A stretch of 64,000 bases of DNA from positions 2,896-66,895 of the forward strand of contig JBHLNS010000004.1 of the NCBI GenBank assembly GCA_048941285.1, written 5' to 3'. The position numbers were made by a program, and so were the translations under genes. Shown here one piece after another: positions 1 to 64,000 of the stretch; within the stretch, counting starts at the first letter, position 1; every line of letters begins with the position of its first letter. The notes beneath the pieces are model-generated. The model saw nothing but the letters and a program-made list of their open reading frames with translations, had not been told where the DNA came from and did no database searches. The stretch comes from Promethearchaeota archaeon (GTDB taxonomy: Archaea; Asgardarchaeota; Lokiarchaeia; Sigyniarchaeales; SOKP01).

Positions 1-1
1 T

Positions 2-433
2 GAATTTGGTATACTGTCTCTACTTCACTTATGTGAGTTGCTTCTAATTAAGCTAAGCAATATCGGTAATTTAAATGTACTGGATGAGATACAAGATTAT
101 GTAAATCAAATAATGAAGGCTGCTAAAAATTCACACTCCTATTGGCTGCAAGCAGAAGCATATTTATTGCTAGCTAAATTGAAGTTAATAACGTTCGAAT
201 TTAAAGATACTCAGCAATTATTAACTCAAGCAGCCCATATTGCTGAAAAATATAACCTAAATCTTTTAGCTAAACAAGTTTCAAAAGAACAAGAGGAATT
301 GTCTAAGAAACTTAATAATTGGGAGGAATTAAAACAATCTAAAACAAAAATTGCCACCCGAATAGAGTTAGCCGGTTTAGAAGAGCAGATTAGACGTTTG
401 CTCAAAAAAAGAATGAGTTTAAGAAAATCTTAG
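2..433 (+). CDS. TPR-like helical-repeat protein, C-terminal fragment (5' end outside window)
   Basis: The frame is open from nt 2, with no stop upstream of the TTG at 38. The last ~130 aa align with the C-terminus of ORF 2440..3981 (SYWLQAEAYLLLAKLKLIT vs SFWWLAETYLLQAKLELIT; LLKKRMSL vs MLKRRYSL). Confidence 0.6.
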   Translation, partial: EFGILSLLHLCELLLIKLSNIGNLNVLDEIQDYVNQIMKAAKNSHSYWLQAEAYLLLAKLKLITFEFKDTQQLLTQAAHIAEKYNLNLLAKQVSKEQEELSKKLNNWEELKQSKTKIATRIELAGLEEQIRRLLKKRMSLRKS

Positions 434-634
434 TAATTTGAAACTGGTTTGCTAATATTTCAAATACATTGAAGAATATGCAAATTTTAAAATAAAAAAA
501 AGATATATAGAATGGAGGAAGATTGGTTTAGGTGTGGTCATTCGAGAAGCCAATTATCTAAACTTTTTCCTCCTTTTCTATAATTTAATTAAAGATTCAA
601 CCCTTCATTTAAATTCTCTCCTTTAGTCGTAATT

Positions 635-1324
635 CTAGCCAATTTCATGAACATTTATAATTTCTACAGGGAATAAATCTCCCAATGCTCCTTTGAAACC
701 ATTTCTTAATGCAGCATGAACAAGTCCTCTCTGATTAATTGTCATCATACCCTTTTCTCCAGAAGTAAATCCAAAGTTTTCAGCATAATCTGTAAAAATT
801 CCTACACCGTGCCCAACTCCACTCATAAATGTATAATCACCCAAACCTATATCCCATAAACTTGATATTGGAGCGCCAGGGAATGGGATAAAAAATTCAA
901 TTACTTCACGATATTTAATTATTTTCGCATTTTCAAATATTTGTACAGATGGATCTGAGGGAAATGGAAAATCTGGAACAACACCTAACCAGAATGGAGC
1001 ATCTTCAAGGCTTAAATATACAGTAACTAAGGCTCGTCCATCAGACAATTCTCGTTCCTTAATATATCCATCATAGGTACCTTCAGGCGGAGGGGTACCT
1101 GAGAAAAAGTCAGCAAGCAATATTCGATAACAAGGAGTATCTGCTCCAGGAGGCCATCCAGCCCATGTATAAAAAATACTAGGATTATTTGCTGCCCAAT
1201 CACTTAATGGCCTAAAAGTTACTTTAGAGTTGTCACTCGCCGCAAATACTGTGGAAGCACAACTAATGAAAACTATTGCTATCGCTAAAGGTATTGATAT
1301 TTTTAGTAATGTAGATTTTTTCAT
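635..1324 (-). CDS. exported protein of unknown function
   Basis: 229-aa ORF with a signal-like N-terminus (MKKSTLLKISIPLAIAIVFISCASTVFA). The protein is Gly/Pro/Trp-rich, and its DNA is visibly more G+C-rich than the flanks. Confidence 0.6.
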   Translation of the reverse strand: MKKSTLLKISIPLAIAIVFISCASTVFAASDNSKVTFRPLSDWAANNPSIFYTWAGWPPGADTPCYRILLADFFSGTPPPEGTYDGYIKERELSDGRALVTVYLSLEDAPFWLGVVPDFPFPSDPSVQIFENAKIIKYREVIEFFIPFPGAPISSLWDIGLGDYTFMSGVGHGVGIFTDYAENFGFTSGEKGMMTINQRGLVHAALRNGFKGALGDLFPVEIINVHEIG

Positions 1325-1571
1325 TTTTTTTCAGACTCTTTTTTTAGAAATCAAATTTTGGATATGAGCAGTCCCAATAGCATGGCATATTTGGGAAGGC
1401 TCTCTATCATTATATAATGGGAAAGATTTATATTTAAATATTGTGATCTTTTATATAGAGGAAATAAAATTTAATTACAGGAAAAGCATGAAAAGCCCGT
1501 GTATCATATTAATTTCAAAAAAAATTTTATTTATATTTAAAAGGAATACTTAAAGGTGTCTAGAGATTAAG

Positions 1572-2324
1572 ATGAGTAAAAAAAATATCAAATATGATGA
1601 AGAAATTCTAAAAAATATATCTGCTAAGCAGGAAATGTATGGAGATATCATTTTAGAAGAAAAATGGTTATCTTTAATTGATAAACACGAATTAAGGTAT
1701 GAAATTTGGGCGGTACTTAAATTATATTACGAATTAAATGTTACTCAAATTTCACGGTTAGTAAAGAAAAGTATGTCGACCGTATCAAGAGTTTTAATTT
1801 CCATGAAAAAAGATGGACTCGTTTTATCAAGAAGAGGGGTAAAAAAAGAAGGAGAAGGGGAAAAAATACCCCCAAAATATTACCGTATAAATGAGAAATA
1901 TCACAAAACAAGTGAAACAAAAGCAAAAGAATTAGAACCACCAACAGATCCTCAAAAACTTCGTGAATTCTATATTTCAGAAATTAAGAATTACAGAAAT
2001 GCCATTTATAATATACATAAATTGCTTGATCTTCTAAACCCTTTATTCAATGTTTTTGAAGATCAATTAGATGATATAGGTAAAGCAAAAAGAATATATG
2101 ATTCGTATCTCTCTGGAACAAATGAGCCTTGGTTTAATATTATGTATTTTGATGATGAAAGATATGAAAAATTTTTAGATATACGTATAGAATATTTGTT
2201 AAGATTAGAAAAACTAGCAAGAGAGCAAGAACTAAATGCTACTAATGCATTTGTTTATTTAGACGCCTCATTACCCCTAAAATCGATTTTTGAATTGAAA
2301 AAAAAGGGATATAATAAAGATTAA
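1572..2324 (+). CDS. winged-helix (ArsR/MarR-like) DNA-binding protein with helical C-terminal domain
   Basis: HTH-like segment LNVTQISRLVKKSMSTVSRVLISMKKDGLVLSRR. Sits immediately upstream of a TPR protein gene. Confidence 0.5.
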   Translation: MSKKNIKYDEEILKNISAKQEMYGDIILEEKWLSLIDKHELRYEIWAVLKLYYELNVTQISRLVKKSMSTVSRVLISMKKDGLVLSRRGVKKEGEGEKIPPKYYRINEKYHKTSETKAKELEPPTDPQKLREFYISEIKNYRNAIYNIHKLLDLLNPLFNVFEDQLDDIGKAKRIYDSYLSGTNEPWFNIMYFDDERYEKFLDIRIEYLLRLEKLAREQELNATNAFVYLDASLPLKSIFELKKKGYNKD

Positions 2325-2439
2325 ATTTAGGTTAACTTCTATTTTCCATTTTTGTAAAGTAATATAGCTTTTTATACAAAAAATACTAATATTTACTTAA
2401 AAAATATTAGAGTTTCGAATTTAATCATTTCTCGAATAT

Positions 2440-3981
2440 ATGCCATATTCAAAAATTAGAGATTTTTCCAATATAAAATTCCTTACGGATAATTACAGGT
2501 ACAAGGAAGCCCTTCAGGAATTGGAGAATATCGAAAAATATAAGGATCTTAGTCCATATGAACAAATTTCTTGCTATGTCCTAAAGAGCTCTCTATTATT
2601 TGAATTAGGAAATTATAGGAAATCTCTTAAGTTTATAGACCATATATATCAAGATTGTCAGAATTCGAAATACAATCTCTACTTAATCGATATTTTTACT
2701 ATTAAATCCCAAATTTCATGGAGACAAGGAAAACCAAAAGAAGCTCTCGATTTAATTGCGATTAGTGAAGACATCTTAAAGTCAATTCATAATGAAATTC
2801 CAATAGAATTAAATAAAAGAGCAGCTAGATTAGCAGATATTAAAAGTTGGATTTATATTTATGAAGGAGATATTAATAAAGCAACAGAAAATATGGAATA
2901 TAGTCTTAAACTACGAGAAGAAGTTGGTGATGAAGGAGAAATCGCTTTATCTTACTATCTAAAAGGAAATATTTATTTCTATTACAGAATTGATTGGGAT
3001 TATTCAAAAAAGTGCATAAAAAAAGCATTTGACCTTGCTAAAGAAAAAGGTTTCAAATCTTTAATGTCATTGTGTCTTACAAGGTTAGGAGATTTCTATC
3101 TTATTAATAGTGATTTAGAACGGACTTTTGAGTTTTATAATCGAGCTCTTGATCTATCGAAAGATATAGAATATAAAAAGGGTATTGCATTTTCACTAGG
3201 GGGTTTAGCATATCTTTATGAACAACAAGGTAATTTAAATCGAGCTTTGGAATTTGTTAATAAAAGTTATAGTACATATCAAGAGATGGGAGATATCTTA
3301 GGAATTCTCGAAAGCCTGGATACATCTTTTTGGTTTACTCTTAATAACAATGATCTTGAACACATGAAATATTACTTTAATCGTATGAAACATATTGTTG
3401 AACAGTTTAATGCTAAAATCATGAAAATATTCTTTCAATTGAACAAAGCTTTATTTTTGAAAACCAGTCCATTACCAAGTAACCAAGCAAAAGCTAAAGA
3501 AATATTGATGGAGTTGGTCAAAGAAAAAACAATATCTGAAGCGTCTATATTCTTCGAAGCTGCATATAGGGCTCTGCTTAATCTATGTGATTTATTACTA
3601 AATGAATTACGAAGTACCCATAATTTAGAATTATTAAATGACATTCAATCTTATATACATCAGATGTTATATATCTCCAAAAATGCAAATTCATTCTGGT
3701 GGTTGGCTGAAACCTACTTATTACAAGCAAAGCTAGAGTTAATTACATTAGATTTGAAAAGCGCTGAGGAATCAATAACTCAAGCTCAAAAAATAGCCGA
3801 AAAATGTGGTTTAATCCAATTAAATGAACAAATATTAATTGAAAAAATAAACTTACAAGACCAAATCAACAAATGGAAGGCATTACGCAAATCAAAAGCT
3901 ACCATAACTGAACTAATAGATTTAGCACAGATTGATGATCAATTGATTCGTATGCTTAAAAGACGATATAGTTTAGATTAA
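2440..3981 (+). CDS. TPR repeat protein
   Basis: 513-aa ORF with repeated 34-aa-like A/Y/L patterns (e.g. FEFYNRALDLSKDIEYKKGIAFSLGGLAYLYEQQGNLNRALEFVNKS). The C-terminus is paralogous to ORF 2..433. Confidence 0.65.
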   Translation: MPYSKIRDFSNIKFLTDNYRYKEALQELENIEKYKDLSPYEQISCYVLKSSLLFELGNYRKSLKFIDHIYQDCQNSKYNLYLIDIFTIKSQISWRQGKPKEALDLIAISEDILKSIHNEIPIELNKRAARLADIKSWIYIYEGDINKATENMEYSLKLREEVGDEGEIALSYYLKGNIYFYYRIDWDYSKKCIKKAFDLAKEKGFKSLMSLCLTRLGDFYLINSDLERTFEFYNRALDLSKDIEYKKGIAFSLGGLAYLYEQQGNLNRALEFVNKSYSTYQEMGDILGILESLDTSFWFTLNNNDLEHMKYYFNRMKHIVEQFNAKIMKIFFQLNKALFLKTSPLPSNQAKAKEILMELVKEKTISEASIFFEAAYRALLNLCDLLLNELRSTHNLELLNDIQSYIHQMLYISKNANSFWWLAETYLLQAKLELITLDLKSAEESITQAQKIAEKCGLIQLNEQILIEKINLQDQINKWKALRKSKATITELIDLAQIDDQLIRMLKRRYSLD

Positions 3982-4067
3982 CTTAGATCTTAATTAATAG
4001 AATATTTTATGTGATATCTCATATATATCAAATTATTATTTGTAATGATTAGAGATATTGATATTTG

Positions 4068-4661
4068 ATGCTTTTCGAAAGATTGAATAAAAGTTTTTTC
4101 GAAAGAGATACCAAGCTAGTAGCAACTGGTTTACTTGGAAAATACTTAATACGAGAAACATCTAAAGGTAGAATGATCGGAAAAGTTATAGAAGTAGAGG
4201 CGTATCTTGGACCTAAAGATAAAGCAAGTCATTCTTATGATTACAAAAAAACCGATCGTACAAAAACTATGTACATGAGACCCGGAACTCTCTATATTTA
4301 TCTAATTTATGGATTATACTACTGTTTAAATGTTATAACTGAACCAGAAGGTATACCCTGTGCGGTATTAATCCGACAATTATTTCCTATTAATGGAATT
4401 GAATTGATGAGTGAAAATAGAAATGTAAAAATTGGAAAGAATTTTCAAAATCTTACAGATGGCCCAGGAAAGTTGTGTATGGCTTTAAATATAACAAAAA
4501 GGCTATTTAATGGAAAAAATTCCTGTTCTGATGACTCAAAATTATTTTTTACAAAAGGAGAGAATATTGAAAAAAAGTCTATTATCGCTAGTAAAAGAAT
4601 CGGTATTAATTATGCAGAAGAAGATAAAGACAAATTGTTAAGATTTACATTGAAATCTTAA
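4068..4661 (+). CDS. DNA-3-methyladenine glycosylase (Mpg/AAG family)
   Basis: Full-length resemblance to the Mpg family (FFERDT..VA.GLLGK.L...., IGKVIEVEAYLGPKDKASHSY, MYMRPGTLYIYLIYGLYYCLNV, AVLIR). The ATG at 4068 lies one codon inside the TTG at 4065. Confidence 0.85.
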   Translation: MLFERLNKSFFERDTKLVATGLLGKYLIRETSKGRMIGKVIEVEAYLGPKDKASHSYDYKKTDRTKTMYMRPGTLYIYLIYGLYYCLNVITEPEGIPCAVLIRQLFPINGIELMSENRNVKIGKNFQNLTDGPGKLCMALNITKRLFNGKNSCSDDSKLFFTKGENIEKKSIIASKRIGINYAEEDKDKLLRFTLKS

Positions 4662-4856
4662 AAGTCTTAAATTGGGACTCAAATTGCAAAATTTCCTATA
4701 CTTTTAAAATAATTCTAATTTTAAAATAGAAATTTTCTCTTTTTTCCCATTACAAAATGGAAATCAATGGATAAATTTATATATCAGTATTTTTCCCTTA
4801 TCTTTGCAGTTATGGATTAAAGCTAAATAAGAGGTGATTTTATCGTTAGAGACGCC

Positions 4857-5297
4857 TTGAAATTTTTTCAAGCATATATAAAAGAAATGATTGATGTAGG
4901 TGGAAGCAATTTACCAAAAGCTATTTCTTCTAAATCTGGAGCAAAACTAGGGAAATTATATAATAAACGAGGTTTTACTCAGGATGTTGGAACAACGTTG
5001 AGGCAAATATATACTGTATTAAACGCAAAACCAATTGTAAAGCAATTAAACGAGAATACATATGAGATTACCTTGAAATATGCTAAAAAATTTTGCCCAA
5101 TTGGGGGTTCTCATAATCCAGCTCGAGCATCAATTTTTCAAGAAAACATTTGCATTCCATATACGAAAGGATTCTTAAATGAGGTCTTTCCTCAATATAA
5201 GTTTAAGTCTGATATTTTGGATTGTATTCCGCTTAATAATCATAAAACCTGTCATTATATTTTAAAATTCTCAAGAAAAGATAATGTAGGGCAATGA
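4857..5297 (+). CDS. Cys-containing small protein, V4R-like domain (paralog A)
   Basis: Highly similar to ORF 5416..5880 (LKFFQAYIKEMIDVGG.NLPK; FCPIGG; ICIPYT). Cys spacing is reminiscent of V4R ligand-binding domains. The true start may lie upstream of the TTG (see findings). Confidence 0.55.
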   Translation: MKFFQAYIKEMIDVGGSNLPKAISSKSGAKLGKLYNKRGFTQDVGTTLRQIYTVLNAKPIVKQLNENTYEITLKYAKKFCPIGGSHNPARASIFQENICIPYTKGFLNEVFPQYKFKSDILDCIPLNNHKTCHYILKFSRKDNVGQ

Positions 5298-5415
5298 TTC
5301 ATTTTCTTCTATATTATTTGTAATTAAATAATTTTTATAACTGATCTTAAATACTTTTAGGGTGACAATTAACTATAATTTACTTAATTTTCAATTAGTA
5401 ACGGGTATAAGTGAA

Positions 5416-5880
5416 ATGTCGAAGAATAAAGATGCTTTAAAATTTTTTCAAGCCTACATTAAAGAAATGATCGATGTAGGTGGTGCTAATCTCCCTAAAT
5501 CAATATCCGCGAGTTTGGGAGCAAAATTAGGCAAAATCTTGCAAAAAAGAGGAGTTATAGGATTAGAAAATAGCTTAAAAAGAATTTATAAGGTTCTAAA
5601 TGCTAAAACAACCATAGAAACTATAGATGATAATACATTAGGAATTTCATTGAGATATTCACACCGATTTTGCCCTATTGGGGGCAAATATAATCCTGAT
5701 AAATCGGAAATAATCCAAAATACAATCTGTATTCCATATACAGTAGCTATATTAAATTCTTTACATCCTGAGTTTAAATATACTGCGGAAATTAAAGAAT
5801 GTATGCTTAATTCTCATAATAAATACTGTAGATATAATTTGACTAAAGAACCAAAAAATGTAAGTAATAGTATTGAATAA
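5416..5880 (+). CDS. Cys-containing small protein, V4R-like domain (paralog B)
   Basis: Tandem paralog of 4857..5297. The ATG at 5416 (MSKNKDALKFFQAY...) is preferred over the upstream GTG at 5362. Confidence 0.6.
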   Translation: MSKNKDALKFFQAYIKEMIDVGGANLPKSISASLGAKLGKILQKRGVIGLENSLKRIYKVLNAKTTIETIDDNTLGISLRYSHRFCPIGGKYNPDKSEIIQNTICIPYTVAILNSLHPEFKYTAEIKECMLNSHNKYCRYNLTKEPKNVSNSIE

Positions 5881-5899
5881 TCAAGATTAAATTTTAAAA

Positions 5900-6215
5900 A
5901 ATCCTGAACCTTGATATCAATCCTACTATTATGACCATAAGATCTCATGCCCCTCCACACCCTTACCATAAAGCGTAAATACCTATAGTTACGGATGCTT
6001 CCTCCCGGACCTGTCCGGTTTTCTAATTATAAGCTTATACCTTTCCTACAAAAGGTACTGCTCTGATACCTACCGTTATGGGGAGTGCTTCGACGGAACA
6101 CAAGATTGGATAATAGCACTCATGAATTCTTAATTCAGGCAATTTCCACTATGAGCATTTTGTGGTCCACCCAGCAAGGGGTTTCAAGCATTGCCCAAGG
6201 TGCTCATTGAATTTA
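5900..6215 (-). ncRNA. signal recognition particle RNA (7S/SRP RNA), archaeal size class
   Basis: A G+C-rich, ORF-free island in AT-rich DNA. The minus strand reads CCGGACAGGUCC-GGGA-GGAAGCAUCC (plus 5994-6018), which is the conserved helix-8 GNRA tetraloop plus AGCA symmetric-loop motif. The 5' domain forms a hairpin (AUGAGCA...UGCUCAU, plus 6141-6207). CCUGAA (6134-6139) can pair with UUCAGG (5905-5910). An oligo-U tract follows the 3' end (plus 5896-5901) and a TATA-like element lies ~25 nt upstream of ~6215. Ends are approximate. Confidence 0.8.
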
Positions 6216-6297
6216 AATCATTGTTAAAATTTAAAATTTGCATATTCAAAAAAATGATGAAGTTTAATAAAACTTCAATTAAATGAAAAACTTCAGA

Positions 6298-6462
6298 TTA
6301 CTTCTTTGAAAACAATTCTTTTTTAATTTCTTTTCTTCTAATGATTGAGAGAAATTCTTTAGTATCAGGAAAAACATAGATAAATTCTTCTCCGTCATCC
6401 TCTATTGTAATCTCTTTATAAAACTTTCCCTTAACTTTAGTATTTAAATCATTCAAAATCAT
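6298..6462 (-). CDS. hypothetical small protein (54 aa)
   Basis: ATG..TAA ORF found by hand, below the track cutoff (MILNDLNTKVKGKFYKEITIEDDGEEFIYVFPDTKEFLSIIRRKEIKKELFSKK). It has no recognisable domain. Confidence 0.25.
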   Translation of the reverse strand: MILNDLNTKVKGKFYKEITIEDDGEEFIYVFPDTKEFLSIIRRKEIKKELFSKK

Positions 6463-6555
6463 GAATTAAAAGTACGAGATTCGAATTCAAAAAAACCTAT
6501 AGCATGGTGATAATATAGAGAGAACTATCTTAAACCAAATTAAGAATAATGATTA

Positions 6556-7410
6556 TTAATTTATAAGTAAATTATCTAAAAATGCTCTCACTTGATTATT
6601 GGCAGATTTTCCATGATTGAATAAGCCATTTAGATATCCATTTAGAAATACTTTGATTTCCAAGTTAAGGTCTTTAATATCGATGTAATTATATTGTGAT
6701 TGTAACTTCTTTCCCTCTACTACCGGTTTTATATGTTTTTCAATTAAGTTCAATGTAAAATTCACAACAGCATTATTTACTTTTTCTTTATCACCATTAG
6801 ATAATTCATAGTTACCTTGTATTGTTTGTTTTCTTATTTCATTCAATTCTAATAATAAATTTTCCAAATCAGGCAATAATTTTAACGACTTTATTTTTGT
6901 TGGCAAATCTTTCTCATTTTCATCAGGAACTTGAGCATCACAATATTTCTCCAAATTCGCGTAAAATCTAACTAAAAGTTTAAATGTATCTTGAATTTCA
7001 TACATGTTTTCCCAAATATTAAGATCTACACCTTTGAGAGATTTTTTAATGCTTATTTTGACTTTTTCAGAAACTTCAGTCAAGTATTGAGAATAATCCT
7101 CAAATGGAAAGCCAAAGTAGTAATTATTGTATTTTTCTTTAATTTCTTTATTGGTAATGCCGGGGGATTGAATCTTTTCTTTTTTGACGATTTCTTTAAC
7201 GAATTTCATGATATAATTGCAATTTGGACAATATGTGATCCAAGAACTAAGAATTACTTCAGCTGGTTTAACGCCACTAGAACTTATATACCCATTAAAC
7301 CCTGATAATAATTTTCCTTCAGAAGAAAAAGTAGCTTCCTCAGGATAAAATGTTCTAGGAATGAATTTATTATTACATAGTGGGCATTTTAGCTTTTCTT
7401 TTTTATTCAT
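6556..7410 (-). CDS. zinc-ribbon protein of unknown function
   Basis: 284-aa ORF. Its N-terminus carries CPLC...(48)...CPNC, a four-Cys ribbon arrangement. Confidence 0.55.
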   Translation of the reverse strand: MNKKEKLKCPLCNNKFIPRTFYPEEATFSSEGKLLSGFNGYISSSGVKPAEVILSSWITYCPNCNYIMKFVKEIVKKEKIQSPGITNKEIKEKYNNYYFGFPFEDYSQYLTEVSEKVKISIKKSLKGVDLNIWENMYEIQDTFKLLVRFYANLEKYCDAQVPDENEKDLPTKIKSLKLLPDLENLLLELNEIRKQTIQGNYELSNGDKEKVNNAVVNFTLNLIEKHIKPVVEGKKLQSQYNYIDIKDLNLEIKVFLNGYLNGLFNHGKSANNQVRAFLDNLLIN

Positions 7411-7609
7411 GACACTCTAAGCTATATTTTTAATTATCCTATAATTGATTATACTATATCACATATTTTAGTAGAATTCGTACTATATATACAAGAATAA
7501 TATCTAGACCATATTCCCTAAAAACAAACTCCATCTAAAAGTACAAAAAAAAAAGAACATTTACATTTAACACTTAAAAAACATTATAATTAAATTGGGG
7601 AAATTAAAA

Positions 7610-8719
7610 ATGTCAGATGATATAGTGTATGTTGATGCTGAAATCCTAGAAAATTTTATGAAGGACGTTTTTATAGGATTAGGTGTTCCCGAAAAAGATG
7701 CTCAAATTATTGCGGAAGTATTGATTACTTCAGATTTAAGAGGGATAGAATCACATGGCATTCAAAGATGTAAGATGTATTATGATCGTATAAAAGAAGG
7801 GATTTATGAAGCTAAAACGAAAATTGATGTTATAAAAGAAGGCCCAACAACAGCCTTATTGGATGGAAATTGCGGTATGGGGCATGTAATTGCTTATAAA
7901 GCAATGGAAATGGCAATTGAAAAAGCAAAAAAATATGGTCTTGGAGCAGTAGCAGTCAGAAATTCTACTCATTTTGGAATTGCAGGATATTATTCTCTTA
8001 TGGCGATAAAAGAAGGTATGATTGGGTTAACTGTTACAAATGCTAGACCTTCAATTCCACCAACATTTGGATGTGAACCTATGCTAGGAACAAATCCATT
8101 AACCATTGGAGCCCCAACAGATGAAAAATTTCCTTTCCTTCTTGATTGTGCTACGTCCATAATACAAAGAGGAAAAGTTGAAGTAAATGCAAGAGTCAAT
8201 AAACCACTTCCAGAAAACACAGTTATAAATGATAAAGGTGAAATTATGACAGATCCAAATAAAGTATTAGATGAAATGTTGAATAGAAAAGCATCTTTAT
8301 TGCCATTAGGAGGTAAAGGCGAAGAAACTGCGGGATATAAAGGATATGGATATGCTACAGTAGTAGAACTCCTTTCAGCAGCTCTTCAAAAAGGAATTTT
8401 CTTACGAGATACTCTTGGTATTGTTGAAAACGACCAGAAAAGGCTAAAGGTAGGGCATTTCTTCTTGGCAATCAACCTTGAGAACTTTATAGGAATAGAC
8501 TCATTTAAGAAAACAGCCGGTAATATAATGAGGGATTTGAGAACTTCAAGAAAGATTCCTGGAGCTGAACGAATCTATACTGCTGGAGAAAAGGAATTTC
8601 TTGCCGAAAATCAAAGAAGAAAATCAGGAATTCCCATCAACAAAAGTTTACAGGAAGACATTTTGATTATGAAAAAAGAACTCAAACTAATTGAATATCA
8701 TTTTCCCTTTTCATCATAA
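7610..8719 (+). CDS. Ldh_2-family (malate/L-lactate/sulfolactate-type) NAD(P)H-dependent 2-hydroxyacid dehydrogenase, copy 1
   Basis: Family signatures LRGIESHGIQR, GMGHV, AVRNSTHFGIAGYY, GTNP, ATSIIQRGKV and GYKGYGYA. The ATG at 7610 is preferred to the TTG at 7595. Paralog at 52617..53756. Confidence 0.85.
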   Translation: MSDDIVYVDAEILENFMKDVFIGLGVPEKDAQIIAEVLITSDLRGIESHGIQRCKMYYDRIKEGIYEAKTKIDVIKEGPTTALLDGNCGMGHVIAYKAMEMAIEKAKKYGLGAVAVRNSTHFGIAGYYSLMAIKEGMIGLTVTNARPSIPPTFGCEPMLGTNPLTIGAPTDEKFPFLLDCATSIIQRGKVEVNARVNKPLPENTVINDKGEIMTDPNKVLDEMLNRKASLLPLGGKGEETAGYKGYGYATVVELLSAALQKGIFLRDTLGIVENDQKRLKVGHFFLAINLENFIGIDSFKKTAGNIMRDLRTSRKIPGAERIYTAGEKEFLAENQRRKSGIPINKSLQEDILIMKKELKLIEYHFPFSS

Positions 8720-8862
8720 TTCTGTTTTAATTTCTTTTTTAATCTATATCTAACTTTTTTTGAATGTTTTTGATTGTTTTACTGGAAAAAAATAGAGTAC
8801 TTTATTATTATAATTTTGAAATATGAAGTAAATCAATCACTCTAAAAATTAGGATAATATAG

Positions 8863-9693
8863 ATGAATCAGAAAAACCAATACAAATTGATATTATTTCT
8901 CTCGATTTTAACAGGATTCATTTCTGTGACAATCCTCTATTTTCTGAATCTTCAAACAATTATTCAGGCTTATAATGATATTCAAGGGATGGATTTAGTG
9001 GTAATTATCGTGTTAGTCAGAATACTGATACTCTTTGGAAGCTCAATGTACATGCTCTACAAATGGTTTAAACAAGAAAAACAATTTATTTCAGATCTTC
9101 CAATTTTATTTACTCTATTTTTCCTTCTGTTGACATTTGGGAAAATGATTGACTTATTCTTTGATTTTACCTACAGTTATTTTATTGAATCCTTGAATTT
9201 ACTCGTAATTAAAATTCGATACTTTATTATCATATTTACGGTGTTTCCACTGATATATTTGAGCATAACCATGATCCTTTTTAGGCTTTCATTAATGGAT
9301 AAATTTCAAAAGCTCAAAGATGAAAAGACTAGAAACAAAACGAGTTCTATAATTGCGATGGTTATTATTATTGTTGAATCTGTTGCTGTAATAATAGTTC
9401 CTGATGCACCTTCAATAAGTATTTTATTACCCGCTGTAGTTATTCCTTCTCTTTTGGTAATCGTATGGCTTTTTGCATTTTCTTATAGAAATAAGCGTCT
9501 TTCACAGGTAAATTCTTTTGTATTGATGATTGGATTTGCTGCATATTTACTGTCTCAGATAATGAGACCTGTATTTCAACGCTTACTCGGAGAGAATACT
9601 GCTTATATAAATCTTTCAGAAATAATTGATTTGGTTATATTCATTGTAATTTTCATTGGATTTTACTTAGAAGCAAATTATAAAAAAGATTAA
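8863..9693 (+). CDS. polytopic membrane protein
   Basis: 276-aa ORF with about 7-8 hydrophobic helices and no recognisable catalytic motif. Confidence 0.6.
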   Translation: MNQKNQYKLILFLSILTGFISVTILYFLNLQTIIQAYNDIQGMDLVVIIVLVRILILFGSSMYMLYKWFKQEKQFISDLPILFTLFFLLLTFGKMIDLFFDFTYSYFIESLNLLVIKIRYFIIIFTVFPLIYLSITMILFRLSLMDKFQKLKDEKTRNKTSSIIAMVIIIVESVAVIIVPDAPSISILLPAVVIPSLLVIVWLFAFSYRNKRLSQVNSFVLMIGFAAYLLSQIMRPVFQRLLGENTAYINLSEIIDLVIFIVIFIGFYLEANYKKD

Positions 9694-9738
9694 TATATTT
9701 TTTTATTATTTTATTTTTAATTGGGCTATCAAATTTAC

Positions 9739-10890
9739 TCAGAGCCTTTTTTGTAGAACTGAGTGTTTTCTAATTGGTTTAGAATGAGGAAATATAGTAT
9801 CAATCGCTCTTGTATTATTTGACCAAATAGAAGTTCCTTCGTAATAATTTAGACCTCGCATGAGACATGTGAGTTGTCCAATATTGTTAAGAGCAGAGAA
9901 TATTCCTTTGCCATAATACCCCTTCTTCACCATAGCGGTATCAACATTTACTCTTGTTATTGGATCTCCTCTCCAAGCTTCATAAAGGTCTGGTAAACAT
10001 AAGATTATTCCTACTAATTCATTAGTGTGGCGATCAAAAGCCATAGGAACATACGGTTGAATTTGTTTAAGATCACATGAATCCCAAGCTTCAATATATT
10101 CAGGAATTGTAGAATAATCACTAAGAACTACTTCACTATTAATTCTATAAAATGAATCTGGTAATTTACTATAAGCTTCAAAGAAATCTAACACACGGTT
10201 TCTACCAGATCCATCGGGCATAATTTGATAAAATGAATTATTAGCAAGTTCCCGAATAGCATCAATGTAATCATATAATTCTTCTAGTGTTGGAAACCCT
10301 AATCGTATACTTTTATCAACTTTCTTTCCTTTATTCCATGATTGTTTTGTAACATGGACACAAGTATATTCAGATTCATTTTTGTATCCTAATCGAGTTA
10401 AATAATCGATAATTCTGGCTCCTGGTTTGGTATACCCTACACCATATAAAATTTGCCGATCGAATCCCATAAATTGAATACCTAGGCCCCCAAGATTTTT
10501 AGGAAAGCTAATATTTCCACGTATTTTTCGAATTCTATTATCTCTTATAAACTTTTCACACACTCTAATTAATTCTTTGCACGTAACAAAATCTTTGGCA
10601 TGTAACCATCCAAAGGTCCCACATTTTCTACTATAACTAGTATAGTATGGATCGATTTGGCAGACTACGAACCCAAAGACCTCAATTTCATTATAAGCTA
10701 CAAAGAATTTAATTTTATAATTCGGATCCTTCATTTTTTCTTCCAAATAAGATAAAAGCTCAATGATTACAATATCTCTTATAAGAATATCTGGTATATA
10801 TAATGTACTTTCTAATATCTCTCTAATTTCTCCTAAGTCATAAACCTCATTAACTGTTAACCTTTTTATTTGCTGGGTTGTTTGGATCAT
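9739..10890 (-). CDS. GNAT-like acyl-CoA N-acyltransferase-fold protein (two-lobed)
   Basis: 383-aa ORF. It has beta-alpha patterns ending in motif-A-like VKKGYYGKGIFSALNN, and an N-terminal lobe with FVVCQIDPYY...GWLHAKD. The assignment is tentative. Confidence 0.4.
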   Translation of the reverse strand: MIQTTQQIKRLTVNEVYDLGEIREILESTLYIPDILIRDIVIIELLSYLEEKMKDPNYKIKFFVAYNEIEVFGFVVCQIDPYYTSYSRKCGTFGWLHAKDFVTCKELIRVCEKFIRDNRIRKIRGNISFPKNLGGLGIQFMGFDRQILYGVGYTKPGARIIDYLTRLGYKNESEYTCVHVTKQSWNKGKKVDKSIRLGFPTLEELYDYIDAIRELANNSFYQIMPDGSGRNRVLDFFEAYSKLPDSFYRINSEVVLSDYSTIPEYIEAWDSCDLKQIQPYVPMAFDRHTNELVGIILCLPDLYEAWRGDPITRVNVDTAMVKKGYYGKGIFSALNNIGQLTCLMRGLNYYEGTSIWSNNTRAIDTIFPHSKPIRKHSVLQKRL

Positions 10891-10964
10891 TTCAAAATCA
10901 TCAAAACTAATTTTACTATTAATTTACACCTTTTCTTTTTAAAAAAAAAAATTAGGAATTTTGA

Positions 10965-10980
10965 TTTTTCCTTTAAATAT
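10965..10980 (+). promoter_or_regulatory. BRE/TATA-like promoter element (TTTTTCCTTTAAATAT)
   Basis: Instance of the recurrent motif ATTTTTC[CT]TTTA[AT]AT, ~35 nt upstream of where the PP-loop ORF opens (11014). Confidence 0.45.
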
Positions 10981-11136
10981 CCAAAAAAGATATAATTTAC
11001 AAATTTTGGATAAGGTGATTTTACGATAGATCATCAAAATATTTGTTGTAACTGTATTTTACCTGAAGGCTTTTTAGGAGTACATTTAAACTCAGAGGGG
11101 TTATGTGACTTTTGTACAGATCTTAACCATAAAAAT

Positions 11137-12192
11137 TTGAATTGGTCAAGAACAGAAATTAGTAATGAAAGGAGACAAAACTCTCTTGAAAACTGGAATA
11201 TAATTGTAAAATATATGCAAAACCACCATCGAAAAGGGCATTATGATTGTATATTGGGATACTCAGGTGGTAAGGATTCTACTGCATTGCTAGATTATTT
11301 AGTTAATCAGATAGAATTAATCCCATTAGCAGTTACTTCAGATACAGGCTTTATGACTAATATCGCAAAAGAAAATATGAAGGATACATTAAAAGAAATT
11401 CAAGTAGATCATATTTTAATCGAAGAATGTATACCTACTTTCACTAAGCTCTATAAATATCATTTTTTTCACCATAATTCTGATGAGGTATTTTTAGCTC
11501 GAAATATATGTGATTACTGTTCTGACTTAATTCATAGTATTGTAGTAAAAGAGGCAATAAAACGAGAAATACCATATGTATTATTTGGATATTCCCCTGA
11601 TCAAATCTTTCGCTATTTTTATGAAATACCCCGAGGAGAAATCATTAAAGAATGGAAACCTGAATTACTATCTTATCCCATCTTTGATGATAATGATGCA
11701 AGATGGTATTTAACTGATCAAGAAATTGAGGGTGGGTTACTTCCCCGAGTGTTACTTCCTTACCATGTGATTCCATATCGAGAACAAGAGATCATAGAAC
11801 TTGTAGAATCAAAAAAATATATTAAAAAAGGACATGCAGATCCATTATTAACTAACTGTAATGTGATTCATGCTGCTATGTTTTATGATCTCAATCGCTA
11901 TGGCGGAATTCTGTATGCTTATCAATATGCTGAATTAGTCCGTCAAAACCCAACATCGAGAAAAAAATGGTTAAGAACTCTTAAAATGATTGGTCCTTTA
12001 ATTCTTGAAAATAAATTCAAAACAGCTGAAGTAAATGCATTTTTTAAACAAATTGGAGTATCACAGGAAGAAATTTTAAAGCACATTAACCTTCAATTGA
12101 AAGATAATCCTAATCGAGAGCCTATTGAAAATAATATCAAAATGTTTAAAAAACGAGAAATAAAAAAGCAGAACATAACAACTATGCATTAG
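11137..12192 (+). CDS. PP-loop ATP pyrophosphatase, N-acetyl-sugar amidotransferase-like
   Basis: PP-loop SGGKDS (ILGYSGGKDSTALLDYL). An in-frame Cys cluster typical of the family N-terminus (CCNC...GLCDFC) is encoded at 11044-11115, upstream of the TTG, so the real start is probably near 11023-11041 (see findings). Confidence 0.6.
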   Translation: MNWSRTEISNERRQNSLENWNIIVKYMQNHHRKGHYDCILGYSGGKDSTALLDYLVNQIELIPLAVTSDTGFMTNIAKENMKDTLKEIQVDHILIEECIPTFTKLYKYHFFHHNSDEVFLARNICDYCSDLIHSIVVKEAIKREIPYVLFGYSPDQIFRYFYEIPRGEIIKEWKPELLSYPIFDDNDARWYLTDQEIEGGLLPRVLLPYHVIPYREQEIIELVESKKYIKKGHADPLLTNCNVIHAAMFYDLNRYGGILYAYQYAELVRQNPTSRKKWLRTLKMIGPLILENKFKTAEVNAFFKQIGVSQEEILKHINLQLKDNPNREPIENNIKMFKKREIKKQNITTMH

Positions 12193-12220
12193 TTCTTTAT
12201 AATTTACTATTTTTCTTGCC

Positions 12221-13519
12221 CTAGATCTGAAATCTTTTTTTTTTTGAGGAGGCTTTTTTCACTTTAGATTTAGTACTGACTGCATATTGAATCCCTAATA
12301 CTTCTAAAAGTCTTTTTCCTTCCTCAATTAATTGAATATCTGAACTGATCTCACCTTCAAAGTGATTAAATAAGATATAATCTTCAAAAACTCCTCTTTT
12401 CCTATTATATTTCCAGCTTGGCAAGTACCCTCGAGGTTCTAAACCAAATTTGTTAAAAAGTCTTTGGTGTTCCGGTTTATAGGCAGAAATAAAGATTTCA
12501 CAATATCTAATTCTTAAATCTTTACCGCTTTCTATAAATTTTTTTATAAAAATGTATAATTCTTCAAGAGAGCCTACTTTATATGTTGTCTTTTCAAAAT
12601 TTTTAATTTGTGGAGTATATAAAAACTCAAAATATGAGTCTGAACCTTCTATTATGAAACGAATAGTTTCATATCCAAACTTATCTTTTATTACTTGTTG
12701 TTTAAGTCTTTTTTGTAAAAGCTTTAATTTTTGGTAATCTAAATATAGATTATCCGAATTTTCAACATGATATGAACCCAAATTATAACGATTCGTAGAA
12801 TATGTAAAACAATTTAGCGCTTCAGGAATAAAAGTAGGAGTTTTGCTGCTTCGCATTGTTTCTATTGCTCGTTTATCATAGCAGATATGTAAAATATCAG
12901 ATTCCACTTTTCCAAAGAAGACATCTTTATTTGGGTAAAATGCAAGAGGACGTATTCCTCCAATTGAGAGTGCAAACTGAGATTTTGCATGAGCCGTGCG
13001 ATTTTCGCAGTACCACCGGTAAATTCTATCCTTATATTTTCTATACATTCCAATATAAGAACCAATTACAGCTTTAATAACATCAACATTGCCTTGATAT
13101 TGTTTTTTTAACATTAATCCCCTAATATAACCCATTTTTTCTTCAAAATCAAGAAGGAATGTAAAACAACCCATTGTGTTGTCATAGATGTCTTTAAACA
13201 CTACCCAATCACAGTTAGGGCTCTTTATCATTTTTTGTACTTCTTGAACATCTTCCATCTCTTTATAAGGATATGTGCCGTTATACAATTCGTTGTAGAT
13301 TTCAACAATTTCAAATGCGTCTTTAGGTTGAGCAAGCTTTAATATTGGACTTTTCTTCCTTATGCTAGCCTTATGAGCAATCTCAAAATTAAGATGCATC
13401 CCTTCATTAATACTTAGAATCTCTAAATTTTCAAATGGCTTTAGAAACTGACTAGTGGAATCCGGAAATGAATCATCTAATGAAATTATCAAATCAGTAG
13501 TTAGTTCTTCCGATATCAT
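12221..13519 (-). CDS. GNAT-like acyltransferase-fold protein (two domains)
   Basis: 432-aa ORF with segments resembling the GNAT core (GYIRGLMLKKQYQGNVDVIKAVIG; ENRTAHAKSQFALSIGGIRPLAFYP). Tentative. Confidence 0.4.
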   Translation of the reverse strand: MISEELTTDLIISLDDSFPDSTSQFLKPFENLEILSINEGMHLNFEIAHKASIRKKSPILKLAQPKDAFEIVEIYNELYNGTYPYKEMEDVQEVQKMIKSPNCDWVVFKDIYDNTMGCFTFLLDFEEKMGYIRGLMLKKQYQGNVDVIKAVIGSYIGMYRKYKDRIYRWYCENRTAHAKSQFALSIGGIRPLAFYPNKDVFFGKVESDILHICYDKRAIETMRSSKTPTFIPEALNCFTYSTNRYNLGSYHVENSDNLYLDYQKLKLLQKRLKQQVIKDKFGYETIRFIIEGSDSYFEFLYTPQIKNFEKTTYKVGSLEELYIFIKKFIESGKDLRIRYCEIFISAYKPEHQRLFNKFGLEPRGYLPSWKYNRKRGVFEDYILFNHFEGEISSDIQLIEEGKRLLEVLGIQYAVSTKSKVKKASSKKKRFQI

Positions 13520-13645
13520 CCTTTACTGCTTTTCTTTTTTTAGCGAATTTTAGAGTTTCAATATGTTTTAACTTAAATTTTTGGCAAGTATATTTAAATA
13601 AAAAAGAAGAAGAATAAAGGATCATTTTTCCTTTAAATATAAAAT

Positions 13646-14005
13646 TTATACAGCTAACGTTTCTTTTAATTTTCTATAAATATTATTTACTTTTGTTCCG
13701 ATCTCTTCAAATAAACTATTTTTTTCCTCTAATTCTTTTGATAAAATTGATAGATCCCCCGTTTCAGTGAATTCATTTAGCTTATTCTCGGTTAAACTCT
13801 GATTTAAAAAGAATGGAAAAAATTCTATTAATTGTTCTATTAGCCTTATTCTAAGTTCAATAATTTGCTTTCTCAATTCTTTTGGAGTAAGATAACCATC
13901 AGCTACTTTTTCAATTCCTTTTTTTAGAATATTTAATTGAGCCTCATCAAATATAATTTTTTCAAGCATTTCATAAAGTAAATCTTTTTTTAGTTCATTC
14001 ATCAT
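13646..14005 (-). CDS. small coiled-coil protein, last gene of the membrane operon
   Basis: Start ATGATG at 14005/14002 overlaps the stop (13995-13997) of the 1278-aa gene. The sequence is heptad-like and Glu/Lys/Leu-rich. Confidence 0.5.
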   Translation of the reverse strand: MMNELKKDLLYEMLEKIIFDEAQLNILKKGIEKVADGYLTPKELRKQIIELRIRLIEQLIEFFPFFLNQSLTENKLNEFTETGDLSILSKELEEKNSLFEEIGTKVNNIYRKLKETLAV

Positions 14006-17000
14006 CGTTGTCCTCCTCATAGATGTAGTGCTGAATTTTAATAAAGAAGTCATATATAAATTGATATACCTCTTTAGCTAAGGATTCTAGATTATAGGTT
14101 TCTAGATTTAGCACATTATATCGTTCTATATAGTCTCTAAGTTCTTGTTTAGTAATTGGAAAATCTTTAATATCTTCTAAAAAAGTAAGGAATTCTTCTA
14201 ACTTATCTGGAGATATTGGCTTCTCTATATTATAATAATGCTTTAAAATATTCATTAAGAAATTTTTAATTAATCCATGTTCTATTTTTAATGCGTTGCT
14301 ATAATCTCCATTATTAATATAATTGTAAATTTTAAATATATCATAGTTAAAATCGCTTAACTCACGCATTAAAGCATCTTTTAAGCTTTGTTTCTGCACA
14401 ATATATTTTCGAGGTTTCTCTTGAAATATTTTAGTTAAACCAGATTTATTCGTAGCTTTTTCTAATATCTCAACATTTATATCTGTTTGTGTTTTCCCCT
14501 TTGTCTTATAATAATCATTTAATGCTTCTTGATATCTCTCCCCTACGGAATAAGAGGTTCTTAATGCTTCTGAACCACTAGCCTTCCGCGGATGATTTTC
14601 AACTAAATATCCATGTTTAATTATTATGTTTAAAAGCTCATCCCGAATTTTTTTAATGTGCTCCTTCCTATTAGTCTTCTGAGATGCTTTTGGATAAATT
14701 ATTTCTTTTAACTGAGTTTTAAGTTTATGTATATAAAGATTCCCAATTTGGTCGATTGTTTGGATCTCATCTAGAAATTTAATTACTTCCTCCAAATATA
14801 TGATATAATGCCCTAGATCTATCTCAAACAATGACTTTTTAGCTTGTTCTAATATTTTTCTTTCTGTAAATTTTAGGTCAAATCCCTGTTGCTCCATAAA
14901 CGATATAATTTTATCATAAGGAAGTGGATTATTTTCCTTAATAGCTTTCCAATCAACGTAAGCTGGAAATGGTTGATCAATATCATCTCTCCTGATTAAA
15001 ACTTCATTATTTTTCATATTCTTGAGATACATAATTTGATAAGTCTGATTTCGAGAACGTGTATAGTATCCAATGCCTTCAATTTCTTGTAAGTTCAATA
15101 GATTTCGCAATATTGAAATATCACGGCTATCTGTAGCTTTCAGTGTTATTACATTATTAAAATGCAGCAAAAAGTTCGCATGAAGATAATGAATTTGGTG
15201 CGCAGAAAAAATTAATCCGAAATTATTCTCAAATAATGGTTTTAAGAAGAGATCTACTTTATCATAATTTCTTTTTAAATCTAGGAAATATGAATCAAAG
15301 AATATATCTATATGCGGAATTATAATAAATTTCTTGAAATGTTCTCCTTGATTTTTAACGTAATGAATAAATTTTGCTAAAATAATGAATGTTAAAAAAA
15401 TTTTTTTATTCAAATCTCTTATTACAGAAAGATCAATGATAACTGTTTTTCGATTCTGTATAAAATGATTGGATAAAATACTATCTTTTTGAATACCTTG
15501 AAAGAAAGATAAATCACCATGTGAAAAATCTGAAAATAAAGAAAGGAGTGTATCACTTATCGGGCTTTTTTCCCAATCACTCTGATTTTGTAATGCCATA
15601 CGAATAGAACCCAAATCCATGTCAGGATTTTTTTGAATAGTATTTCGAAACATTTCAACTGAACGCTCATCTTTCTTAAAAGCTAATCCAAATGCATCGA
15701 ATACATATTCCAAGTAATCGGTATTATGCGGATCGTATGGAATATCTGATTTAGTAGGGTCTATTATGAATGCACTTCCATATTTAAAAATTAATATATC
15801 CTCTTTAAACCTAGAATCTTCAAAATAGTTATATAGCTTTGACCAATCTCCTGTAAAATCAAATATAACTGAAGAAATTTTTGTTTTAACTAATTCCGAA
15901 ACTATTTTCATAGAAATTAAATCTCTATTCTCAGAAGAACCGTTTACGATTAACAATTTCTTTAATTGGCCAAGGGTAAATCCTACGGGGACTTCTGGTT
16001 CTAAAACTTCAGTATTAATAGTATGACCTATTGTGACAAAATTTTCTAAATATAAAGGGGTATTAAATTCTGCAGCAATTTTAGTTTTTGTGCCTTTTTT
16101 GAGAATGTCAACAATCGTTGATAGAGGATACATAGACGTTCCTTGTAACATCACATAATTTAAATGACTACCATTTAATCGAAATAAGTTGTTCTTTATC
16201 GTCGAAAACAGAAATCCTGAAATTAAGTTCTGTCTTTTTAAGTCTTCAATTTCATAACTTTGAAAATTAATATTATATGCTCCTTTTAAAGCATTAACCT
16301 GAATAATTAATTCTTCTTCTAACTCAGAAAAATTTGTAACTTCAAGTAAATCAACAAATTTATAGGAATTGATCGTCATGGTTAAAATACTGTACCACAT
16401 TCCATATCGATATCCTAACCATCGTTCGGCTTCAATTTCATCCTTAATCTGCGTTTCTTCTTTCCAAAGCATCAATCTTTTTTGTTTTTCATTTATGAAT
16501 TTTAAACCTTTCTTATAAAATTCATAAAAGTTAATTGGTTGATTTTTTAAAGTGTAGCTAAATGATATCTTGTGATTGTTTAAGCTTTCAATAAACTTGC
16601 TAAGAAGGCAAAAAGGATTTTGGTATACGTATTTAAGATTGACCATTTTCATTCCAATTAGGACTTGATTGTTTATATGAATAAATAAACTAAAAGGAAA
16701 CTGTTTAACATAATAAAAAAGAACATTTTTGAATGGATTAGTAATTAATATATCATTATCTTCTAATAATCTCGATTTTGTAAATTGAAATAATAATGAT
16801 CTCCACCATATTAATAGAAATGCTAATACAAAACCCAAATTAACTAAAATAATATATAAAAAAAATATGTTAATAGAAAAAAGAACATAATCAATATAAA
16901 TTATTAAAACAGTGATTATTAAAAACTTACCAAGGAAATAACCATTAAATCCTTTCAAATATTCTTTTTTGCTCTCATTACCATTTTGATATGACTCATC

Positions 17001-17831
17001 TTCTATATAAAAAGTCCGTAAGGCATTGATCAAATGATTTCCAGAAAGAAGCATTACCTGAAAATGATGAAAATTACTGACGAGATTGCTTTTTAAATCA
17101 GTAGATTGCTTATTAATAAAATACTGTAAACGATCTAATTTATGCCGTGATAGAATCCCTTTTATGTCATAAAATACAGAAAAATATATTTTTGCTACCC
17201 TCGAATCTAATGAATTAATAGTAATCTCCCTTGAAGCATTTTCTTTAAACAAAGAAATAATGGGTTTTTGAACAATTTGATATGAGTAAGATAATCTTGT
17301 ATTTTTTGAACTTAATGCTTTAATAAATTGATGAATCGCTGAATGAACATTTTCAGGGATCACATTTATCTGAAATATTTTAATAGCAATATGAACAATG
17401 TCTTTTCGATTAGAAATATATAATGTTGTAGTATCTTTTTTGTTATGCCAAAAAATTAAATCCTCAAATGGGTTAAAAGAAACTTTATCTCTAAAAGTAA
17501 AAGGAATGAGATACCTCAATATATAAAACTCATCATAAAACACTACAATAAACAAAATTCCACATATAACACCAATGCTAGTAGATAGAATTAGATTTTG
17601 AGAAAAGATATACATTGAAATAATTAGAAATATAAATAAAATTAATAAAAACCCAGTTTTAACAATTGATAAATTATTATTTGTATCTTTAAATGAAGGA
17701 TTTACTCTCCAGATTTTTAAATATTTTTTCTTCTCTTGATTCTCCTCTATTACTGTATATTTTTTTCTGTTCTTATCATTATCAAAATCATTTATTCCTA
17801 ATGAGGCCTCATAAGTATAGTCTTTTGTCAT
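13995..17831 (-). CDS. giant membrane protein: 2x(TM hairpin + NPF-beta module) + FtsK/HerA/VirB4-like P-loop fold with eroded Walker motifs + helical C-terminal region
   Basis: 1278-aa ORF. It has two TM hairpins, each followed by related modules (NPFEDLIFW..TLYISNRKDIVHIAIKIF / NPFKNVLFY..SLFIHINNQVLIGMKMV). The central region follows the HerA/DUF87 template, but Walker A reads LIVNGSSENRD, Walker B reads FIIIPHIDIFF, and the sensor region reads GLIFSAHQ...NNVITLKATDSRD. Confidence 0.6.
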   Translation of the reverse strand: MTKDYTYEASLGINDFDNDKNRKKYTVIEENQEKKKYLKIWRVNPSFKDTNNNLSIVKTGFLLILFIFLIISMYIFSQNLILSTSIGVICGILFIVVFYDEFYILRYLIPFTFRDKVSFNPFEDLIFWHNKKDTTTLYISNRKDIVHIAIKIFQINVIPENVHSAIHQFIKALSSKNTRLSYSYQIVQKPIISLFKENASREITINSLDSRVAKIYFSVFYDIKGILSRHKLDRLQYFINKQSTDLKSNLVSNFHHFQVMLLSGNHLINALRTFYIEDESYQNGNESKKEYLKGFNGYFLGKFLIITVLIIYIDYVLFSINIFFLYIILVNLGFVLAFLLIWWRSLLFQFTKSRLLEDNDILITNPFKNVLFYYVKQFPFSLFIHINNQVLIGMKMVNLKYVYQNPFCLLSKFIESLNNHKISFSYTLKNQPINFYEFYKKGLKFINEKQKRLMLWKEETQIKDEIEAERWLGYRYGMWYSILTMTINSYKFVDLLEVTNFSELEEELIIQVNALKGAYNINFQSYEIEDLKRQNLISGFLFSTIKNNLFRLNGSHLNYVMLQGTSMYPLSTIVDILKKGTKTKIAAEFNTPLYLENFVTIGHTINTEVLEPEVPVGFTLGQLKKLLIVNGSSENRDLISMKIVSELVKTKISSVIFDFTGDWSKLYNYFEDSRFKEDILIFKYGSAFIIDPTKSDIPYDPHNTDYLEYVFDAFGLAFKKDERSVEMFRNTIQKNPDMDLGSIRMALQNQSDWEKSPISDTLLSLFSDFSHGDLSFFQGIQKDSILSNHFIQNRKTVIIDLSVIRDLNKKIFLTFIILAKFIHYVKNQGEHFKKFIIIPHIDIFFDSYFLDLKRNYDKVDLFLKPLFENNFGLIFSAHQIHYLHANFLLHFNNVITLKATDSRDISILRNLLNLQEIEGIGYYTRSRNQTYQIMYLKNMKNNEVLIRRDDIDQPFPAYVDWKAIKENNPLPYDKIISFMEQQGFDLKFTERKILEQAKKSLFEIDLGHYIIYLEEVIKFLDEIQTIDQIGNLYIHKLKTQLKEIIYPKASQKTNRKEHIKKIRDELLNIIIKHGYLVENHPRKASGSEALRTSYSVGERYQEALNDYYKTKGKTQTDINVEILEKATNKSGLTKIFQEKPRKYIVQKQSLKDALMRELSDFNYDIFKIYNYINNGDYSNALKIEHGLIKNFLMNILKHYYNIEKPISPDKLEEFLTFLEDIKDFPITKQELRDYIERYNVLNLETYNLESLAKEVYQFIYDFFIKIQHYIYEEDNDDE

Positions 17832-17832
17832 A

Positions 17833-18693
17833 TTATTTTCTCTCCTTTTTAAATAGTTTTATATAAATATATATCAAAAGAATGGTGCCTCCAAAGAGAA
17901 ATAGTGTCCAAAAACTTAATTCACTTGAATACATTGAAATGAAACTTAATTCAAAGAGTATTATAATTCCTATGGAAGCAATTAAAATAATTAATCCAAT
18001 GATGAAATATTCATATATATTTTCTATCGAGTTTTGATAATTTATATTGTTTTTGAGAGTACCTTGAATCGTTATTTTTCCTTTCTTATCATTTATTAGT
18101 GAATTTTTGATTGAATGTAAATGGATTGCTGTCTCAAATTGTTGGCTATTTAAATTATGTTGAAGACTTTTTTGAAGAGATAATTCTCGTTCTTTAATTT
18201 TTTGTATAATTAAAGGTCTTAAATTACTGGAATTTCTATCCTTTTTCTTAGCTCTGGGAGTTAAAAAAGAAAAGACTCCTAATGTAGATGTTTCTACGAG
18301 CTCATCATATTCTACGCGTTTATGGAGATTAAGAATATCTATTTTTCTTAAATCATAATATATCTGGAAGGTATTTTTAATGCATTCAAATGGAATGTCC
18401 CCTTTACTTTTAAGAAAAAAGATTTCACACTCTCTTAGGATTTCAATATGTTTTTGGTTGAAAATAGAAATTTTCAAATTTTTCTCAAATATGTCATTTA
18501 TCAACTCCATATATTCAAAAATCTTCTCTCCTGAACCTTTATTTCTTGGTCTAACACCCAGATGAATCCCAATTTCATTAACTTTATTACTGGTTAGGAT
18601 GAAACTCACGACAGCTAACTTTTTATAATTCTTATTTTCTTTGCAAACTTGTATTAAATTCTTCAGTTTAGCATCAATGATTTGTTGCTTCAT
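17833..18693 (-). CDS. membrane-anchored protein (soluble N-domain + C-terminal TM hairpin)
   Basis: 286-aa ORF. The C-terminus (FIIGLIILIASIGIIILF...FWTLFLFGGTILLIYIYI) forms two TM helices. Its stop lies 1 nt upstream of the start of the 1278-aa gene. Confidence 0.55.
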   Translation of the reverse strand: MKQQIIDAKLKNLIQVCKENKNYKKLAVVSFILTSNKVNEIGIHLGVRPRNKGSGEKIFEYMELINDIFEKNLKISIFNQKHIEILRECEIFFLKSKGDIPFECIKNTFQIYYDLRKIDILNLHKRVEYDELVETSTLGVFSFLTPRAKKKDRNSSNLRPLIIQKIKERELSLQKSLQHNLNSQQFETAIHLHSIKNSLINDKKGKITIQGTLKNNINYQNSIENIYEYFIIGLIILIASIGIIILFELSFISMYSSELSFWTLFLFGGTILLIYIYIKLFKKERK

Positions 18694-19418
18694 TTGTTTC
18701 CCTCTATGAATGTTGTTACAATATTATTGATATCATCTTTAGAAATTGGAGAATTAATTTCTTGATCTAACTCTTCTTCGGCGATATATTGATCTAAATC
18801 AATCAACTCTTGAGAATCTTGAATTATTTTGTGCATCTGTTTTTCTGGATTACGTTCTCTCTGAATAAAATTACTTATAGTTTTAAAATAAAAAATGGAG
18901 TAAGGGAAGATAAGAGGAAATGAAATTATTTGTAAAACATAACTAGGACCAATTGAATACCATATAATAACTTCTGAATCATAATTTCTTATGTTTAGAA
19001 GAGGATAGTAAAGTTCGTTTGGTATTAAATACATTAGCGGACAAATAATCAAATAAAATGCTAATAATAATAATATAAATCCGTTCGCATAGCCATATTT
19101 GTTATAAGTTTTAATTACTTTAGCTTTTTCAACATTTTTAAAAATTACGATGTATCCAGAAGTAAGTAATGCAATTAATAATAGGGCATTTATGACAAAA
19201 GGAATTGTAGCATTTACAGGTTTCATTCCTTCATTCAGAGGGGAAGCCTCAGTAAAAGGTGTTGCCCACCCATAAAAAAAATAATAACTCCAAGATACTA
19301 AAAGTTCACTATCAAAGTTATAAATTTGATATGAATACCACTCTAAAAACAATGAAAAAAATAGTAAGGTTAAACCTATTAAATAGATAATTCGAAAGCG
19401 ATGGATAATCTTGCTCAT
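18690..19418 (-). CDS. 4-TM membrane protein with acidic C-terminal tail
   Basis: 242-aa ORF with four hydrophobic helices. It overlaps the next gene by 4 nt (ATGA). Confidence 0.55.
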   Translation of the reverse strand: MSKIIHRFRIIYLIGLTLLFFSLFLEWYSYQIYNFDSELLVSWSYYFFYGWATPFTEASPLNEGMKPVNATIPFVINALLLIALLTSGYIVIFKNVEKAKVIKTYNKYGYANGFILLLLAFYLIICPLMYLIPNELYYPLLNIRNYDSEVIIWYSIGPSYVLQIISFPLIFPYSIFYFKTISNFIQRERNPEKQMHKIIQDSQELIDLDQYIAEEELDQEINSPISKDDINNIVTTFIEGNK

Positions 19419-19424
19419 GATTCC

Positions 19425-21422
19425 CTAATCCTCCAAAAATGAGCTATATTTTTCTACTAATTTATTCTTGAGGCGATTTTCTTTTGAATTCATTGATTGA
19501 AGGTTTTCATTTGATTCGAAAAGCTCTAAGCCTTCAATTTTTCTTTTACTTAATTTATTTCTAAGAAAATTTTCAGCATTTTTCTGCTCTATTTTATTTA
19601 TAATATTGAAATCGTTGTCTTTTTCAACACACTCGAAAACAAACTGTTCCATAAATCTTGTGCTTAGCTCTTCATTAATTAAGATGAGATTTGTCTCATC
19701 AAAATCTAATTTCTTTTGATAATAAGGTGTGGCAAATTCATATTGGAGTTCTGATTTCTGTTTATAAAGTCTTAGATAAATATATGCTATTAGAACAATA
19801 TAAAACGAAATTACACCATAACCTAAATTAATTAGGAAAGATAAAACTGAATACGCTTGGAATAATAATACTAATAAAAAAAAAAAACCATAAAGCATAA
19901 AGGGAGTTGAATATTTTCGTAAGTCTTTAATAAATTTATTTGAAGCTTTACAATGTAGATCCAATGCGTTCTTCTGTTCGCTATAAGTTTCTATTAGAAA
20001 ATGCTTTTGGTCAATGTATTGCAGGAAATCCTGTAGCTGGGATAGTGATAAAATATGTATATTTAATTGTTTTTGGTAAGCAAATGGAACAAGCTTTTCA
20101 GCAAAACCTACATTATTTCGATGTATTAATAATGGTTCAATTAAGATTTTATATTGAAGTGGTCCAGAGCGAAAAAAAAGTTTTTTGTGTGTAAAAGTTT
20201 TTTCCAGAAAAAGGTTGATATTTAAATATTTAGATAAATATCTAAAAAATCTTCCTTCATTTAACATATCTTCAAGAAGAACATCCTGGATATTTTTAAA
20301 TGCTTTTAAATATGATTGAGATAGTCTTTCTAACCTAAAATTCTGTTCAGTATAATTCCCTATAGATCGATATTTAATTGCATTACCTGATACAATAATT
20401 GAACCATTTAAAGAACTAATCTTTATAGGGATGATTAATATCAATTCCAAGAATTCTTTTACTCGGATGAGTTTAACTGCTAGGAGATCTATTCCAGTAA
20501 ATATCGTTCTTAATTCCGGACTTTTTTTAATTATAACAAATTCAGATAATTCAAGTTCTTTTGCAGTTTCCAAATAAATTTCCTGTAATTGAGAAGAATT
20601 TAAAGATTCACTAGAGATTGTATCTTGTTCCTGGACTTTAAGATTAGATTGTCGTAATAATTCTGGAGGGACAACTAGGAAGTTATTTATTTCCGATTCT
20701 TGGGATAATTCGGGATTATTTTTTTCTATTTTTTTTTCAGAAACATTAAAATTGCTAATTGATGCGCCATTATTATCAATCTCTTCGTAATCAAACTCCT
20801 CAAGGTTATCGTCATACCTTTCAAAATTCTCCAAACTATTTTCTAAAGGTTTAATATCAGATGTATCAATCTGTGGAGCATACCACTCTTCAGTTTCAGG
20901 TTTTTCAAATTTTCTTTCAAACCATCTATGTGATCCTTCCCCTGATTTTGATTCTTTGGTGTTGTCCAGATTTATCCTAATATTGCTTTTTTCTGGAAAA
21001 TCGTTTAATTTTTTTAGCCTTACATGCTGCTTCGCGTTTTCTATAAATTTTTGGGCTTTAACTATCCCAATACCATTAATCTGAGTTATTTTCTTTGGTG
21101 AAGAATATGCTAATTCTGAGATTGAACTAATACCAATTTCAGCAAGCTTTTCAGCAACTTTTAAACCAATACCATCTATTATTGTAAGGGATTCTCTTTT
21201 TATACTTGGATTTAAAGAGTTTTGTTGCGACACATTTGAATTAAATATATCAAATTTATCGATCCATTCACAATTCTTTTGCAATTTAGCTTCCCTAAGG
21301 CCATTATTAGATATTTTTAGCGCTTGATCTACATCATTTGCTTGAAAGGCTTCTTGTGCCATTTTGTAGTAGAACTTCAAATCCGATTTTTTCTGCATTA
21401 AACCATCTTGAGTATCAGTCAT
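19425..21422 (-). CDS. membrane protein with N-terminal TPR-like helix pair and tandem helix-hairpin-helix DNA-binding motifs
   Basis: 665-aa ORF with HhH motifs IDGIGLKVAEKLAEIGISSISEL and INGIGIVKAQKFIENA. An acidic linker follows, then a TM hairpin (FMLYGFFFLLVLLFQAYSVLSFLINLGYGVISFYIVLIAYIYL). First gene of the operon. Confidence 0.6.
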   Translation of the reverse strand: MTDTQDGLMQKKSDLKFYYKMAQEAFQANDVDQALKISNNGLREAKLQKNCEWIDKFDIFNSNVSQQNSLNPSIKRESLTIIDGIGLKVAEKLAEIGISSISELAYSSPKKITQINGIGIVKAQKFIENAKQHVRLKKLNDFPEKSNIRINLDNTKESKSGEGSHRWFERKFEKPETEEWYAPQIDTSDIKPLENSLENFERYDDNLEEFDYEEIDNNGASISNFNVSEKKIEKNNPELSQESEINNFLVVPPELLRQSNLKVQEQDTISSESLNSSQLQEIYLETAKELELSEFVIIKKSPELRTIFTGIDLLAVKLIRVKEFLELILIIPIKISSLNGSIIVSGNAIKYRSIGNYTEQNFRLERLSQSYLKAFKNIQDVLLEDMLNEGRFFRYLSKYLNINLFLEKTFTHKKLFFRSGPLQYKILIEPLLIHRNNVGFAEKLVPFAYQKQLNIHILSLSQLQDFLQYIDQKHFLIETYSEQKNALDLHCKASNKFIKDLRKYSTPFMLYGFFFLLVLLFQAYSVLSFLINLGYGVISFYIVLIAYIYLRLYKQKSELQYEFATPYYQKKLDFDETNLILINEELSTRFMEQFVFECVEKDNDFNIINKIEQKNAENFLRNKLSKRKIEGLELFESNENLQSMNSKENRLKNKLVEKYSSFLED

Positions 21423-21484
21423 AAGCGTTTTATAAGAAAAAATTATGAATCCGTTTCTGTTTAAAAAAACAATAATTATGTTGA

Positions 21485-21500
21485 TATTTAAAGAAAAAAT
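21485..21500 (-). promoter_or_regulatory. BRE/TATA-like promoter of the five-gene membrane operon
   Basis: The minus strand reads ATTTTTTCTTTAAATAT, ~62 nt upstream of the ATG at 21422. Confidence 0.4.
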
Positions 21501-21666
21501 TAGATAGAAGAAGATTTTTTCTTGATAAAGTAGTTGTCTTTTTTTCTTTAAATTAAATCATTTCTAAAACTACTTAAGGGAAATAGTAAACATTAAGTGA
21601 TCTATTATCGTTATAGTTTTTGGAAAAATAAGAGATATTAAAGAAGTCAAACATAAAGTACAAAAA

Positions 21667-21909
21667 GTGATTTGTCCTTTATGTAATGATAAGATAATTA
21701 TAGGCGTTGAAACTCAATTTACAAATAGAATTAATACAGATATCTATTTTCCACATATTCATTTACATGGAGATCCGCTTCATGCTTTAATATGTTATAT
21801 TAACTCTGAATTAAAAATAAGGAACCTAGGAGTTGTTAAGAGTATTGAGATTTCAAGAGATTCTCATACTTTTGGAGAGATAATGAAAAAATGGACTAAT
21901 CCATACTAA
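21667..21909 (+). CDS. small Cys/His protein upstream of the helicase gene
   Basis: 80-aa ORF with a GTG start and CPLC...HIHLHGDPLH. The frame stays open upstream to 21601 without a canonical start. It lies 21 nt before the helicase gene. Confidence 0.4.
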   Translation: MICPLCNDKIIIGVETQFTNRINTDIYFPHIHLHGDPLHALICYINSELKIRNLGVVKSIEISRDSHTFGEIMKKWTNPY

Positions 21910-21930
21910 TATCAAATTAGGTTAACATCA

Positions 21931-24468
21931 ATGGTATTAACAGATTTTACTGACAAAATTAAAAAAAAAGAGTTAGAAACTGAGGCTGAAAATGAGATCT
22001 TCAAATATGTATCTGATAAACGCATCCTAAGAGTGCTTTTTGAAGGAAGAATCTTTAGTTTACGGCAGATTCAAATTGATACTATAAAAATGGGATTATT
22101 TTTTCGAAAATCATTTTTAATAAGTGCACCTTCCGGGAGCGGAAAGACTCTAATTGGTGAATTATGTGCTATTAATAATATCTTTCAGAAATTTGGAAAA
22201 TCAATTTATTTAGTCCCATATAAGGCTTTAGCTACAGAAAAGTATTCTCATTTTAAGAAGAGCTATAGTCGATACGGAATAAAGATAGAGCTTTCTATAG
22301 GTGATTATGATGTGGATGACTCTAAATTAGAAAAAGCAGATTTAATAGTCACCACTTATGAAAAAATGGATTCAATTCTTAGAAATTTCTATGATAAAGA
22401 GTGGATTTTTAATATTTCGACTATAATAATTGATGAAATTCATATTATTGGTGAATCTGACAGAGGACCACGATTAGAGTCCTTAATAGTCAGGCTAAAT
22501 GAATTCCTTCATAATCCACAGATAATTGGACTTTCAGCAACTATAGCAAATGCAGAATTTTTTAATTCGTGGCTTTCTTCGCTTGGAAATAAAACAACTT
22601 TAATTAAATCAGATATTCGTCCTGTACCACTCCATTACAGAGTCGAAATTACCCAAAATAAAGATTCAACTATAAAAAGGTTTATTAGATCCACACTTGA
22701 AAAAAATGGACAAGTACTTATCTTTGTAAACCGTCGGAAAGGCGCACAGAAGGTAGCAGAGAATATTAAAACATTAGTTTGCAAATTTCTCGAAGAAAAT
22801 GAATTAAATATTTGCATGTCCCTTGAAAAAAGATTATCTTCAATTAAAGGAGGACATCGTGAATTGAAAAAGATCATAAAATCTGGTGTTGCATTTCATC
22901 ATGCAGGTTTACTTCCAAAGGAGAGAAAAATTATTGAAGATAACTTTAGAAAGCGCATTATTAAAGTAATCTGCTGTACTACAACACTCTCAGCCGGGAT
23001 AAATACCCCTGCTCGTGTTGTTATCTTGAAAGATTTTAAGAAGTATGTAACTTCTGGCCATAATATTAAGAACTTCTCAGGATATTTCGAAAATGGGGAT
23101 GGTTTTTCTTATTTTAAACCTTTTTCTGCAAACGAAGTATTTCAAATATTAGGGAGAGCTGGAAGGCCTGGACTTGATTCTGTTGGTTATGGAATAATTT
23201 TGGTTAAAAATATTGAAGAAAAAATGTGGGTTGAAGATCGATTTTTCCAAAATCATGTACTTAAAGACGTTTCAAAACCTAAATATAATGATCTCATTTC
23301 AGGTTTAAACAAGATAAATACTCTAAAAGAACAGGTATTATTAAGAGTTTTTGAGGAAAAAAAAATCACATTAGAACAGTTAAAACAATTTTTCGAAAAA
23401 ACCTATTTCTGGTATGGAATTAAAAGTAAAATGAAGGAACAGAAAATTCCTATTGAACAATTACTGATGATAAAGGAGATTACCCCCATCAATATTTTAA
23501 AGCTTCATACTGATGCTAATACAGTAAAAGAGTTAAAAGATAGTAATTACCAAATTAAATTAACCAATCTTAATGGTTCAAATATCTCTGCATATGTAAA
23601 AACTTCATTTGGGGTATATTATTGCCAATTTGATATTGAAACAGGAATTCAGTGTACATGTGGATTTAAGAATGGCATTTCTGATAACTTCGCAAATGAT
23701 GAATTTTCTTTCGAGTTTTGTAAACATATTACATCTTTTTTACTCTACTCCGTCCAGCTTCCCGATGCTAAATTTCAAAAGTATGTTGATTCAATCATTC
23801 CAAAATCAGTAAAAAACCAATATATCTTATCATATCTTTTTGAGAAAGGATTAATTTTAAAAGATAAGAAGGGATTAATCAGATGTTCTCATTTTGGCAA
23901 ATTAATAATCAGATTATATTTATACCCAGTTTCTGGTGTGATGATTAGGTATAAACTTGAAAATAATGAAATAAATACTTTTCAAGATTTGATTAAAGAA
24001 GCATTTGACATTTTGAAGGCAGAATTCCGCGTCAAAGACAATAAAATGCTACAGCCTATTTTAGAGTGGGCAGATGAGGAACCGATTGACCAAATTTTAG
24101 ATAAATATAATATTATGGCGGGAGATTTATTTTCTGTAAGAGATAATTTAGAACGAATTATCATATTTATCGGAATTATTGCTGGTAATTTAAGTACAAA
24201 CGGGATTGATCTCCAAGATAAGTTAATCAGAATCGCGGAAATGTGTGAAACTCTAAAAATCCGATTACACTATGGTATTCATGAAGAATTATTTGATCTA
24301 GTTTTAAGATTAGGTGACGTAGCACGCGTAAGAGCAAGAATATTATATAAAGCAGGATATCATACAGCTTCACAATTAAAAAAGGAAAATCCTTATGTCT
24401 TAAATCAAAAAACTGGCCTAGGTATAAATTTATGTAAAAAAATCATTATAAATAAGAAATCGAAATAA
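21931..24468 (+). CDS. Ski2-like/Hel308-family superfamily-2 DNA helicase with inserted SWIM zinc finger
   Basis: Walker A APSGSGKTLIGE, DEIH box (IIDEIH), SAT (LSAT), motif VI QILGRAGRPG and a C-terminal HhH-like RARILYKAGYHTASQL. At 845 aa it is about 130 aa longer than typical Hel308. The insert contains CTC-x21-CKH. Confidence 0.8.
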   Translation: MVLTDFTDKIKKKELETEAENEIFKYVSDKRILRVLFEGRIFSLRQIQIDTIKMGLFFRKSFLISAPSGSGKTLIGELCAINNIFQKFGKSIYLVPYKALATEKYSHFKKSYSRYGIKIELSIGDYDVDDSKLEKADLIVTTYEKMDSILRNFYDKEWIFNISTIIIDEIHIIGESDRGPRLESLIVRLNEFLHNPQIIGLSATIANAEFFNSWLSSLGNKTTLIKSDIRPVPLHYRVEITQNKDSTIKRFIRSTLEKNGQVLIFVNRRKGAQKVAENIKTLVCKFLEENELNICMSLEKRLSSIKGGHRELKKIIKSGVAFHHAGLLPKERKIIEDNFRKRIIKVICCTTTLSAGINTPARVVILKDFKKYVTSGHNIKNFSGYFENGDGFSYFKPFSANEVFQILGRAGRPGLDSVGYGIILVKNIEEKMWVEDRFFQNHVLKDVSKPKYNDLISGLNKINTLKEQVLLRVFEEKKITLEQLKQFFEKTYFWYGIKSKMKEQKIPIEQLLMIKEITPINILKLHTDANTVKELKDSNYQIKLTNLNGSNISAYVKTSFGVYYCQFDIETGIQCTCGFKNGISDNFANDEFSFEFCKHITSFLLYSVQLPDAKFQKYVDSIIPKSVKNQYILSYLFEKGLILKDKKGLIRCSHFGKLIIRLYLYPVSGVMIRYKLENNEINTFQDLIKEAFDILKAEFRVKDNKMLQPILEWADEEPIDQILDKYNIMAGDLFSVRDNLERIIIFIGIIAGNLSTNGIDLQDKLIRIAEMCETLKIRLHYGIHEELFDLVLRLGDVARVRARILYKAGYHTASQLKKENPYVLNQKTGLGINLCKKIIINKKSK

Positions 24469-24485
24469 AATAATACCTTTTACGC

Positions 24486-24761
24486 ATGGATTCTAAAATT
24501 GAAAAGAAAAACAATATAAGGATACAAGATTCACAAATTTCTGACAAAAATTCAAGAAACTCAGAGAATAAATCTGAAAAAATAGTAAATGAAAACATCG
24601 AAAGTTTATGTGATGAAAATCTCACTACTCTTAAGAAAATCCATGCAATTTTATTAAATTGCCTTAATCTTTCCAAACAACAGAAGCTTGAGTTTTGTGA
24701 AAGTGAAAGGTATTTTATGAAATTATATCTAAATAAGTTACAAAATAAAAATAAAAAATAA
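24486..24761 (+). CDS. hypothetical low-complexity protein
   Basis: 91-aa ORF 17 nt after the helicase stop, Asn/Lys/Ser/Glu-rich. Coding status is uncertain. Confidence 0.3.
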   Translation: MDSKIEKKNNIRIQDSQISDKNSRNSENKSEKIVNENIESLCDENLTTLKKIHAILLNCLNLSKQQKLEFCESERYFMKLYLNKLQNKNKK

Positions 24762-24911
24762 AATCAAACTTGAATTGCTATTAAAGCTTTTATCCAATTG
24801 GTGTCTATAATGATCATCCTTAAAACTGCAATTTCATTCCAATTGATTTTTTATATAGATAATAGGGTCATTATTATAGAAAAATTATAATTTTAACAAA
24901 AGGTTTTAATC

Positions 24912-25130
24912 ATGAGTTCTCAATCATTAGAAAAAGCGGAATTAATACTCCTAAATTTTGAGACCTATAAAGAGGACTCTATAAATTTTAATGAGATTAT
25001 AATTCCTTTTTCTAGGTTTGGCATATCTAAAAGTCCAGCATATATTTATGAAGGGCTTGAGAATATTGCATTCAAAGAAAGACATCCATTTTATAGATCG
25101 ATTCTTTTAGACGAGTTTGTTGAATTATGA
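24912..25130 (+). CDS. small conserved protein, tandem paralog 1
   Basis: 72 aa. Shares IIPFSRF..........Y.G.E.I.F.ERHP.Y......EF with ORF 25223..25462. Confidence 0.5.
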   Translation: MSSQSLEKAELILLNFETYKEDSINFNEIIIPFSRFGISKSPAYIYEGLENIAFKERHPFYRSILLDEFVEL

Positions 25131-25168
25131 GATTAAGTCAAAAAAAATCATAAAATCTCATACGACTC

Positions 25169-25188
25169 AATATTTTTCTTTATATAAT
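25169..25188 (+). promoter_or_regulatory. BRE/TATA-like promoter element
   Basis: AATATTTTTCTTTATATAAT, ~35 nt upstream of the ATG at 25223. Confidence 0.4.
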
Positions 25189-25222
25189 TTTGATTTTATC
25201 CTGTATTAAAAGGTGAAAAAAT

Positions 25223-25462
25223 ATGAGCTCAAAATCATCAGAAAAAAAACACCAAAAAATACCAATTCAAGATTTAGAGCAACCTCTGAAATTAACTAAT
25301 GCTGTCATTCCCTTTTCTAAGCTTACTATACCTGAGAAATTTATCTATTACGGATATGAAAGAATTCCCTTTCATGAAAGACACCCTGTTTATCAAACGC
25401 TCATAAAGAGAGAATTTGCTGAAGGAATTAAAGATTTTATAAAAATAATTAAAAAGAAATGA
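25223..25462 (+). CDS. small conserved protein, tandem paralog 2
   Basis: 79 aa, paralog of 24912..25130 (VIPFSKL...YGYERIPFHERHPVYQTLIKREF). It has its own TATA-like element and a GGTGA Shine-Dalgarno-like site. Confidence 0.5.
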   Translation: MSSKSSEKKHQKIPIQDLEQPLKLTNAVIPFSKLTIPEKFIYYGYERIPFHERHPVYQTLIKREFAEGIKDFIKIIKKK

Positions 25463-25475
25463 ATTCGATTTGGAT

Positions 25476-26000
25476 TTAAACCTTTAATTTATAGTAATAA
25501 TCACCATTTATTCGTTTCAAAACGCCTTGTTTCTTTAGTTTTCTTGTTAATAATTTTACTTCTGATTTCGGAATATTGTAGTTTTCTGCCATTATTTCAA
25601 TAATATAGTAAGGAAAAGTATTATAAGCTTTAGATAAGTTATATAGCATTTGTTTTAATTTCTCAGAATAATTATAATCATTAAAATCAATATTAATTGC
25701 ATCTTTTTGACTTTTTTCCCTTCCAACTACTCTGAAATCTTCTGATGTTCTAAATACAGGTTCTGAACCCAACTCTTTTATTGCTAACTCATTCTGCTTC
25801 TTTTTCACTAATTCTATTGCATTGGATATACCTTTTATAATTTCACTTCGTTCTATTACGTTATTAACTTTATGAATATAACCACACCTAATACATTTCT
25901 TCGTCTTTTGAGTACTTTTTGCATAAATATAGTTATGACATTTTCTACAAGAAAATATCAAATAAGGAGTTTCATCTTTTTTCCAAATTATATCTTCCAA
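25476..26000 (-). CDS. zinc-ribbon protein (DUF1922-like) with C-terminal winged-helix-like region
   Basis: CRKCHNYIYAKSTQKTKKCIRCGY ribbon. The C-terminal KLLTRKLKKQGVLKRINGDYYYKL is wHTH-like. TTG start 6 nt after the Hef stop. Confidence 0.5.
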   Translation of the reverse strand: MEDIIWKKDETPYLIFSCRKCHNYIYAKSTQKTKKCIRCGYIHKVNNVIERSEIIKGISNAIELVKKKQNELAIKELGSEPVFRTSEDFRVVGREKSQKDAINIDFNDYNYSEKLKQMLYNLSKAYNTFPYYIIEIMAENYNIPKSEVKLLTRKLKKQGVLKRINGDYYYKLKV

Positions 26001-26006
26001 AGTTGC

Positions 26007-28178
26007 CTATTCCTCCTGAGGATTTTCTAGAATATTTTTTATAATAAAATATAATTCTTCTTCATTATCGATAACTATTGCCTGAATTTTTTGTTTTTTG
26101 GCAAATTCTTGTATTTTTCTCGCAATAACTCTCTTCTCTCCCTCGATATTTTGAGAAAAATCGATAAAGTCAAAGACCATGATGAAAAGTGAAGAGATTT
26201 GCTTAAAATCATTAATATCTCTTATTAGGTTTACTAAATTAAAACCTTTAGGATCGTAGATCTGGATAAGAATCTTGTTATGAATGATTATATGATGATC
26301 AGATTCTATAATATCATAAAAAATATTATCACTTTGGAGTCTTTTTCTCAGCCCGAATTTCATGGGTAAAAATTTACTTATTTTTAAATTATTTGTTATA
26401 TTGGGAGGATCAATTTTAGTCGATTCTTGCATAAATGATTCGATTTTAGATTGGTGCTGTCTTGGTTCTATTACTTTTCTCCGCAATTCCACTAGTTTAG
26501 GCTCTTTCTTAGATTTTTTAATGGTTTTCTCATTTTTAATAATAGCCATCTGATCATTGACGGGGCTATATTTATATGAATCTTGTAATTGTTTAGGATT
26601 TTTCAAATGTAAATTCATCCTTTTGAGTTTATTCATTGCAATTCTTAAATATATTTCGTCTCGCGTGTCATTACTATAAAGAATAACGACTTTACCCTCA
26701 CGATGTCTTGCTGTTCTTCCTTTCCGCTGAATGAATCTTACATCTGAAGCAACTACATCATAAAATATAACTAAATCACATTCAGCAATATCCAGCCCTT
26801 CTTCACCGACGTTTGTCGAAATGAGAACATTATATTGCCCCTCTTTAAAGTTATCTAGAATTTCTATTTGCTTTTTTTGGGACATTCCTTTATCATCAAA
26901 TGATTTCGTGGTTTGCCCCACAAATCTTACTGCATTAATTGAAGGAATTTTTTGAAGTTTTTTTGTTATATTCTTAACGGAATTACGCAACTTCACAAAC
27001 ACTAAAATTCGAGAATGAGGATTATTCTTCAATTCTTCTAAAATAATCTTAACCAAAACATAATACTTCGGATGAATCAACATTTCAGGAGAAAATTCAA
27101 CATTTTTCTTTAATTCTAAAAATATGCGATATAATCGCCCATCTGATGACAATATTTTAGTGGCTTTCGAACTACTTTTCTTCTTTGCGTCTCGATGAAG
27201 TTTATTAAAATAATCTAATAATACATCGAGCCCTTGCTGCTCTACTAATTCAAGCATATGAAATAAAATTAAAGCCTGTGCATTAATCGATAAAGCGCTA
27301 TAAATTCCTGTTTTGTCCCCATTGCTTTTTAACTCATTTACTAATTCTGAATTTAACTTTAATAAATCTTTCCTGATAACTTTTGTAAGTAATTGTTCTC
27401 CTTTTATTTCTAAAAAATTGAGTTGAGAAAGGTAATGCAATCGTTCCTCTAATACAATCGTGAGCAATTTATATACATCTTTCATTAGACTGGTTAAATC
27501 GACTCCAATTTTGTATATATCCATTGGTTTGAGATAATTCTTTACATCTTCGTCTTTTCGTGTTCTGATATGAATATTTTCTATAGGAATATGCAAATTA
27601 TTACATAATACGGTAATTTTATTTTTTGAAGCTCCAGGTGAAGCAGTCAGACCTAATATTATTCCGTCGGGATTATGATCGACAAATTCATCAGCAATCA
27701 TCGTATAAGGATAATCTCCAGTCCCATGATGAGCTTCATCAAAAATCACTAAAGCAGTATTTGAGAGGGAATACTTTTGATTCACTAAATCGTTTCTTAG
27801 AGTCTGAGGAGTGTAAAATAATATTTGATTTTGATGAAAAATATCAATCCTATGCTCAGGAAGTACTTTTCCTGTAAGAATTGCATATTTATTTTCAGGA
27901 ATCTTAAGAAATTTTAAGAATGTATGATAATGCTGATCTATTAATGGCCTGGTAGGGGCAAGGATAATAACTTTACTATCAACTGGGAACATTTCTATTA
28001 TTTTACCAGCAACAAGAACCGCAATTATCGTTTTACCCAACCCTGTAGGAAGTACAACTAACGAGTTCTTTCCAGCACATTGTTCTGCGATTTTTTCTTG
28101 GTATTCTCTAACCTCTAATTCACTCGAGTCTAATATCGATGCGCTTTTTTCTACAGTTAGCCTTATCTCACCCATCAT
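26007..28178 (-). CDS. hef: Hef/FANCM/Mph1-family SF2 helicase with C-terminal ERCC4-like domain lacking catalytic residues
   Basis: PTGLGKT Walker A, DEAH (FDEAHH), TASPG and motif VI QRKGRTAR. The C-terminal ~135 aa keep the XPF/ERCC4 topology, but I could not find the GDY/ERK residues. There is no (HhH)2 tail. Confidence 0.75.
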   Translation of the reverse strand: MMGEIRLTVEKSASILDSSELEVREYQEKIAEQCAGKNSLVVLPTGLGKTIIAVLVAGKIIEMFPVDSKVIILAPTRPLIDQHYHTFLKFLKIPENKYAILTGKVLPEHRIDIFHQNQILFYTPQTLRNDLVNQKYSLSNTALVIFDEAHHGTGDYPYTMIADEFVDHNPDGIILGLTASPGASKNKITVLCNNLHIPIENIHIRTRKDEDVKNYLKPMDIYKIGVDLTSLMKDVYKLLTIVLEERLHYLSQLNFLEIKGEQLLTKVIRKDLLKLNSELVNELKSNGDKTGIYSALSINAQALILFHMLELVEQQGLDVLLDYFNKLHRDAKKKSSSKATKILSSDGRLYRIFLELKKNVEFSPEMLIHPKYYVLVKIILEELKNNPHSRILVFVKLRNSVKNITKKLQKIPSINAVRFVGQTTKSFDDKGMSQKKQIEILDNFKEGQYNVLISTNVGEEGLDIAECDLVIFYDVVASDVRFIQRKGRTARHREGKVVILYSNDTRDEIYLRIAMNKLKRMNLHLKNPKQLQDSYKYSPVNDQMAIIKNEKTIKKSKKEPKLVELRRKVIEPRQHQSKIESFMQESTKIDPPNITNNLKISKFLPMKFGLRKRLQSDNIFYDIIESDHHIIIHNKILIQIYDPKGFNLVNLIRDINDFKQISSLFIMVFDFIDFSQNIEGEKRVIARKIQEFAKKQKIQAIVIDNEEELYFIIKNILENPQEE

Positions 28179-28791
28179 TAATCACCATAAATGTATGATT
28201 ATCTATAGTTATGTTTTGAAACTGTTTATTGCTTTTATTGTAAGAAATAATCACTTCTCCTAATTTTAATCCTAAGTTAGAAGGGTATACTACACAATTT
28301 CCTTTTGTTTCAAACAAATATGGGTGTGTGTTCCTTAATTTCTTAACCTTTGATAATAATTCAGAGCCATTCTTCACAATATCAAACCCCTTGCCTCTAT
28401 TAACATGCTTAAAGATATAGATAATATCGTTTAATAGTTTTATATGGGAATTTGATATATAGATTGTTGGTGGGATTTCAATTTTTTCGTATTCATCCTT
28501 TTTATCAGTAATTAGATAAACTTGATTATTTGCACGATATTTTCGTATTTGGTAATTTTTAAAAACATTTTCAAACTTTTCTTGAAAATTTAGTAATAAG
28601 GATATAATTTCGTCTGTCTGAGACTGAGGGATTCCCAACAGTTTTATTAGTTTGCTAAAATTGAACTTTCTATCATAAAAGTTCTCGAACTTTCCTAGAT
28701 AATCCACCATTTGGTTTAATACTCTAAGAATCTTTCGAAATTGCTCTGTATTATAATCATTAGTATTATTAGTATCTGAGGCTAAAGTCAT
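28168..28791 (-). CDS. hypothetical protein, possible HTH + beta-rich (WYL-like?) regulator, co-transcribed with hef
   Basis: Overlaps the hef start by 11 nt. HTH-like FSKLIKLLGIPQSQTDEIISLL. The domain guess is weak. Confidence 0.45.
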   Translation of the reverse strand: MTLASDTNNTNDYNTEQFRKILRVLNQMVDYLGKFENFYDRKFNFSKLIKLLGIPQSQTDEIISLLLNFQEKFENVFKNYQIRKYRANNQVYLITDKKDEYEKIEIPPTIYISNSHIKLLNDIIYIFKHVNRGKGFDIVKNGSELLSKVKKLRNTHPYLFETKGNCVVYPSNLGLKLGEVIISYNKSNKQFQNITIDNHTFMVINDG

Positions 28792-28837
28792 CAAATATTA
28801 ATAATTTATTGAATGAATAAAAAGGAAAAATTTAGCT

Positions 28838-31750
28838 TTAATTATTTTTAGATTCTTTTTTCAACTTTTCTAGCTGCTTTGATGATATTATAAAAACTAT
28901 TCCAGGTACAGCAATAAATATTATCGTTAATGGAATTGCTCTAGCAATATCCTTCTTATAGCTTTCTGAGATTTGATTTACATCAAAGAAAACACTTTTA
29001 ACATTAATTGGGGAACCATAGATCCCATCATTGATAAAAAGTTCGAATTTGTATTCTCCAGTCATACTTGGATTATAAATAATGCTGAACATACTATAAT
29101 CAGAAAAATCTTCATGAATTGCGTGAATCTCATCTAAATATTCATTATTTCTATAAATTTGAGCATAGGATCTTCCAGAAGTTAATGGAAACTTCTCATA
29201 ATTAGCCAAAATTGAAACATTGATCTTAAAGAGTAAACCATTCAAATCGGAATGGTAATTTATTTCACATTCTAAAGTATAGTTAGTTGAAAATGAGATA
29301 TAAAGCTCTGCCTTTACCTGCATTCCCTCATATGCTCTTAGATATCCTTCGATTAGCGGGTAACAATCTGAGTTTATTGGAATTGGGATGTTATACACAT
29401 ATGAATTATTAGAGAGTTTTGAAAAAACAAAGCTCCCAATCTGTTCACTTTCAAATTTGAATGTAATATAAGTACCAAAATCCCTCAATATAAGATTGTA
29501 GAGTGATACTTCCATATGATTTAAACCCCCTAATTGGCAAGTATCAGAATGTCGTGCGTCAATTCCGATATCACTAGTTCGTGCCATTTCACAAATCCAG
29601 AAAAAGATCTCTTGATTCAGTATTTCTTTATCTGTAGTAAAATAGAATTCATTAGAATTATCTGAGAAAATATCCTGAACTAGCGCTTGAATCTTATGAA
29701 AATTAAACTCAATATTTAAATTTAGAAGTTCTGAAAGCTTATAGCTGTAGTATATGTTTTTAATATTGGAATAGTTAAGATTTGTTTCAACATAATTTTT
29801 AATTTTCTGGCTGTTTTTATTAAATAAGTTGAGCACTTTCAACACATAGGTCATAAAATAAGTGGTTTTTAAGATAGTTGCAACGTCATCAGCATATTTT
29901 GGACTAAAGTAAAGCATTGTAGAGGTTTCAATCAGATTTCTATCGATATAATTATATATTGCAGTTATATCAAAACCAATTTCAGCAAAATTCAAGCCGA
30001 GATAATTCCCAAGAAGTTCTAAACATTTTATAGCATAATAAGTATAATCGCAATAGATTTTGTTATTAATAACCTCAGATCTATCCTTAGTATATTTTAA
30101 AATGGAAGTGAATCCGCCAAAAGTATCATAATATGTTGTATTTAAAAATTGAGTTTTTACTATATCATTCATTAAATCCATTAAATCAAAAGAATTAGCA
30201 AAATCATCTAATTTGAAAAGCTTCTCTAAAGATTCTAAGGCATAGTATGTAGATTGATGAGAATTTATTTGATCAATCTTATTTATGTAAATCTTATGTC
30301 CCGAAGTATAAAACTCTATTGGATATGAACGAAACCACTCAATCATTGTATCTTGTCTTAGATATCCATTAAAATATCGCGATATATCATCAGGCGGGTA
30401 ATCTCTATATGAATTTTTAATAGCTCCATACAATTTTTGGATATTCAGATCCGAAATTCTCGTATATAAATCAAAGGAACTAACAACAGTATGGATAAGA
30501 TTCATAGAATTATAGTCTTCAGATAAGAGTGAAAAGGCTATATAAGATTGGTAATATAAAGTAGCATTCCCAATGAGACTTCTATCACCTTTTGATAATT
30601 GGAATATTTCATTTGTATTATACAATGAACGAATAATTTGATATGTATCTATAAGTTCATGGATAGCAACTGTGGTTGACTGATCCCAGTTCCCTAAAGA
30701 GTTACGATGGTTTAGAATAAAAGAAACAGTTTCAGTTGTATTTATCCCTATAAAACCGGTAATTACTGAAAGTTCTAAACCTATCGACGTTGCAACAATA
30801 TTAGTGTAATTCAATCCATAATCTAAGGCAGATATCCGAAAATAATGAGAATCTGGATCATAGAGATAACTAAGAAATTGGTAAAAATCTACTTCATTAA
30901 TACTAGACACCATTCCAAATACTTCTAATGTTTTTATACAATAATATGAAGAAATGAGATTGGGCTCATAATGAAATAAGAGAGAATCGAAACTTTCATC
31001 TTCATCATTTTCAAATCCTCCTACAGTCCAACCCATTCCTTCTGTAAGTTGGAGAGCGTTAATAAAAGATATAATACTCGCTCTCTGCGAAGAATATCCA
31101 AACCAGTCGTCCATCAATAAATCTAATGTGATCACAGCAAAATAAGTATTATCTGCCGTTGCTATTTTATATCCGTCTTCTAAATCTGCATTATACTGGC
31201 GTCCAATAAACCCACCGGTTGAGGGATTAAAACAACTCCAGATAAAATCTATAATTTCTGAGACATCGATTAAATATAACGCATCTAACAATTCTAAAGA
31301 AAGAATCGCATAGCATGTTACCTCCAATACCGTGCTCAATGGGAAATATGACTTTGTAAAATCGGTATCCAAATATCGATATGCTAAAGTGTCCATAAAG
31401 TGAGTACTATCATCTTCATAGTGATCCATGATATAATTTATTATCTTAGATTGGTTTATCTCATGTAATTTTCCCACCCTACTTAGCGTATACAAAGCAT
31501 AATAAGTTGCTTGTAAAGAAGGTTCATAGATTTGGGGAAAATATCCAGCATCATAATAATCTGCCACTTTAGAATTAAATACATTATCTATGAGTCTCTT
31601 ATTACTCACCTCGGACATTTGAGTGATTTCATTAAAATCACTTAAAGAATAATTACTTGAACTATTGGTAAAAGGCTGAGTGTAAATAATATTACTAAAA
31701 AATAAAATTCCAATAACACTACAAATGAATATGACGGGTTTCAATTTCAT
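28838..31750 (-). CDS. large cell-surface protein with prenyltransferase/terpene-cyclase-like alpha-alpha toroid repeats, N-terminal signal/anchor and C-terminal TM anchor
   Basis: At least nine repeats of the type QATYYALYTLSRVG, EVTCYAILSLELLD, DNTYFAVITLDLL, SSYYCIKTLEVFG, QSTYYALESLEKL and DYTYYAIKCLELLG. The C-terminal beta-rich region is followed by a TM helix and a basic tail. The ATG at 31750 is preferred to the TTG at 31762. Confidence 0.55.
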   Translation of the reverse strand: MKLKPVIFICSVIGILFFSNIIYTQPFTNSSSNYSLSDFNEITQMSEVSNKRLIDNVFNSKVADYYDAGYFPQIYEPSLQATYYALYTLSRVGKLHEINQSKIINYIMDHYEDDSTHFMDTLAYRYLDTDFTKSYFPLSTVLEVTCYAILSLELLDALYLIDVSEIIDFIWSCFNPSTGGFIGRQYNADLEDGYKIATADNTYFAVITLDLLMDDWFGYSSQRASIISFINALQLTEGMGWTVGGFENDEDESFDSLLFHYEPNLISSYYCIKTLEVFGMVSSINEVDFYQFLSYLYDPDSHYFRISALDYGLNYTNIVATSIGLELSVITGFIGINTTETVSFILNHRNSLGNWDQSTTVAIHELIDTYQIIRSLYNTNEIFQLSKGDRSLIGNATLYYQSYIAFSLLSEDYNSMNLIHTVVSSFDLYTRISDLNIQKLYGAIKNSYRDYPPDDISRYFNGYLRQDTMIEWFRSYPIEFYTSGHKIYINKIDQINSHQSTYYALESLEKLFKLDDFANSFDLMDLMNDIVKTQFLNTTYYDTFGGFTSILKYTKDRSEVINNKIYCDYTYYAIKCLELLGNYLGLNFAEIGFDITAIYNYIDRNLIETSTMLYFSPKYADDVATILKTTYFMTYVLKVLNLFNKNSQKIKNYVETNLNYSNIKNIYYSYKLSELLNLNIEFNFHKIQALVQDIFSDNSNEFYFTTDKEILNQEIFFWICEMARTSDIGIDARHSDTCQLGGLNHMEVSLYNLILRDFGTYITFKFESEQIGSFVFSKLSNNSYVYNIPIPINSDCYPLIEGYLRAYEGMQVKAELYISFSTNYTLECEINYHSDLNGLLFKINVSILANYEKFPLTSGRSYAQIYRNNEYLDEIHAIHEDFSDYSMFSIIYNPSMTGEYKFELFINDGIYGSPINVKSVFFDVNQISESYKKDIARAIPLTIIFIAVPGIVFIISSKQLEKLKKESKNN

Positions 31751-31799
31751 TTTCTCTACCAAAAACTGTTTCTTGTATGTTTAACTACCATTCTTACTA

Positions 31800-31820
31800 T
31801 TCATATTTAAACAAAAAATC
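31800..31820 (-). promoter_or_regulatory. BRE/TATA-like promoter element
   Basis: The minus strand reads GATTTTTTGTTTAAATATGAA, ~50 nt upstream of the ATG at 31750. Confidence 0.35.
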
Positions 31821-31843
31821 ACCATTCATGATCCTATAAAATT

Positions 31844-31888
31844 AGAAAAGAAAAAGAAAAGTTAATTAAAACAATGATCTTGGATCAT
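31844..31888 (-). terminator. candidate terminator after tfb paralog (hairpin + oligo-T)
   Basis: On the minus strand, the inverted repeat ATGATC-N3-GATCAT (31874-31888) lies right after the stop. The T-rich run CTTTTCTTTTTCTTTTCT follows (plus 31844-31861). Confidence 0.35.
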
Positions 31889-31891
31889 GAT

Positions 31892-33256
31892 TTATATCTT
31901 ACAAATTGGAGGAGGCCCTTTATAATTATAATATTTATATACTTCAAAATCAAATAGGCTATTACACTTGAACTTTGATTTTGATCTCTTATTCTTATTA
32001 ATATTAAATTTCAATGGAAAATCATTCATTTTGAGAGTAATAATTAAAGGAGTTCTATTCTCCCCCCGTAAAGCAAAATAATAATAATCAGATTTATCGT
32101 AAGTATTAAACACTTTAGTAGCATTACCCATGATTAATGTCTCATAATCTTCGGAAGATAAATCTTCTTGATCTTCTTGCTCAGATGCATCAATAAGTCC
32201 TAATTTCTGAATTACTTTCACAAGCAAATCAGACGATTTTATTAAACTGATAAATCCATCTATTTTATACCTCTCAAAAATCTTTTTTTTCACTTGTGAT
32301 TGGATAGTAGACATTCTAATTCCTAATCTATTGCAGATGGCACTTACACTTACATCATTATGTTTTAAACATAACAAAGAAATTGAACTTACTAGTCCAG
32401 CTAATGCATTATCAGTGGTGTTTTTAATCCCACTCCATAATTTATACATAATTTTTTTAGCTAAATAATAAAATGACATTCCTATGTCAAAATGTTCTGC
32501 AATTTCATAAACTCTGTGAAGAATATACTCTTTTCTATTACGATCAGCATATTGTGGTAAAAATCGTTGAATCTGAAGATTAAAATCCTTGAATTCTTTT
32601 TTTGTAATCTTAGAAACTTCAATTAATTCAAATGGACTAATTGAAACATTTCTAAGTTTGAGACAGAAGTAAATAACTATAGATACTAATTTATCAGTAT
32701 TTCTGTATTTTAATCCAGGACGAAGTTTAGTACGAATTTCTTTAAACTTTTCTAAAGCCATCTCTTTTATTGTATCATAGTCAGTTAAATCTAAACAATT
32801 TAAAATTCTTGAAATTTCAAGACGAGCTTGTTCAATAATGGCCTTTTCATTACTGATTATTGAGTTATGTCTATTTAGTCTATTAAATTCCCCGAAATTA
32901 GGAGAAATTCCTCTTTCTCTCTTGGTTCCTATCTTTGTTATTCCAAGTCCCTTTGCATACTGAATAAGATCCTCATTATAGGGTCTATCATATTGTAATT
33001 TCTGGATTTCTAATACAATACCACATTCCCGACATACATACCCCTCTGTAGTACTTACAGTTTCTGCTGAACCACAGATATCACATGTAAGATATGAATA
33101 ATTTAGGGGTAGCGAACTATTTTGGATTGTTTTATAGGTTGCCAATGTTTTGATCACTATTTTTTTAAATTTATCTAAAGAATATAAGGAAGGAGTTTGC
33201 TTTTTAAACCTTTTCCTCAAAATCTGAACGATGAAAAGAAGGCTTCTTCTCGTCAA
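31892..33256 (-). CDS. tfb: transcription factor B (TFIIB-type) paralog with N- and C-terminal extensions
   Basis: Zn ribbon CDICGS...CRECG followed by two cyclin-like repeats. At 454 aa it compares with ~300-330 aa for canonical TFB. The start is uncertain (TTG 33256, or TTG/GTG further in at 33220/33157). Confidence 0.65.
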   Translation of the reverse strand: MTRRSLLFIVQILRKRFKKQTPSLYSLDKFKKIVIKTLATYKTIQNSSLPLNYSYLTCDICGSAETVSTTEGYVCRECGIVLEIQKLQYDRPYNEDLIQYAKGLGITKIGTKRERGISPNFGEFNRLNRHNSIISNEKAIIEQARLEISRILNCLDLTDYDTIKEMALEKFKEIRTKLRPGLKYRNTDKLVSIVIYFCLKLRNVSISPFELIEVSKITKKEFKDFNLQIQRFLPQYADRNRKEYILHRVYEIAEHFDIGMSFYYLAKKIMYKLWSGIKNTTDNALAGLVSSISLLCLKHNDVSVSAICNRLGIRMSTIQSQVKKKIFERYKIDGFISLIKSSDLLVKVIQKLGLIDASEQEDQEDLSSEDYETLIMGNATKVFNTYDKSDYYYFALRGENRTPLIITLKMNDFPLKFNINKNKRSKSKFKCNSLFDFEVYKYYNYKGPPPICKI

Positions 33257-33317
33257 TTTTAAATAGTGGTTTTTGTGTCATAACAAAAAAGTCATGATTT
33301 TTTTGATTTTGTTTCGC

Positions 33318-33336
33318 ATTGACATTTTTGTCAATA
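33318..33336. promoter_or_regulatory. perfect palindrome ATTGACA-N5-TGTCAAT (candidate operator)
   Basis: 7-bp arms separated by TTTTT, in the 358-nt divergent region between the tfb paralog and gene 33615. Confidence 0.25.
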
Positions 33337-33575
33337 TGCGTAAAGCTATTAATTTTTAATAAATTATGCCAAAATTTAGAAATAGAGATTTGGAAATAAT
33401 GATTTACTTAGATTCTTATATGAATTTAAGAGATGTCTATAGTAACAACTTACCATTTTTAATATCACATGGTTAAGAGTCTACGTTTCATAGCCTCTCG
33501 TTCTGAGTCTATTGTTTTTAATATTTCATGTGATACTTTCTATATTTTAGTCTAATTTAGTATATTTAAATCCAA

Positions 33576-33599
33576 CATTTTTTCCTTTATATTTAAAGG
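33576..33599 (+). promoter_or_regulatory. BRE/TATA-like promoter element
   Basis: CATTTTTTCCTTTATATTTAAAGG ends ~16 nt before the ATG at 33615, which suggests a leaderless mRNA. Confidence 0.45.
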
Positions 33600-33614
33600 A
33601 TAGTATACTATTTC

Positions 33615-34355
33615 ATGATCGAAGAACCGTTTGTATTTCTCGGTGTTCTAGTCATATCTCTAATTATGTCAAGTTTTATAAAAAGTGATTTATCTGGAAT
33701 ATTAAAACCAATTGCCCTACGTTTGTGTCTTATTGGAGTTATTTTTCATGAGCTTGCTCATTATTTAATGAGTCTAGTAGTAGGAAAAATGCCAGATAGT
33801 TTTAATATCAAATGGGAAAGTAAAAAAGATCAGTTTAAAGGTCCTTATGGATGGATTACTCTTGAAAAGCCTCCAAGTTTCCTGCAGACATTTATTATTA
33901 GCTTTGCGCCGCTATATATTAGTACATGGTTAATTTTCCTATTATGGTTTGGGGTTATATTTAATCCATACTTCAATCCTATAGTCAAAACTATTGCAGT
34001 GTTTATATGCCTTTCCCTATTCTTCACTGCTTCACCATCAAAAGCTGATTTACAATACATTTCTTATTCCTTTAAAAAGGATTCCACCTATTCTTGGTAT
34101 CAAATTTTCTTAATTTGTTTCTCAATAGTAATTTTATGGTTCTTTTTAGTATTCACTCAAATTACACTTTTCTTGGATTTTTTTTATTATTTAGCAATAG
34201 CCGTTATTTATTTTATGTTAAAATTTTCATTTATCGGATTAAGAAATATAACACTTAAAATTCAATCAAGAAATTTCAAAAAACCCGAAGAAATTAAGTT
34301 TAAAAGATTTTCTCGTCAACATTATAAACCAAAAAAGCCATGGAAAGAAAAATGA
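33615..34355 (+). CDS. polytopic membrane protein with HExxH motif (putative intramembrane/M50-like metalloprotease)
   Basis: GVIFHELAHYLMS lies within a TM helix, and there are about 6 TM helices. A TATA-like element ~20 nt upstream of the ATG suggests a leaderless mRNA. Confidence 0.45.
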   Translation: MIEEPFVFLGVLVISLIMSSFIKSDLSGILKPIALRLCLIGVIFHELAHYLMSLVVGKMPDSFNIKWESKKDQFKGPYGWITLEKPPSFLQTFIISFAPLYISTWLIFLLWFGVIFNPYFNPIVKTIAVFICLSLFFTASPSKADLQYISYSFKKDSTYSWYQIFLICFSIVILWFFLVFTQITLFLDFFYYLAIAVIYFMLKFSFIGLRNITLKIQSRNFKKPEEIKFKRFSRQHYKPKKPWKEK

Positions 34356-34378
34356 TTTAAAAAAAGAGGAAAAAGTAA

Positions 34379-34723
34379 ATGAAAGGGTACTGTTATATTG
34401 CGTTAATTATTGGATTTTTTATCTTCTATCAGCAAAATCCTATCTATGCCATCGTTATTATCGCATTATTTATTGGGGTATATTTATTTTTCAAATCAAG
34501 ATCATCAGGTTCAAATAGAAGCATATTAGGTTTTTTTAGTGGGAGAAATACGCAACAAGATAATAGAATGGATGATTTAATTACATTAATGATGATACAG
34601 CAATTAATGAATTCATCCTCTCAGAGTAGCGATAATCGAGGAGGAAATGATAAAAAGAAGGAACAAGACGAACAGATTGATAAAATAAAACAAGAAGTTC
34701 TCGAATTACTTGAAGAAGATTGA
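34379..34723 (+). CDS. small membrane protein with polar/acidic C-terminus
   Basis: 114-aa ORF with two N-terminal TM helices. Confidence 0.5.
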   Translation: MKGYCYIALIIGFFIFYQQNPIYAIVIIALFIGVYLFFKSRSSGSNRSILGFFSGRNTQQDNRMDDLITLMMIQQLMNSSSQSSDNRGGNDKKKEQDEQIDKIKQEVLELLEED

Positions 34724-34724
34724 A

Positions 34725-35435
34725 ATGCAAGCAGATTTAGAGTTTTTTGAAGAAATCCGACAGTTATTACATTATCATAACATTGTTTCTATTTCAGGAG
34801 AATCTGGTACGGGAAAGACAACCCTTGCACTTCACTTAATAGGGAATCTATTAACACAGAAAAAACCATATATAGCCTCATGCATATGGATTCAAGCAAG
34901 TGAAAGATTTCCGATCAAACGGTTAACGCAAATTTTTGAAGATACATCTAAAAGATTGGAATATATAAAAAATAATACATATCTTCTACCACAAAAGGGA
35001 CTAATCCATACCTATGAAGAACAAATTTCAAGAATTCGAAAAATAATAGATTTAACATCCAATAACCCACCTTCTCTTAAATATATAGTCATTGATAATA
35101 TTTCACACCATTTACGTTACAAATTAACTCAATTTAATAATCCAAAAGATATTTTACCTATACTAGATGACTTTTACGAGACGCAACTTATGCCACTCAT
35201 TTTATTTTGTAAGCGAAATGAGATATCCTTGATATTAATTCATGAAGTTACTTATATCCCTACACTCCAAAAAATTAGACCCTTCTTTTATAAGTTATAT
35301 GATAGAATTAAGACAATTGATATTGTTTTAAGTAAGTTTAATAATAACAAAAAGATGATTCTAGATTTATTTTTTAACGAATTAAAGTGGACTTTTCAAT
35401 TTAGTTTAGAGCAAAAAGGTATAATAATGATATAA
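34725..35435 (+). CDS. RecA-superfamily ATPase, RadB/Rad51-paralog-like
   Basis: Walker A ISGESGTGKTTLALHL and Walker B-like YIVIDNISHHL. It has no N-terminal HhH domain. The ATG at 34725 lies 1 nt after the preceding stop. Confidence 0.55.
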   Translation: MQADLEFFEEIRQLLHYHNIVSISGESGTGKTTLALHLIGNLLTQKKPYIASCIWIQASERFPIKRLTQIFEDTSKRLEYIKNNTYLLPQKGLIHTYEEQISRIRKIIDLTSNNPPSLKYIVIDNISHHLRYKLTQFNNPKDILPILDDFYETQLMPLILFCKRNEISLILIHEVTYIPTLQKIRPFFYKLYDRIKTIDIVLSKFNNNKKMILDLFFNELKWTFQFSLEQKGIIMI

Positions 35436-35545
35436 TTTCTAAAGATGATTACAAATTTCTACTAATCCAAATTTCAATAATTTTATTAAATAAATTTTAT
35501 ATAATGACTTTTCTTCTTAATCGTTGATAATAAAATATAAATTTA

Positions 35546-35653
35546 ATGATTAATATGAGAAGGGAGGTAATAAAAGGACTTTTAATCGTGGGTATAATTA
35601 TTTTCTTAATTATGGGGGTGGTCTTCATAATTGGGTTCTCTATAATAGCCTGA
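35546..35653 (+). CDS. small hydrophobic protein (35 aa), ORF continues in frame beyond a TGA to 35761
   Basis: MINMRREVIKGLLIVGIIIFLIMGVVFIIGFSIIA-TGA-GHILIESPIPAIISFLVAGILIAVYVIFYRESKRK-TAG. A TATA-like element lies ~35-50 nt upstream. Confidence 0.35.
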   Translation: MINMRREVIKGLLIVGIIIFLIMGVVFIIGFSIIA

Positions 35654-36022
35654 GGTCATATTCTAATTGAATCTCCTATTCCTGCAATTATAAGTTTCTT
35701 AGTTGCTGGAATTTTAATTGCAGTTTATGTAATTTTTTATAGGGAATCTAAAAGAAAATAGAATCTATTTAATATTCAGGTTTAATCCGAGAAAAATGAT
35801 TCCAATAAAAAAATAGTAGTTATTGGATGATAATCCCTGCAAGGGAGTCGGGAAAATAAATTAAAGGGTAAATATTTAATATAAATTACTAGTTAATAGA
35901 AATAGTTCATTTAAATTCCGAGAGATATCCTTGAATTTTCCTCTCATTTTTAATAATTCTACATCTAGATTTTGCTTGAAGTAAAATAAAAAAGTAACTA
36001 GATAAATGTCTCTAACTAACCT

Positions 36023-36040
36023 AATTTTTCTTTAAATATG
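36023..36040 (+). promoter_or_regulatory. BRE/TATA-like promoter element
   Basis: AATTTTTCTTTAAATATG ends 20 nt before the ATG at 36060. Confidence 0.45.
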
Positions 36041-36059
36041 CACACTAATTTAATATTTC

Positions 36060-36458
36060 ATGGAAATAAATTCAATCAATACGGAACCTACGCCACATAT
36101 TATACATGAACTTGTAAAGTGTGGGATTTGCAGAGATGAGATTAAACGAGGAGCCTCGATATATCAGGAAGGGCTTACTTTCGGAGTTGTCTGTGAACAT
36201 TGCTACAAAAATAATTCGCAAGAAGACCTAGAGCTGATGGCAAATATTTTTCTGGCCTATGGAGGTTATTTTGGAAAGTTAAAACAGAAAAAATTTTCTG
36301 TATATAAGACAATAAAAAAGCTAATGGCGCAATTTCAGCCAGGTAAAGACTTGGATACCTTAATTGAGCTTAACATTAAAATGATGCATCAAGCACTTTT
36401 ATATGGGGTTACTCCTCAAGAACTCATTCACGGATTAAAAATTCTTCTAAATGAGTAA
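36060..36458 (+). CDS. hypothetical Cys-containing protein
   Basis: 132-aa ORF with CGIC...CEHC. A consensus TATA element 20 nt upstream suggests a leaderless mRNA. Confidence 0.5.
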   Translation: MEINSINTEPTPHIIHELVKCGICRDEIKRGASIYQEGLTFGVVCEHCYKNNSQEDLELMANIFLAYGGYFGKLKQKKFSVYKTIKKLMAQFQPGKDLDTLIELNIKMMHQALLYGVTPQELIHGLKILLNE

Positions 36459-36554
36459 TTTCTTTTTATTTTCCTCTTTTTCTTATTTTTGATTGAGAGA
36501 TAGACATAAATACATAATCGAAGATCAATTAGATAAAAATTATTTATTAAAAAT

Positions 36555-36773
36555 GTGAGATTTTTGAAAACCGAAATAATTTTTTTATCCAGAATGACTG
36601 AACAATTGCTCCACCATAGTGCTATGGAAACTAAAGAAGTTAAAATCAAAAAGAAAGATTTCTTTCAAGAAGCATTGCAATATATTGAACGACATATAAA
36701 TGCAACTGGATTTAAAGTTCTCAATGTTACATCAGCACAAGGAGGAATTGGATATTTTTTAATTAAAGAATAA
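36555..36773 (+). CDS. hypothetical small protein
   Basis: 72-aa GTG ORF (internal ATG at 36594) in the radA upstream region. It has no recognisable motif. Confidence 0.25.
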   Translation: MRFLKTEIIFLSRMTEQLLHHSAMETKEVKIKKKDFFQEALQYIERHINATGFKVLNVTSAQGGIGYFLIKE

Positions 36774-36902
36774 TAAAAATTATATCAAATTATATTTTTT
36801 TTTCTAAATGTTATATTCATTTCGATAACGATAGACATAGAAATTTCAATATTTTGGGTTTTTTTTATCTTTGATTTAATTTTTTATTTACTCTTCTTCT
36901 CT

Positions 36903-36918
36903 TTTTTCTTTAAATAGA
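36903..36918 (+). promoter_or_regulatory. BRE/TATA-like promoter element of radA
   Basis: TTTTTTCTTTAAATAG, ~58 nt upstream of the ATG at 36976. AGGAG lies at 36955-36959 in the predicted leader. Confidence 0.4.
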
Positions 36919-36975
36919 TTAAATCGATTTGGTATTCAATATAATTACATTAAAAGGAGTTGATAAAAAAGAAGG

Positions 36976-38202
36976 ATGGCAGATTTAGATCAAGTAAAAG
37001 CAATCAATTCCCGTCAGATAAAACTACTCCAAGAAAACGGTATAAGTACTGCAGAAGCATTAGCAATGAGTCCTCACTCTATAGTTGCTTCAATTGATGG
37101 TCTTGGAGAAAAGACCGCAAAAAAGTTAATCTGGAATGCTAGGAATGCATTAGGGATGACCGATTTTACTCCTGCTGCCAAAATAGATGATAATGTTGAA
37201 TACATTACAACAGGGTCCGCTGAATTAAATCGAATTTTAGGTGGTGGGTTTCAAACTGGAAAATTGACTGAGGTATATGGGCCATTTAAATCCGGAAAAA
37301 CAGCTTTAGCACATACAATAGCAGTTACAGTTCAATTACCTGAAAAGAAAGGTGGAATTAATAGTGCTGTTGCCTATATTGATACTGAAAATACATTCTC
37401 TAAAGAAAAAATCAAAAGAATAGCTAAACGATTTGAACTGAATCCAAAAGATGTACTTTCAAAGATTTATCACGCAAGGATCTACTCCTCAGATCATCAA
37501 GCTCAAATGATCCAAAAGGCTGAAACACTTTGTAAAACTCGTGGAGTCCGGTTAATTGTCATAGACAGCTTAATGGCTTTACTACGTGCTGAGTATGTAG
37601 GAATTGGTAGATTGGCTCCTCGTCAAGCAGTTTTAAATAATATGATTCATGGCTTATCACGTATAGCAGAGATATATAATTGCGCAGTTTTACTTACTAA
37701 TCAAGTAGCTACAAGAATGATGGGTATGTTTTCAGCTGATGATGCTATAGGTGGTAATATCCTAGCTCATGGTTGTCATTTCAGAGTAATGTTTAAAACA
37801 AAAGGATTCTCTTCTAATAGCTCACTCCAACGGAGGGCTATTATAGTTGACGCACCAGATCTACCACCAGACGAAGCTGAGTTCTATATCACAGGAGTAG
37901 GCGTTGCTGATACCGATAAAGTCGAACTTTCTGAATCTACAGGTTTAGATTTCGAAATTGAAACTCTATATGAAGAAAATGACTCTAAACAAGAAGTTAA
38001 TGAATCTGAAGAAGAGATTTCTCTATTAAATGTGAAAGGTATTGGTAAAGGGACTTTAGAAAATTTAAAGACCCGTGGGATTCTTTCTGTTTCAGATTTA
38101 ATAGCAGCAGACCCAGAAGAGCTCTCAGCAAGCATATCGGGAGCTTCGGCAAAGATGGTGAGTGAGTGGCAAACCAATGCTAGAGCACTAATTAATATTT
38201 AA
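36976..38202 (+). CDS. radA: DNA repair and recombination protein RadA with an extra C-terminal HhH domain
   Basis: N-terminal HhH domain (NSRQIKLLQENGISTAEALA...IDGLGEKTAKKLIWNARNAL), Walker A GPFKSGKTALAHT and Walker B LIVIDSLMALLRAEY. The core ends at ...FYITGVGVAD (aa 312). An acidic linker and a second HhH follow (VKGIGKGTLENLKTRGILSVSDL). Confidence 0.9.
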   Translation: MADLDQVKAINSRQIKLLQENGISTAEALAMSPHSIVASIDGLGEKTAKKLIWNARNALGMTDFTPAAKIDDNVEYITTGSAELNRILGGGFQTGKLTEVYGPFKSGKTALAHTIAVTVQLPEKKGGINSAVAYIDTENTFSKEKIKRIAKRFELNPKDVLSKIYHARIYSSDHQAQMIQKAETLCKTRGVRLIVIDSLMALLRAEYVGIGRLAPRQAVLNNMIHGLSRIAEIYNCAVLLTNQVATRMMGMFSADDAIGGNILAHGCHFRVMFKTKGFSSNSSLQRRAIIVDAPDLPPDEAEFYITGVGVADTDKVELSESTGLDFEIETLYEENDSKQEVNESEEEISLLNVKGIGKGTLENLKTRGILSVSDLIAADPEELSASISGASAKMVSEWQTNARALINI

Positions 38203-38348
38203 ATACTTGTTTTTTTATTCTTTTAACTTTTTTTTATGCAATTATTTAATTTTCAAACCATAAATCTTGACTTAGATATGCATATTATTTTTAATCCTAT
38301 AACTTCAAATTTTAATATTAAATAATCAACACCCTTAAGATTTGAACT

Positions 38349-38366
38349 ATTTTTCTTTTAAATAAG
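38349..38366 (+). promoter_or_regulatory. BRE/TATA-like promoter element
   Basis: ATTTTTCTTTTAAATAAG, ~32 nt upstream of the ATG at 38398. Confidence 0.4.
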
Positions 38367-38397
38367 ATAAAAGAAGAATTTAATGTGATAAAAAAGA

Positions 38398-38901
38398 ATG
38401 GGAACTTTAACTAAAGATGAAGTTAATGCTTTACCAACTCGATTTGATAAAGTGGCTTATAGTACTTTTTTCAAACTGTGGTATGCCTTGCAGAAAGCGC
38501 TTCCTGCTGAGAAGAAGGATGAAATTTTGACAAAGATTGGGCGAACTATTGGAAAAGAATTCAATGAAGAAGGCATTGAGACGCTTGAAGATTTTTTAAG
38601 ACGATTAAGGGAATTTTTAGAACAGGAATGGGCAATTACCGACAATGCAAAAGTAGATATAAAAATGGATGAGGAAGGAAATGCAACAAAAATTCTTGCT
38701 TACCAAGACAGTTGTAAAATGTGTTTTGCCAATACATATTACAGGTACCATGATTACGGAAGCCCTTCTTGCATGTTCCCACAAGTTATGATGGGAATCT
38801 TATCAAAGGTTAAAAATAAGTTTGGGTTTAGAAATCTACGATTTGAGGGGGTTGAAAAAGGCGGAGTTGGTGAATGTGCGATGCAGTGGAATGTTAGATA
38901 A
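38398..38901 (+). CDS. V4R-domain-like protein
   Basis: The C-terminal pattern SCKMCFAN...SPSCMFPQVMMGILSKV...GGVGECAMQWNV resembles the V4R (4-vinyl reductase) small-molecule-binding domain. Confidence 0.45.
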   Translation: MGTLTKDEVNALPTRFDKVAYSTFFKLWYALQKALPAEKKDEILTKIGRTIGKEFNEEGIETLEDFLRRLREFLEQEWAITDNAKVDIKMDEEGNATKILAYQDSCKMCFANTYYRYHDYGSPSCMFPQVMMGILSKVKNKFGFRNLRFEGVEKGGVGECAMQWNVR

Positions 38902-38938
38902 AAATTAATTTTACTAATAGAAGATTGGTTAAATAAGG

Positions 38939-39334
38939 TTATATCCATTCAATTTGTTTGTATTTATTTATTCCAATTTTTAATATATCTTCAATTTCCT
39001 TTAAGAGTTGGGGTGTAGTTTTATTTATATTAAAACAAGACTTTCCTTTCAAAAATTTTTTAAGATCTGAGCTGATTTTTGTGAATAAATCTGGGTGGGA
39101 ATAAATAGGTGAGAAATAAAGACTAACATAGTTCTTTTGTTTTATTACACCAGCAATATATGTCGGTTGTGGTTTCTTTCCGAATAAGCTAACTTCTTTA
39201 TTTCCATACATATGATAAGCTGGTTTTTGTTGTTTGGCTTGGGATCCGATATAATGGTTTTTTATTAGAAAGTTGCTGGAGTTTTTTTCCAGGATTTTTT
39301 TTATCTCTAAAAAGATATTTTCTAGTTTCTCCAT
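38939..39334 (-). CDS. DUF1801/YdhG-like small protein
   Basis: 131-aa ORF with pattern ...YVSLYFSPIYSHPDLFTKISSDLKKFLKGKSCFNINK... Confidence 0.4.
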   Translation of the reverse strand: MEKLENIFLEIKKILEKNSSNFLIKNHYIGSQAKQQKPAYHMYGNKEVSLFGKKPQPTYIAGVIKQKNYVSLYFSPIYSHPDLFTKISSDLKKFLKGKSCFNINKTTPQLLKEIEDILKIGINKYKQIEWI

Positions 39335-39418
39335 ATTAAAAAAGATTTAAGAATATAATTTAACTATTTGACTTTTATTTTATTTGGATTTGATATAAAA
39401 AATATATAGAATGAAAAA

Positions 39419-40423
39419 TTAAATTCCTGTGGTATTTTTCTTTTTCCGGGATACGATGATTAGCACAGGAATACTTACAGCACTTCCTACAAATACTATC
39501 ATACCTATTGTCCATTCAGTGGGAATTAATATGTCTATTCCTTCATTTGTATTGTTTCCTGGAACATCTGGAGGTGGATCTTCATCATTCGGATCATTAT
39601 CATCAGCAATCCGATGTCTCTCAACGACTGCGAAAGCAATGTTAACATTCGGAACTTGGCAATAAATCGTAATATTCATGATGTAAAGACCCTCTACACT
39701 AGTACCAAATCGATATACTAAGATTCCAAGAGACTCATTTCTATAAATTTTGTATGGTATTCCTATAGAACTCACTATATCATGTGCTATTACAACAAAA
39801 TTGCTAAGCTTTATTGAGATGGGAGAAACTCTCTGAAAATAAAATTTGTAATACCAATTGCTTTTTAGTGTTGTATTAAAAACAATATTTGTTTCATTTT
39901 TAAATTTTCTCACATCATAATAGTTTATCTTTTGTTGTTCATCACTGGGCATAATATCATAAAGACATTTGATCCCTTGTTCAATTTTAATATGTATATT
40001 AAGATTCTCAGTAAGGATTGCCTTGAATATAATGGTATAATTCCCTGTGAGAGCTGTTCCAAATGGGGTGGTTCTGTAATCATCTTGTATCATGTTTGTC
40101 TCATATGTAATTTCATAGGGATCATCTTCAGGATCAATTATTGTTATATTCATATCGCATATATGAGGTGTCACGACACCGACAATGATGTCATAATAAA
40201 AAGGTTTCTCGAAGAAAATAATTTCATTGAATATAAGAATTGGGTCTTCCACTGTGAAATTATATACTTTATCAGTAAGAATATCACCAATAGAACTGGT
40301 ATGAAGTTCACTAATTTCACTTAATTTTCTTGAATTATTGAGAAAGTTGGGAAAAACTATTGAAATACCAGAGAATAATAAAATCAAGGAAAATAAAATT
40401 ACTTTAGACCGCTTAATATCCAT
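39419..40423 (-). CDS. cell-surface protein (N-terminal signal/anchor, beta-rich ectodomain, Pro/Asp linker, C-terminal TM anchor)
   Basis: MDIKRSKVILFSLILLFSGISIV... at the N-terminus and DDNDPNDEDPPPDVPG...WTIGMIVFVGSAVSIPVLIIVSRKKK at the C-terminus. Confidence 0.6.
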   Translation of the reverse strand: MDIKRSKVILFSLILLFSGISIVFPNFLNNSRKLSEISELHTSSIGDILTDKVYNFTVEDPILIFNEIIFFEKPFYYDIIVGVVTPHICDMNITIIDPEDDPYEITYETNMIQDDYRTTPFGTALTGNYTIIFKAILTENLNIHIKIEQGIKCLYDIMPSDEQQKINYYDVRKFKNETNIVFNTTLKSNWYYKFYFQRVSPISIKLSNFVVIAHDIVSSIGIPYKIYRNESLGILVYRFGTSVEGLYIMNITIYCQVPNVNIAFAVVERHRIADDNDPNDEDPPPDVPGNNTNEGIDILIPTEWTIGMIVFVGSAVSIPVLIIVSRKKKNTTGI

Positions 40424-40730
40424 ACACCTTTAGTTCAGTAAATTCAGAAATTAATTCTTTTACCCTTTTACATTTATCGTAAGAAACGCAGTTAAAACAT
40501 GGCTGATCAGTCCAAAAATATGCCTTATGGTCTTTCTTATCAATAATCAAGATCGGGAATCTGCTTCTAGGGCAAGTTAGGGCAGAATTACTAATAGCAC
40601 CCCGTTTTGGTAAAGCATATGATACTCCACAGATCTCGCATTTTGCATATCGCTTATAATTTTGAGTTTTAAAAATAGAAATCGTACAATCACAATTTGG
40701 GCAAATCCCAATCTCATCTATTTTTCGCAT
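40413..40730 (-). CDS. Cys-rich zinc-ribbon protein (topoisomerase-type zinc-finger-like)
   Basis: CPNCDC...CEIC...CP...CFNC...C. It overlaps the downstream gene by 11 nt. Confidence 0.45.
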   Translation of the reverse strand: MRKIDEIGICPNCDCTISIFKTQNYKRYAKCEICGVSYALPKRGAISNSALTCPRSRFPILIIDKKDHKAYFWTDQPCFNCVSYDKCKRVKELISEFTELKVYGY

Positions 40731-40845
40731 ATCAATTATTAAATGTGTATAATAGTTTGAATAGAACTAAATCATGTTTATTTAAAGAAAAAAAATCTCA
40801 TCCGGATTTTTTGTTTATAAAGATCAAATAATAATATTTGATAGT

Positions 40846-41064
40846 ATGTTATTCGATTATTTTGATGGTATTGCAGAAGCGATAGAGTTCCTAGTGGCAT
40901 TAGGCTCAATAATCGGAATGCTTGGACTAATTGTGGGAATAATTGGTTGGCTGTTTTTGGGGCAATTCCAGCGTCATAGGATGATAGGCGTCATTATAGT
41001 ATCTATTATCTTGTTGGCCATATGTGGGATCCATACAGGAATTAGATACTTTCGGATATACTGA
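40846..41064 (+). CDS. small two-TM membrane protein
   Basis: 72-aa ORF with two clear hydrophobic helices. Confidence 0.45.
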   Translation: MLFDYFDGIAEAIEFLVALGSIIGMLGLIVGIIGWLFLGQFQRHRMIGVIIVSIILLAICGIHTGIRYFRIY

Positions 41065-41597
41065 TATTCTTTTGACCATCAAGAAATTAAGCAGATACCT
41101 TTTATATTCCGGATTATTTATGAAAGAATAACTATTTTTCCTTTTCTTTTTAAGAGGGTATATAGAAAGTCTAGTACAAATCATTAACAATTCCAAGCAA
41201 GAGATAATTAAAAAAGATGTTCGAATAATTTATTTCGTTGTAAAGAAGTAGATCAAAATATTTGACAACCAGATCACCTTCACTAAAAGACCTATGAATT
41301 TTAAACCAAGGAATAAAAAAAGAAAATAGAATGTATAAATATCCAAAATTATTGGAAATTGTTAAATATATATGATGGCATATTTTTTTATTTTTCTCCA
41401 TAAAAAATCTTCTCTAGTATCAATTTATTGGTTATTGAAGTATATCTCTTAATTTAGACCAATTTTTTGTATACCTTAATTCACTTTTCTTCATAAAAAT
41501 AGATTTTTTTGACGCTTATTAAGATTTTTTTGTTCAAACTTTTGAACACATATTTAGAGGTATAATTATTTATACTAACATTGATATTTTACCTATA

Positions 41598-42068
41598 ATG
41601 AAATCAAAACTGCAATTGGTGATTCCCCTGCTATTAATTGGGGTTTTTACATTAATACCTAGTATTTTAATTAATATTGAGGGTATTGCTGATAAATCTA
41701 TTAATTTTGAAACAATTGCACAAGGATGGAATTCAGATTATACAACTCATGAATATATAGTTATAGACTCTCAAGTATTATGGGTAAAAATTTGGGATCA
41801 AACGTTTTCATCAATTCAACCTCAACCAGAAACACCCTATATTGATTTTACACAAAACAGTGTAATCGCTGTATTTTCCGGTTTTAAGCCAACGGGGGGT
41901 TATTCCATAAATATCACAAAAATTAGAGTAAAGATAACTTCTGTTTATGTATATGTTGAAAATATTTCCCCTCCTCCAGAAGTAGAAGTTCCTGCTGTAA
42001 TAACATTTCCATATCATATAATAAAAACACAAAAACTCTTTCTAAATATTATTTTTCAACGTATTTAA
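41598..42068 (+). CDS. exported PrcB-C-terminal-domain-like protein
   Basis: Signal/anchor MKSKLQLVIPLLLIGVFTLIPSIL and the motif VIAVFSGFKPTGGYSINITKI typical of the PrcB C-terminal domain. Confidence 0.5.
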   Translation: MKSKLQLVIPLLLIGVFTLIPSILINIEGIADKSINFETIAQGWNSDYTTHEYIVIDSQVLWVKIWDQTFSSIQPQPETPYIDFTQNSVIAVFSGFKPTGGYSINITKIRVKITSVYVYVENISPPPEVEVPAVITFPYHIIKTQKLFLNIIFQRI

Positions 42069-42169
42069 TTTAATTAAAAAGAAAACAGTGTAGATATTAT
42101 GATATGAAGCGAATTTTGTTTATTAAGCTTGAAATGATATTAAAAATCAATATAAGAATTAAAAATTAT

Positions 42170-42661
42170 TCACGTTTTTAACAATAAATGATATCCACTT
42201 CCACCTGAAGAAGTAGAATCGCCTATTAATATTCCAAAGAAATCCAAAACTGATCCTGTACACCAGCAACCAATCCATAACAGTGCTACTCCGATAATAA
42301 CATTTCTTGCCCAGTGTAGACTTCTTGTAAATATTCCTACAAAACCCACTAGCATAAGAATTCCACCAATCATTATAGAAAAGGTTCCTATTCCATCAAT
42401 AAGTATTGAAAAAAGCCCACCAATTTGAAATCTCCAATTCAACCCAAAAATTGGAAAAAAGATGAATACAAATAATAAGATACAGAAGAATATTGCTACA
42501 ATCCACCTCGATTGTTCGTATTTTGGCTTTACAATATATCTTGTGTCATAAGAATGTTTTTTTGAAATTTTAAGAACACCTTTTTTTATTGATATCCTTT
42601 TTGAAACTGAAGTTGAGTATATATAAAGGAAAAAGTGTATACAATAATAGCTCATTTTCAT
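42170..42661 (-). CDS. membrane protein (4 TM)
   Basis: 163-aa ORF with Gly-rich hydrophobic helices. Confidence 0.5.
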   Translation of the reverse strand: MKMSYYCIHFFLYIYSTSVSKRISIKKGVLKISKKHSYDTRYIVKPKYEQSRWIVAIFFCILLFVFIFFPIFGLNWRFQIGGLFSILIDGIGTFSIMIGGILMLVGFVGIFTRSLHWARNVIIGVALLWIGCWCTGSVLDFFGILIGDSTSSGGSGYHLLLKT

Positions 42662-42768
42662 TTAAAAAGAATTGATTAAATGAAAGCAATAAATCAGATG
42701 GTGAAATAAAAATTCCCATTAAATTTCCAATAATCTTAATTTTTTACATAGATGATGATAGTTTTATA

Positions 42769-43080
42769 TTGCCAGTTTTCATATTATTAGTTATTACATA
42801 TCTATTCATGATTTTTAATCCAAATATGCCTTCAGAATTTCGCTGTCCTAATTGCCAATCCGATGAGTTTATTGACTATGGAGAGCTTATTGAATGCGTT
42901 CAATGTGGTTTTGAATTTTTCAAAGAAGTCTTAGACCATGATATTGAAGAGGAAAATATTTTGTCTGATCAAGAATTAGAAAGTCTGGCAGAAACATTTC
43001 AAGGAGAATTTAAAGAAGAAAAGGATCGCGAAAGATTCTTAAAATCAATTGATGATGATCTCAGAGATCTTCAGGACTAG
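42769..43080 (+). CDS. zinc-ribbon protein with acidic C-terminus
   Basis: CPNC...CVQCG. The start is ambiguous (TTG 42769, ATG 42808 or 42826). Confidence 0.45.
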   Translation: MPVFILLVITYLFMIFNPNMPSEFRCPNCQSDEFIDYGELIECVQCGFEFFKEVLDHDIEEENILSDQELESLAETFQGEFKEEKDRERFLKSIDDDLRDLQD

Positions 43081-43167
43081 ATTAGCTTTACTATTTAATT
43101 AAATAATCTTTATTCAAATAACAATATCGATTTTTTCAATTAATTATCTTTAATCTGGTTTTATCAT

Positions 43168-43188
43168 GTTTTTTTCTTTTTATACAAC
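43168..43188 (+). promoter_or_regulatory. BRE/TATA-like promoter element of fen
   Basis: GTTTTTTTCTTTTTATACAAC. The TATA core ends ~24 nt before the ATG at 43209, which suggests a leaderless mRNA. Confidence 0.4.
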
Positions 43189-43208
43189 TATTTTATAATT
43201 GATAAGAT

Positions 43209-44303
43209 ATGGGTGTTAAATTACAGAATCTTATTTTAAGAAAGGTTATTGAATTTCAAGATTTAAATGGGAAGATTGCGGCAATTGATGCTCCAAACAT
43301 AATTATGGGATTATTTAATTTTGCTGTGAAGAATCAAGATAATCTAAAAACAGGATTAATATTAGATCGAACACAACGACCAATTTCTCATCTATATGGT
43401 CTTCTGTATCGAGTTAATTTCTTTTACTCAAAGAATATTTTCCCGGTATTTTGCTTTGATGGAAAGGTTTCAGAACTTAAAAAAATAATAACAAAAGATC
43501 AATTACGGGATTTCATATTTACTCAGAACTGGTATAATGAGGCATTGAGAACTGGGAATAAAATCTTAGCTAGAGATATAGCACTAAGTAAGGAATATAT
43601 GTGGCAGAACATTATCAAAGAATCAAAACAACTTATTGGTGCGTTAGGTGTTCCCTATATAGAATCTCCCGCATCAGCAGAATCTCAATGTGCCTATTTA
43701 GTGAAAAGAGGATTGGTTGATTATTCTAATTCACAAGATTTTGATTCTCTCTTATTTGGATGTCCCTTATTAATCCAAAATCTTTCAAAATCATTAAGAA
43801 GGAAAATTCAAGGAAAGTGGCATTATCATAAGATACAACCCGTTGTTATTGATCTACAAAAGAATTTAAAAAATTTAGGTATTTCAATATTTCAATTAGT
43901 TGATATTGGAATATTAATAGGTACAGATTATTTTCCTGGTGTAGGTGGTATTGGATCAAAAAAAGCATTGAGTCTTGTTAGAAAATACAAATCTCTTGAA
44001 AAAATTATTCTAAAAGAGTATAATAAGTATGATTTTGGTCAATTAAACCCAGATCTTATTAAAAAAGTAAGAAAAATCTTTTTATTCCCTAATGTTAAAG
44101 GAAGAATTGATAACCTTTTGTGGAATCCCCCTAATAAAACAAGAATAAATTCATTATTGTGTGAAGAACATCATTTAAATAAAAGCCGTGTAGAAAAAAA
44201 TCTTGAACAATTTGAATTGAATTATAAGAAATGTAGAAATTATTTCATACAATATAAAAAACAACCAAAAAGACTCCAAGTTACATTAGATAATATCCCA
44301 TAA
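43209..44303 (+). CDS. fen: flap endonuclease 1 (FEN1)
   Basis: MGVKLQNLI...GKIAAIDAPN, HLYGLLYR, FCFDG, ESPASAESQCAYL, SQDFDSLLFG and H3TH GTDYFPGVGGIGSKKAL. A TATA element ends ~24 nt before the ATG. Confidence 0.9.
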   Translation: MGVKLQNLILRKVIEFQDLNGKIAAIDAPNIIMGLFNFAVKNQDNLKTGLILDRTQRPISHLYGLLYRVNFFYSKNIFPVFCFDGKVSELKKIITKDQLRDFIFTQNWYNEALRTGNKILARDIALSKEYMWQNIIKESKQLIGALGVPYIESPASAESQCAYLVKRGLVDYSNSQDFDSLLFGCPLLIQNLSKSLRRKIQGKWHYHKIQPVVIDLQKNLKNLGISIFQLVDIGILIGTDYFPGVGGIGSKKALSLVRKYKSLEKIILKEYNKYDFGQLNPDLIKKVRKIFLFPNVKGRIDNLLWNPPNKTRINSLLCEEHHLNKSRVEKNLEQFELNYKKCRNYFIQYKKQPKRLQVTLDNIP

Positions 44304-44319
44304 TTTTTCCTTTAAATGT
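44303..44319 (+). promoter_or_regulatory. BRE/TATA-like promoter element
   Basis: ATTTTTCCTTTAAATGT. Its position argues against the TTG at 44326 and for the ATG at 44410. Confidence 0.4.
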
Positions 44320-44409
44320 AAAATCTTGACAACGCTAACTCCTTTTTTTTATTTAAATAATCTCATAATTATCATAATAATAAGATTCAGCTTTAGCATC
44401 GAGGAAATC

Positions 44410-45018
44410 ATGACTCAGACACTAAAAAAGGAAATATTTGATACAGATAATATAAGTGATTACTATAAAAAGTATTATAAGTCTCAAAATAAATTTAAAC
44501 CGATTGTGTTAAACTATGTATTCCGAAATATCTCTTTTATTACAAAAAAGGAAAAAATTCGAACCATTACTCACTCTGAGTATAAAGAAATAAGTATCTG
44601 TTTAAATATCCCTATTATGCTTATTCACAAGGTAATCAGTGAATATTTAATTAACTTGTTAAGGTTCAAAAAATTTCTCAATAAAAATCCAAATTTACTT
44701 CATATTAAAGAACAGAAACACTTTATTAATATTCTTATTCATAGATTCTATCGACTAGCTCCTGTTTTTGACTATAAAAGGGCAAAACAAAATGCAAAAA
44801 TCCTTCAAATAAAATTAAATAAATTGTTTTTCTGGCCACAATTAATGACTCAATTAGCAATTATAATATTCGTAACTGATTTATTCGATAAGCAAAATTC
44901 TCAAAAAATAATTCAATCTAATTTAAGAGCTTTATGTAGTTGTTCTGCTTATGCATTTCATAGAACCAGAAATAAGCTGGGTTTAACCTCGAAATTTGCC
45001 AAAAGCTTAACAGCATAG
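44410..45018 (+). CDS. hypothetical helical protein (possibly cyclin/TFB-core-like)
   Basis: The ATG at 44410 with GAGGAA 5 nt upstream is preferred to the TTG at 44326. The C-terminal LAIIIFVTDLFDKQNSQKIIQSNLRALCSCSAYAFHRTRNKLGL is faintly TFIIB-repeat-like. The call is weak. Confidence 0.4.
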   Translation: MTQTLKKEIFDTDNISDYYKKYYKSQNKFKPIVLNYVFRNISFITKKEKIRTITHSEYKEISICLNIPIMLIHKVISEYLINLLRFKKFLNKNPNLLHIKEQKHFINILIHRFYRLAPVFDYKRAKQNAKILQIKLNKLFFWPQLMTQLAIIIFVTDLFDKQNSQKIIQSNLRALCSCSAYAFHRTRNKLGLTSKFAKSLTA

Positions 45019-45050
45019 TTTATGAATAACAAAGAATAATTTGAAAGAAA

Positions 45051-45998
45051 ATGTTAGAAAGAGCTGAAGAGATCTATCAAGCTTTATTAGATGGAGGGAT
45101 AAGTGAAGAGGAACTTATCCAGCAAATTAAGGAAAAAACAAATGAATTTCAAGGTTTTATGACCAAGCAAGCAATATTATATCTTATTGCAAAAGAAAAT
45201 GGAATTAATGTGGATTCCTCTGATAATGTGGAAATGGTTAATCACATTACTGAGGATATTATTGATTATAATGAGTTTTCTGTTCCAATCTCATCTATTG
45301 TTGAAAACATAAATAACATTGTCATTGCAGGGAGAGTGGAGAGGATTTACACAATTAGAGATTTTATAAAGAAAGATGGCACTCCCGGACGTATAGGGTC
45401 ATTTCAAATTTGTGATGCTTCTGAATGCATTAAAATCATTCTATGGAATGAGAATGTTGAAATTATGGAAAATGACCTTTTCAAGAAGGGCGAAATAATT
45501 CAATTAGTTGGGGGTTATTCTAAAAAAAATAGTGATGGGAAGTTAGAAGTCCATTTAAGTAGGCAGGGGACTATTATTTTGGCTCCAGAAACCGTACTTA
45601 TATCTGAAAATCTAAAACCTAATTTTGTGAAAAACAAATCCATTGAAATATCCGACAACACTAAACAAGAAAATTTGGATATAAAATCTCAATTATCTAT
45701 TCAAAACCTTCATAATAAGGATGGATACATTAGGTTTATTTCAGGGATAGTAAATGTTGAATTTTTTAAGGAATTCTCTCTAAAAAATGGTGAGAAATCA
45801 TTTCTGTTAAAGTTACAACTTTCAGATGGTTCTGCGTCAATAAAAGTGAATATTTGGGGTTTAAAGGCAGTAGAGTGTATAAAGTTAATTACCAATGGAG
45901 ATAAGGTCAAGTTTTTTAATGTAGTTATTAAGGAAAATTCATATACAAATGATAAAGAACTTAATTTTACGAGAAATTCTACCCTTAGTGTTCTATAA
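45051..45998 (+). CDS. RPA-like single-stranded DNA-binding protein (two OB folds)
   Basis: The N-terminal helical module ISEEELIQQIKEKTNEFQGFMTKQAILYLIAKENGINV is typical of archaeal RPA. Two OB-like units follow (IVIAGRVERIY...FQICDASECIKIILWN; ISGIVNVEF...LQLSDGSASIKVNIWG). Confidence 0.55.
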   Translation: MLERAEEIYQALLDGGISEEELIQQIKEKTNEFQGFMTKQAILYLIAKENGINVDSSDNVEMVNHITEDIIDYNEFSVPISSIVENINNIVIAGRVERIYTIRDFIKKDGTPGRIGSFQICDASECIKIILWNENVEIMENDLFKKGEIIQLVGGYSKKNSDGKLEVHLSRQGTIILAPETVLISENLKPNFVKNKSIEISDNTKQENLDIKSQLSIQNLHNKDGYIRFISGIVNVEFFKEFSLKNGEKSFLLKLQLSDGSASIKVNIWGLKAVECIKLITNGDKVKFFNVVIKENSYTNDKELNFTRNSTLSVL

Positions 45999-46084
45999 TT
46001 TTATTGGAAAAATTATAGAATTATAACTAATATATTTATTAAGGTAATGTTATTTGCTTTATTAAGAATTAAAAGGGTTATTAT

Positions 46085-47371
46085 TTGTTGCAGAAACAGA
46101 AAATTATTTTCGGATTTATCGTATTTTTCATGATTATTCCTTCTATTTATATATATAATACAGAAAATCAATTCGATCCATTCTTAAGCAAGGGATTATC
46201 ACCAAATTATTCTTTAGATGATATATCTAATACTATTAATTATAATGTTCTTACTGGTATAGAAGAAATTGAATATTTCAGTCCCACATTAGTAGAACAG
46301 TCAATCCAAACGATTATACAACCATTTTTTGGTGAAAATAGCTATAGCAATACCTTGGAAAATTTAACTCCAGAAATTTCGTATCCTTTTCCTCCTGACG
46401 ACAGGGTAAGAATAAATAATACTTCAATTTTTCCATGGAGTACAATAACTAAGTTGTATATAACTGCAGCAGACGATACAGAATGGATTGGATCTGGTGC
46501 AATGTTAGATGAGTTTCATGTACTTACATGTGGCCACTGTGTTTATTTACATGGTCATGGAGGTTGGGCTAGTGAAATAGTGGTTGTTCCAGGAATGAGA
46601 GGACCCTATAGACCTTTTGGTCAAGCATTTGCTACTAATTATCGTACATATACGGAATGGACGCAAAGTGAAATGTTCCAGCATGATTGGGCTGTTATCA
46701 CCCTTGATCGAACTATAGGAAATCAAACTGGTTGGATGGGAAGGAAGACTGAGGCACCATCGGACCCTATTTATCAGGGGACACTCCATACAGCTGGATA
46801 TCCCGGTGACTTAGATCTCGGGGAATATATGTATTATGATTCGGATGTAGGTAAGAATGCTGATGCTTATAATCATTGGTATTGGATGGATACCGCAGCG
46901 GGGCAAAGTGGCGGACCAGTATGGCAAGAAGAAAATGGGAGCTACTATATCTTAACTGTCAACGCTTATGAATATGAAAATGGTGCTGATGCAAATTTTG
47001 GTACACGATTAAATCAAGATAAATTTGATCAGATAAATATATGGTTAGCATCAGACACCCCTCCTGAAAATCCTGGTGGATGGGATCCTAATCTTATTGT
47101 GATCATTATTATTATAGCTTCTATTGGAGTTGTTATTGTAATTTTCAGTATTGTGATGGTATCAAGAAGATCACGTCAGAAATTGAAGTTTGTTGAGCCA
47201 TATGAGGGACCCATTACTGAATATAACTCAGAAAGCATCCCTTTAATTACCCCGCAATTATACTCTCAAAATCTTGGGATTTGCCCTAATTGTGGAATGC
47301 AATTTTTTCGGGATAATCAACGATTTTGTTCTAACTGCGGTAATGAGCTTCGTTTAGAATCAGAAGAATAA
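46085..47371 (+). CDS. membrane-anchored trypsin-like (S1B/glutamyl-endopeptidase-like) serine protease with cytoplasmic C-terminal zinc ribbon
   Basis: Catalytic triad contexts LTCGHCVY (His), DWAVITL (Asp) and AAGQSGGPVW (Ser). There is an N-terminal signal/anchor and a TM helix IVIIIIIASIGVVIVIFSIVMV followed by CPNCG...CSNCG. Confidence 0.8.
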   Translation: MLQKQKIIFGFIVFFMIIPSIYIYNTENQFDPFLSKGLSPNYSLDDISNTINYNVLTGIEEIEYFSPTLVEQSIQTIIQPFFGENSYSNTLENLTPEISYPFPPDDRVRINNTSIFPWSTITKLYITAADDTEWIGSGAMLDEFHVLTCGHCVYLHGHGGWASEIVVVPGMRGPYRPFGQAFATNYRTYTEWTQSEMFQHDWAVITLDRTIGNQTGWMGRKTEAPSDPIYQGTLHTAGYPGDLDLGEYMYYDSDVGKNADAYNHWYWMDTAAGQSGGPVWQEENGSYYILTVNAYEYENGADANFGTRLNQDKFDQINIWLASDTPPENPGGWDPNLIVIIIIIASIGVVIVIFSIVMVSRRSRQKLKFVEPYEGPITEYNSESIPLITPQLYSQNLGICPNCGMQFFRDNQRFCSNCGNELRLESEE

Positions 47372-47381
47372 AAATAATTTT

Positions 47382-47987
47382 TCATAATATTTGCTCCATC
47401 AGATTTTCTCCACACTCTTCGCAAAATTCTTGTTGCTTGTCGCGTATTTTTGCCCCACATTTTTTGCAATGACTTAATTGCTCTCTCAGTTTTCTCTCAG
47501 CTTCTTTTTTCTCTTCAATCATCTTAGATTCAATAAATTTTTCATAATCATCTTTTGGATGAATTCCCTTCTGAAGATTGGAAATTGTATCATTTAACCA
47601 CAACATAAATATGTATTTTTCTGTATCTTCTACAGTTTTAAATGATTGGTAATTTTTTGTTATTTTATCTGGAATATCTATGAATTTTTTATTCCCTATA
47701 TCTAAAAAAGTATTATAGAATAAGACTCCATCATAAATTAAATGTTTCACTTCTTGATTTTTCTCAACTTCATAAGCTAGATCGAAGCCAGTAGCACCCT
47801 TATTTATCATAATTAACAATTGCTTTAAAAACTCTAACTTTTTTTTCATATCATGCACTTTAGGTTTTTTATTTTTAGGATCTATGAAGAGATAACCACT
47901 TGACCTATAGTTGTCTGAATTTTTTCTATAATTTTTTTCTTTTTCCATCTTTTTCTGCAATTTTTCTAGTTGAGTACCTATTTTCAT
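47382..47987 (-). CDS. hypothetical protein with C-terminal zinc ribbon
   Basis: CKKCGAKIRDKQQEFCEECG at the C-terminus. The ATG at 47987 lies ~25 nt downstream of a TATA-like AAATTTAAAC, so it is preferred over the TTG at 48029. Confidence 0.5.
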   Translation of the reverse strand: MKIGTQLEKLQKKMEKEKNYRKNSDNYRSSGYLFIDPKNKKPKVHDMKKKLEFLKQLLIMINKGATGFDLAYEVEKNQEVKHLIYDGVLFYNTFLDIGNKKFIDIPDKITKNYQSFKTVEDTEKYIFMLWLNDTISNLQKGIHPKDDYEKFIESKMIEEKKEAERKLREQLSHCKKCGAKIRDKQQEFCEECGENLMEQIL

Positions 47988-48148
47988 GGTGTAAAACCCT
48001 TTTAAGAAGTTTAAATTTCGCGTCAACAATAAAAAATATTCCCTAGACTCAATAGGTGCTTTCTATATAAATATTTTTTCAAATTATACACCCAAATCTA
48101 ATTTGAATATTGAGAGATCTACTTTAAATTCCTGATGACCCTTATACT

Positions 48149-48168
48149 AATTTTTTCTTTATATATTC
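48149..48168 (+). promoter_or_regulatory. BRE/TATA-like promoter of the MglB/MglA-like cluster
   Basis: AATTTTTTCTTTATATATTC. Its position argues for the ATG at 48218 rather than the TTG at 48173. Confidence 0.4.
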
Positions 48169-48217
48169 TGCATTGAATTTTCATCAAAAATTAAAATATA
48201 GAAAAAAAGGAAAAAAA

Positions 48218-48766
48218 ATGATAACTCACATACCAAAAGTTTTATACCAAAATAAAATAACAGAAGTGTTGGATGATATTAGATATAACTATGGCAAATT
48301 AACACGAAAAGGGTATATCTACGGTTTAATAGCAATAGATCAAGATGCAAAAATAATAGCAATAGATTCCAGATTCGACAGAAAGTTAAACTATTGGGAC
48401 TTAAGCTCAATAGGAGCTGCATTATATGGAGTTGCTAGGCAAGGTCAAGATTTTTTCGAAACAGAATCCTTAGAAAGAGCTACTCTGATTTATAGTGATA
48501 TGCGGTTATTTGTCAAATCCATAGGTAACATAGAGCTTCAAAAGAAAGGAAAGCGAGATATTCTTATCGTTCTATTAACCGATAACGAGGTAAATTTAGG
48601 AGTAATGATCCTTCAGATGAGTAAGTTTGCGCAGAAAATTAAAGAAGAAATTGAAAAAAATGATCATATGAAAAATGTCTTAAAAATGCCTGAGAAAGAT
48701 ATCAAAGAGCATATCAAAGAATTAAAGAAACAGATGTTTAAAGATAAAATTGGTACAATATCCTAA
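48218..48766 (+). CDS. Roadblock/LC7 (MglB-like) domain protein
   Basis: Pattern GYIYGLIAIDQDAKIIAIDS...SSIGAALYGVARQGQDFF...LERATLIYSDMRLFVKSIG. The ATG at 48218 fits the TATA element at 48158-48166. It sits immediately upstream of the GTPase gene. Confidence 0.6.
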   Translation: MITHIPKVLYQNKITEVLDDIRYNYGKLTRKGYIYGLIAIDQDAKIIAIDSRFDRKLNYWDLSSIGAALYGVARQGQDFFETESLERATLIYSDMRLFVKSIGNIELQKKGKRDILIVLLTDNEVNLGVMILQMSKFAQKIKEEIEKNDHMKNVLKMPEKDIKEHIKELKKQMFKDKIGTIS

Positions 48767-48789
48767 GATTCTTGAGCTCAGGTGATTAT

Positions 48790-49446
48790 ATGGAATTAGA
48801 GCATAGAAATTTAGGAAAAGTAAAAGTAGAAGTAAGTGAAGATTTTGATTTCAATGATTCAGAAAATATGATTCAATTTAAGATTGTTTATTGGGGTCCC
48901 GGTGAAAGTGGTAAAACTACAAATTTTTTTAGATTACGTGAAAAATTTGATTTGATTAAATTAACTCGGGGGTATTCTATAGAAACCACCGAAGGTCGGA
49001 CTCTCTGGGAAGATTCCTTATATTTACTCTTCAAATTTACACTACATAATATTAAATTCAATATAATATGTCATGTAGTGACATGTACTGGACAGGAGAG
49101 ATTCCTTTCCACACGAGAGTATGTTTTAGATGGAGCTGATGGGATAATGTTTATAGGAGATTCTGAACCCGATAAAATCGAGCAAAATAAAAGAAGTTTT
49201 CGAGAACTGGTAAGTTTTGCTAAACCAAAGAATATCCCATACTTAATTCAGTTAAATAAACGGGATTTAGGAAACGCTATTTCTATTAAAGATTTTAAAC
49301 TTAATTTAGGTCTACCCCTCCAAGAATCATACCCAGATGGTTCTTTAGTTGTATATCCTTCAGAAGCCCTCCAAGGTAAAAATATAATTGAAAGTTTCAG
49401 AGATTTAATGCTCCAAGTAATTTTTAAATATTTTAAGGAAGAATGA
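48790..49446 (+). CDS. MglA-like Ras-superfamily small GTPase
   Basis: G1 GPGESGKT within KIVYWGPGESGKTTNFFRL, G3 TCTGQERF (MglA has TVPGQ), G4 NKRD (QLNKRDL) and GADGIMFIGDS. GGTGAT lies 3 nt before the ATG at 48790. Confidence 0.75.
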   Translation: MELEHRNLGKVKVEVSEDFDFNDSENMIQFKIVYWGPGESGKTTNFFRLREKFDLIKLTRGYSIETTEGRTLWEDSLYLLFKFTLHNIKFNIICHVVTCTGQERFLSTREYVLDGADGIMFIGDSEPDKIEQNKRSFRELVSFAKPKNIPYLIQLNKRDLGNAISIKDFKLNLGLPLQESYPDGSLVVYPSEALQGKNIIESFRDLMLQVIFKYFKEE

Positions 49447-49477
49447 TAACATTTTCGTTGAAATGTAAGGTGATCTC

Positions 49478-51196
49478 ATGGATACAAGTTCAGATTTTAT
49501 TCAACCAGAATTCCTTAACATAATTTTTTTTCAGCAAAAGAACTTGGTGGTTTTCCCATATGTGGATCTAAAACATCTTCATGGATTAGAAATATTTACT
49601 ACTGGGTATAATGTGGTTGATCTTGAATCCACGGCATTTCATAATCTTAAAGAAATATTAGAATTCGAATCGGATAATTCTTATTCTCAAAATCCTACTT
49701 TATATTTCATTTATAATATAGATCGAGAGAGATTAAAAGAAATAATGCAAATGGAAAGTATTCGATGCATTATTAATTCAAATGAAAATGTAAGTAATTT
49801 AGCAAATGGAAGTAAATTTATTTTCTTCAATAAAAAAAATAATCAGTTTTTAAACTATAATTCTACTGCTTCAGAATTAGAATTTGAAAATTTACTTATT
49901 AATAATTCGCAGGATGAGCATATCCTACAAGAAAACATTCATAAAATTAAGATGTCAGCAACCAGAATTTTTAAAGAATTGAATCAATCTGGCAAATTGG
50001 AAACTCTTCCTGATATCCTTGGCGAATATGATAAAAACTATTGGAACACGATATTAGATTTCACAAGCCGTTATTATGATATCAATATTCCAGATACTTC
50101 TGGAATAACATCTAAATCTCAAAAGAATTTGAATGATTTTTCGAAGGAATATGAAGTACTGATTTCAACAAATCAAGCACTTGGGAAGGAATTCATTCAA
50201 TTATTGCATGAATTCAGAAGTAAAAGAGTAAACTCAGCCCATTTAGAATTAGAAGAGTTATATAATCCTCTAAAACTTTTTAATTATTTAAGAAACCATC
50301 ACTGGAAAGAAGGGATTCCAAAAGACTTTGTTGAGGAATGGAGGGAGATGAATATCTCAAAATATCACCTAACTGAATCAGATCAGATAGATTTTGAGAC
50401 TATACTAGAAAAGTTAGGATTAGAAATCAAAGCTATGACGTTATCTCCAAATGTGGCTTTATTGCCAGAATTTGAAGAGGATTCTTTAAGTTTGGTGATG
50501 CCTTTACCTAGCAAAGACTGGAATATTTACAAAAATTGGATAATGGCTCAATTAACTGCATTAGATCAGTTAATTTTATCCATTCCAAGAACTTCTAATG
50601 TTAATTCCTATATGTTGAAAGAATTATCGGAATTAATTAACTTGCTTAAAATCAATAAAAAAGACATTATTTCAAGAGTTCCTCATAATGATGAGATAAT
50701 TCCGGGGGCTATTAAACTAGAAATTATGACACAAATGCAAAAAATGAGAATTGGAGATTGGGTGGAATTATTTGGAGTTCAAAATAAAATTGACTTTATT
50801 ATTGATTTTTTCAGACAATTTTCCAATTTTCATGATGAAGTATTTGGTATTGACAGATCAAAAAAAATTGAAATGCCTATTAAAATAAAAAAATTCAGCT
50901 TCCCCTCTAATCTTGAGAGAAAACTTTTATGGTTTAATCATTTTAGAAATAAAATTGTTCATGGAAAAATGAGCCGTGAGCAGACAAAAATGGCACTAAA
51001 AAATAATGAACCACGAATAAACTCCACATTTCTTCAATTTTTGGCTTATTTAATTAAAAAGCAAGTACATTTCTTGGCTAAAAATTATAACCTTGCAAAC
51101 TACTCCAAAATAAAAGATATAATAATGTTAAAATATCTAAAAAATCATATTTTCTCCCAAAAAGAAATTAAGAAAATTTGTGAATATTTAGAATAA
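49478..51196 (+). CDS. large protein of unknown function with C-terminal HEPN-like Rx4H motif
   Basis: 572-aa ORF with GGTGAT 3 nt before the ATG. The C-terminal helical region contains LWFNHFRNKIVHGK (R490-x4-H495). Confidence 0.55.
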   Translation: MDTSSDFIQPEFLNIIFFQQKNLVVFPYVDLKHLHGLEIFTTGYNVVDLESTAFHNLKEILEFESDNSYSQNPTLYFIYNIDRERLKEIMQMESIRCIINSNENVSNLANGSKFIFFNKKNNQFLNYNSTASELEFENLLINNSQDEHILQENIHKIKMSATRIFKELNQSGKLETLPDILGEYDKNYWNTILDFTSRYYDINIPDTSGITSKSQKNLNDFSKEYEVLISTNQALGKEFIQLLHEFRSKRVNSAHLELEELYNPLKLFNYLRNHHWKEGIPKDFVEEWREMNISKYHLTESDQIDFETILEKLGLEIKAMTLSPNVALLPEFEEDSLSLVMPLPSKDWNIYKNWIMAQLTALDQLILSIPRTSNVNSYMLKELSELINLLKINKKDIISRVPHNDEIIPGAIKLEIMTQMQKMRIGDWVELFGVQNKIDFIIDFFRQFSNFHDEVFGIDRSKKIEMPIKIKKFSFPSNLERKLLWFNHFRNKIVHGKMSREQTKMALKNNEPRINSTFLQFLAYLIKKQVHFLAKNYNLANYSKIKDIIMLKYLKNHIFSQKEIKKICEYLE

Positions 51197-51377
51197 AATC
51201 CTTTGTATATTATTATAGTTCGATTGATAATGAAATGTAATCATAGTAAATCTTAGCATTTAACCTGTGTGAATAGAATTCAAGAGACCTTAAACAATCT
51301 TTAATTATATTTGGTAATAATTTAAAAGAGTAATATCTTTATTTTCTCTTAAAGAAGCGTATATTTTTTTTAATGAT

Positions 51378-52223
51378 ATGAATATATGGGTTTTAGATTC
51401 TGAATCAGGAACTAAATTATTATACAAATCATTTTTGAAAACCGATGCTGATGAAGACATTGTTTCTGGTTTTTTAACAGCTTTTCACCATTTTTCTATG
51501 ATAGAATTTAAAGAATCATTAGATTCTATAGAAATGGGTGGTTTAAGATGGGTCTACATATTAGAAGAAAACTATAATTTACTTTTTGTAGCTGCTGATA
51601 CAAAGCATACAAAGACTGAGTTCATTTTAGCTAGACTTAACGTAATTAAAAATGCCTTTATAAAACAATTTGATTCTGTTTGGAAAAAAAAAGGGTGTAA
51701 TTGGGATGGAGATATTAACATTTTTTTGCCATTTCTCAATGAAATTGAAGATTATCATGATCAATGGGAAGAAGTGGAGGATCTGGCAAAAACTGCTGAC
51801 TTTTTTGATATTTTAGGTATCTTTCAAAGAATTCTAATAATGTTAAGAAATGTAATAGAAAAAAAAATGTATAGTAAATCAAAAACTTCAATTCTCAACA
51901 AAATAGAGAATATGTATAATGCTTTTATTGCTCAAAAAAATTTTAAGGATACCCCAGAACTTAAAAATATTACATTTAGTAGGGAATCTTGGTTCAACTT
52001 AATAGATATAAACCTGATAAAAAGTGATAAAAATTTAGTAAATGAAAATTTAAAATCAATTGTTTCTGGAATTGTTAATATCTTAAAGGAAGTGAAAGGG
52101 GTAAATGCATGTTTTAAATATTTTAGTGAAGAAAAAATATACCGTTATATTTTCAATAATATGAAACTGTTAAAAGATTTAAAATTAGACTTATTCTTGT
52201 TAGAAATCTTTTTATTATTATAG
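51378..52223 (+). CDS. protein with N-terminal roadblock/longin-like domain and helical C-terminal region
   Basis: MNIWVLDSESGTKLLYKSFL...DIVSGFLTAFHHFSMIEF...GGLRWVYILEENYNLLFVAADT...ILARLNVIKNAFIKQF follows a beta-beta-alpha-beta-beta-beta-alpha pattern. Confidence 0.45.
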   Translation: MNIWVLDSESGTKLLYKSFLKTDADEDIVSGFLTAFHHFSMIEFKESLDSIEMGGLRWVYILEENYNLLFVAADTKHTKTEFILARLNVIKNAFIKQFDSVWKKKGCNWDGDINIFLPFLNEIEDYHDQWEEVEDLAKTADFFDILGIFQRILIMLRNVIEKKMYSKSKTSILNKIENMYNAFIAQKNFKDTPELKNITFSRESWFNLIDINLIKSDKNLVNENLKSIVSGIVNILKEVKGVNACFKYFSEEKIYRYIFNNMKLLKDLKLDLFLLEIFLLL

Positions 52224-52278
52224 ATTATTAATTTCAAAAATTCTTTTTATAAAATCTAAATGAAATTAAATAGAGGGA

Positions 52279-52397
52279 GGCTCCTGCCAAAAAGCCTCAA
52301 TAAAAGGCTCAAAATTTTCAAAAGGCAGAGTAGGTTATTCCTATGTGTAAGTAATTACACAACCAAAAGACAAAAATCCAGGGGATTGACAGGAGCC
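52279..52397. ncRNA. candidate structured RNA (unclassified)
   Basis: An 8-bp long-range helix, GGCTCCTG (52279-86) with CAGGAGCC (52390-97), encloses three hairpins: AGCC/GGCT at 52293-52309, TAGG/CCTA at 52331-52343, and TGTGTAA/TTACACA at 52344-52361. The region is locally G+C-enriched inside a 393-nt ORF-free gap. Confidence 0.3.
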
Positions 52398-52616
52398 ATT
52401 ATTTTAATAATTTATAGGCGAACTTTTGCAATTTAAGGGTTTTCTAAAAAACCTTGCTATTAACTTATAAATTGGTTAATTAATATAAAAATTTTAGCCC
52501 TGAATAAATACAATAGAATTGTCTTCACCAACTTTCACCTTCTGTTAAATAGGATTTTAATTAAATAGAAAGAATCCTAGACAATTCTATCATAATTTTT
52601 TTACGATTTCAGAAGA

Positions 52617-53756
52617 ATGTTAGAAGAAATTCCTAAAGAAACCAATCTTCCTTCATCAGATGATATTGTCTATATAAGAATAGATACACTGAAGGATTTT
52701 ATAAAAGAGGTTTTCATAAATTTAGACGTTCCAGAAGGTCATGCAGAAATTATCTCTGATGTTCTTATTTCTTCCGATTTAAAAGGCATAGATTCGCATG
52801 GAATTCAAAGATTAAAAATGTATTACGACAGAATTAAAAATGGGATGTATAACCCAAAAACTAAGATAAAAATCATTCGAGACGATAAAACTACTGCAGT
52901 TTTAGACGGTGGTTGTGGAATGGGGCATGTTATTGCGTATTTAGCAATGAGGTTGGCAATTGAAAAGGCGAAAAAGTATGGTCTTGGAGCAGTAGCGGTA
53001 AGAAATTCTACTCATTTTGGTATTGCAGGTTATTATTCATCAATGGCAATAAAAGAGGGCATGATTGGCTTTGTCACTACAAATACGCGACCTTCTGTTC
53101 CTCCAACTTTTGGTATTGAACCCATGTTAGGTACTAATCCTTTAACTTATGGTGCTCCCACTGATGAGGATTTTCCTTTTCTAATTGATTGTGCGACATC
53201 TATTATCCAACGAGGGAAAGTTGAGGTTTATAATCGATTACATAAGCCACTCCCCGAAGGATTGATTATATCTTCTAATGGCAATTCTAAAACTGATCCT
53301 AATATTGTATTGAATAAATTAGTTAATCGCTCTGCAGCCTTATTACCCCTAGGAGGGAAAGGAGAAGATACATCGGGCCATAAAGGTTATGGTTATGCTA
53401 CATTTGCTGAGATTTTATCTTCGGCTTTACAAGATGGGGTATATCTTAAAGATACCGCTGGTGTAGTTGAAGATGGTCAACAAAAACTCAAAGTAGGACA
53501 TTTCTTTTTAGTTATTAATGTTGAAAATTTCATTCCATTAAAAAGATTTAAAGAAATATCAGGTAATATAATGCGAGAATTAAGAAGTTCTAAGAAAGCA
53601 CCAGGAAAGAATAAAATTTACACCGCAGGAGAAAAAGAATACTATAATGAAATGGAAAGAAGAAAAATCGGTATACCTCTGAATAGAAGTATACAAAAAG
53701 ATATTAAAATAATGCAAAAAGAACTTAATCTAGATAAATTTAATTTCCCATTTTAG
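52617..53756 (+). CDS. Ldh_2-family 2-hydroxyacid dehydrogenase, copy 2
   Basis: Same signatures as 7610..8719 (LKGIDSHGIQR, GMGHV, AVRNSTHFGIAGYY, ATSIIQRGKV, GHKGYGYA). Long stretches are nearly identical to copy 1 at the nucleotide level. Confidence 0.85.
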   Translation: MLEEIPKETNLPSSDDIVYIRIDTLKDFIKEVFINLDVPEGHAEIISDVLISSDLKGIDSHGIQRLKMYYDRIKNGMYNPKTKIKIIRDDKTTAVLDGGCGMGHVIAYLAMRLAIEKAKKYGLGAVAVRNSTHFGIAGYYSSMAIKEGMIGFVTTNTRPSVPPTFGIEPMLGTNPLTYGAPTDEDFPFLIDCATSIIQRGKVEVYNRLHKPLPEGLIISSNGNSKTDPNIVLNKLVNRSAALLPLGGKGEDTSGHKGYGYATFAEILSSALQDGVYLKDTAGVVEDGQQKLKVGHFFLVINVENFIPLKRFKEISGNIMRELRSSKKAPGKNKIYTAGEKEYYNEMERRKIGIPLNRSIQKDIKIMQKELNLDKFNFPF

Positions 53757-53769
53757 ATTGAATTTAATA

Positions 53770-55209
53770 TTAAAAAATAGTCCCTTCCTTTTGTTCTTCT
53801 ATTGGTTCAGAATGAAGAAAAATTGAGTCTAAGTTATCAATACCTAATTCATCTCTAATTTTATTCTCTATTTCAGAAATGTAATTATGTATTTTTGATA
53901 TGTTTAATGTACCATCAAAAAATATATGAGCTTCTAATACACAGTAATCTAATGTTGCCCAAAATTCTATTTTATGATATCCTTTAACTTTGGGGTGTTT
54001 TCTTAAAACTTTTTCAACCGAATCACTAATTTGCTGTATCATTTCTGGTCCAACATCTGCACATTTTACTTGCCCTGGGGATGAAATTCTACTGTATGGC
54101 TGACCTTCTATATGAGTAATAACTCTGGATATGTAGGAGGCTTGTTTTTTTATCTCATCCTCAAAATGAGAGCAAATCTGATGAGCTTTTAAAAGGGAAA
54201 GCGTTTCATCAACAATCACGATTAAAGAAATAAAATATTCATTTTGAATACTAAAGATGTTTAGGTCCTTAAAATTCACGATCTCTGGGTAATCAGATCT
54301 CATTGAAAAAATTAAATTAATTAATCCTTCACCGATTGATGCTTCACTTGCCATCGGATTCATTTCTACAATACATTCTACTTCATATAACGGAAATAAC
54401 CTCTCACTTAAGCTTCTAATAGATGTTATTATCTCATTCGCGTGAACAATTGAAATATGGTCTTCCACTGACAAAATAACCTCTAAAAATAAAGTTTTGC
54501 CACTTGTCCGAAGTTTTATATTATTTACCCCGATAACATGTTCTAAAACAAATATTTTCTGTCTTAATTCTTCAATTATAATTGAACTTATCGGATTCGT
54601 ATCTGTAAGTTCTTTAATACCCTTTTTAGCTAAACTAAGTGCTCCAACTATAATCCAAAGAGAAAGAACAATACTAAGTATTGGATCGAGAAAAATAATG
54701 TTAAAGTAAGCAAAAATGAAACTTAGAAAGACGATGACAGCTCTCATAGAATCTTGAAATAAATTAAGACCTTGTATTTCCATAGTTAGGCTTCTATGGC
54801 TCTTTCCTTTTGATATTAACACTCTTGAAAAGCTTAAATTTACTATAAAAGAAATTATTAACAATAACAAACCAATTTCAGGGTTAACAACTTGGAAATT
54901 GGCTGAAATGATTGTTTGGATCGCATTATAAATTAAAACAACATAGATGTTAATAAGGATTATCCCTTGAATCAATGCGGAAAGGGAATCAATTTTTGTA
55001 TGCCCAAACATATGCTCATAATCAGCTGGTTTTTGACTATAATATAAGGAATATAATGTTATGGAGACAAAAAGTATGTCTGTGAAAGTATCAGCTGTTT
55101 CAGACAAAAAACTTAAACTTCCTGTAATTAAAACTCCCAGAAGTTTCAATGCAGATTGGAATAATATCACTATAAGTGTTAAAACAGCGAATTTTAATTT
55201 AATATTCAT
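53770..55209 (-). CDS. cation diffusion facilitator (CDF) transporter with three tandem cytoplasmic C-terminal domains
   Basis: Six TM helices with a CDF-like TM2 (SETADTFTDILF). Three repeats of the CTD pattern follow: VIGVNNIKLRTSGKTLFLEVIL...EMNP, IVNFKDLNIFSIQNEYFISLIV...THIEG, and VKGYHKIEFWATLDYCVLEAHIF...LHSEP. Confidence 0.7.
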   Translation of the reverse strand: MNIKLKFAVLTLIVILFQSALKLLGVLITGSLSFLSETADTFTDILFVSITLYSLYYSQKPADYEHMFGHTKIDSLSALIQGIILINIYVVLIYNAIQTIISANFQVVNPEIGLLLLIISFIVNLSFSRVLISKGKSHRSLTMEIQGLNLFQDSMRAVIVFLSFIFAYFNIIFLDPILSIVLSLWIIVGALSLAKKGIKELTDTNPISSIIIEELRQKIFVLEHVIGVNNIKLRTSGKTLFLEVILSVEDHISIVHANEIITSIRSLSERLFPLYEVECIVEMNPMASEASIGEGLINLIFSMRSDYPEIVNFKDLNIFSIQNEYFISLIVIVDETLSLLKAHQICSHFEDEIKKQASYISRVITHIEGQPYSRISSPGQVKCADVGPEMIQQISDSVEKVLRKHPKVKGYHKIEFWATLDYCVLEAHIFFDGTLNISKIHNYISEIENKIRDELGIDNLDSIFLHSEPIEEQKEGTIF

Positions 55210-55227
55210 GTCAAGTATATTTTATTA

Positions 55228-55734
55228 TTATTCGGGTTTATATTTTTTCAGTTTTGGGACGAACAAATTTACATTTTTTTTATAATGAAGATATTTTTGA
55301 CCAAATTTTTGGAGTAAATATTTTTCTTCTTTTCTAATGAAAATCCTTACTAAAATATAATATATAACGAGTAGAAAAAAGAGAATCCAACTGTTAAATA
55401 GGCAAAAAATACCAGGAAGCGTCAATAGACCCCAAGAAGCGTACATTGGATGTCTCACATATGCATAAGTTTTTGTTGTGTTTAATTCTGATGAACTATG
55501 TGCAGCACTTAAAATTCTTTCAGAATAAATGAATACAAAAATGCCAAATGCTATTAAAATCAATCCAATAATAACTAATAAATAATATTCAACTGGAAAT
55601 TGGAAAAGTGGATAATAAATGGAATTGATAATCCCAAATATAACGAAAAAGGGACAAATAGATAGTAAAACTTTTGGGCCAATTCCTAATAATGGAAATT
55701 GATCTTTTGAGTTTTCATTAGATGGACTATTCAT
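55228..55734 (-). CDS. isoprenylcysteine carboxyl methyltransferase (ICMT)/phospholipid methyltransferase-family membrane protein
   Basis: TYAYVRHPMYASWGLLTLPG motif in a 4-5 TM protein. Confidence 0.6.
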   Translation of the reverse strand: MNSPSNENSKDQFPLLGIGPKVLLSICPFFVIFGIINSIYYPLFQFPVEYYLLVIIGLILIAFGIFVFIYSERILSAAHSSSELNTTKTYAYVRHPMYASWGLLTLPGIFCLFNSWILFFLLVIYYILVRIFIRKEEKYLLQKFGQKYLHYKKNVNLFVPKLKKYKPE

Positions 55735-55905
55735 TTCTAAATAATAGTAAAATTCTCATTATAATAATTTACTTAGAAAACTCTTATTTATATAACTTAC
55801 TATGATTTAAACGGGTAAATTTTAAGGTTTTCAAAGATTTGCTGACTTTTGTTTCATCAGAAGAAAATTTTTTATTAAAATCCTCTTTATATTTTTTTTA
55901 AAATA

Positions 55906-57267
55906 TCATTTTTCTTCAAGCCACCATTGACCTGTAAGTCTACCCTTATATCCCTCCTTATATTGCGGATTTTTCGCCAAAGAAAATTTCTCAAATGTCC
56001 CTAAATGATCTTTTATTTGAGTTAATAATTCTTTTTTTGTTAATCCAACATTGAACTCTCTTACTACTATTTCAGCCCAGTCTTTCTCACGATATCTTCC
56101 ATGGTAGAAACCATAATCTTTAGGAGCATAACATCCTGTACAAGGAGCATTCGCATTTATACATTGTGCCCCACATCCTGCATTAGTTCTTGGACCCAAA
56201 CAAACGTATCCTTGTTCTATAAAACAGTCTTCTGTATTAGGTAGACCTTCATAATCTCTTTTAACTCTTGTCATTTTCATTCTTCCCCTTATTCTTCCAC
56301 AGGTATCACAAACCGTGGATATTGGAATAAAATCTGATGAGAGTTTCAGGTTCTTTGGAAATCTTTTTTCTCGCAAAAATTCATTAATTTTTATTGTAAT
56401 TTCCTCAGTCTCTGAAGGCATTTGAGGTAATGCTGGCCCCACTAAGAGAAAATTAGCGAGCATAGGGAGATTGTTAAACAAAGGATAAAACTCACGCAAA
56501 GCTTTTTGATTTACTTCATCTAGGCTATCTAAATTATTTGTAATCTCTTTTAATTTCTCGACTTTAGAAGATAGGGCTTTTGAAGGACCTCTACAACCCA
56601 CACATGGTTTATCTTGACTAGTGCATTTTAAAACACAGCCAGAACTAGTTATAGGCCCAAAACAGAGAGTTCCTAAATCCAAAAGACATCTTGTACTATA
56701 TAATACACATTCATCACAGTAGGTATTATCAGTCATCGGAAATGGAGTTTTCCCTAATAAAGAAAGTATATTACTTACAATCGCTTCCGTTTTAGGAGGA
56801 CAACCCACAAAATATGAATCAATCTTGATTAAATCATCAATACCTTTGACAGACACTTCAAAACCGGGAAGATTAACAGTTGGCTCTTTAGGATTTTCAG
56901 TTGTTATAGATTCAACTTCCTTAAATTTTCTTTTTATTAAATCTTCTAATGGATAATTATTTGCCATAGCAATTACACCACCTTGACAAGCACACGTTCC
57001 AAAAGTAGAAAGGAATTTGCATTTCTCTCTCATTAATCTCAAATTCTCTAGATCTTGGGCTGTTCTTACGGCACCCTCAATTATTCCGAGATCAATTTCA
57101 CCATCTCCCTTTGCCTTTAAAGAATCGAGTTTAAAATCCACGACTGCTGGCCAATATACGAACTCTAACTCAGGGAGAACAGGTAATAACTGAAGGTGAG
57201 CATTTAAAAGGCTTTGATGGCATCCCCAACAACTACTTAATTGCATAAAAGCTACTTTTACTGGCAT
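55906..57267 (-). CDS. [NiFe]-hydrogenase small-subunit-like Fe-S protein (MvhG/FrhG-like) with duplicated C-terminal Cys module
   Basis: N-terminus MQLSSCWGCHQSLL...IIEGAV...STFGTCACQGG matches the small-subunit fold. The module CDEC...CFGP...GC..KC....PCVGCRGP is followed by a second one, CDTC...CLGP...GCGAQC....PCTGCYAP. No large-subunit gene is adjacent. Confidence 0.65.
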   Translation of the reverse strand: MPVKVAFMQLSSCWGCHQSLLNAHLQLLPVLPELEFVYWPAVVDFKLDSLKAKGDGEIDLGIIEGAVRTAQDLENLRLMREKCKFLSTFGTCACQGGVIAMANNYPLEDLIKRKFKEVESITTENPKEPTVNLPGFEVSVKGIDDLIKIDSYFVGCPPKTEAIVSNILSLLGKTPFPMTDNTYCDECVLYSTRCLLDLGTLCFGPITSSGCVLKCTSQDKPCVGCRGPSKALSSKVEKLKEITNNLDSLDEVNQKALREFYPLFNNLPMLANFLLVGPALPQMPSETEEITIKINEFLREKRFPKNLKLSSDFIPISTVCDTCGRIRGRMKMTRVKRDYEGLPNTEDCFIEQGYVCLGPRTNAGCGAQCINANAPCTGCYAPKDYGFYHGRYREKDWAEIVVREFNVGLTKKELLTQIKDHLGTFEKFSLAKNPQYKEGYKGRLTGQWWLEEK

Positions 57268-57476
57268 TTTACTTCAACTATTTAATCAATATATGTTATT
57301 TTTTCGATAATGTTCTATATAAAAATTGCTATAATAAGATATTTATTATAAACTTTCATAGCTATTGTATTAATTTGACACAAATGTGAATCTAATGAAG
57401 TTATAATAGATAAGTGAAAGATTAAAAAAGGGGATCGATGAAATATATATTACAATTATTTTCTTGTTGATTATTC

Positions 57477-59027
57477 TTGGTAAAAACCTACTTAAAAACA
57501 GAAAATATTATATTATCAGAAATAAAAAGTCAAAAATTTCCAGAAAGAATTGTAGATACAAAAGTTAAAATAAAAAGTATAAAGTTTGACCTTTTAATTT
57601 GGAATATAATAAATAAATTTCATTTAACTAAATTTTTTCATCTATTTAATAAACAATGTTATAAATGCAAGCGGAATTTTTCTGAAATCTTTTTAGATTA
57701 CTATGTAAATAAAAAGATAAAATGTGGTAAATGCAGATATAAAACGATTTTTTCAACTTCATTGATTTCATTTGTTTTAAATGCAGTAAGTCGAAGTTTG
57801 AATATACCAAAAAAGAGATTTCCAGAAATTTTGAGGGAAAATAAGCCATTAAAACGATTAGCTTTATCATACATCGAAGGAATTGGAATGTATGGCTTCA
57901 AGATGCCAACTGTCCCTATAGGTCCCCCAGTTGTATTTTGGTCGGTTACCCATCGTTGTAATCTAAATTGTACTCATTGTTATGTCGATCAAGATTCGAT
58001 GGAAATACCATTTGATGAAGCCTGCAAAATAATTGATCAACTCTCAGAAGCAAAAAATTTCATTCTAATATTTTTTGGTGGGGAAGCCCTTCTTCGAAAG
58101 GATATATTTGAACTTATGCGATATGCATCTAAAAAGGATATTAATGTTGCTCTCGCGTCTAATGGGACGCTGATTGATAAAGCAATGGCTAAAAAATTAA
58201 AAAATACAGGGGTTGGTTATGTTCAAGTAAGCATTGATGGTTTGAGGGATATACATGAGCAAATACGCGGGTTAAATACTTTTGATAAAGCAATATCTGC
58301 GATTAAAAATTGTTTAAATGAAGGATTTTACACTTGTATAGGCACAACAATAACGAAACAGAATGTTCATCAAATATATGAATTGGTTGATTTAGCTAAA
58401 TCATTAAAAGTTCAAAAGTTTGAGATAGTCGATTTTGTTCCCTCGGGAAAAGCTTCTTCAAAAGCTCATATAACACTTTCCCCACTCCAGATAGAAAAAT
58501 TTAGTGTAATCGTATGTGATATATGGCAAGAACTTATTGAAGAGGGATATCCATTGACTCTTTCATATAAAAACCCAGTTTTTGCTAGAATTCTAGCCCA
58601 AAGATTTCCAGAAGTCATTATAGCTCCTTTTTTCAAGAGTATTTTTTCAAAAGAGGCGCTTTCATATTTTAATTTTTCTGAACGGCTTGGTAGTGGTGTG
58701 TTTAGCAAACAGAGTCCCTTTTCTCCATTTATAACTGGATGCGAGTGTGGCGTATTTACTATGCATATTAAATCAAACGGTGATGTAACTCCATGTCCTC
58801 TTAACCCCACATATCTAGGTAATGTTAAAAAGCACCATCTACAAAAAATATGGCTTGGTTCTCCGGTTCTAAATCAGTATCGTAGTTTAAAATTTTCGGG
58901 TCAATGTGGGAAATGTAACTTTAAAACTATATGTGGGGGATGTAGAGCAAAAGCTTTTATAACATCCGGTAGTAATATCACATCAGACCCTACATGTATA
59001 CTTGAAATTAAATCCAAAATGAAATAA
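57477..59027 (+). CDS. radical SAM protein with SPASM domain (N-terminal Cys-ribbon extension if TTG start is real)
   Basis: CNLNCTHC (Cx3Cx2C) and the C-terminal SPASM-like CECG...TPC...CGKC...CGGCRA. An alternative in-frame ATG at 57888 would give a canonical-length enzyme. Confidence 0.8.
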   Translation: MVKTYLKTENIILSEIKSQKFPERIVDTKVKIKSIKFDLLIWNIINKFHLTKFFHLFNKQCYKCKRNFSEIFLDYYVNKKIKCGKCRYKTIFSTSLISFVLNAVSRSLNIPKKRFPEILRENKPLKRLALSYIEGIGMYGFKMPTVPIGPPVVFWSVTHRCNLNCTHCYVDQDSMEIPFDEACKIIDQLSEAKNFILIFFGGEALLRKDIFELMRYASKKDINVALASNGTLIDKAMAKKLKNTGVGYVQVSIDGLRDIHEQIRGLNTFDKAISAIKNCLNEGFYTCIGTTITKQNVHQIYELVDLAKSLKVQKFEIVDFVPSGKASSKAHITLSPLQIEKFSVIVCDIWQELIEEGYPLTLSYKNPVFARILAQRFPEVIIAPFFKSIFSKEALSYFNFSERLGSGVFSKQSPFSPFITGCECGVFTMHIKSNGDVTPCPLNPTYLGNVKKHHLQKIWLGSPVLNQYRSLKFSGQCGKCNFKTICGGCRAKAFITSGSNITSDPTCILEIKSKMK

Positions 59028-59149
59028 CAAGAAAAAATGACCTTATATTTGGTATAAGTCGTAAGATTACAGGCATTTGACTGCAATAACGATTAATTTC
59101 TAAAAATTAAACAAATTGTTCTTTAGTAAAGGTGGTATTTGAATAAAAA

Positions 59150-61090
59150 ATGGTTGAAGGGTTTGAATATCTAGATAGAGTTGTATATAAGGTCTTGGAG
59201 ACCTATTCCAATGTTCATAGAGGTACTGGTCATAATTCAATGGTGACTACTGCCTTATTTGAACAAGCAAGAAATGTAATTCTAGAATATTTTCAATTAG
59301 AAAAAAAAGAATATACTGTAGTTTTTTGTAGTCCACTAAGGTTTAGGATATTCAAAAAGCAATTAAAACATTTAGTTTATTATTCTTTGTCAAGTAAAGA
59401 TTTAGGTTTACCATTAGGTGTGAGGGTAATTGCTTTAAAGAAAAAAGATCTTCAGAAATGTTCTGTAATTTATACCGGTGGAGGCATGATAAAGCATGTC
59501 ACTTCTAATTATGTAGTGTGGGCAGATCTTCCAGATAGATTTGAAGCAGGTACACCTAATATAATTAATGTAATAGCGTTTGCTAGTGCTGTTCAATTAG
59601 TTAAAAAATTCGGCATTGAATTTCAAGAAAAGCAAGTTACTTGGAGAATGTTGTCAGGTGAAATATTACATCAAGATGATTTAGGTGAAATCTCTGGAAC
59701 CAAACTATTACTAGAACTTAAAAAATCATCAATAGGTAATGATATTTATGTCCCAACAGTTAAAGGAAAAAAAAAGTTTATTAATCTAGACAATGCAGCA
59801 AGTACACCTTCATTTTCACCTATTTGGGAGGTATTCTGTAAAACAATACGTCAATCAAAGGAAATTCATAAAAAAATTATACATGATGTTAAAGCTATCA
59901 TAGCTAATTTTCTGAGCGCGCCCTTGGAAAAATATGATATTCTATTTACATTAAATACAACTGAAGCTATAAATATTCTAGCACGTAGTTTAACCAGATT
60001 ATCTAAAAAAAATAAAAATTTTATCATTATTAACACAAAAGCAGAGCATCACTCTAATGAACTTCCTTTCCGTTACATACCACGGGCTAAACTAATTAGA
60101 ATTTCTATTGATGATAATGGTTTTATAGATTTAGATGAATTAGAAAAAGTACTTCGTGCTTATAACCGAGATCATAAATATGGACTTGTGCGAGTTCAAA
60201 TAGTAGCTTTGAGTGGTGGGTCCAATGTTCTAGGTAATTGTAATGATCTTCAATCAATTAGCAATATTGTTCATGAATATGGTGCTAAATTACTTGTTGA
60301 TGGAGCCCAAATAGTAGCACACCATAAAATAAATATCTCTGATGTCAATATTGATTATTTTGCCTTTTCAGGACATAAAACATATGCCCCATTTGGTACT
60401 GGCGTTCTTTTGGTGAAAAAGGGGCTTTTATTATTTAATCCTGATGAAATTAATGAAATCAAATTATCTGGGGAGGAAAATGTTGCCGGTATTGCTACAT
60501 TGGGGAAAGCAATTTTACTATTAGAAAGAATTGGTATTGATATTATTGAAGATTATGAAAAGGAATTGACACGACTTGCTTTAAATGGATTAAATAATTT
60601 AGAAGAAGTAAAAGTCTTTGGAGTTAATAGTACAACGCCTAACAAATTCAATACTCGAGGAAGTATTATATCTTTTAACTTAAAAAGTGTTCCACATAAT
60701 GTCGCTGCAAAAGAGCTCGCAGAATATGGAGGAATTGGTATTCGTAATGGTTGTTTTTGTGCACATATGTTAATTCAACATGTGCTTAAAATCCAACAAA
60801 TCAGAGTTTTAGGGGCAAGATTGACTTCTATTATATTTCCAAAAAGAACGGCATTGTGCCTTCCAGGAACATTGAGAGTAAGTTTTGGAATTGAGAATGA
60901 TAAAACTGATGTAGAATGTCTATTGAACACAATTCAGAAAATGATTCAAAAACCTAGATCAATTATGGATAAATTATTTGGTCATACTAATAATGGAACT
61001 CTATTTGTACCAAGGACTAAAACTGAAGAAAAGATGAAATATTATGTTAAGTATATTATTAACAAAGTTTATTCAACTAAAAATGAATAA
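59150..61090 (+). CDS. class-V aminotransferase-fold PLP enzyme (cysteine desulfurase/selenocysteine lyase-like), long form
   Basis: YSNVHRGTGH, HHSNELPF and FSGHKTYAPFGTGVLL (PLP-Lys context). At 646 aa it carries an internal insertion relative to ~400-aa family members. Confidence 0.7.
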   Translation: MVEGFEYLDRVVYKVLETYSNVHRGTGHNSMVTTALFEQARNVILEYFQLEKKEYTVVFCSPLRFRIFKKQLKHLVYYSLSSKDLGLPLGVRVIALKKKDLQKCSVIYTGGGMIKHVTSNYVVWADLPDRFEAGTPNIINVIAFASAVQLVKKFGIEFQEKQVTWRMLSGEILHQDDLGEISGTKLLLELKKSSIGNDIYVPTVKGKKKFINLDNAASTPSFSPIWEVFCKTIRQSKEIHKKIIHDVKAIIANFLSAPLEKYDILFTLNTTEAINILARSLTRLSKKNKNFIIINTKAEHHSNELPFRYIPRAKLIRISIDDNGFIDLDELEKVLRAYNRDHKYGLVRVQIVALSGGSNVLGNCNDLQSISNIVHEYGAKLLVDGAQIVAHHKINISDVNIDYFAFSGHKTYAPFGTGVLLVKKGLLLFNPDEINEIKLSGEENVAGIATLGKAILLLERIGIDIIEDYEKELTRLALNGLNNLEEVKVFGVNSTTPNKFNTRGSIISFNLKSVPHNVAAKELAEYGGIGIRNGCFCAHMLIQHVLKIQQIRVLGARLTSIIFPKRTALCLPGTLRVSFGIENDKTDVECLLNTIQKMIQKPRSIMDKLFGHTNNGTLFVPRTKTEEKMKYYVKYIINKVYSTKNE

Positions 61091-61140
61091 AATTTTCAAT
61101 TTTATAGAATTGGTATATAAAAATAAGAAATTTAAATTAG

Positions 61141-62025
61141 TTAACTTCCAACTAATTCTCCTATAGCAGTAAGGATAACTTTTCCACCAACAGAGACACT
61201 AATATCTTTTTCATCACTTTCTTCTGCTCTTAAGTGAAGCAATGAAGGTCTTCCTACTTCATATCCCTGTTCAACTCTAATGTCTATACGCTTTTTGATA
61301 AAATATTGATGTTTTACTAAATACGCAGCTAAACAACCATTCCCGCTTCCTGTAGCAGGATCTTCGGGAATGCCATGATAATGTGCGAATACTCGGACAC
61401 TTAGATCATTTCCCTTATTACGTGTTTCTGGGCAAAAAATTAAAATCGATTTCGCTTCAATTTTTTCCATCAGTTCAAAACATTTATCTATATTTACTTT
61501 TGCTCGTTTTAGGGCATCTAATGTTTTTAATGGCACAATAATAAAAGGACCTCCAGTAGATACCTCTTGAATTGGAAATCTATTATCAATATCATATTCC
61601 TCTAAATTCAGAATCTCAGAAATTGTTTCTGTATCAAAAAATCTGCCAAAAGTGGGAGGATTCTGTTCCATCCAAATTAAGTCAGGCTTTCCAGATTTAT
61701 ATTTAAATAAAACAGGAATTGGTCCAATTTTGAGATTAAGAAGAATTGTTTTAACATTACCCTTAATTAATTCTTGTTGAATTACATAAGCTGTCCCTAT
61801 TGTAGGATGTCCCGCAAAGGGTAATTCTACTTCTGGGGTAAAAATACGAATATCGTAATTTTCTTTGGATGTAATAAAAGTAGTCTCCGAATAGTTCATC
61901 TCTTTTGCTATTTTTTGCATTTCAGCTTCGAAAAGTATCTCTTCACAAATAAATACAGCTAGTTGGTTTCCTTCAAATTTTCTTTCAGCAAACACATCTA
62001 ATATATAAAACTTACACTTTGGCAT
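61141..62025 (-). CDS. PhzF-family isomerase/epimerase-like protein
   Basis: FYILDVFAERKFEGNQLAVF, YSETTFI, PFAGHPTIGTAYV and PATGSGNGCLAAYL. Confidence 0.85.
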   Translation of the reverse strand: MPKCKFYILDVFAERKFEGNQLAVFICEEILFEAEMQKIAKEMNYSETTFITSKENYDIRIFTPEVELPFAGHPTIGTAYVIQQELIKGNVKTILLNLKIGPIPVLFKYKSGKPDLIWMEQNPPTFGRFFDTETISEILNLEEYDIDNRFPIQEVSTGGPFIIVPLKTLDALKRAKVNIDKCFELMEKIEAKSILIFCPETRNKGNDLSVRVFAHYHGIPEDPATGSGNGCLAAYLVKHQYFIKKRIDIRVEQGYEVGRPSLLHLRAEESDEKDISVSVGGKVILTAIGELVGS

Positions 62026-62198
62026 GAATTAACCTCTCTATTTATTTAACCTCAACAATAATATTATATTCAATATAAAAACTGAATTGTTTTTAATATG
62101 TATTTATTTTGGTTTTTCTTTAATATTCAATATTTTTATTTCTATTAAAATTTATAATTATATTTTTTATTAAAAAAATTCAATTATACAGATATAAA

Positions 62199-62654
62199 AT
62201 GAAAATTAAAGATTCTGAAAAAATTGGTAGAATATTTTTCGAAGAGTTATGGAGTAAACCAGATCTTAATATAGCAGATGAAATAATTGATCCAGAATAC
62301 AAACCAAGTTGGATTCAGATAGATAAAATTGGTCCTGCCCAGATAAAGCATGAAATCCAACACTTTCGATCCCTTTTTCCAGATTTAAAATATGAGATTG
62401 TTGAGATAAAGGGAGAAGAAGATAAGGTTTGGATTCGATATAAAGGGCATGGAACGCACCTTGGAAAAGGATGGGGTTTCGATCCTACAGGGAAAGAAGT
62501 AACCTTTGAAGGAGCAACAATTTTATATATAAATTCAGAAGGTAAGATTATTGATCAATGGGGTGCGTTTTGCTTTTATGATATTTTTTATGAACTCGGA
62601 GTGGTACCCCCCTTTTGGCAATTATCTCAATATATTTCAGGTATGAAAAAGTAG
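62199..62654 (+). CDS. SnoaL-like ester cyclase family protein
   Basis: LFPDLKYEIVEI..EEDKVWIRYKGHGTHLG...PTGKEVTFEGATILYINSEGKIIDQWG. Confidence 0.7.
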   Translation: MKIKDSEKIGRIFFEELWSKPDLNIADEIIDPEYKPSWIQIDKIGPAQIKHEIQHFRSLFPDLKYEIVEIKGEEDKVWIRYKGHGTHLGKGWGFDPTGKEVTFEGATILYINSEGKIIDQWGAFCFYDIFYELGVVPPFWQLSQYISGMKK

Positions 62655-62663
62655 ATTTATTTC

Positions 62664-63530
62664 TTATTTTTTTGCAGGAGAAGCATAACAATAATGACAA
62701 TTATGCTTACACCGAAAAATTCCAGTATAACCTCCAATATCTTTCGATTTAGAGCATCCACAATCTTTTCTCTGACCTATATCCTTTATTTTAGGTATTT
62801 GTTCACCCACAATCTTCTCAATTTTATAAGCATCGATACAGTGTGCTTGATCAATTCCTTCTATATTATGTAAGTCTGGTTGGCAACACGCCTTCATTTT
62901 AATATTATTCTGGGCACAAATATCTATCATGTTATTTAGAATCTCTATTTTCTTTTGAAAAGGGGGATCGATTGGAGTATATCCCCTAGCATTCATACGA
63001 TTCTTCACTTTTTCATAAATTGTTGCAAAAGAAAAAATCATTTCTGTCAACCCTAGTTTCGAAACGTTCTCAATGATATATTCAAATTTATCTAAATTAC
63101 TTTTTATTGTATTAGAACCATGCTTTTTATAGACAATTATTGGATCAAACCTGAAATTAACTGCTAGTAAACCAAATTCATTGATTAACCATTCTAATTG
63201 CTTAAACCTCTGTTCTAAAGAAATTTTCACATTATTTTCTAATTCTGAGGGGGAATTAATTGTGAATTGGAAGGAGTGCCCTTTATACTTTTTAAATAGA
63301 TTTTCATTTTCGTTAAATTTTTTGATCCAATCTTCAAAATTTTTAGACCACCACACCCAACATTTAACATCCTCCGATTTTAAAGAAATTCGAGATACTT
63401 GTTTCTTATTAAAAGGATTCGCTACATCTACATATCCAATTTTTATATTATGAATAACCCAATCCATTAAAAAAGCAGGTATATCCGTCCTCCGACTACA
63501 AGATATAATAGGAAATTTTATTTCTCTCAT
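62664..63530 (-). CDS. DUF1848-family protein (Cys-rich C-terminus)
   Basis: N-terminus IISCSRRTDIPAFLMDW...NPFNKKQVSRISL and C-terminus CGCSKSKDIGGY..CKHNCHYCYA. Confidence 0.6.
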   Translation of the reverse strand: MREIKFPIISCSRRTDIPAFLMDWVIHNIKIGYVDVANPFNKKQVSRISLKSEDVKCWVWWSKNFEDWIKKFNENENLFKKYKGHSFQFTINSPSELENNVKISLEQRFKQLEWLINEFGLLAVNFRFDPIIVYKKHGSNTIKSNLDKFEYIIENVSKLGLTEMIFSFATIYEKVKNRMNARGYTPIDPPFQKKIEILNNMIDICAQNNIKMKACCQPDLHNIEGIDQAHCIDAYKIEKIVGEQIPKIKDIGQRKDCGCSKSKDIGGYTGIFRCKHNCHYCYASPAKK

Positions 63531-63668
63531 TTATCAGATCAATTTTTTTATAAATCCTTTTCCTTCACAATTCTTTTAGAACTTATCAAAAAAACTTCTT
63601 TAATGATCAAATAAGCATCTAAATAATTTCAAATTTAATTTTTAAGGATTGCAAGATTCTTGATATTT

Positions 63669-64000
63669 ATGATTCCTTCAATTGAATGGGTTGATAATAA
63701 AGTAAAGATGATTGATCAAACGCTCCTTCCCCATAAACTTGAATTTCTCGATTTTGAGGATTTTAGAGATGTTGCTAAATCTATAAAGGTTATGAACATC
63801 CGTGGGGCCCCAGCAATCGGTGTAGCTGCGGCAATGGGAATGGCCTTAGCTACGATTGAATTTAAAAATCTTCCAAAATCTGAGTTTCTTAATAAAATGG
63901 AAGAAGTTGCTAATATAATTAAGAGCACTCGACCAACGGCTTCAAATCTTTTTTGGGCAGTGAATAGAATGTGGAAAATTATCAGTTCATATCCCGATAA
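63669..64000 (+). CDS. eIF-2B alpha/beta/delta-like family isomerase (methylthioribose-1-phosphate or ribose-1,5-bisphosphate isomerase), 3'-truncated by window edge
   Basis: Hand translation from the ATG at 63669 gives MIPSIEWVDNKVKMIDQTLLPHKLEFLDFEDFRDVAKSIKVMNIRGAPAIGVAAAMGMALA...STRPTASNLFWAV. The ORF is absent from the track because it runs off the window. Confidence 0.85.
   Translation, partial: MIPSIEWVDNKVKMIDQTLLPHKLEFLDFEDFRDVAKSIKVMNIRGAPAIGVAAAMGMALATIEFKNLPKSEFLNKMEEVANIIKSTRPTASNLFWAVNRMWKIISSYPD

What the first reader, a model, noticed from the sequence alone, without database searches (positions are those of the whole stretch)
48149..52223. MglB-like roadblock + MglA-like GTPase + 572-aa HEPN-motif protein + longin/roadblock-like protein: candidate GTPase-switched effector module
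Four co-oriented genes follow one TATA element, with spacers of 23, 31 and 181 nt. The second product matches the bacterial polarity GTPase MglA in its distinctive motifs (KIVYWGPGESGKTTN, T-x-x-GQ instead of DxxGQ, NKRD). The first is a roadblock/LC7 protein like the MglA GAP MglB. Downstream lie a large uncharacterised protein ending in a HEPN-like RNase motif and a protein with a second roadblock/longin-like domain, a fold typical of GTPase GEF/GAP platforms. MglA/MglB pairs are known in prokaryotes. I do not recognise coupling to a HEPN-type putative effector and a second regulator-like domain as a described system. It could be a polarity/trafficking module or a GTPase-gated conflict or stress system.
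Basis: partly seen in the sequence, partly recalled or inferred. Interest (0 to 1): 0.75.

Follow-up and report, generated by a model that had tools for sequence, protein, structure and literature searches.

The report
Asgard GTPase switch operon with RNase
Three of the four genes form a tightly conserved Asgard-archaeal operon (roadblock protein, MglA-like GTPase, large partner protein) whose third member ends in a probable RNA-cutting domain, which suggests a small-GTPase switch that controls RNA cleavage; the fourth gene is only a neighbour.

Summary
The four genes, the 23/31/181-nt spacers and the motifs are all present as described. The window comes from an AT-rich Asgard (Promethearchaeota) MAG.

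Genes 1-3 form a real unit. They comprise a roadblock/MglB-like protein, an MglA-like GTPase and the 572-aa protein. They are adjacent, in the same order and tightly spaced in 16 of 16 loci, behind a conserved promoter motif.

The 572-aa family is modular:
- The first ~320 residues are highly conserved. The model shows a P-loop-NTPase-like alpha/beta fold followed by helices, with no Walker A motif. This matches the published description of the DENN + d-DENN module.
- The C-terminus is swappable. It is a helical domain with an invariant R-N-x3-H motif (this window), a Pfam-detectable NYN RNase, a second R..H domain, or nothing.

HEPN assignment is moderately supported: the motif, a borderline profile hit to the HEPN nuclease HepS, and the motif's position in the model. 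The fold search was not significant.

Gene 4 (longin + helical domain) has its own conserved upstream region and is unlinked in several genomes, so it is not part of the operon.

A roadblock + small GTPase + "DENN" operon in Asgard archaea was reported in 2021 and may be this triad. I found no description of the RNase fusions. The triad itself is solidly established; the GTPase-gated RNase mechanism is inference.

The parts
48151..48166 (+). Conserved promoter element TTTTTTCTTTATATAT (T-rich stretch + TATA box) upstream of g1
   Evidence: The motif TTTTTTCTTTAWATAT is present upstream of the g1 orthologue in 16/16 loci. The exact TATA consensus lies at 48158-48165.
48218..48766 (+). g1: 182-aa roadblock/LC7 (MglB-like) protein with a K/E-rich C-terminal helical extension (about residues 137-182)
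   Evidence: There are 669 homologue clusters, and the top 120 are 84-97% identical. NCBI names it roadblock/LC7, JGI names it 'Roadblock/LC7/MglB family', and UniRef names it 'Roadblock/LAMTOR2 domain'. The top PDB hit is a Roadblock/LC7 protein (9jue), but only at E=0.17-0.22. There is no Pfam hit.
48790..49446 (+). g2: 218-aa MglA-like small GTPase, preceded by the Shine-Dalgarno sequence AGGTGAT
   Evidence: The best PDB hits are MglA at 5.8e-21 to 5e-20, against Arf/Arl at 1e-6 or weaker. Pfam Arf E=3.3e-9. It has the P-loop GPGESGKT, the switch-I Arg aligned to the MglA Arg finger, TCTGQ, and NKRD. It follows g1 by 20-39 nt in 15 of 16 loci; the 102-nt outlier in L009 is probably a start-codon mis-pick.
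49478..51196 (+). g3: 572-aa modular partner/effector protein, preceded by the Shine-Dalgarno sequence AGGTGAT
   Evidence: The family is found only in Asgard MAGs: 137 representatives among 1.84 billion proteins. It follows g2 by 5-95 nt in 16/16 loci. AF2 model pLDDT is 81.9.
49478..50431 (+). g3 residues 1-318: conserved N-terminal module, a 5-stranded alpha/beta domain (1-125) followed by a helical region (131-313); DENN/d-DENN-like or pseudo-AAA+-like
   Evidence: This is the most conserved part of the family. All 50 top Foldseek PDB hits are AAA+/clamp-loader/STAND ATPases, but weak (E 5e-3 to 0.1). No Walker A in 0/120 members. No Pfam DENN hit. The fold description matches Zhang et al. 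2012 for DENN.
50519..50650 (+). g3 residues 348-391: helical hairpin linker, flanked by low-confidence loops
   Evidence: AF2 model helices H348-367 and H374-391; pLDDT is below 50 at 319-338 and 393-406.
50705..51193 (+). g3 residues 410-572: all-alpha C-terminal domain, HEPN-like putative RNase
   Evidence: The domain model has pLDDT 84.7 and pTM 0.79. A profile hits the HEPN nuclease HepS (9oij) at E=1.3e-3, centred on the catalytic motif. Members weakly hit HEPN_RiboL-PSP, Abi_2, HEPN_Apea and DUF4145. In the Foldseek search, HepS is the top hit but not significant (E~0.8, TM 0.30-0.35). The same position is occupied by an NYN RNase in 41 of the 120 listed relatives.
50945..50962 (+). R490-N-K-I-V-H495: Rx4H motif, the predicted catalytic residues
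   Evidence: Translation check. R and H are invariant in 22/22 and 18/18 aligned members. The pattern R[NS]x3-4H is found in 30/30 members. In the model the motif sits at the C-terminal end of a long helix before a loop, as defined for HEPN.
51378..52223 (+). g4: 281-aa longin-like + helical-bundle protein; a neighbour, not a member of the operon
   Evidence: There are 819 homologue clusters, 68-100% identical among the 120 listed, nearly all of about 281 aa. Nine of 23 members hit PF19036 Fuz_longin_1 (best E=4.4e-4) and 6 of 23 hit DUF1940. UniRef names it 'FUZ/MON1/HPS1 first Longin domain'. Its linkage to the triad is variable. Its own upstream region is conserved whatever the upstream gene, and it has no Shine-Dalgarno sequence.

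Best explanation
Genes 1-3 are one operon that encodes a small-GTPase switch with an RNA-cleaving output.

- g2 is an MglA-type GTPase.
- g1 is its roadblock (MglB-like) partner. By analogy with MglB it dimerises and acts as a GAP/platform, and it has a C-terminal helix that could add a second contact.
- g3 is the third, obligatory subunit. Its very conserved N-terminal alpha/beta + helical module is P-loop-like but has no nucleotide-binding motifs, which is the architecture described for DENN + d-DENN. This module most likely docks onto the GTPase-roadblock complex, so that roadblock in trans plus the g3 N-terminus recreate a longin + DENN + d-DENN type regulator/effector.
- The g3 C-terminal domain is the output. 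In this genome it is a HEPN-type, metal-independent RNase (R490/H495).

Because HEPN nucleases need dimerisation to build an active site, the nucleotide state of g2 would gate RNase activity by assembling or positioning g3 dimers.

Shown: gene identities, strict linkage, operon signals, domain modularity, invariant motif.
Inferred: physical complex, GAP/GEF roles, RNase activity and its gating, RNA target.

g4 is a separate, independently transcribed longin protein.
For: Linkage:
- The triad keeps the same order in 16/16 loci, including loci whose flanks differ completely.
- Locus-tag spacing in database names agrees.
- Gaps are 20-39 nt (g1-g2, apart from one probable start mis-pick at 102 nt) and 5-95 nt (g2-g3). 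AGGTGAT Shine-Dalgarno sequences precede g2 in most loci and g3 in about half of them.
- A conserved promoter motif lies only before g1.

GTPase: MglA is the best hit at 6e-21, and the TxxGQ, Arg-finger and NKRD motifs are present.

Roadblock: three annotation pipelines name it so, and the top PDB hit is a roadblock protein.

g3 modularity:
- The N-terminal ~320 aa are conserved.
- C-terminal classes among the top 120 relatives: NYN 41, HEPN-like A 30, second R..H class 7, none 42.
- The ABR05 MAG carries two whole triads, one with the HEPN-like and one with the NYN C-terminus.

HEPN:
- The R..H pair is invariant.
- The profile hits HepS at E=1.3e-3 on the catalytic motif.
- Members give weak hits to HEPN-type families, Pfam's HEPN_RiboL-PSP and HEPN_Apea among them.
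- The motif's position in the model fits the HEPN definition.
- The domain is an autonomous module, also found fused to a zinc ribbon.

DENN-like reading:
- The model has an AAA+/P-loop-like fold without Walker A.
- This matches the published DENN description.
- An Asgard roadblock + GTPase + DENN operon has been reported.
Against: - No direct evidence exists for a complex or for RNase activity.
- Structural support for HEPN is not significant (Foldseek E~0.8, TM 0.30-0.35). No member reaches a Pfam gathering score for a HEPN family.
- No sequence or Foldseek hit to any DENN protein was obtained. The N-terminal module could instead be a degenerate AAA+/STAND-like domain.
- About a third of family members (42/120) lack any C-terminal nuclease domain. 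RNA cleavage is therefore an accessory output, not the core function of the triad.
- Liu et al. call their operon GTPase 'Rab-like', whereas g2 is clearly MglA-like, so identity of the two operons is unproven.
Confidence: 0.5

Rival explanations
1. The triad is purely a GTPase-regulatory module for membrane, polarity or nutrient signalling. It would be an FLCN/DENN-like GEF or GAP complex, as proposed by Liu et al. The C-terminal helical domain of g3 would not be a nuclease but a binding or localisation domain, and the R..H pair would serve another role.
For: - The core that is conserved everywhere is roadblock + GTPase + the g3 N-terminal module. 42/120 relatives have no C-terminal domain.
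- The extreme conservation of g1 and g2 suits a housekeeping regulator.
- A published proposal of FLCN-like function exists for a similar operon.
- The HEPN fold is not statistically established.
Against: - The alternative C-terminus in 41/120 relatives is a Pfam-significant NYN ribonuclease (E down to 5e-12). It is hard to see it as a mere localisation domain.
- R and H are invariant in all members of the HEPN-like class, while the rest of the domain drops to 25-30% identity.
- The HepS alignment centres on the residue whose mutation (H105A) was deposited as a separate structure and is presumably catalytic.
Confidence: 0.22
2. It is an anti-virus or abortive-infection system: a GTPase-gated toxin whose HEPN or NYN domain degrades host RNA on infection, like the NTP-dependent conflict systems of bacteria.
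For: - Effector swapping among HEPN, NYN, a second R..H domain and none is typical of conflict systems.
- The second R..H class matches the C-terminus of PADLOC defence-associated model PDLC02907 at E=5.5e-24, and one member hits Abi_2 at 4e-5.
- The only solved relative, HepS, is encoded by the Gifsy-1 prophage of Salmonella, and from my own knowledge it is an abortive-infection nuclease.
- One locus (L015) sits beside MmeI-type and GmrSD-type restriction genes.
- At least one genome has two triads.
Against: - g1 and g2 are 84-97% identical across hundreds of clusters, and the g3 N-terminus is also highly conserved. Defence genes normally diverge fast and are patchy.
- The operon keeps a fixed syntenic position next to FEN1 and an OB-fold/RPA-like gene, from Loki-type MAGs to a MAG labelled Thorarchaeota.
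- There is no PADLOC hit for the window's own g1-g4 apart from a spurious Cas9 match.
Confidence: 0.15
3. One reading: g4 (longin) is a functional fourth subunit, for example the GEF platform, co-regulated with the triad.
For: - g4 lies within 10 kb of the triad in 9 of 14 loci and directly after g3 in 4.
- Longin domains are GTPase platforms.
- g4 is as strongly conserved as g1 and g2.
Against: - In the MAG labelled Thorarchaeota (GCA_048883265.1) the triad and g4 lie on different contigs. In L017 no triad lies within the 6-10 kb of flank read on either side of g4.
- g4 is inverted in L004.
- g4 keeps its own conserved upstream segment whatever gene precedes it, and it lacks the Shine-Dalgarno sequence seen before g2 and g3.
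- These genomes share broad synteny, so proximity is not independent evidence.
- g4 stays with the Ldh_2 gene and a downstream structured RNA rather than with the triad.
Confidence: 0.08

Closest known systems
MglA/MglB polarity switch of Myxococcus xanthus and Thermus thermophilus (Miertzschke et al. 2011; PDB 3t12, 3t1q)
   Same: An adjacent roadblock gene and a Ras-like GTPase gene. The GTPase shares the TxxGQ motif, the switch-I arginine and NKRD, and MglA is its best solved relative. The roadblock protein has a C-terminal helical extension, as MglB does.
   Different: The gene order is roadblock first. There is an obligatory third gene with no counterpart in the bacterial system. No motility genes lie nearby. 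The GTPase has a ~28-residue N-terminal extension. The family is Asgard-specific and far more conserved.
Asgard 'LAMTOR-like roadblock + Rab-like small GTPase + DENN-domain protein' operon (Liu et al. 2021, Nature 593:553; preprint 10.1101/2020.10.19.343400)
   Same: [quoted passage not shown] The g3 N-terminal module has the P-loop-like alpha/beta + helical architecture, without nucleotide-binding residues, that defines DENN + d-DENN.
   Different: Identity is unproven. I obtained no DENN hit by Pfam, PDB profile search or Foldseek. Their GTPase is called Rab-like, whereas g2 is MglA-like. The text available to me does not mention RNase (HEPN/NYN) fusions.
Eukaryotic DENN / folliculin-FNIP / C9orf72-SMCR8 modules acting on Rab, Rag and Arf GTPases with Ragulator roadblock dimers
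   Same: The logic of a longin/roadblock platform plus a DENN-type alpha/beta + helical module contacting a small GTPase.
   Different: Here the roadblock domain is a separate protein, the GTPase is of the prokaryotic MglA type, and the DENN-like protein carries a nuclease domain. I know of no such architecture in eukaryotes.
HEPN ribonucleases controlled by an attached regulatory module (RNase L and Ire1 KEN domains, Las1-Grc3, Csm6/Csx1, PrrC/RloC, HepS)
   Same: A C-terminal all-alpha domain with Rx4-6H, a polar residue after the R, and the motif at the end of a helix. Activity in known cases depends on regulated dimerisation or on nucleotide binding by a neighbouring domain (established knowledge).
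   Different: The proposed regulator is a Ras-superfamily GTPase with a roadblock partner, which I found in no paper. The domain is not a member of any Pfam HEPN family at gathering threshold.
NTP-dependent, effector-swapping conflict systems of multicellular bacteria (Kaur, Burroughs, Iyer, Aravind 2020, PMC7159879)
   Same: An NTPase-centred core with interchangeable nuclease effector domains.
   Different: The core here is extremely conserved, syntenic and apparently lineage-wide, with no sign of mobility. It uses MglA/roadblock rather than STAND or GTPase-of-immunity-type cores.

Membership tests
MglA family of Ras-like GTPases (g2) | Ras-like G domain with P-loop GxxxxGK[ST] and G4 NKxD | tested here: met
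   GPGESGKT and NKRD are present. Pfam Arf E=3.3e-9.
MglA family of Ras-like GTPases (g2) | G3 motif TxxGQ instead of DxxGQ | tested here: met
   VTCTGQ in g2 aligns to TVPGQ of T. thermophilus and M. xanthus MglA. It is conserved in the L014 and L015 orthologues.
MglA family of Ras-like GTPases (g2) | Intrinsic arginine finger in switch I | tested here: met
   EGRTLWED aligns to DERTLFFD / DRTLFFD of MglA. The catalytic role itself is not testable here.
MglA family of Ras-like GTPases (g2) | Closer to MglA than to other Ras-superfamily groups | tested here: met
   Four MglA sequences score E=5.8e-21 to 5.2e-20. The next best (Arf3p, Arl8) score 1e-6 or weaker, and Thor Rab scores 3.5e-5. No phylogeny was made, so the subgroup (MglA1 versus MglA2-5) is not assigned.
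MglA family of Ras-like GTPases (g2) | Cognate roadblock (mglB-like) gene adjacent | tested here: met
   g1 lies directly upstream in 16/16 loci.
Roadblock/LC7/MglB superfamily (g1) | Significant profile match to a roadblock family or structure | tested here: inconclusive
   Pfam and NCBIfam give no hit. The top PDB hit is 'Roadblock/LC7 domain protein' 9jue, but at E=0.22 with a single sequence and 0.17 with a profile. NCBI, JGI (COG 'Roadblock/LC7/MglB family') and UniRef (Roadblock/LAMTOR2) all name it roadblock.
Roadblock/LC7/MglB superfamily (g1) | GAP activity on, and 2:1 complex with, the cognate GTPase | not testable with these tools
   This needs AF-Multimer or biochemistry.
HEPN superfamily (g3 residues 410-572) | Rx4-6H motif with a polar residue after the R | tested here: met
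   The window has RNKIVH. R[NS]x3-4H is present in 30/30 members. R and H are invariant.
HEPN superfamily (g3 residues 410-572) | Motif located at the end of core helix 3 and the start of the loop to helix 4, with a helical insert between helices 2 and 3 | tested here: met
   In the domain model (pLDDT 84.7) the motif lies at fragment residues 109-114, at the C-terminal end of helix 96-114. A loop and the long helix 130-155 follow. The short helix 85-91 lies between the two preceding long helices. This rests on a predicted structure only.
HEPN superfamily (g3 residues 410-572) | Statistically significant sequence or structure match to a known HEPN family | tested here: inconclusive
   The profile versus PDB gives HepS 9oij at E=1.3e-3 over the motif region only. 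Single members hit HEPN_RiboL-PSP at 6.7e-4, Abi_2 at 0.033 and HEPN_Apea at 0.1, all below gathering scores. In the Foldseek search HepS is the top hit at E 0.8-1.4 with TM 0.30-0.35, and the HEPN toxin 5yep gives TM 0.34/0.46; neither is significant. BFVD gave nothing.
HEPN superfamily (g3 residues 410-572) | Conserved acidic residue in helix 2 | tested here: inconclusive
   A D/E is common in the N(L/F)(H/Y)D/E stretch but is absent in several members such as P0011, P0059 and P0065.
HEPN superfamily (g3 residues 410-572) | Metal-independent RNase activity | not testable with these tools
   This needs an enzyme assay.
DENN module (g3 residues 1-318) | Central DENN: 5-stranded alpha/beta three-layer sandwich with minimal P-loop-NTPase topology and no nucleotide-binding residues, followed by an all-alpha d-DENN | tested here: inconclusive
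   The model shows beta-alpha units with 5 strands (residues 23-118) followed by helices 131-313. All top-50 Foldseek hits are P-loop AAA+/STAND ATPases at E 5e-3 to 0.1. No Walker A in 0/120 members. This is consistent with the description in PMC3521125, but it fits a degenerate AAA+ domain equally well.
DENN module (g3 residues 1-318) | Detectable homology to DENN/FLCN/SMCR8/C9orf72 proteins | tested here: not met
DENN module (g3 residues 1-318) | N-terminal longin (u-DENN) domain in the same protein | tested here: not met
   g3 starts directly with the alpha/beta domain. A roadblock domain is supplied only in trans by g1.
Longin domain, FUZ/MON1/HPS1 type (g4) | Profile match to a longin family | tested here: inconclusive
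   The window protein itself has no hit. Nine of 23 family members hit PF19036 Fuz_longin_1, best E=4.4e-4, with no hit significant at Pfam's usual level. UniRef names a 74%-identical member 'FUZ/MON1/HPS1 first Longin domain-containing protein'. The profile versus PDB gave no longin hit. No structure was modelled.
NYN / Zc3h12a-like RNase (paralogues of g3, not the window protein) | Pfam PF11977 above the gathering score at the C-terminus | tested here: met
   P0019 scores 39.9 bits, P0025 37.9 and P0119 32.3, against a cut-off of 23, at residues ~414-552. Fifteen of 68 aligned relatives hit it, best E=5e-12. The window's g3 does not carry this domain.

The most novel reading that the evidence does not exclude
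A lineage-wide, housekeeping small-GTPase switch of Asgard archaea has direct RNA cleavage as its output. An MglA-type GTPase with a roadblock partner and a split DENN-like module would gate a HEPN or NYN ribonuclease. This links the ancestors of eukaryotic trafficking-type GTPase regulators to RNA decay or processing, an output not known for any Ras-superfamily GTPase.
Probability: 0.3. Interest if true: 0.8.

Novelty: new variant of a known kind. Interest (0 to 1): 0.6.

Why it matters
Asgard archaea are the closest known relatives of eukaryotes, and their many small GTPases, roadblock and longin proteins are mostly orphans. Published work notes that GTPases and candidate regulators are generally not in operons, so partners cannot be assigned (PMC10933270). 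This triad is an exception. It gives a fixed GTPase-regulator-partner set that is among the most conserved proteins of the lineage, so it can be tested directly by co-expression, structure and GTPase assays.

If the third protein really carries a DENN-like module, the triad would be a prokaryotic, split version of the longin + DENN GTPase regulators of eukaryotes. If its HEPN and NYN domains are active, it would show a Ras-superfamily switch wired to RNA cleavage. That is a new kind of output and would revise the default assumption that these Asgard proteins act in membrane trafficking.

Tried and rejected
- Exact look-up of g3 in the gene-position index found nothing on record.
- The full-length g3 profile against PDB sequences gave only a marginal, probably compositional hit to the ARIH1 Ariadne domain (E=0.003) and coiled-coil proteins. 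I rejected this as evidence of homology.
- Pfam scans of g3, 68 relatives and the 10 most distant representatives found no DENN, AAA or HEPN family above threshold.
- PADLOC gave no credible hit for the window's four proteins. I judged the Cas9 match (E=4.5e-4, spread over residues 110-535) spurious.
- The BFVD viral fold search of the C-terminal domain returned nothing informative.
- hhalign between the two R..H C-terminal classes aligned the motif, but with probability 1.2%. I make no claim that they are homologous.
- The g4 profile against the PDB gave no longin hit, only a weak match to the helical protein TA1238.
- Literature searches for MglA + HEPN, for roadblock + HEPN + GTPase, for Asgard + GTPase + roadblock + NYN, and for DENN + NYN found no description of this architecture.
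- The Nature version of Liu et al. and its supplements were not held.
- I did not use the sigma-70 promoter/terminator scanner, because it does not apply to archaea.
- Taxon labels of the MAGs span Loki, Hermod, Hod, Thor and Odin. Most come from a single submission series. Given the 85-97% protein identities and shared synteny, I do not rely on them as proof of phylum-wide spread.

Full report
**What is in the sequence.** The window is 27-33% G+C. It belongs to an Asgard MAG: g3 and g4 are identical to proteins of a 'Promethearchaeota archaeon' on a 146-kb contig. Four co-oriented genes lie at 48218-48766 (g1, 182 aa), 48790-49446 (g2, 218 aa), 49478-51196 (g3, 572 aa) and 51378-52223 (g4, 281 aa). 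The spacers are 23, 31 and 181 nt. All four are real genes with hundreds of conserved homologue clusters.

**The first two genes.**
- g2 is an MglA-type GTPase. Its best solved relatives are four MglA sequences (E=5.8e-21 to 5.2e-20), far ahead of Arf/Arl (1e-6 or weaker) and an Asgard Rab (3.5e-5).
- The alignment shows the P-loop, the switch-I arginine in the position of the MglA arginine finger, TCTGQ in place of DxxGQ, and NKRD.
- g1 is named roadblock/LC7/MglB by NCBI, JGI and UniRef. Its top PDB hit is a roadblock/LC7 protein.
- My own statistics for g1 are weak, however (E=0.17-0.22; no Pfam or NCBIfam hit). By eye its sequence follows the alpha-beta-beta-alpha-beta-beta-beta-alpha pattern of the fold and then has a ~45-residue K/E-rich tail. 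That reading is inference.
- Both proteins are extraordinarily conserved: 84-97% identity over the 120 best g1 clusters, and comparable identity for g2 even in a MAG labelled Thorarchaeota.

**The unit is three genes, not four.**
- I fetched 13 loci from species-representative genomes with the g3 protein and two more from distant g3 homologues.
- In all 16 loci, counting the window, the order is g1-g2-g3 on one strand. This holds even where the flanking genes are entirely different (L002, L008, L010, L012, L015).
- Gaps are 20-39 nt between g1 and g2. L009 gives 102 nt, which is probably a start-codon mis-pick.
- Gaps are 5-95 nt between g2 and g3, once starts are taken from the protein matches.
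- The Shine-Dalgarno sequence AGGTGAT precedes g2 in most loci and g3 in about half of them.
- Upstream of g1, the motif TTTTTTCTTTAWATAT is present in all 16 loci.
- g4 behaves differently:
  - It directly follows g3 in 4 loci, is displaced by 1-10 genes or inverted in 5, and is absent within 10 kb in 5.
  - In one MAG the triad and g4 lie on different contigs. In a Lokiarchaeum-type contig g4 has no triad in the flanks read.
  - It has no Shine-Dalgarno sequence.
  - It carries its own ~60-nt upstream segment, conserved regardless of which gene precedes it.
- These genomes share broad synteny (FEN1, an OB-fold protein and so on), so mere proximity of g4 is weak evidence. I conclude that g4 is an independently transcribed neighbour.

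**The 572-aa protein is modular.**
- Its family is narrow: 137 representatives at 50% identity among 1.84 billion proteins. Every named hit but one comes from an Asgard MAG.
- The first ~320 residues are the conserved core (33 invariant positions in 68 sequences).
- After a helical hairpin the C-terminus varies. Among the 120 best relatives:
  - 41 end in an NYN/Zc3h12a ribonuclease domain that passes Pfam's threshold.
  - 30 end in the domain found here.
  - 7 end in a third domain with an invariant R..H pair. One member of that class hits Pfam Abi_2 at 4e-5, and two match the C-terminus of a PADLOC defence-associated model at 5.5e-24 and 3e-19.
  - 42 stop after the hairpin.
- One MAG (ABR05) has two complete triads, one of the HEPN-like class and one of the NYN class.

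**Is the C-terminal domain a HEPN RNase?**
- For:
  - R490 and H495 are invariant while the rest of the domain falls to 25-30% identity. The residue after R is N (rarely S), as in typical HEPN motifs (definition).
  - A profile of the domain hits the solved HEPN nuclease HepS at E=1.3e-3. The alignment runs across the residue whose H105A mutant was deposited as a second structure.
  - Individual members weakly hit HEPN_RiboL-PSP, Abi_2, HEPN_Apea and DUF4145.
  - In a confident model (pLDDT 84.7, pTM 0.79) the domain is all-alpha. The motif sits at the C-terminal end of a long helix before a loop and another long helix, with a short helical insert earlier, as HEPN is defined.
  - The same position holds a known RNase in paralogues.
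- Against:
  - The fold search is not significant. HepS is the top hit, but at E~0.8 and TM 0.30-0.35.
  - No Pfam HEPN family is reached at gathering score.
- I rate HEPN membership as likely, about 0.65.
- The domain is an autonomous module. It recurs fused to a zinc ribbon in ~285-aa proteins, including one in this window at 6559-7416 (-) that has lost the histidine.

**What is the N-terminal module?**
- The model (pLDDT 81.9) shows five beta-alpha units (residues 23-118) followed by helices up to residue 313.
- All 50 top Foldseek hits in the PDB are AAA+/clamp-loader/STAND ATPases, but they are weak (E 5e-3 to 0.1).
- None of 120 family members has a Walker A motif.
- This is precisely how Zhang et al. 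2012 describe the central DENN domain: a 5-stranded alpha/beta sandwich with the topology of a minimal P-loop NTPase domain and no nucleotide-binding residues, followed by an all-alpha d-DENN.
- Liu et al. 2021 reported an operon 'conserved in most Asgard archaea' encoding a LAMTOR-like roadblock protein, a small GTPase outside the Rag family, and a DENN-domain protein. They proposed an FLCN-like function.
- I could not prove that this is the same operon. No DENN hit appeared in any search. They call the GTPase Rab-like. Their figure and supplements were not available. I put the probability of identity at about one half. A degenerate AAA+ domain is the alternative.

**Mechanism.**
- The best-supported reading is a three-protein GTPase switch. 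The MglA-like g2 is cycled by a roadblock dimer (g1). g3 docks through its conserved N-terminal module, and its C-terminus is an interchangeable RNA-cleaving output.
- HEPN nucleases work as dimers, so nucleotide-dependent assembly could gate activity.
- Only the gene identities, linkage, operon signals, modularity and motif conservation are shown. Complex formation, GAP/GEF roles, RNase activity, gating and the RNA target are inferred.
- A third of family members lack a nuclease domain, so the core function of the triad is GTPase regulation or signalling, and RNA cleavage is one of its outputs.
- The extreme conservation and fixed syntenic position argue for a cellular role rather than a defence island. 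Effector swapping, the HepS and PADLOC similarities and the L015 context keep a conflict role open.

**Comparison and novelty.**
- MglA/MglB pairs in archaea, including Asgard, are known (PMC10933270; PMC13408092), and a roadblock + GTPase + DENN operon has been reported.
- I did not find the third protein described as a modular carrier of HEPN-like or NYN RNase domains in any paper searched.
- Tran et al. 2024 state that Asgard GTPases are generally not in operons with roadblock or longin genes. This triad is therefore a useful exception.
- I classify it as a new variant of a known kind. Interest is 0.6.

Noticed in passing
window 52279-52397 (+), in the g4-Ldh_2 spacer; also L001 ~12795-12940, L004 8036-8177 (-), L005 ~12706-12850, L006 8118-8254, L013 ~8018-8170, L016 10913-11055, L017 7683-7889: A ~120-nt conserved, G+C-richer element lies immediately downstream of every g4 homologue examined, in g4's orientation, and is followed by a T-run. 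The predicted fold is an 8-bp closing stem (GGCUCCUG/CAGGAGCC) with four hairpins. Five of 28 pairs show compensatory changes. The fold z-score is -3.2 on the + strand and -5.2 on the - strand. There is no Rfam match. It is a candidate novel Asgard small RNA.
   Followed up: partly
window 6559-7416 (-); L004 11637-12542; L016 5116-6039; L017 9392-10273: A family of ~285-aa proteins has an N-terminal CPxC...CPxC zinc ribbon fused to the same HEPN-like domain as the g3 C-terminus. The L016 copy (from the MAG labelled Thorarchaeota) keeps RNTIVH and L017 has RIQTIH, but the window and L004 copies have IRKQTIQ (His to Gln), so they are probably inactive. In L004 and L017 the gene lies beside Ldh_2 and g4.
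   Followed up: partly
relatives P0029 (residues 378-549) and P0090 (residues 403-565); loci L005 and L015: The third C-terminal class of the g3 family matches positions ~696-864 of PADLOC model PDLC02907 ('TPR') at E=5.5e-24 and 3e-19. This effector domain is therefore shared with a defence-associated protein. The R..H spacing varies between Rx4H and Rx2H within the class.
   Followed up: partly
g3 residues 111-192 (window 49808-50053): The family profile gives a marginal hit (E~0.003) to the C-terminal part of the Ariadne domain of human ARIH1 (residues 476-556). It is probably compositional, but the aligned stretch FxFxxKKNNQ...LE is highly conserved in the family.
   Followed up: no
window 43209-47371 and loci L001, L003, L005, L007, L009, L011-L014: The triad keeps a syntenic position downstream of FEN1 (XPG_I; window 43209-44303), a 230-aa protein and a 315-aa OB-fold/RPA-like protein. 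The FEN1 linkage extends to the MAG labelled Thorarchaeota.
   Followed up: no
L010 6954-7568 (-), L011 16905-17519 (-), L014 12053-12646 (-): Second, more distant small GTPases of ~197 aa lie a few kb downstream of the triad. Those in L010 and L011 match g2 at E~1e-23 and are flanked by conserved 637-aa and 534-aa proteins of unknown function. The L014 one is identified only by its Pfam Arf/Ras hits.
   Followed up: no
window 47382-48029 (-): A divergently transcribed gene of about 200 aa has a C-terminal zinc ribbon (CxxC...CxxC). It is present upstream of g1 only in the window and L005 (a homologue in L003 lies downstream of the triad), so it is not part of the unit.
   Followed up: no
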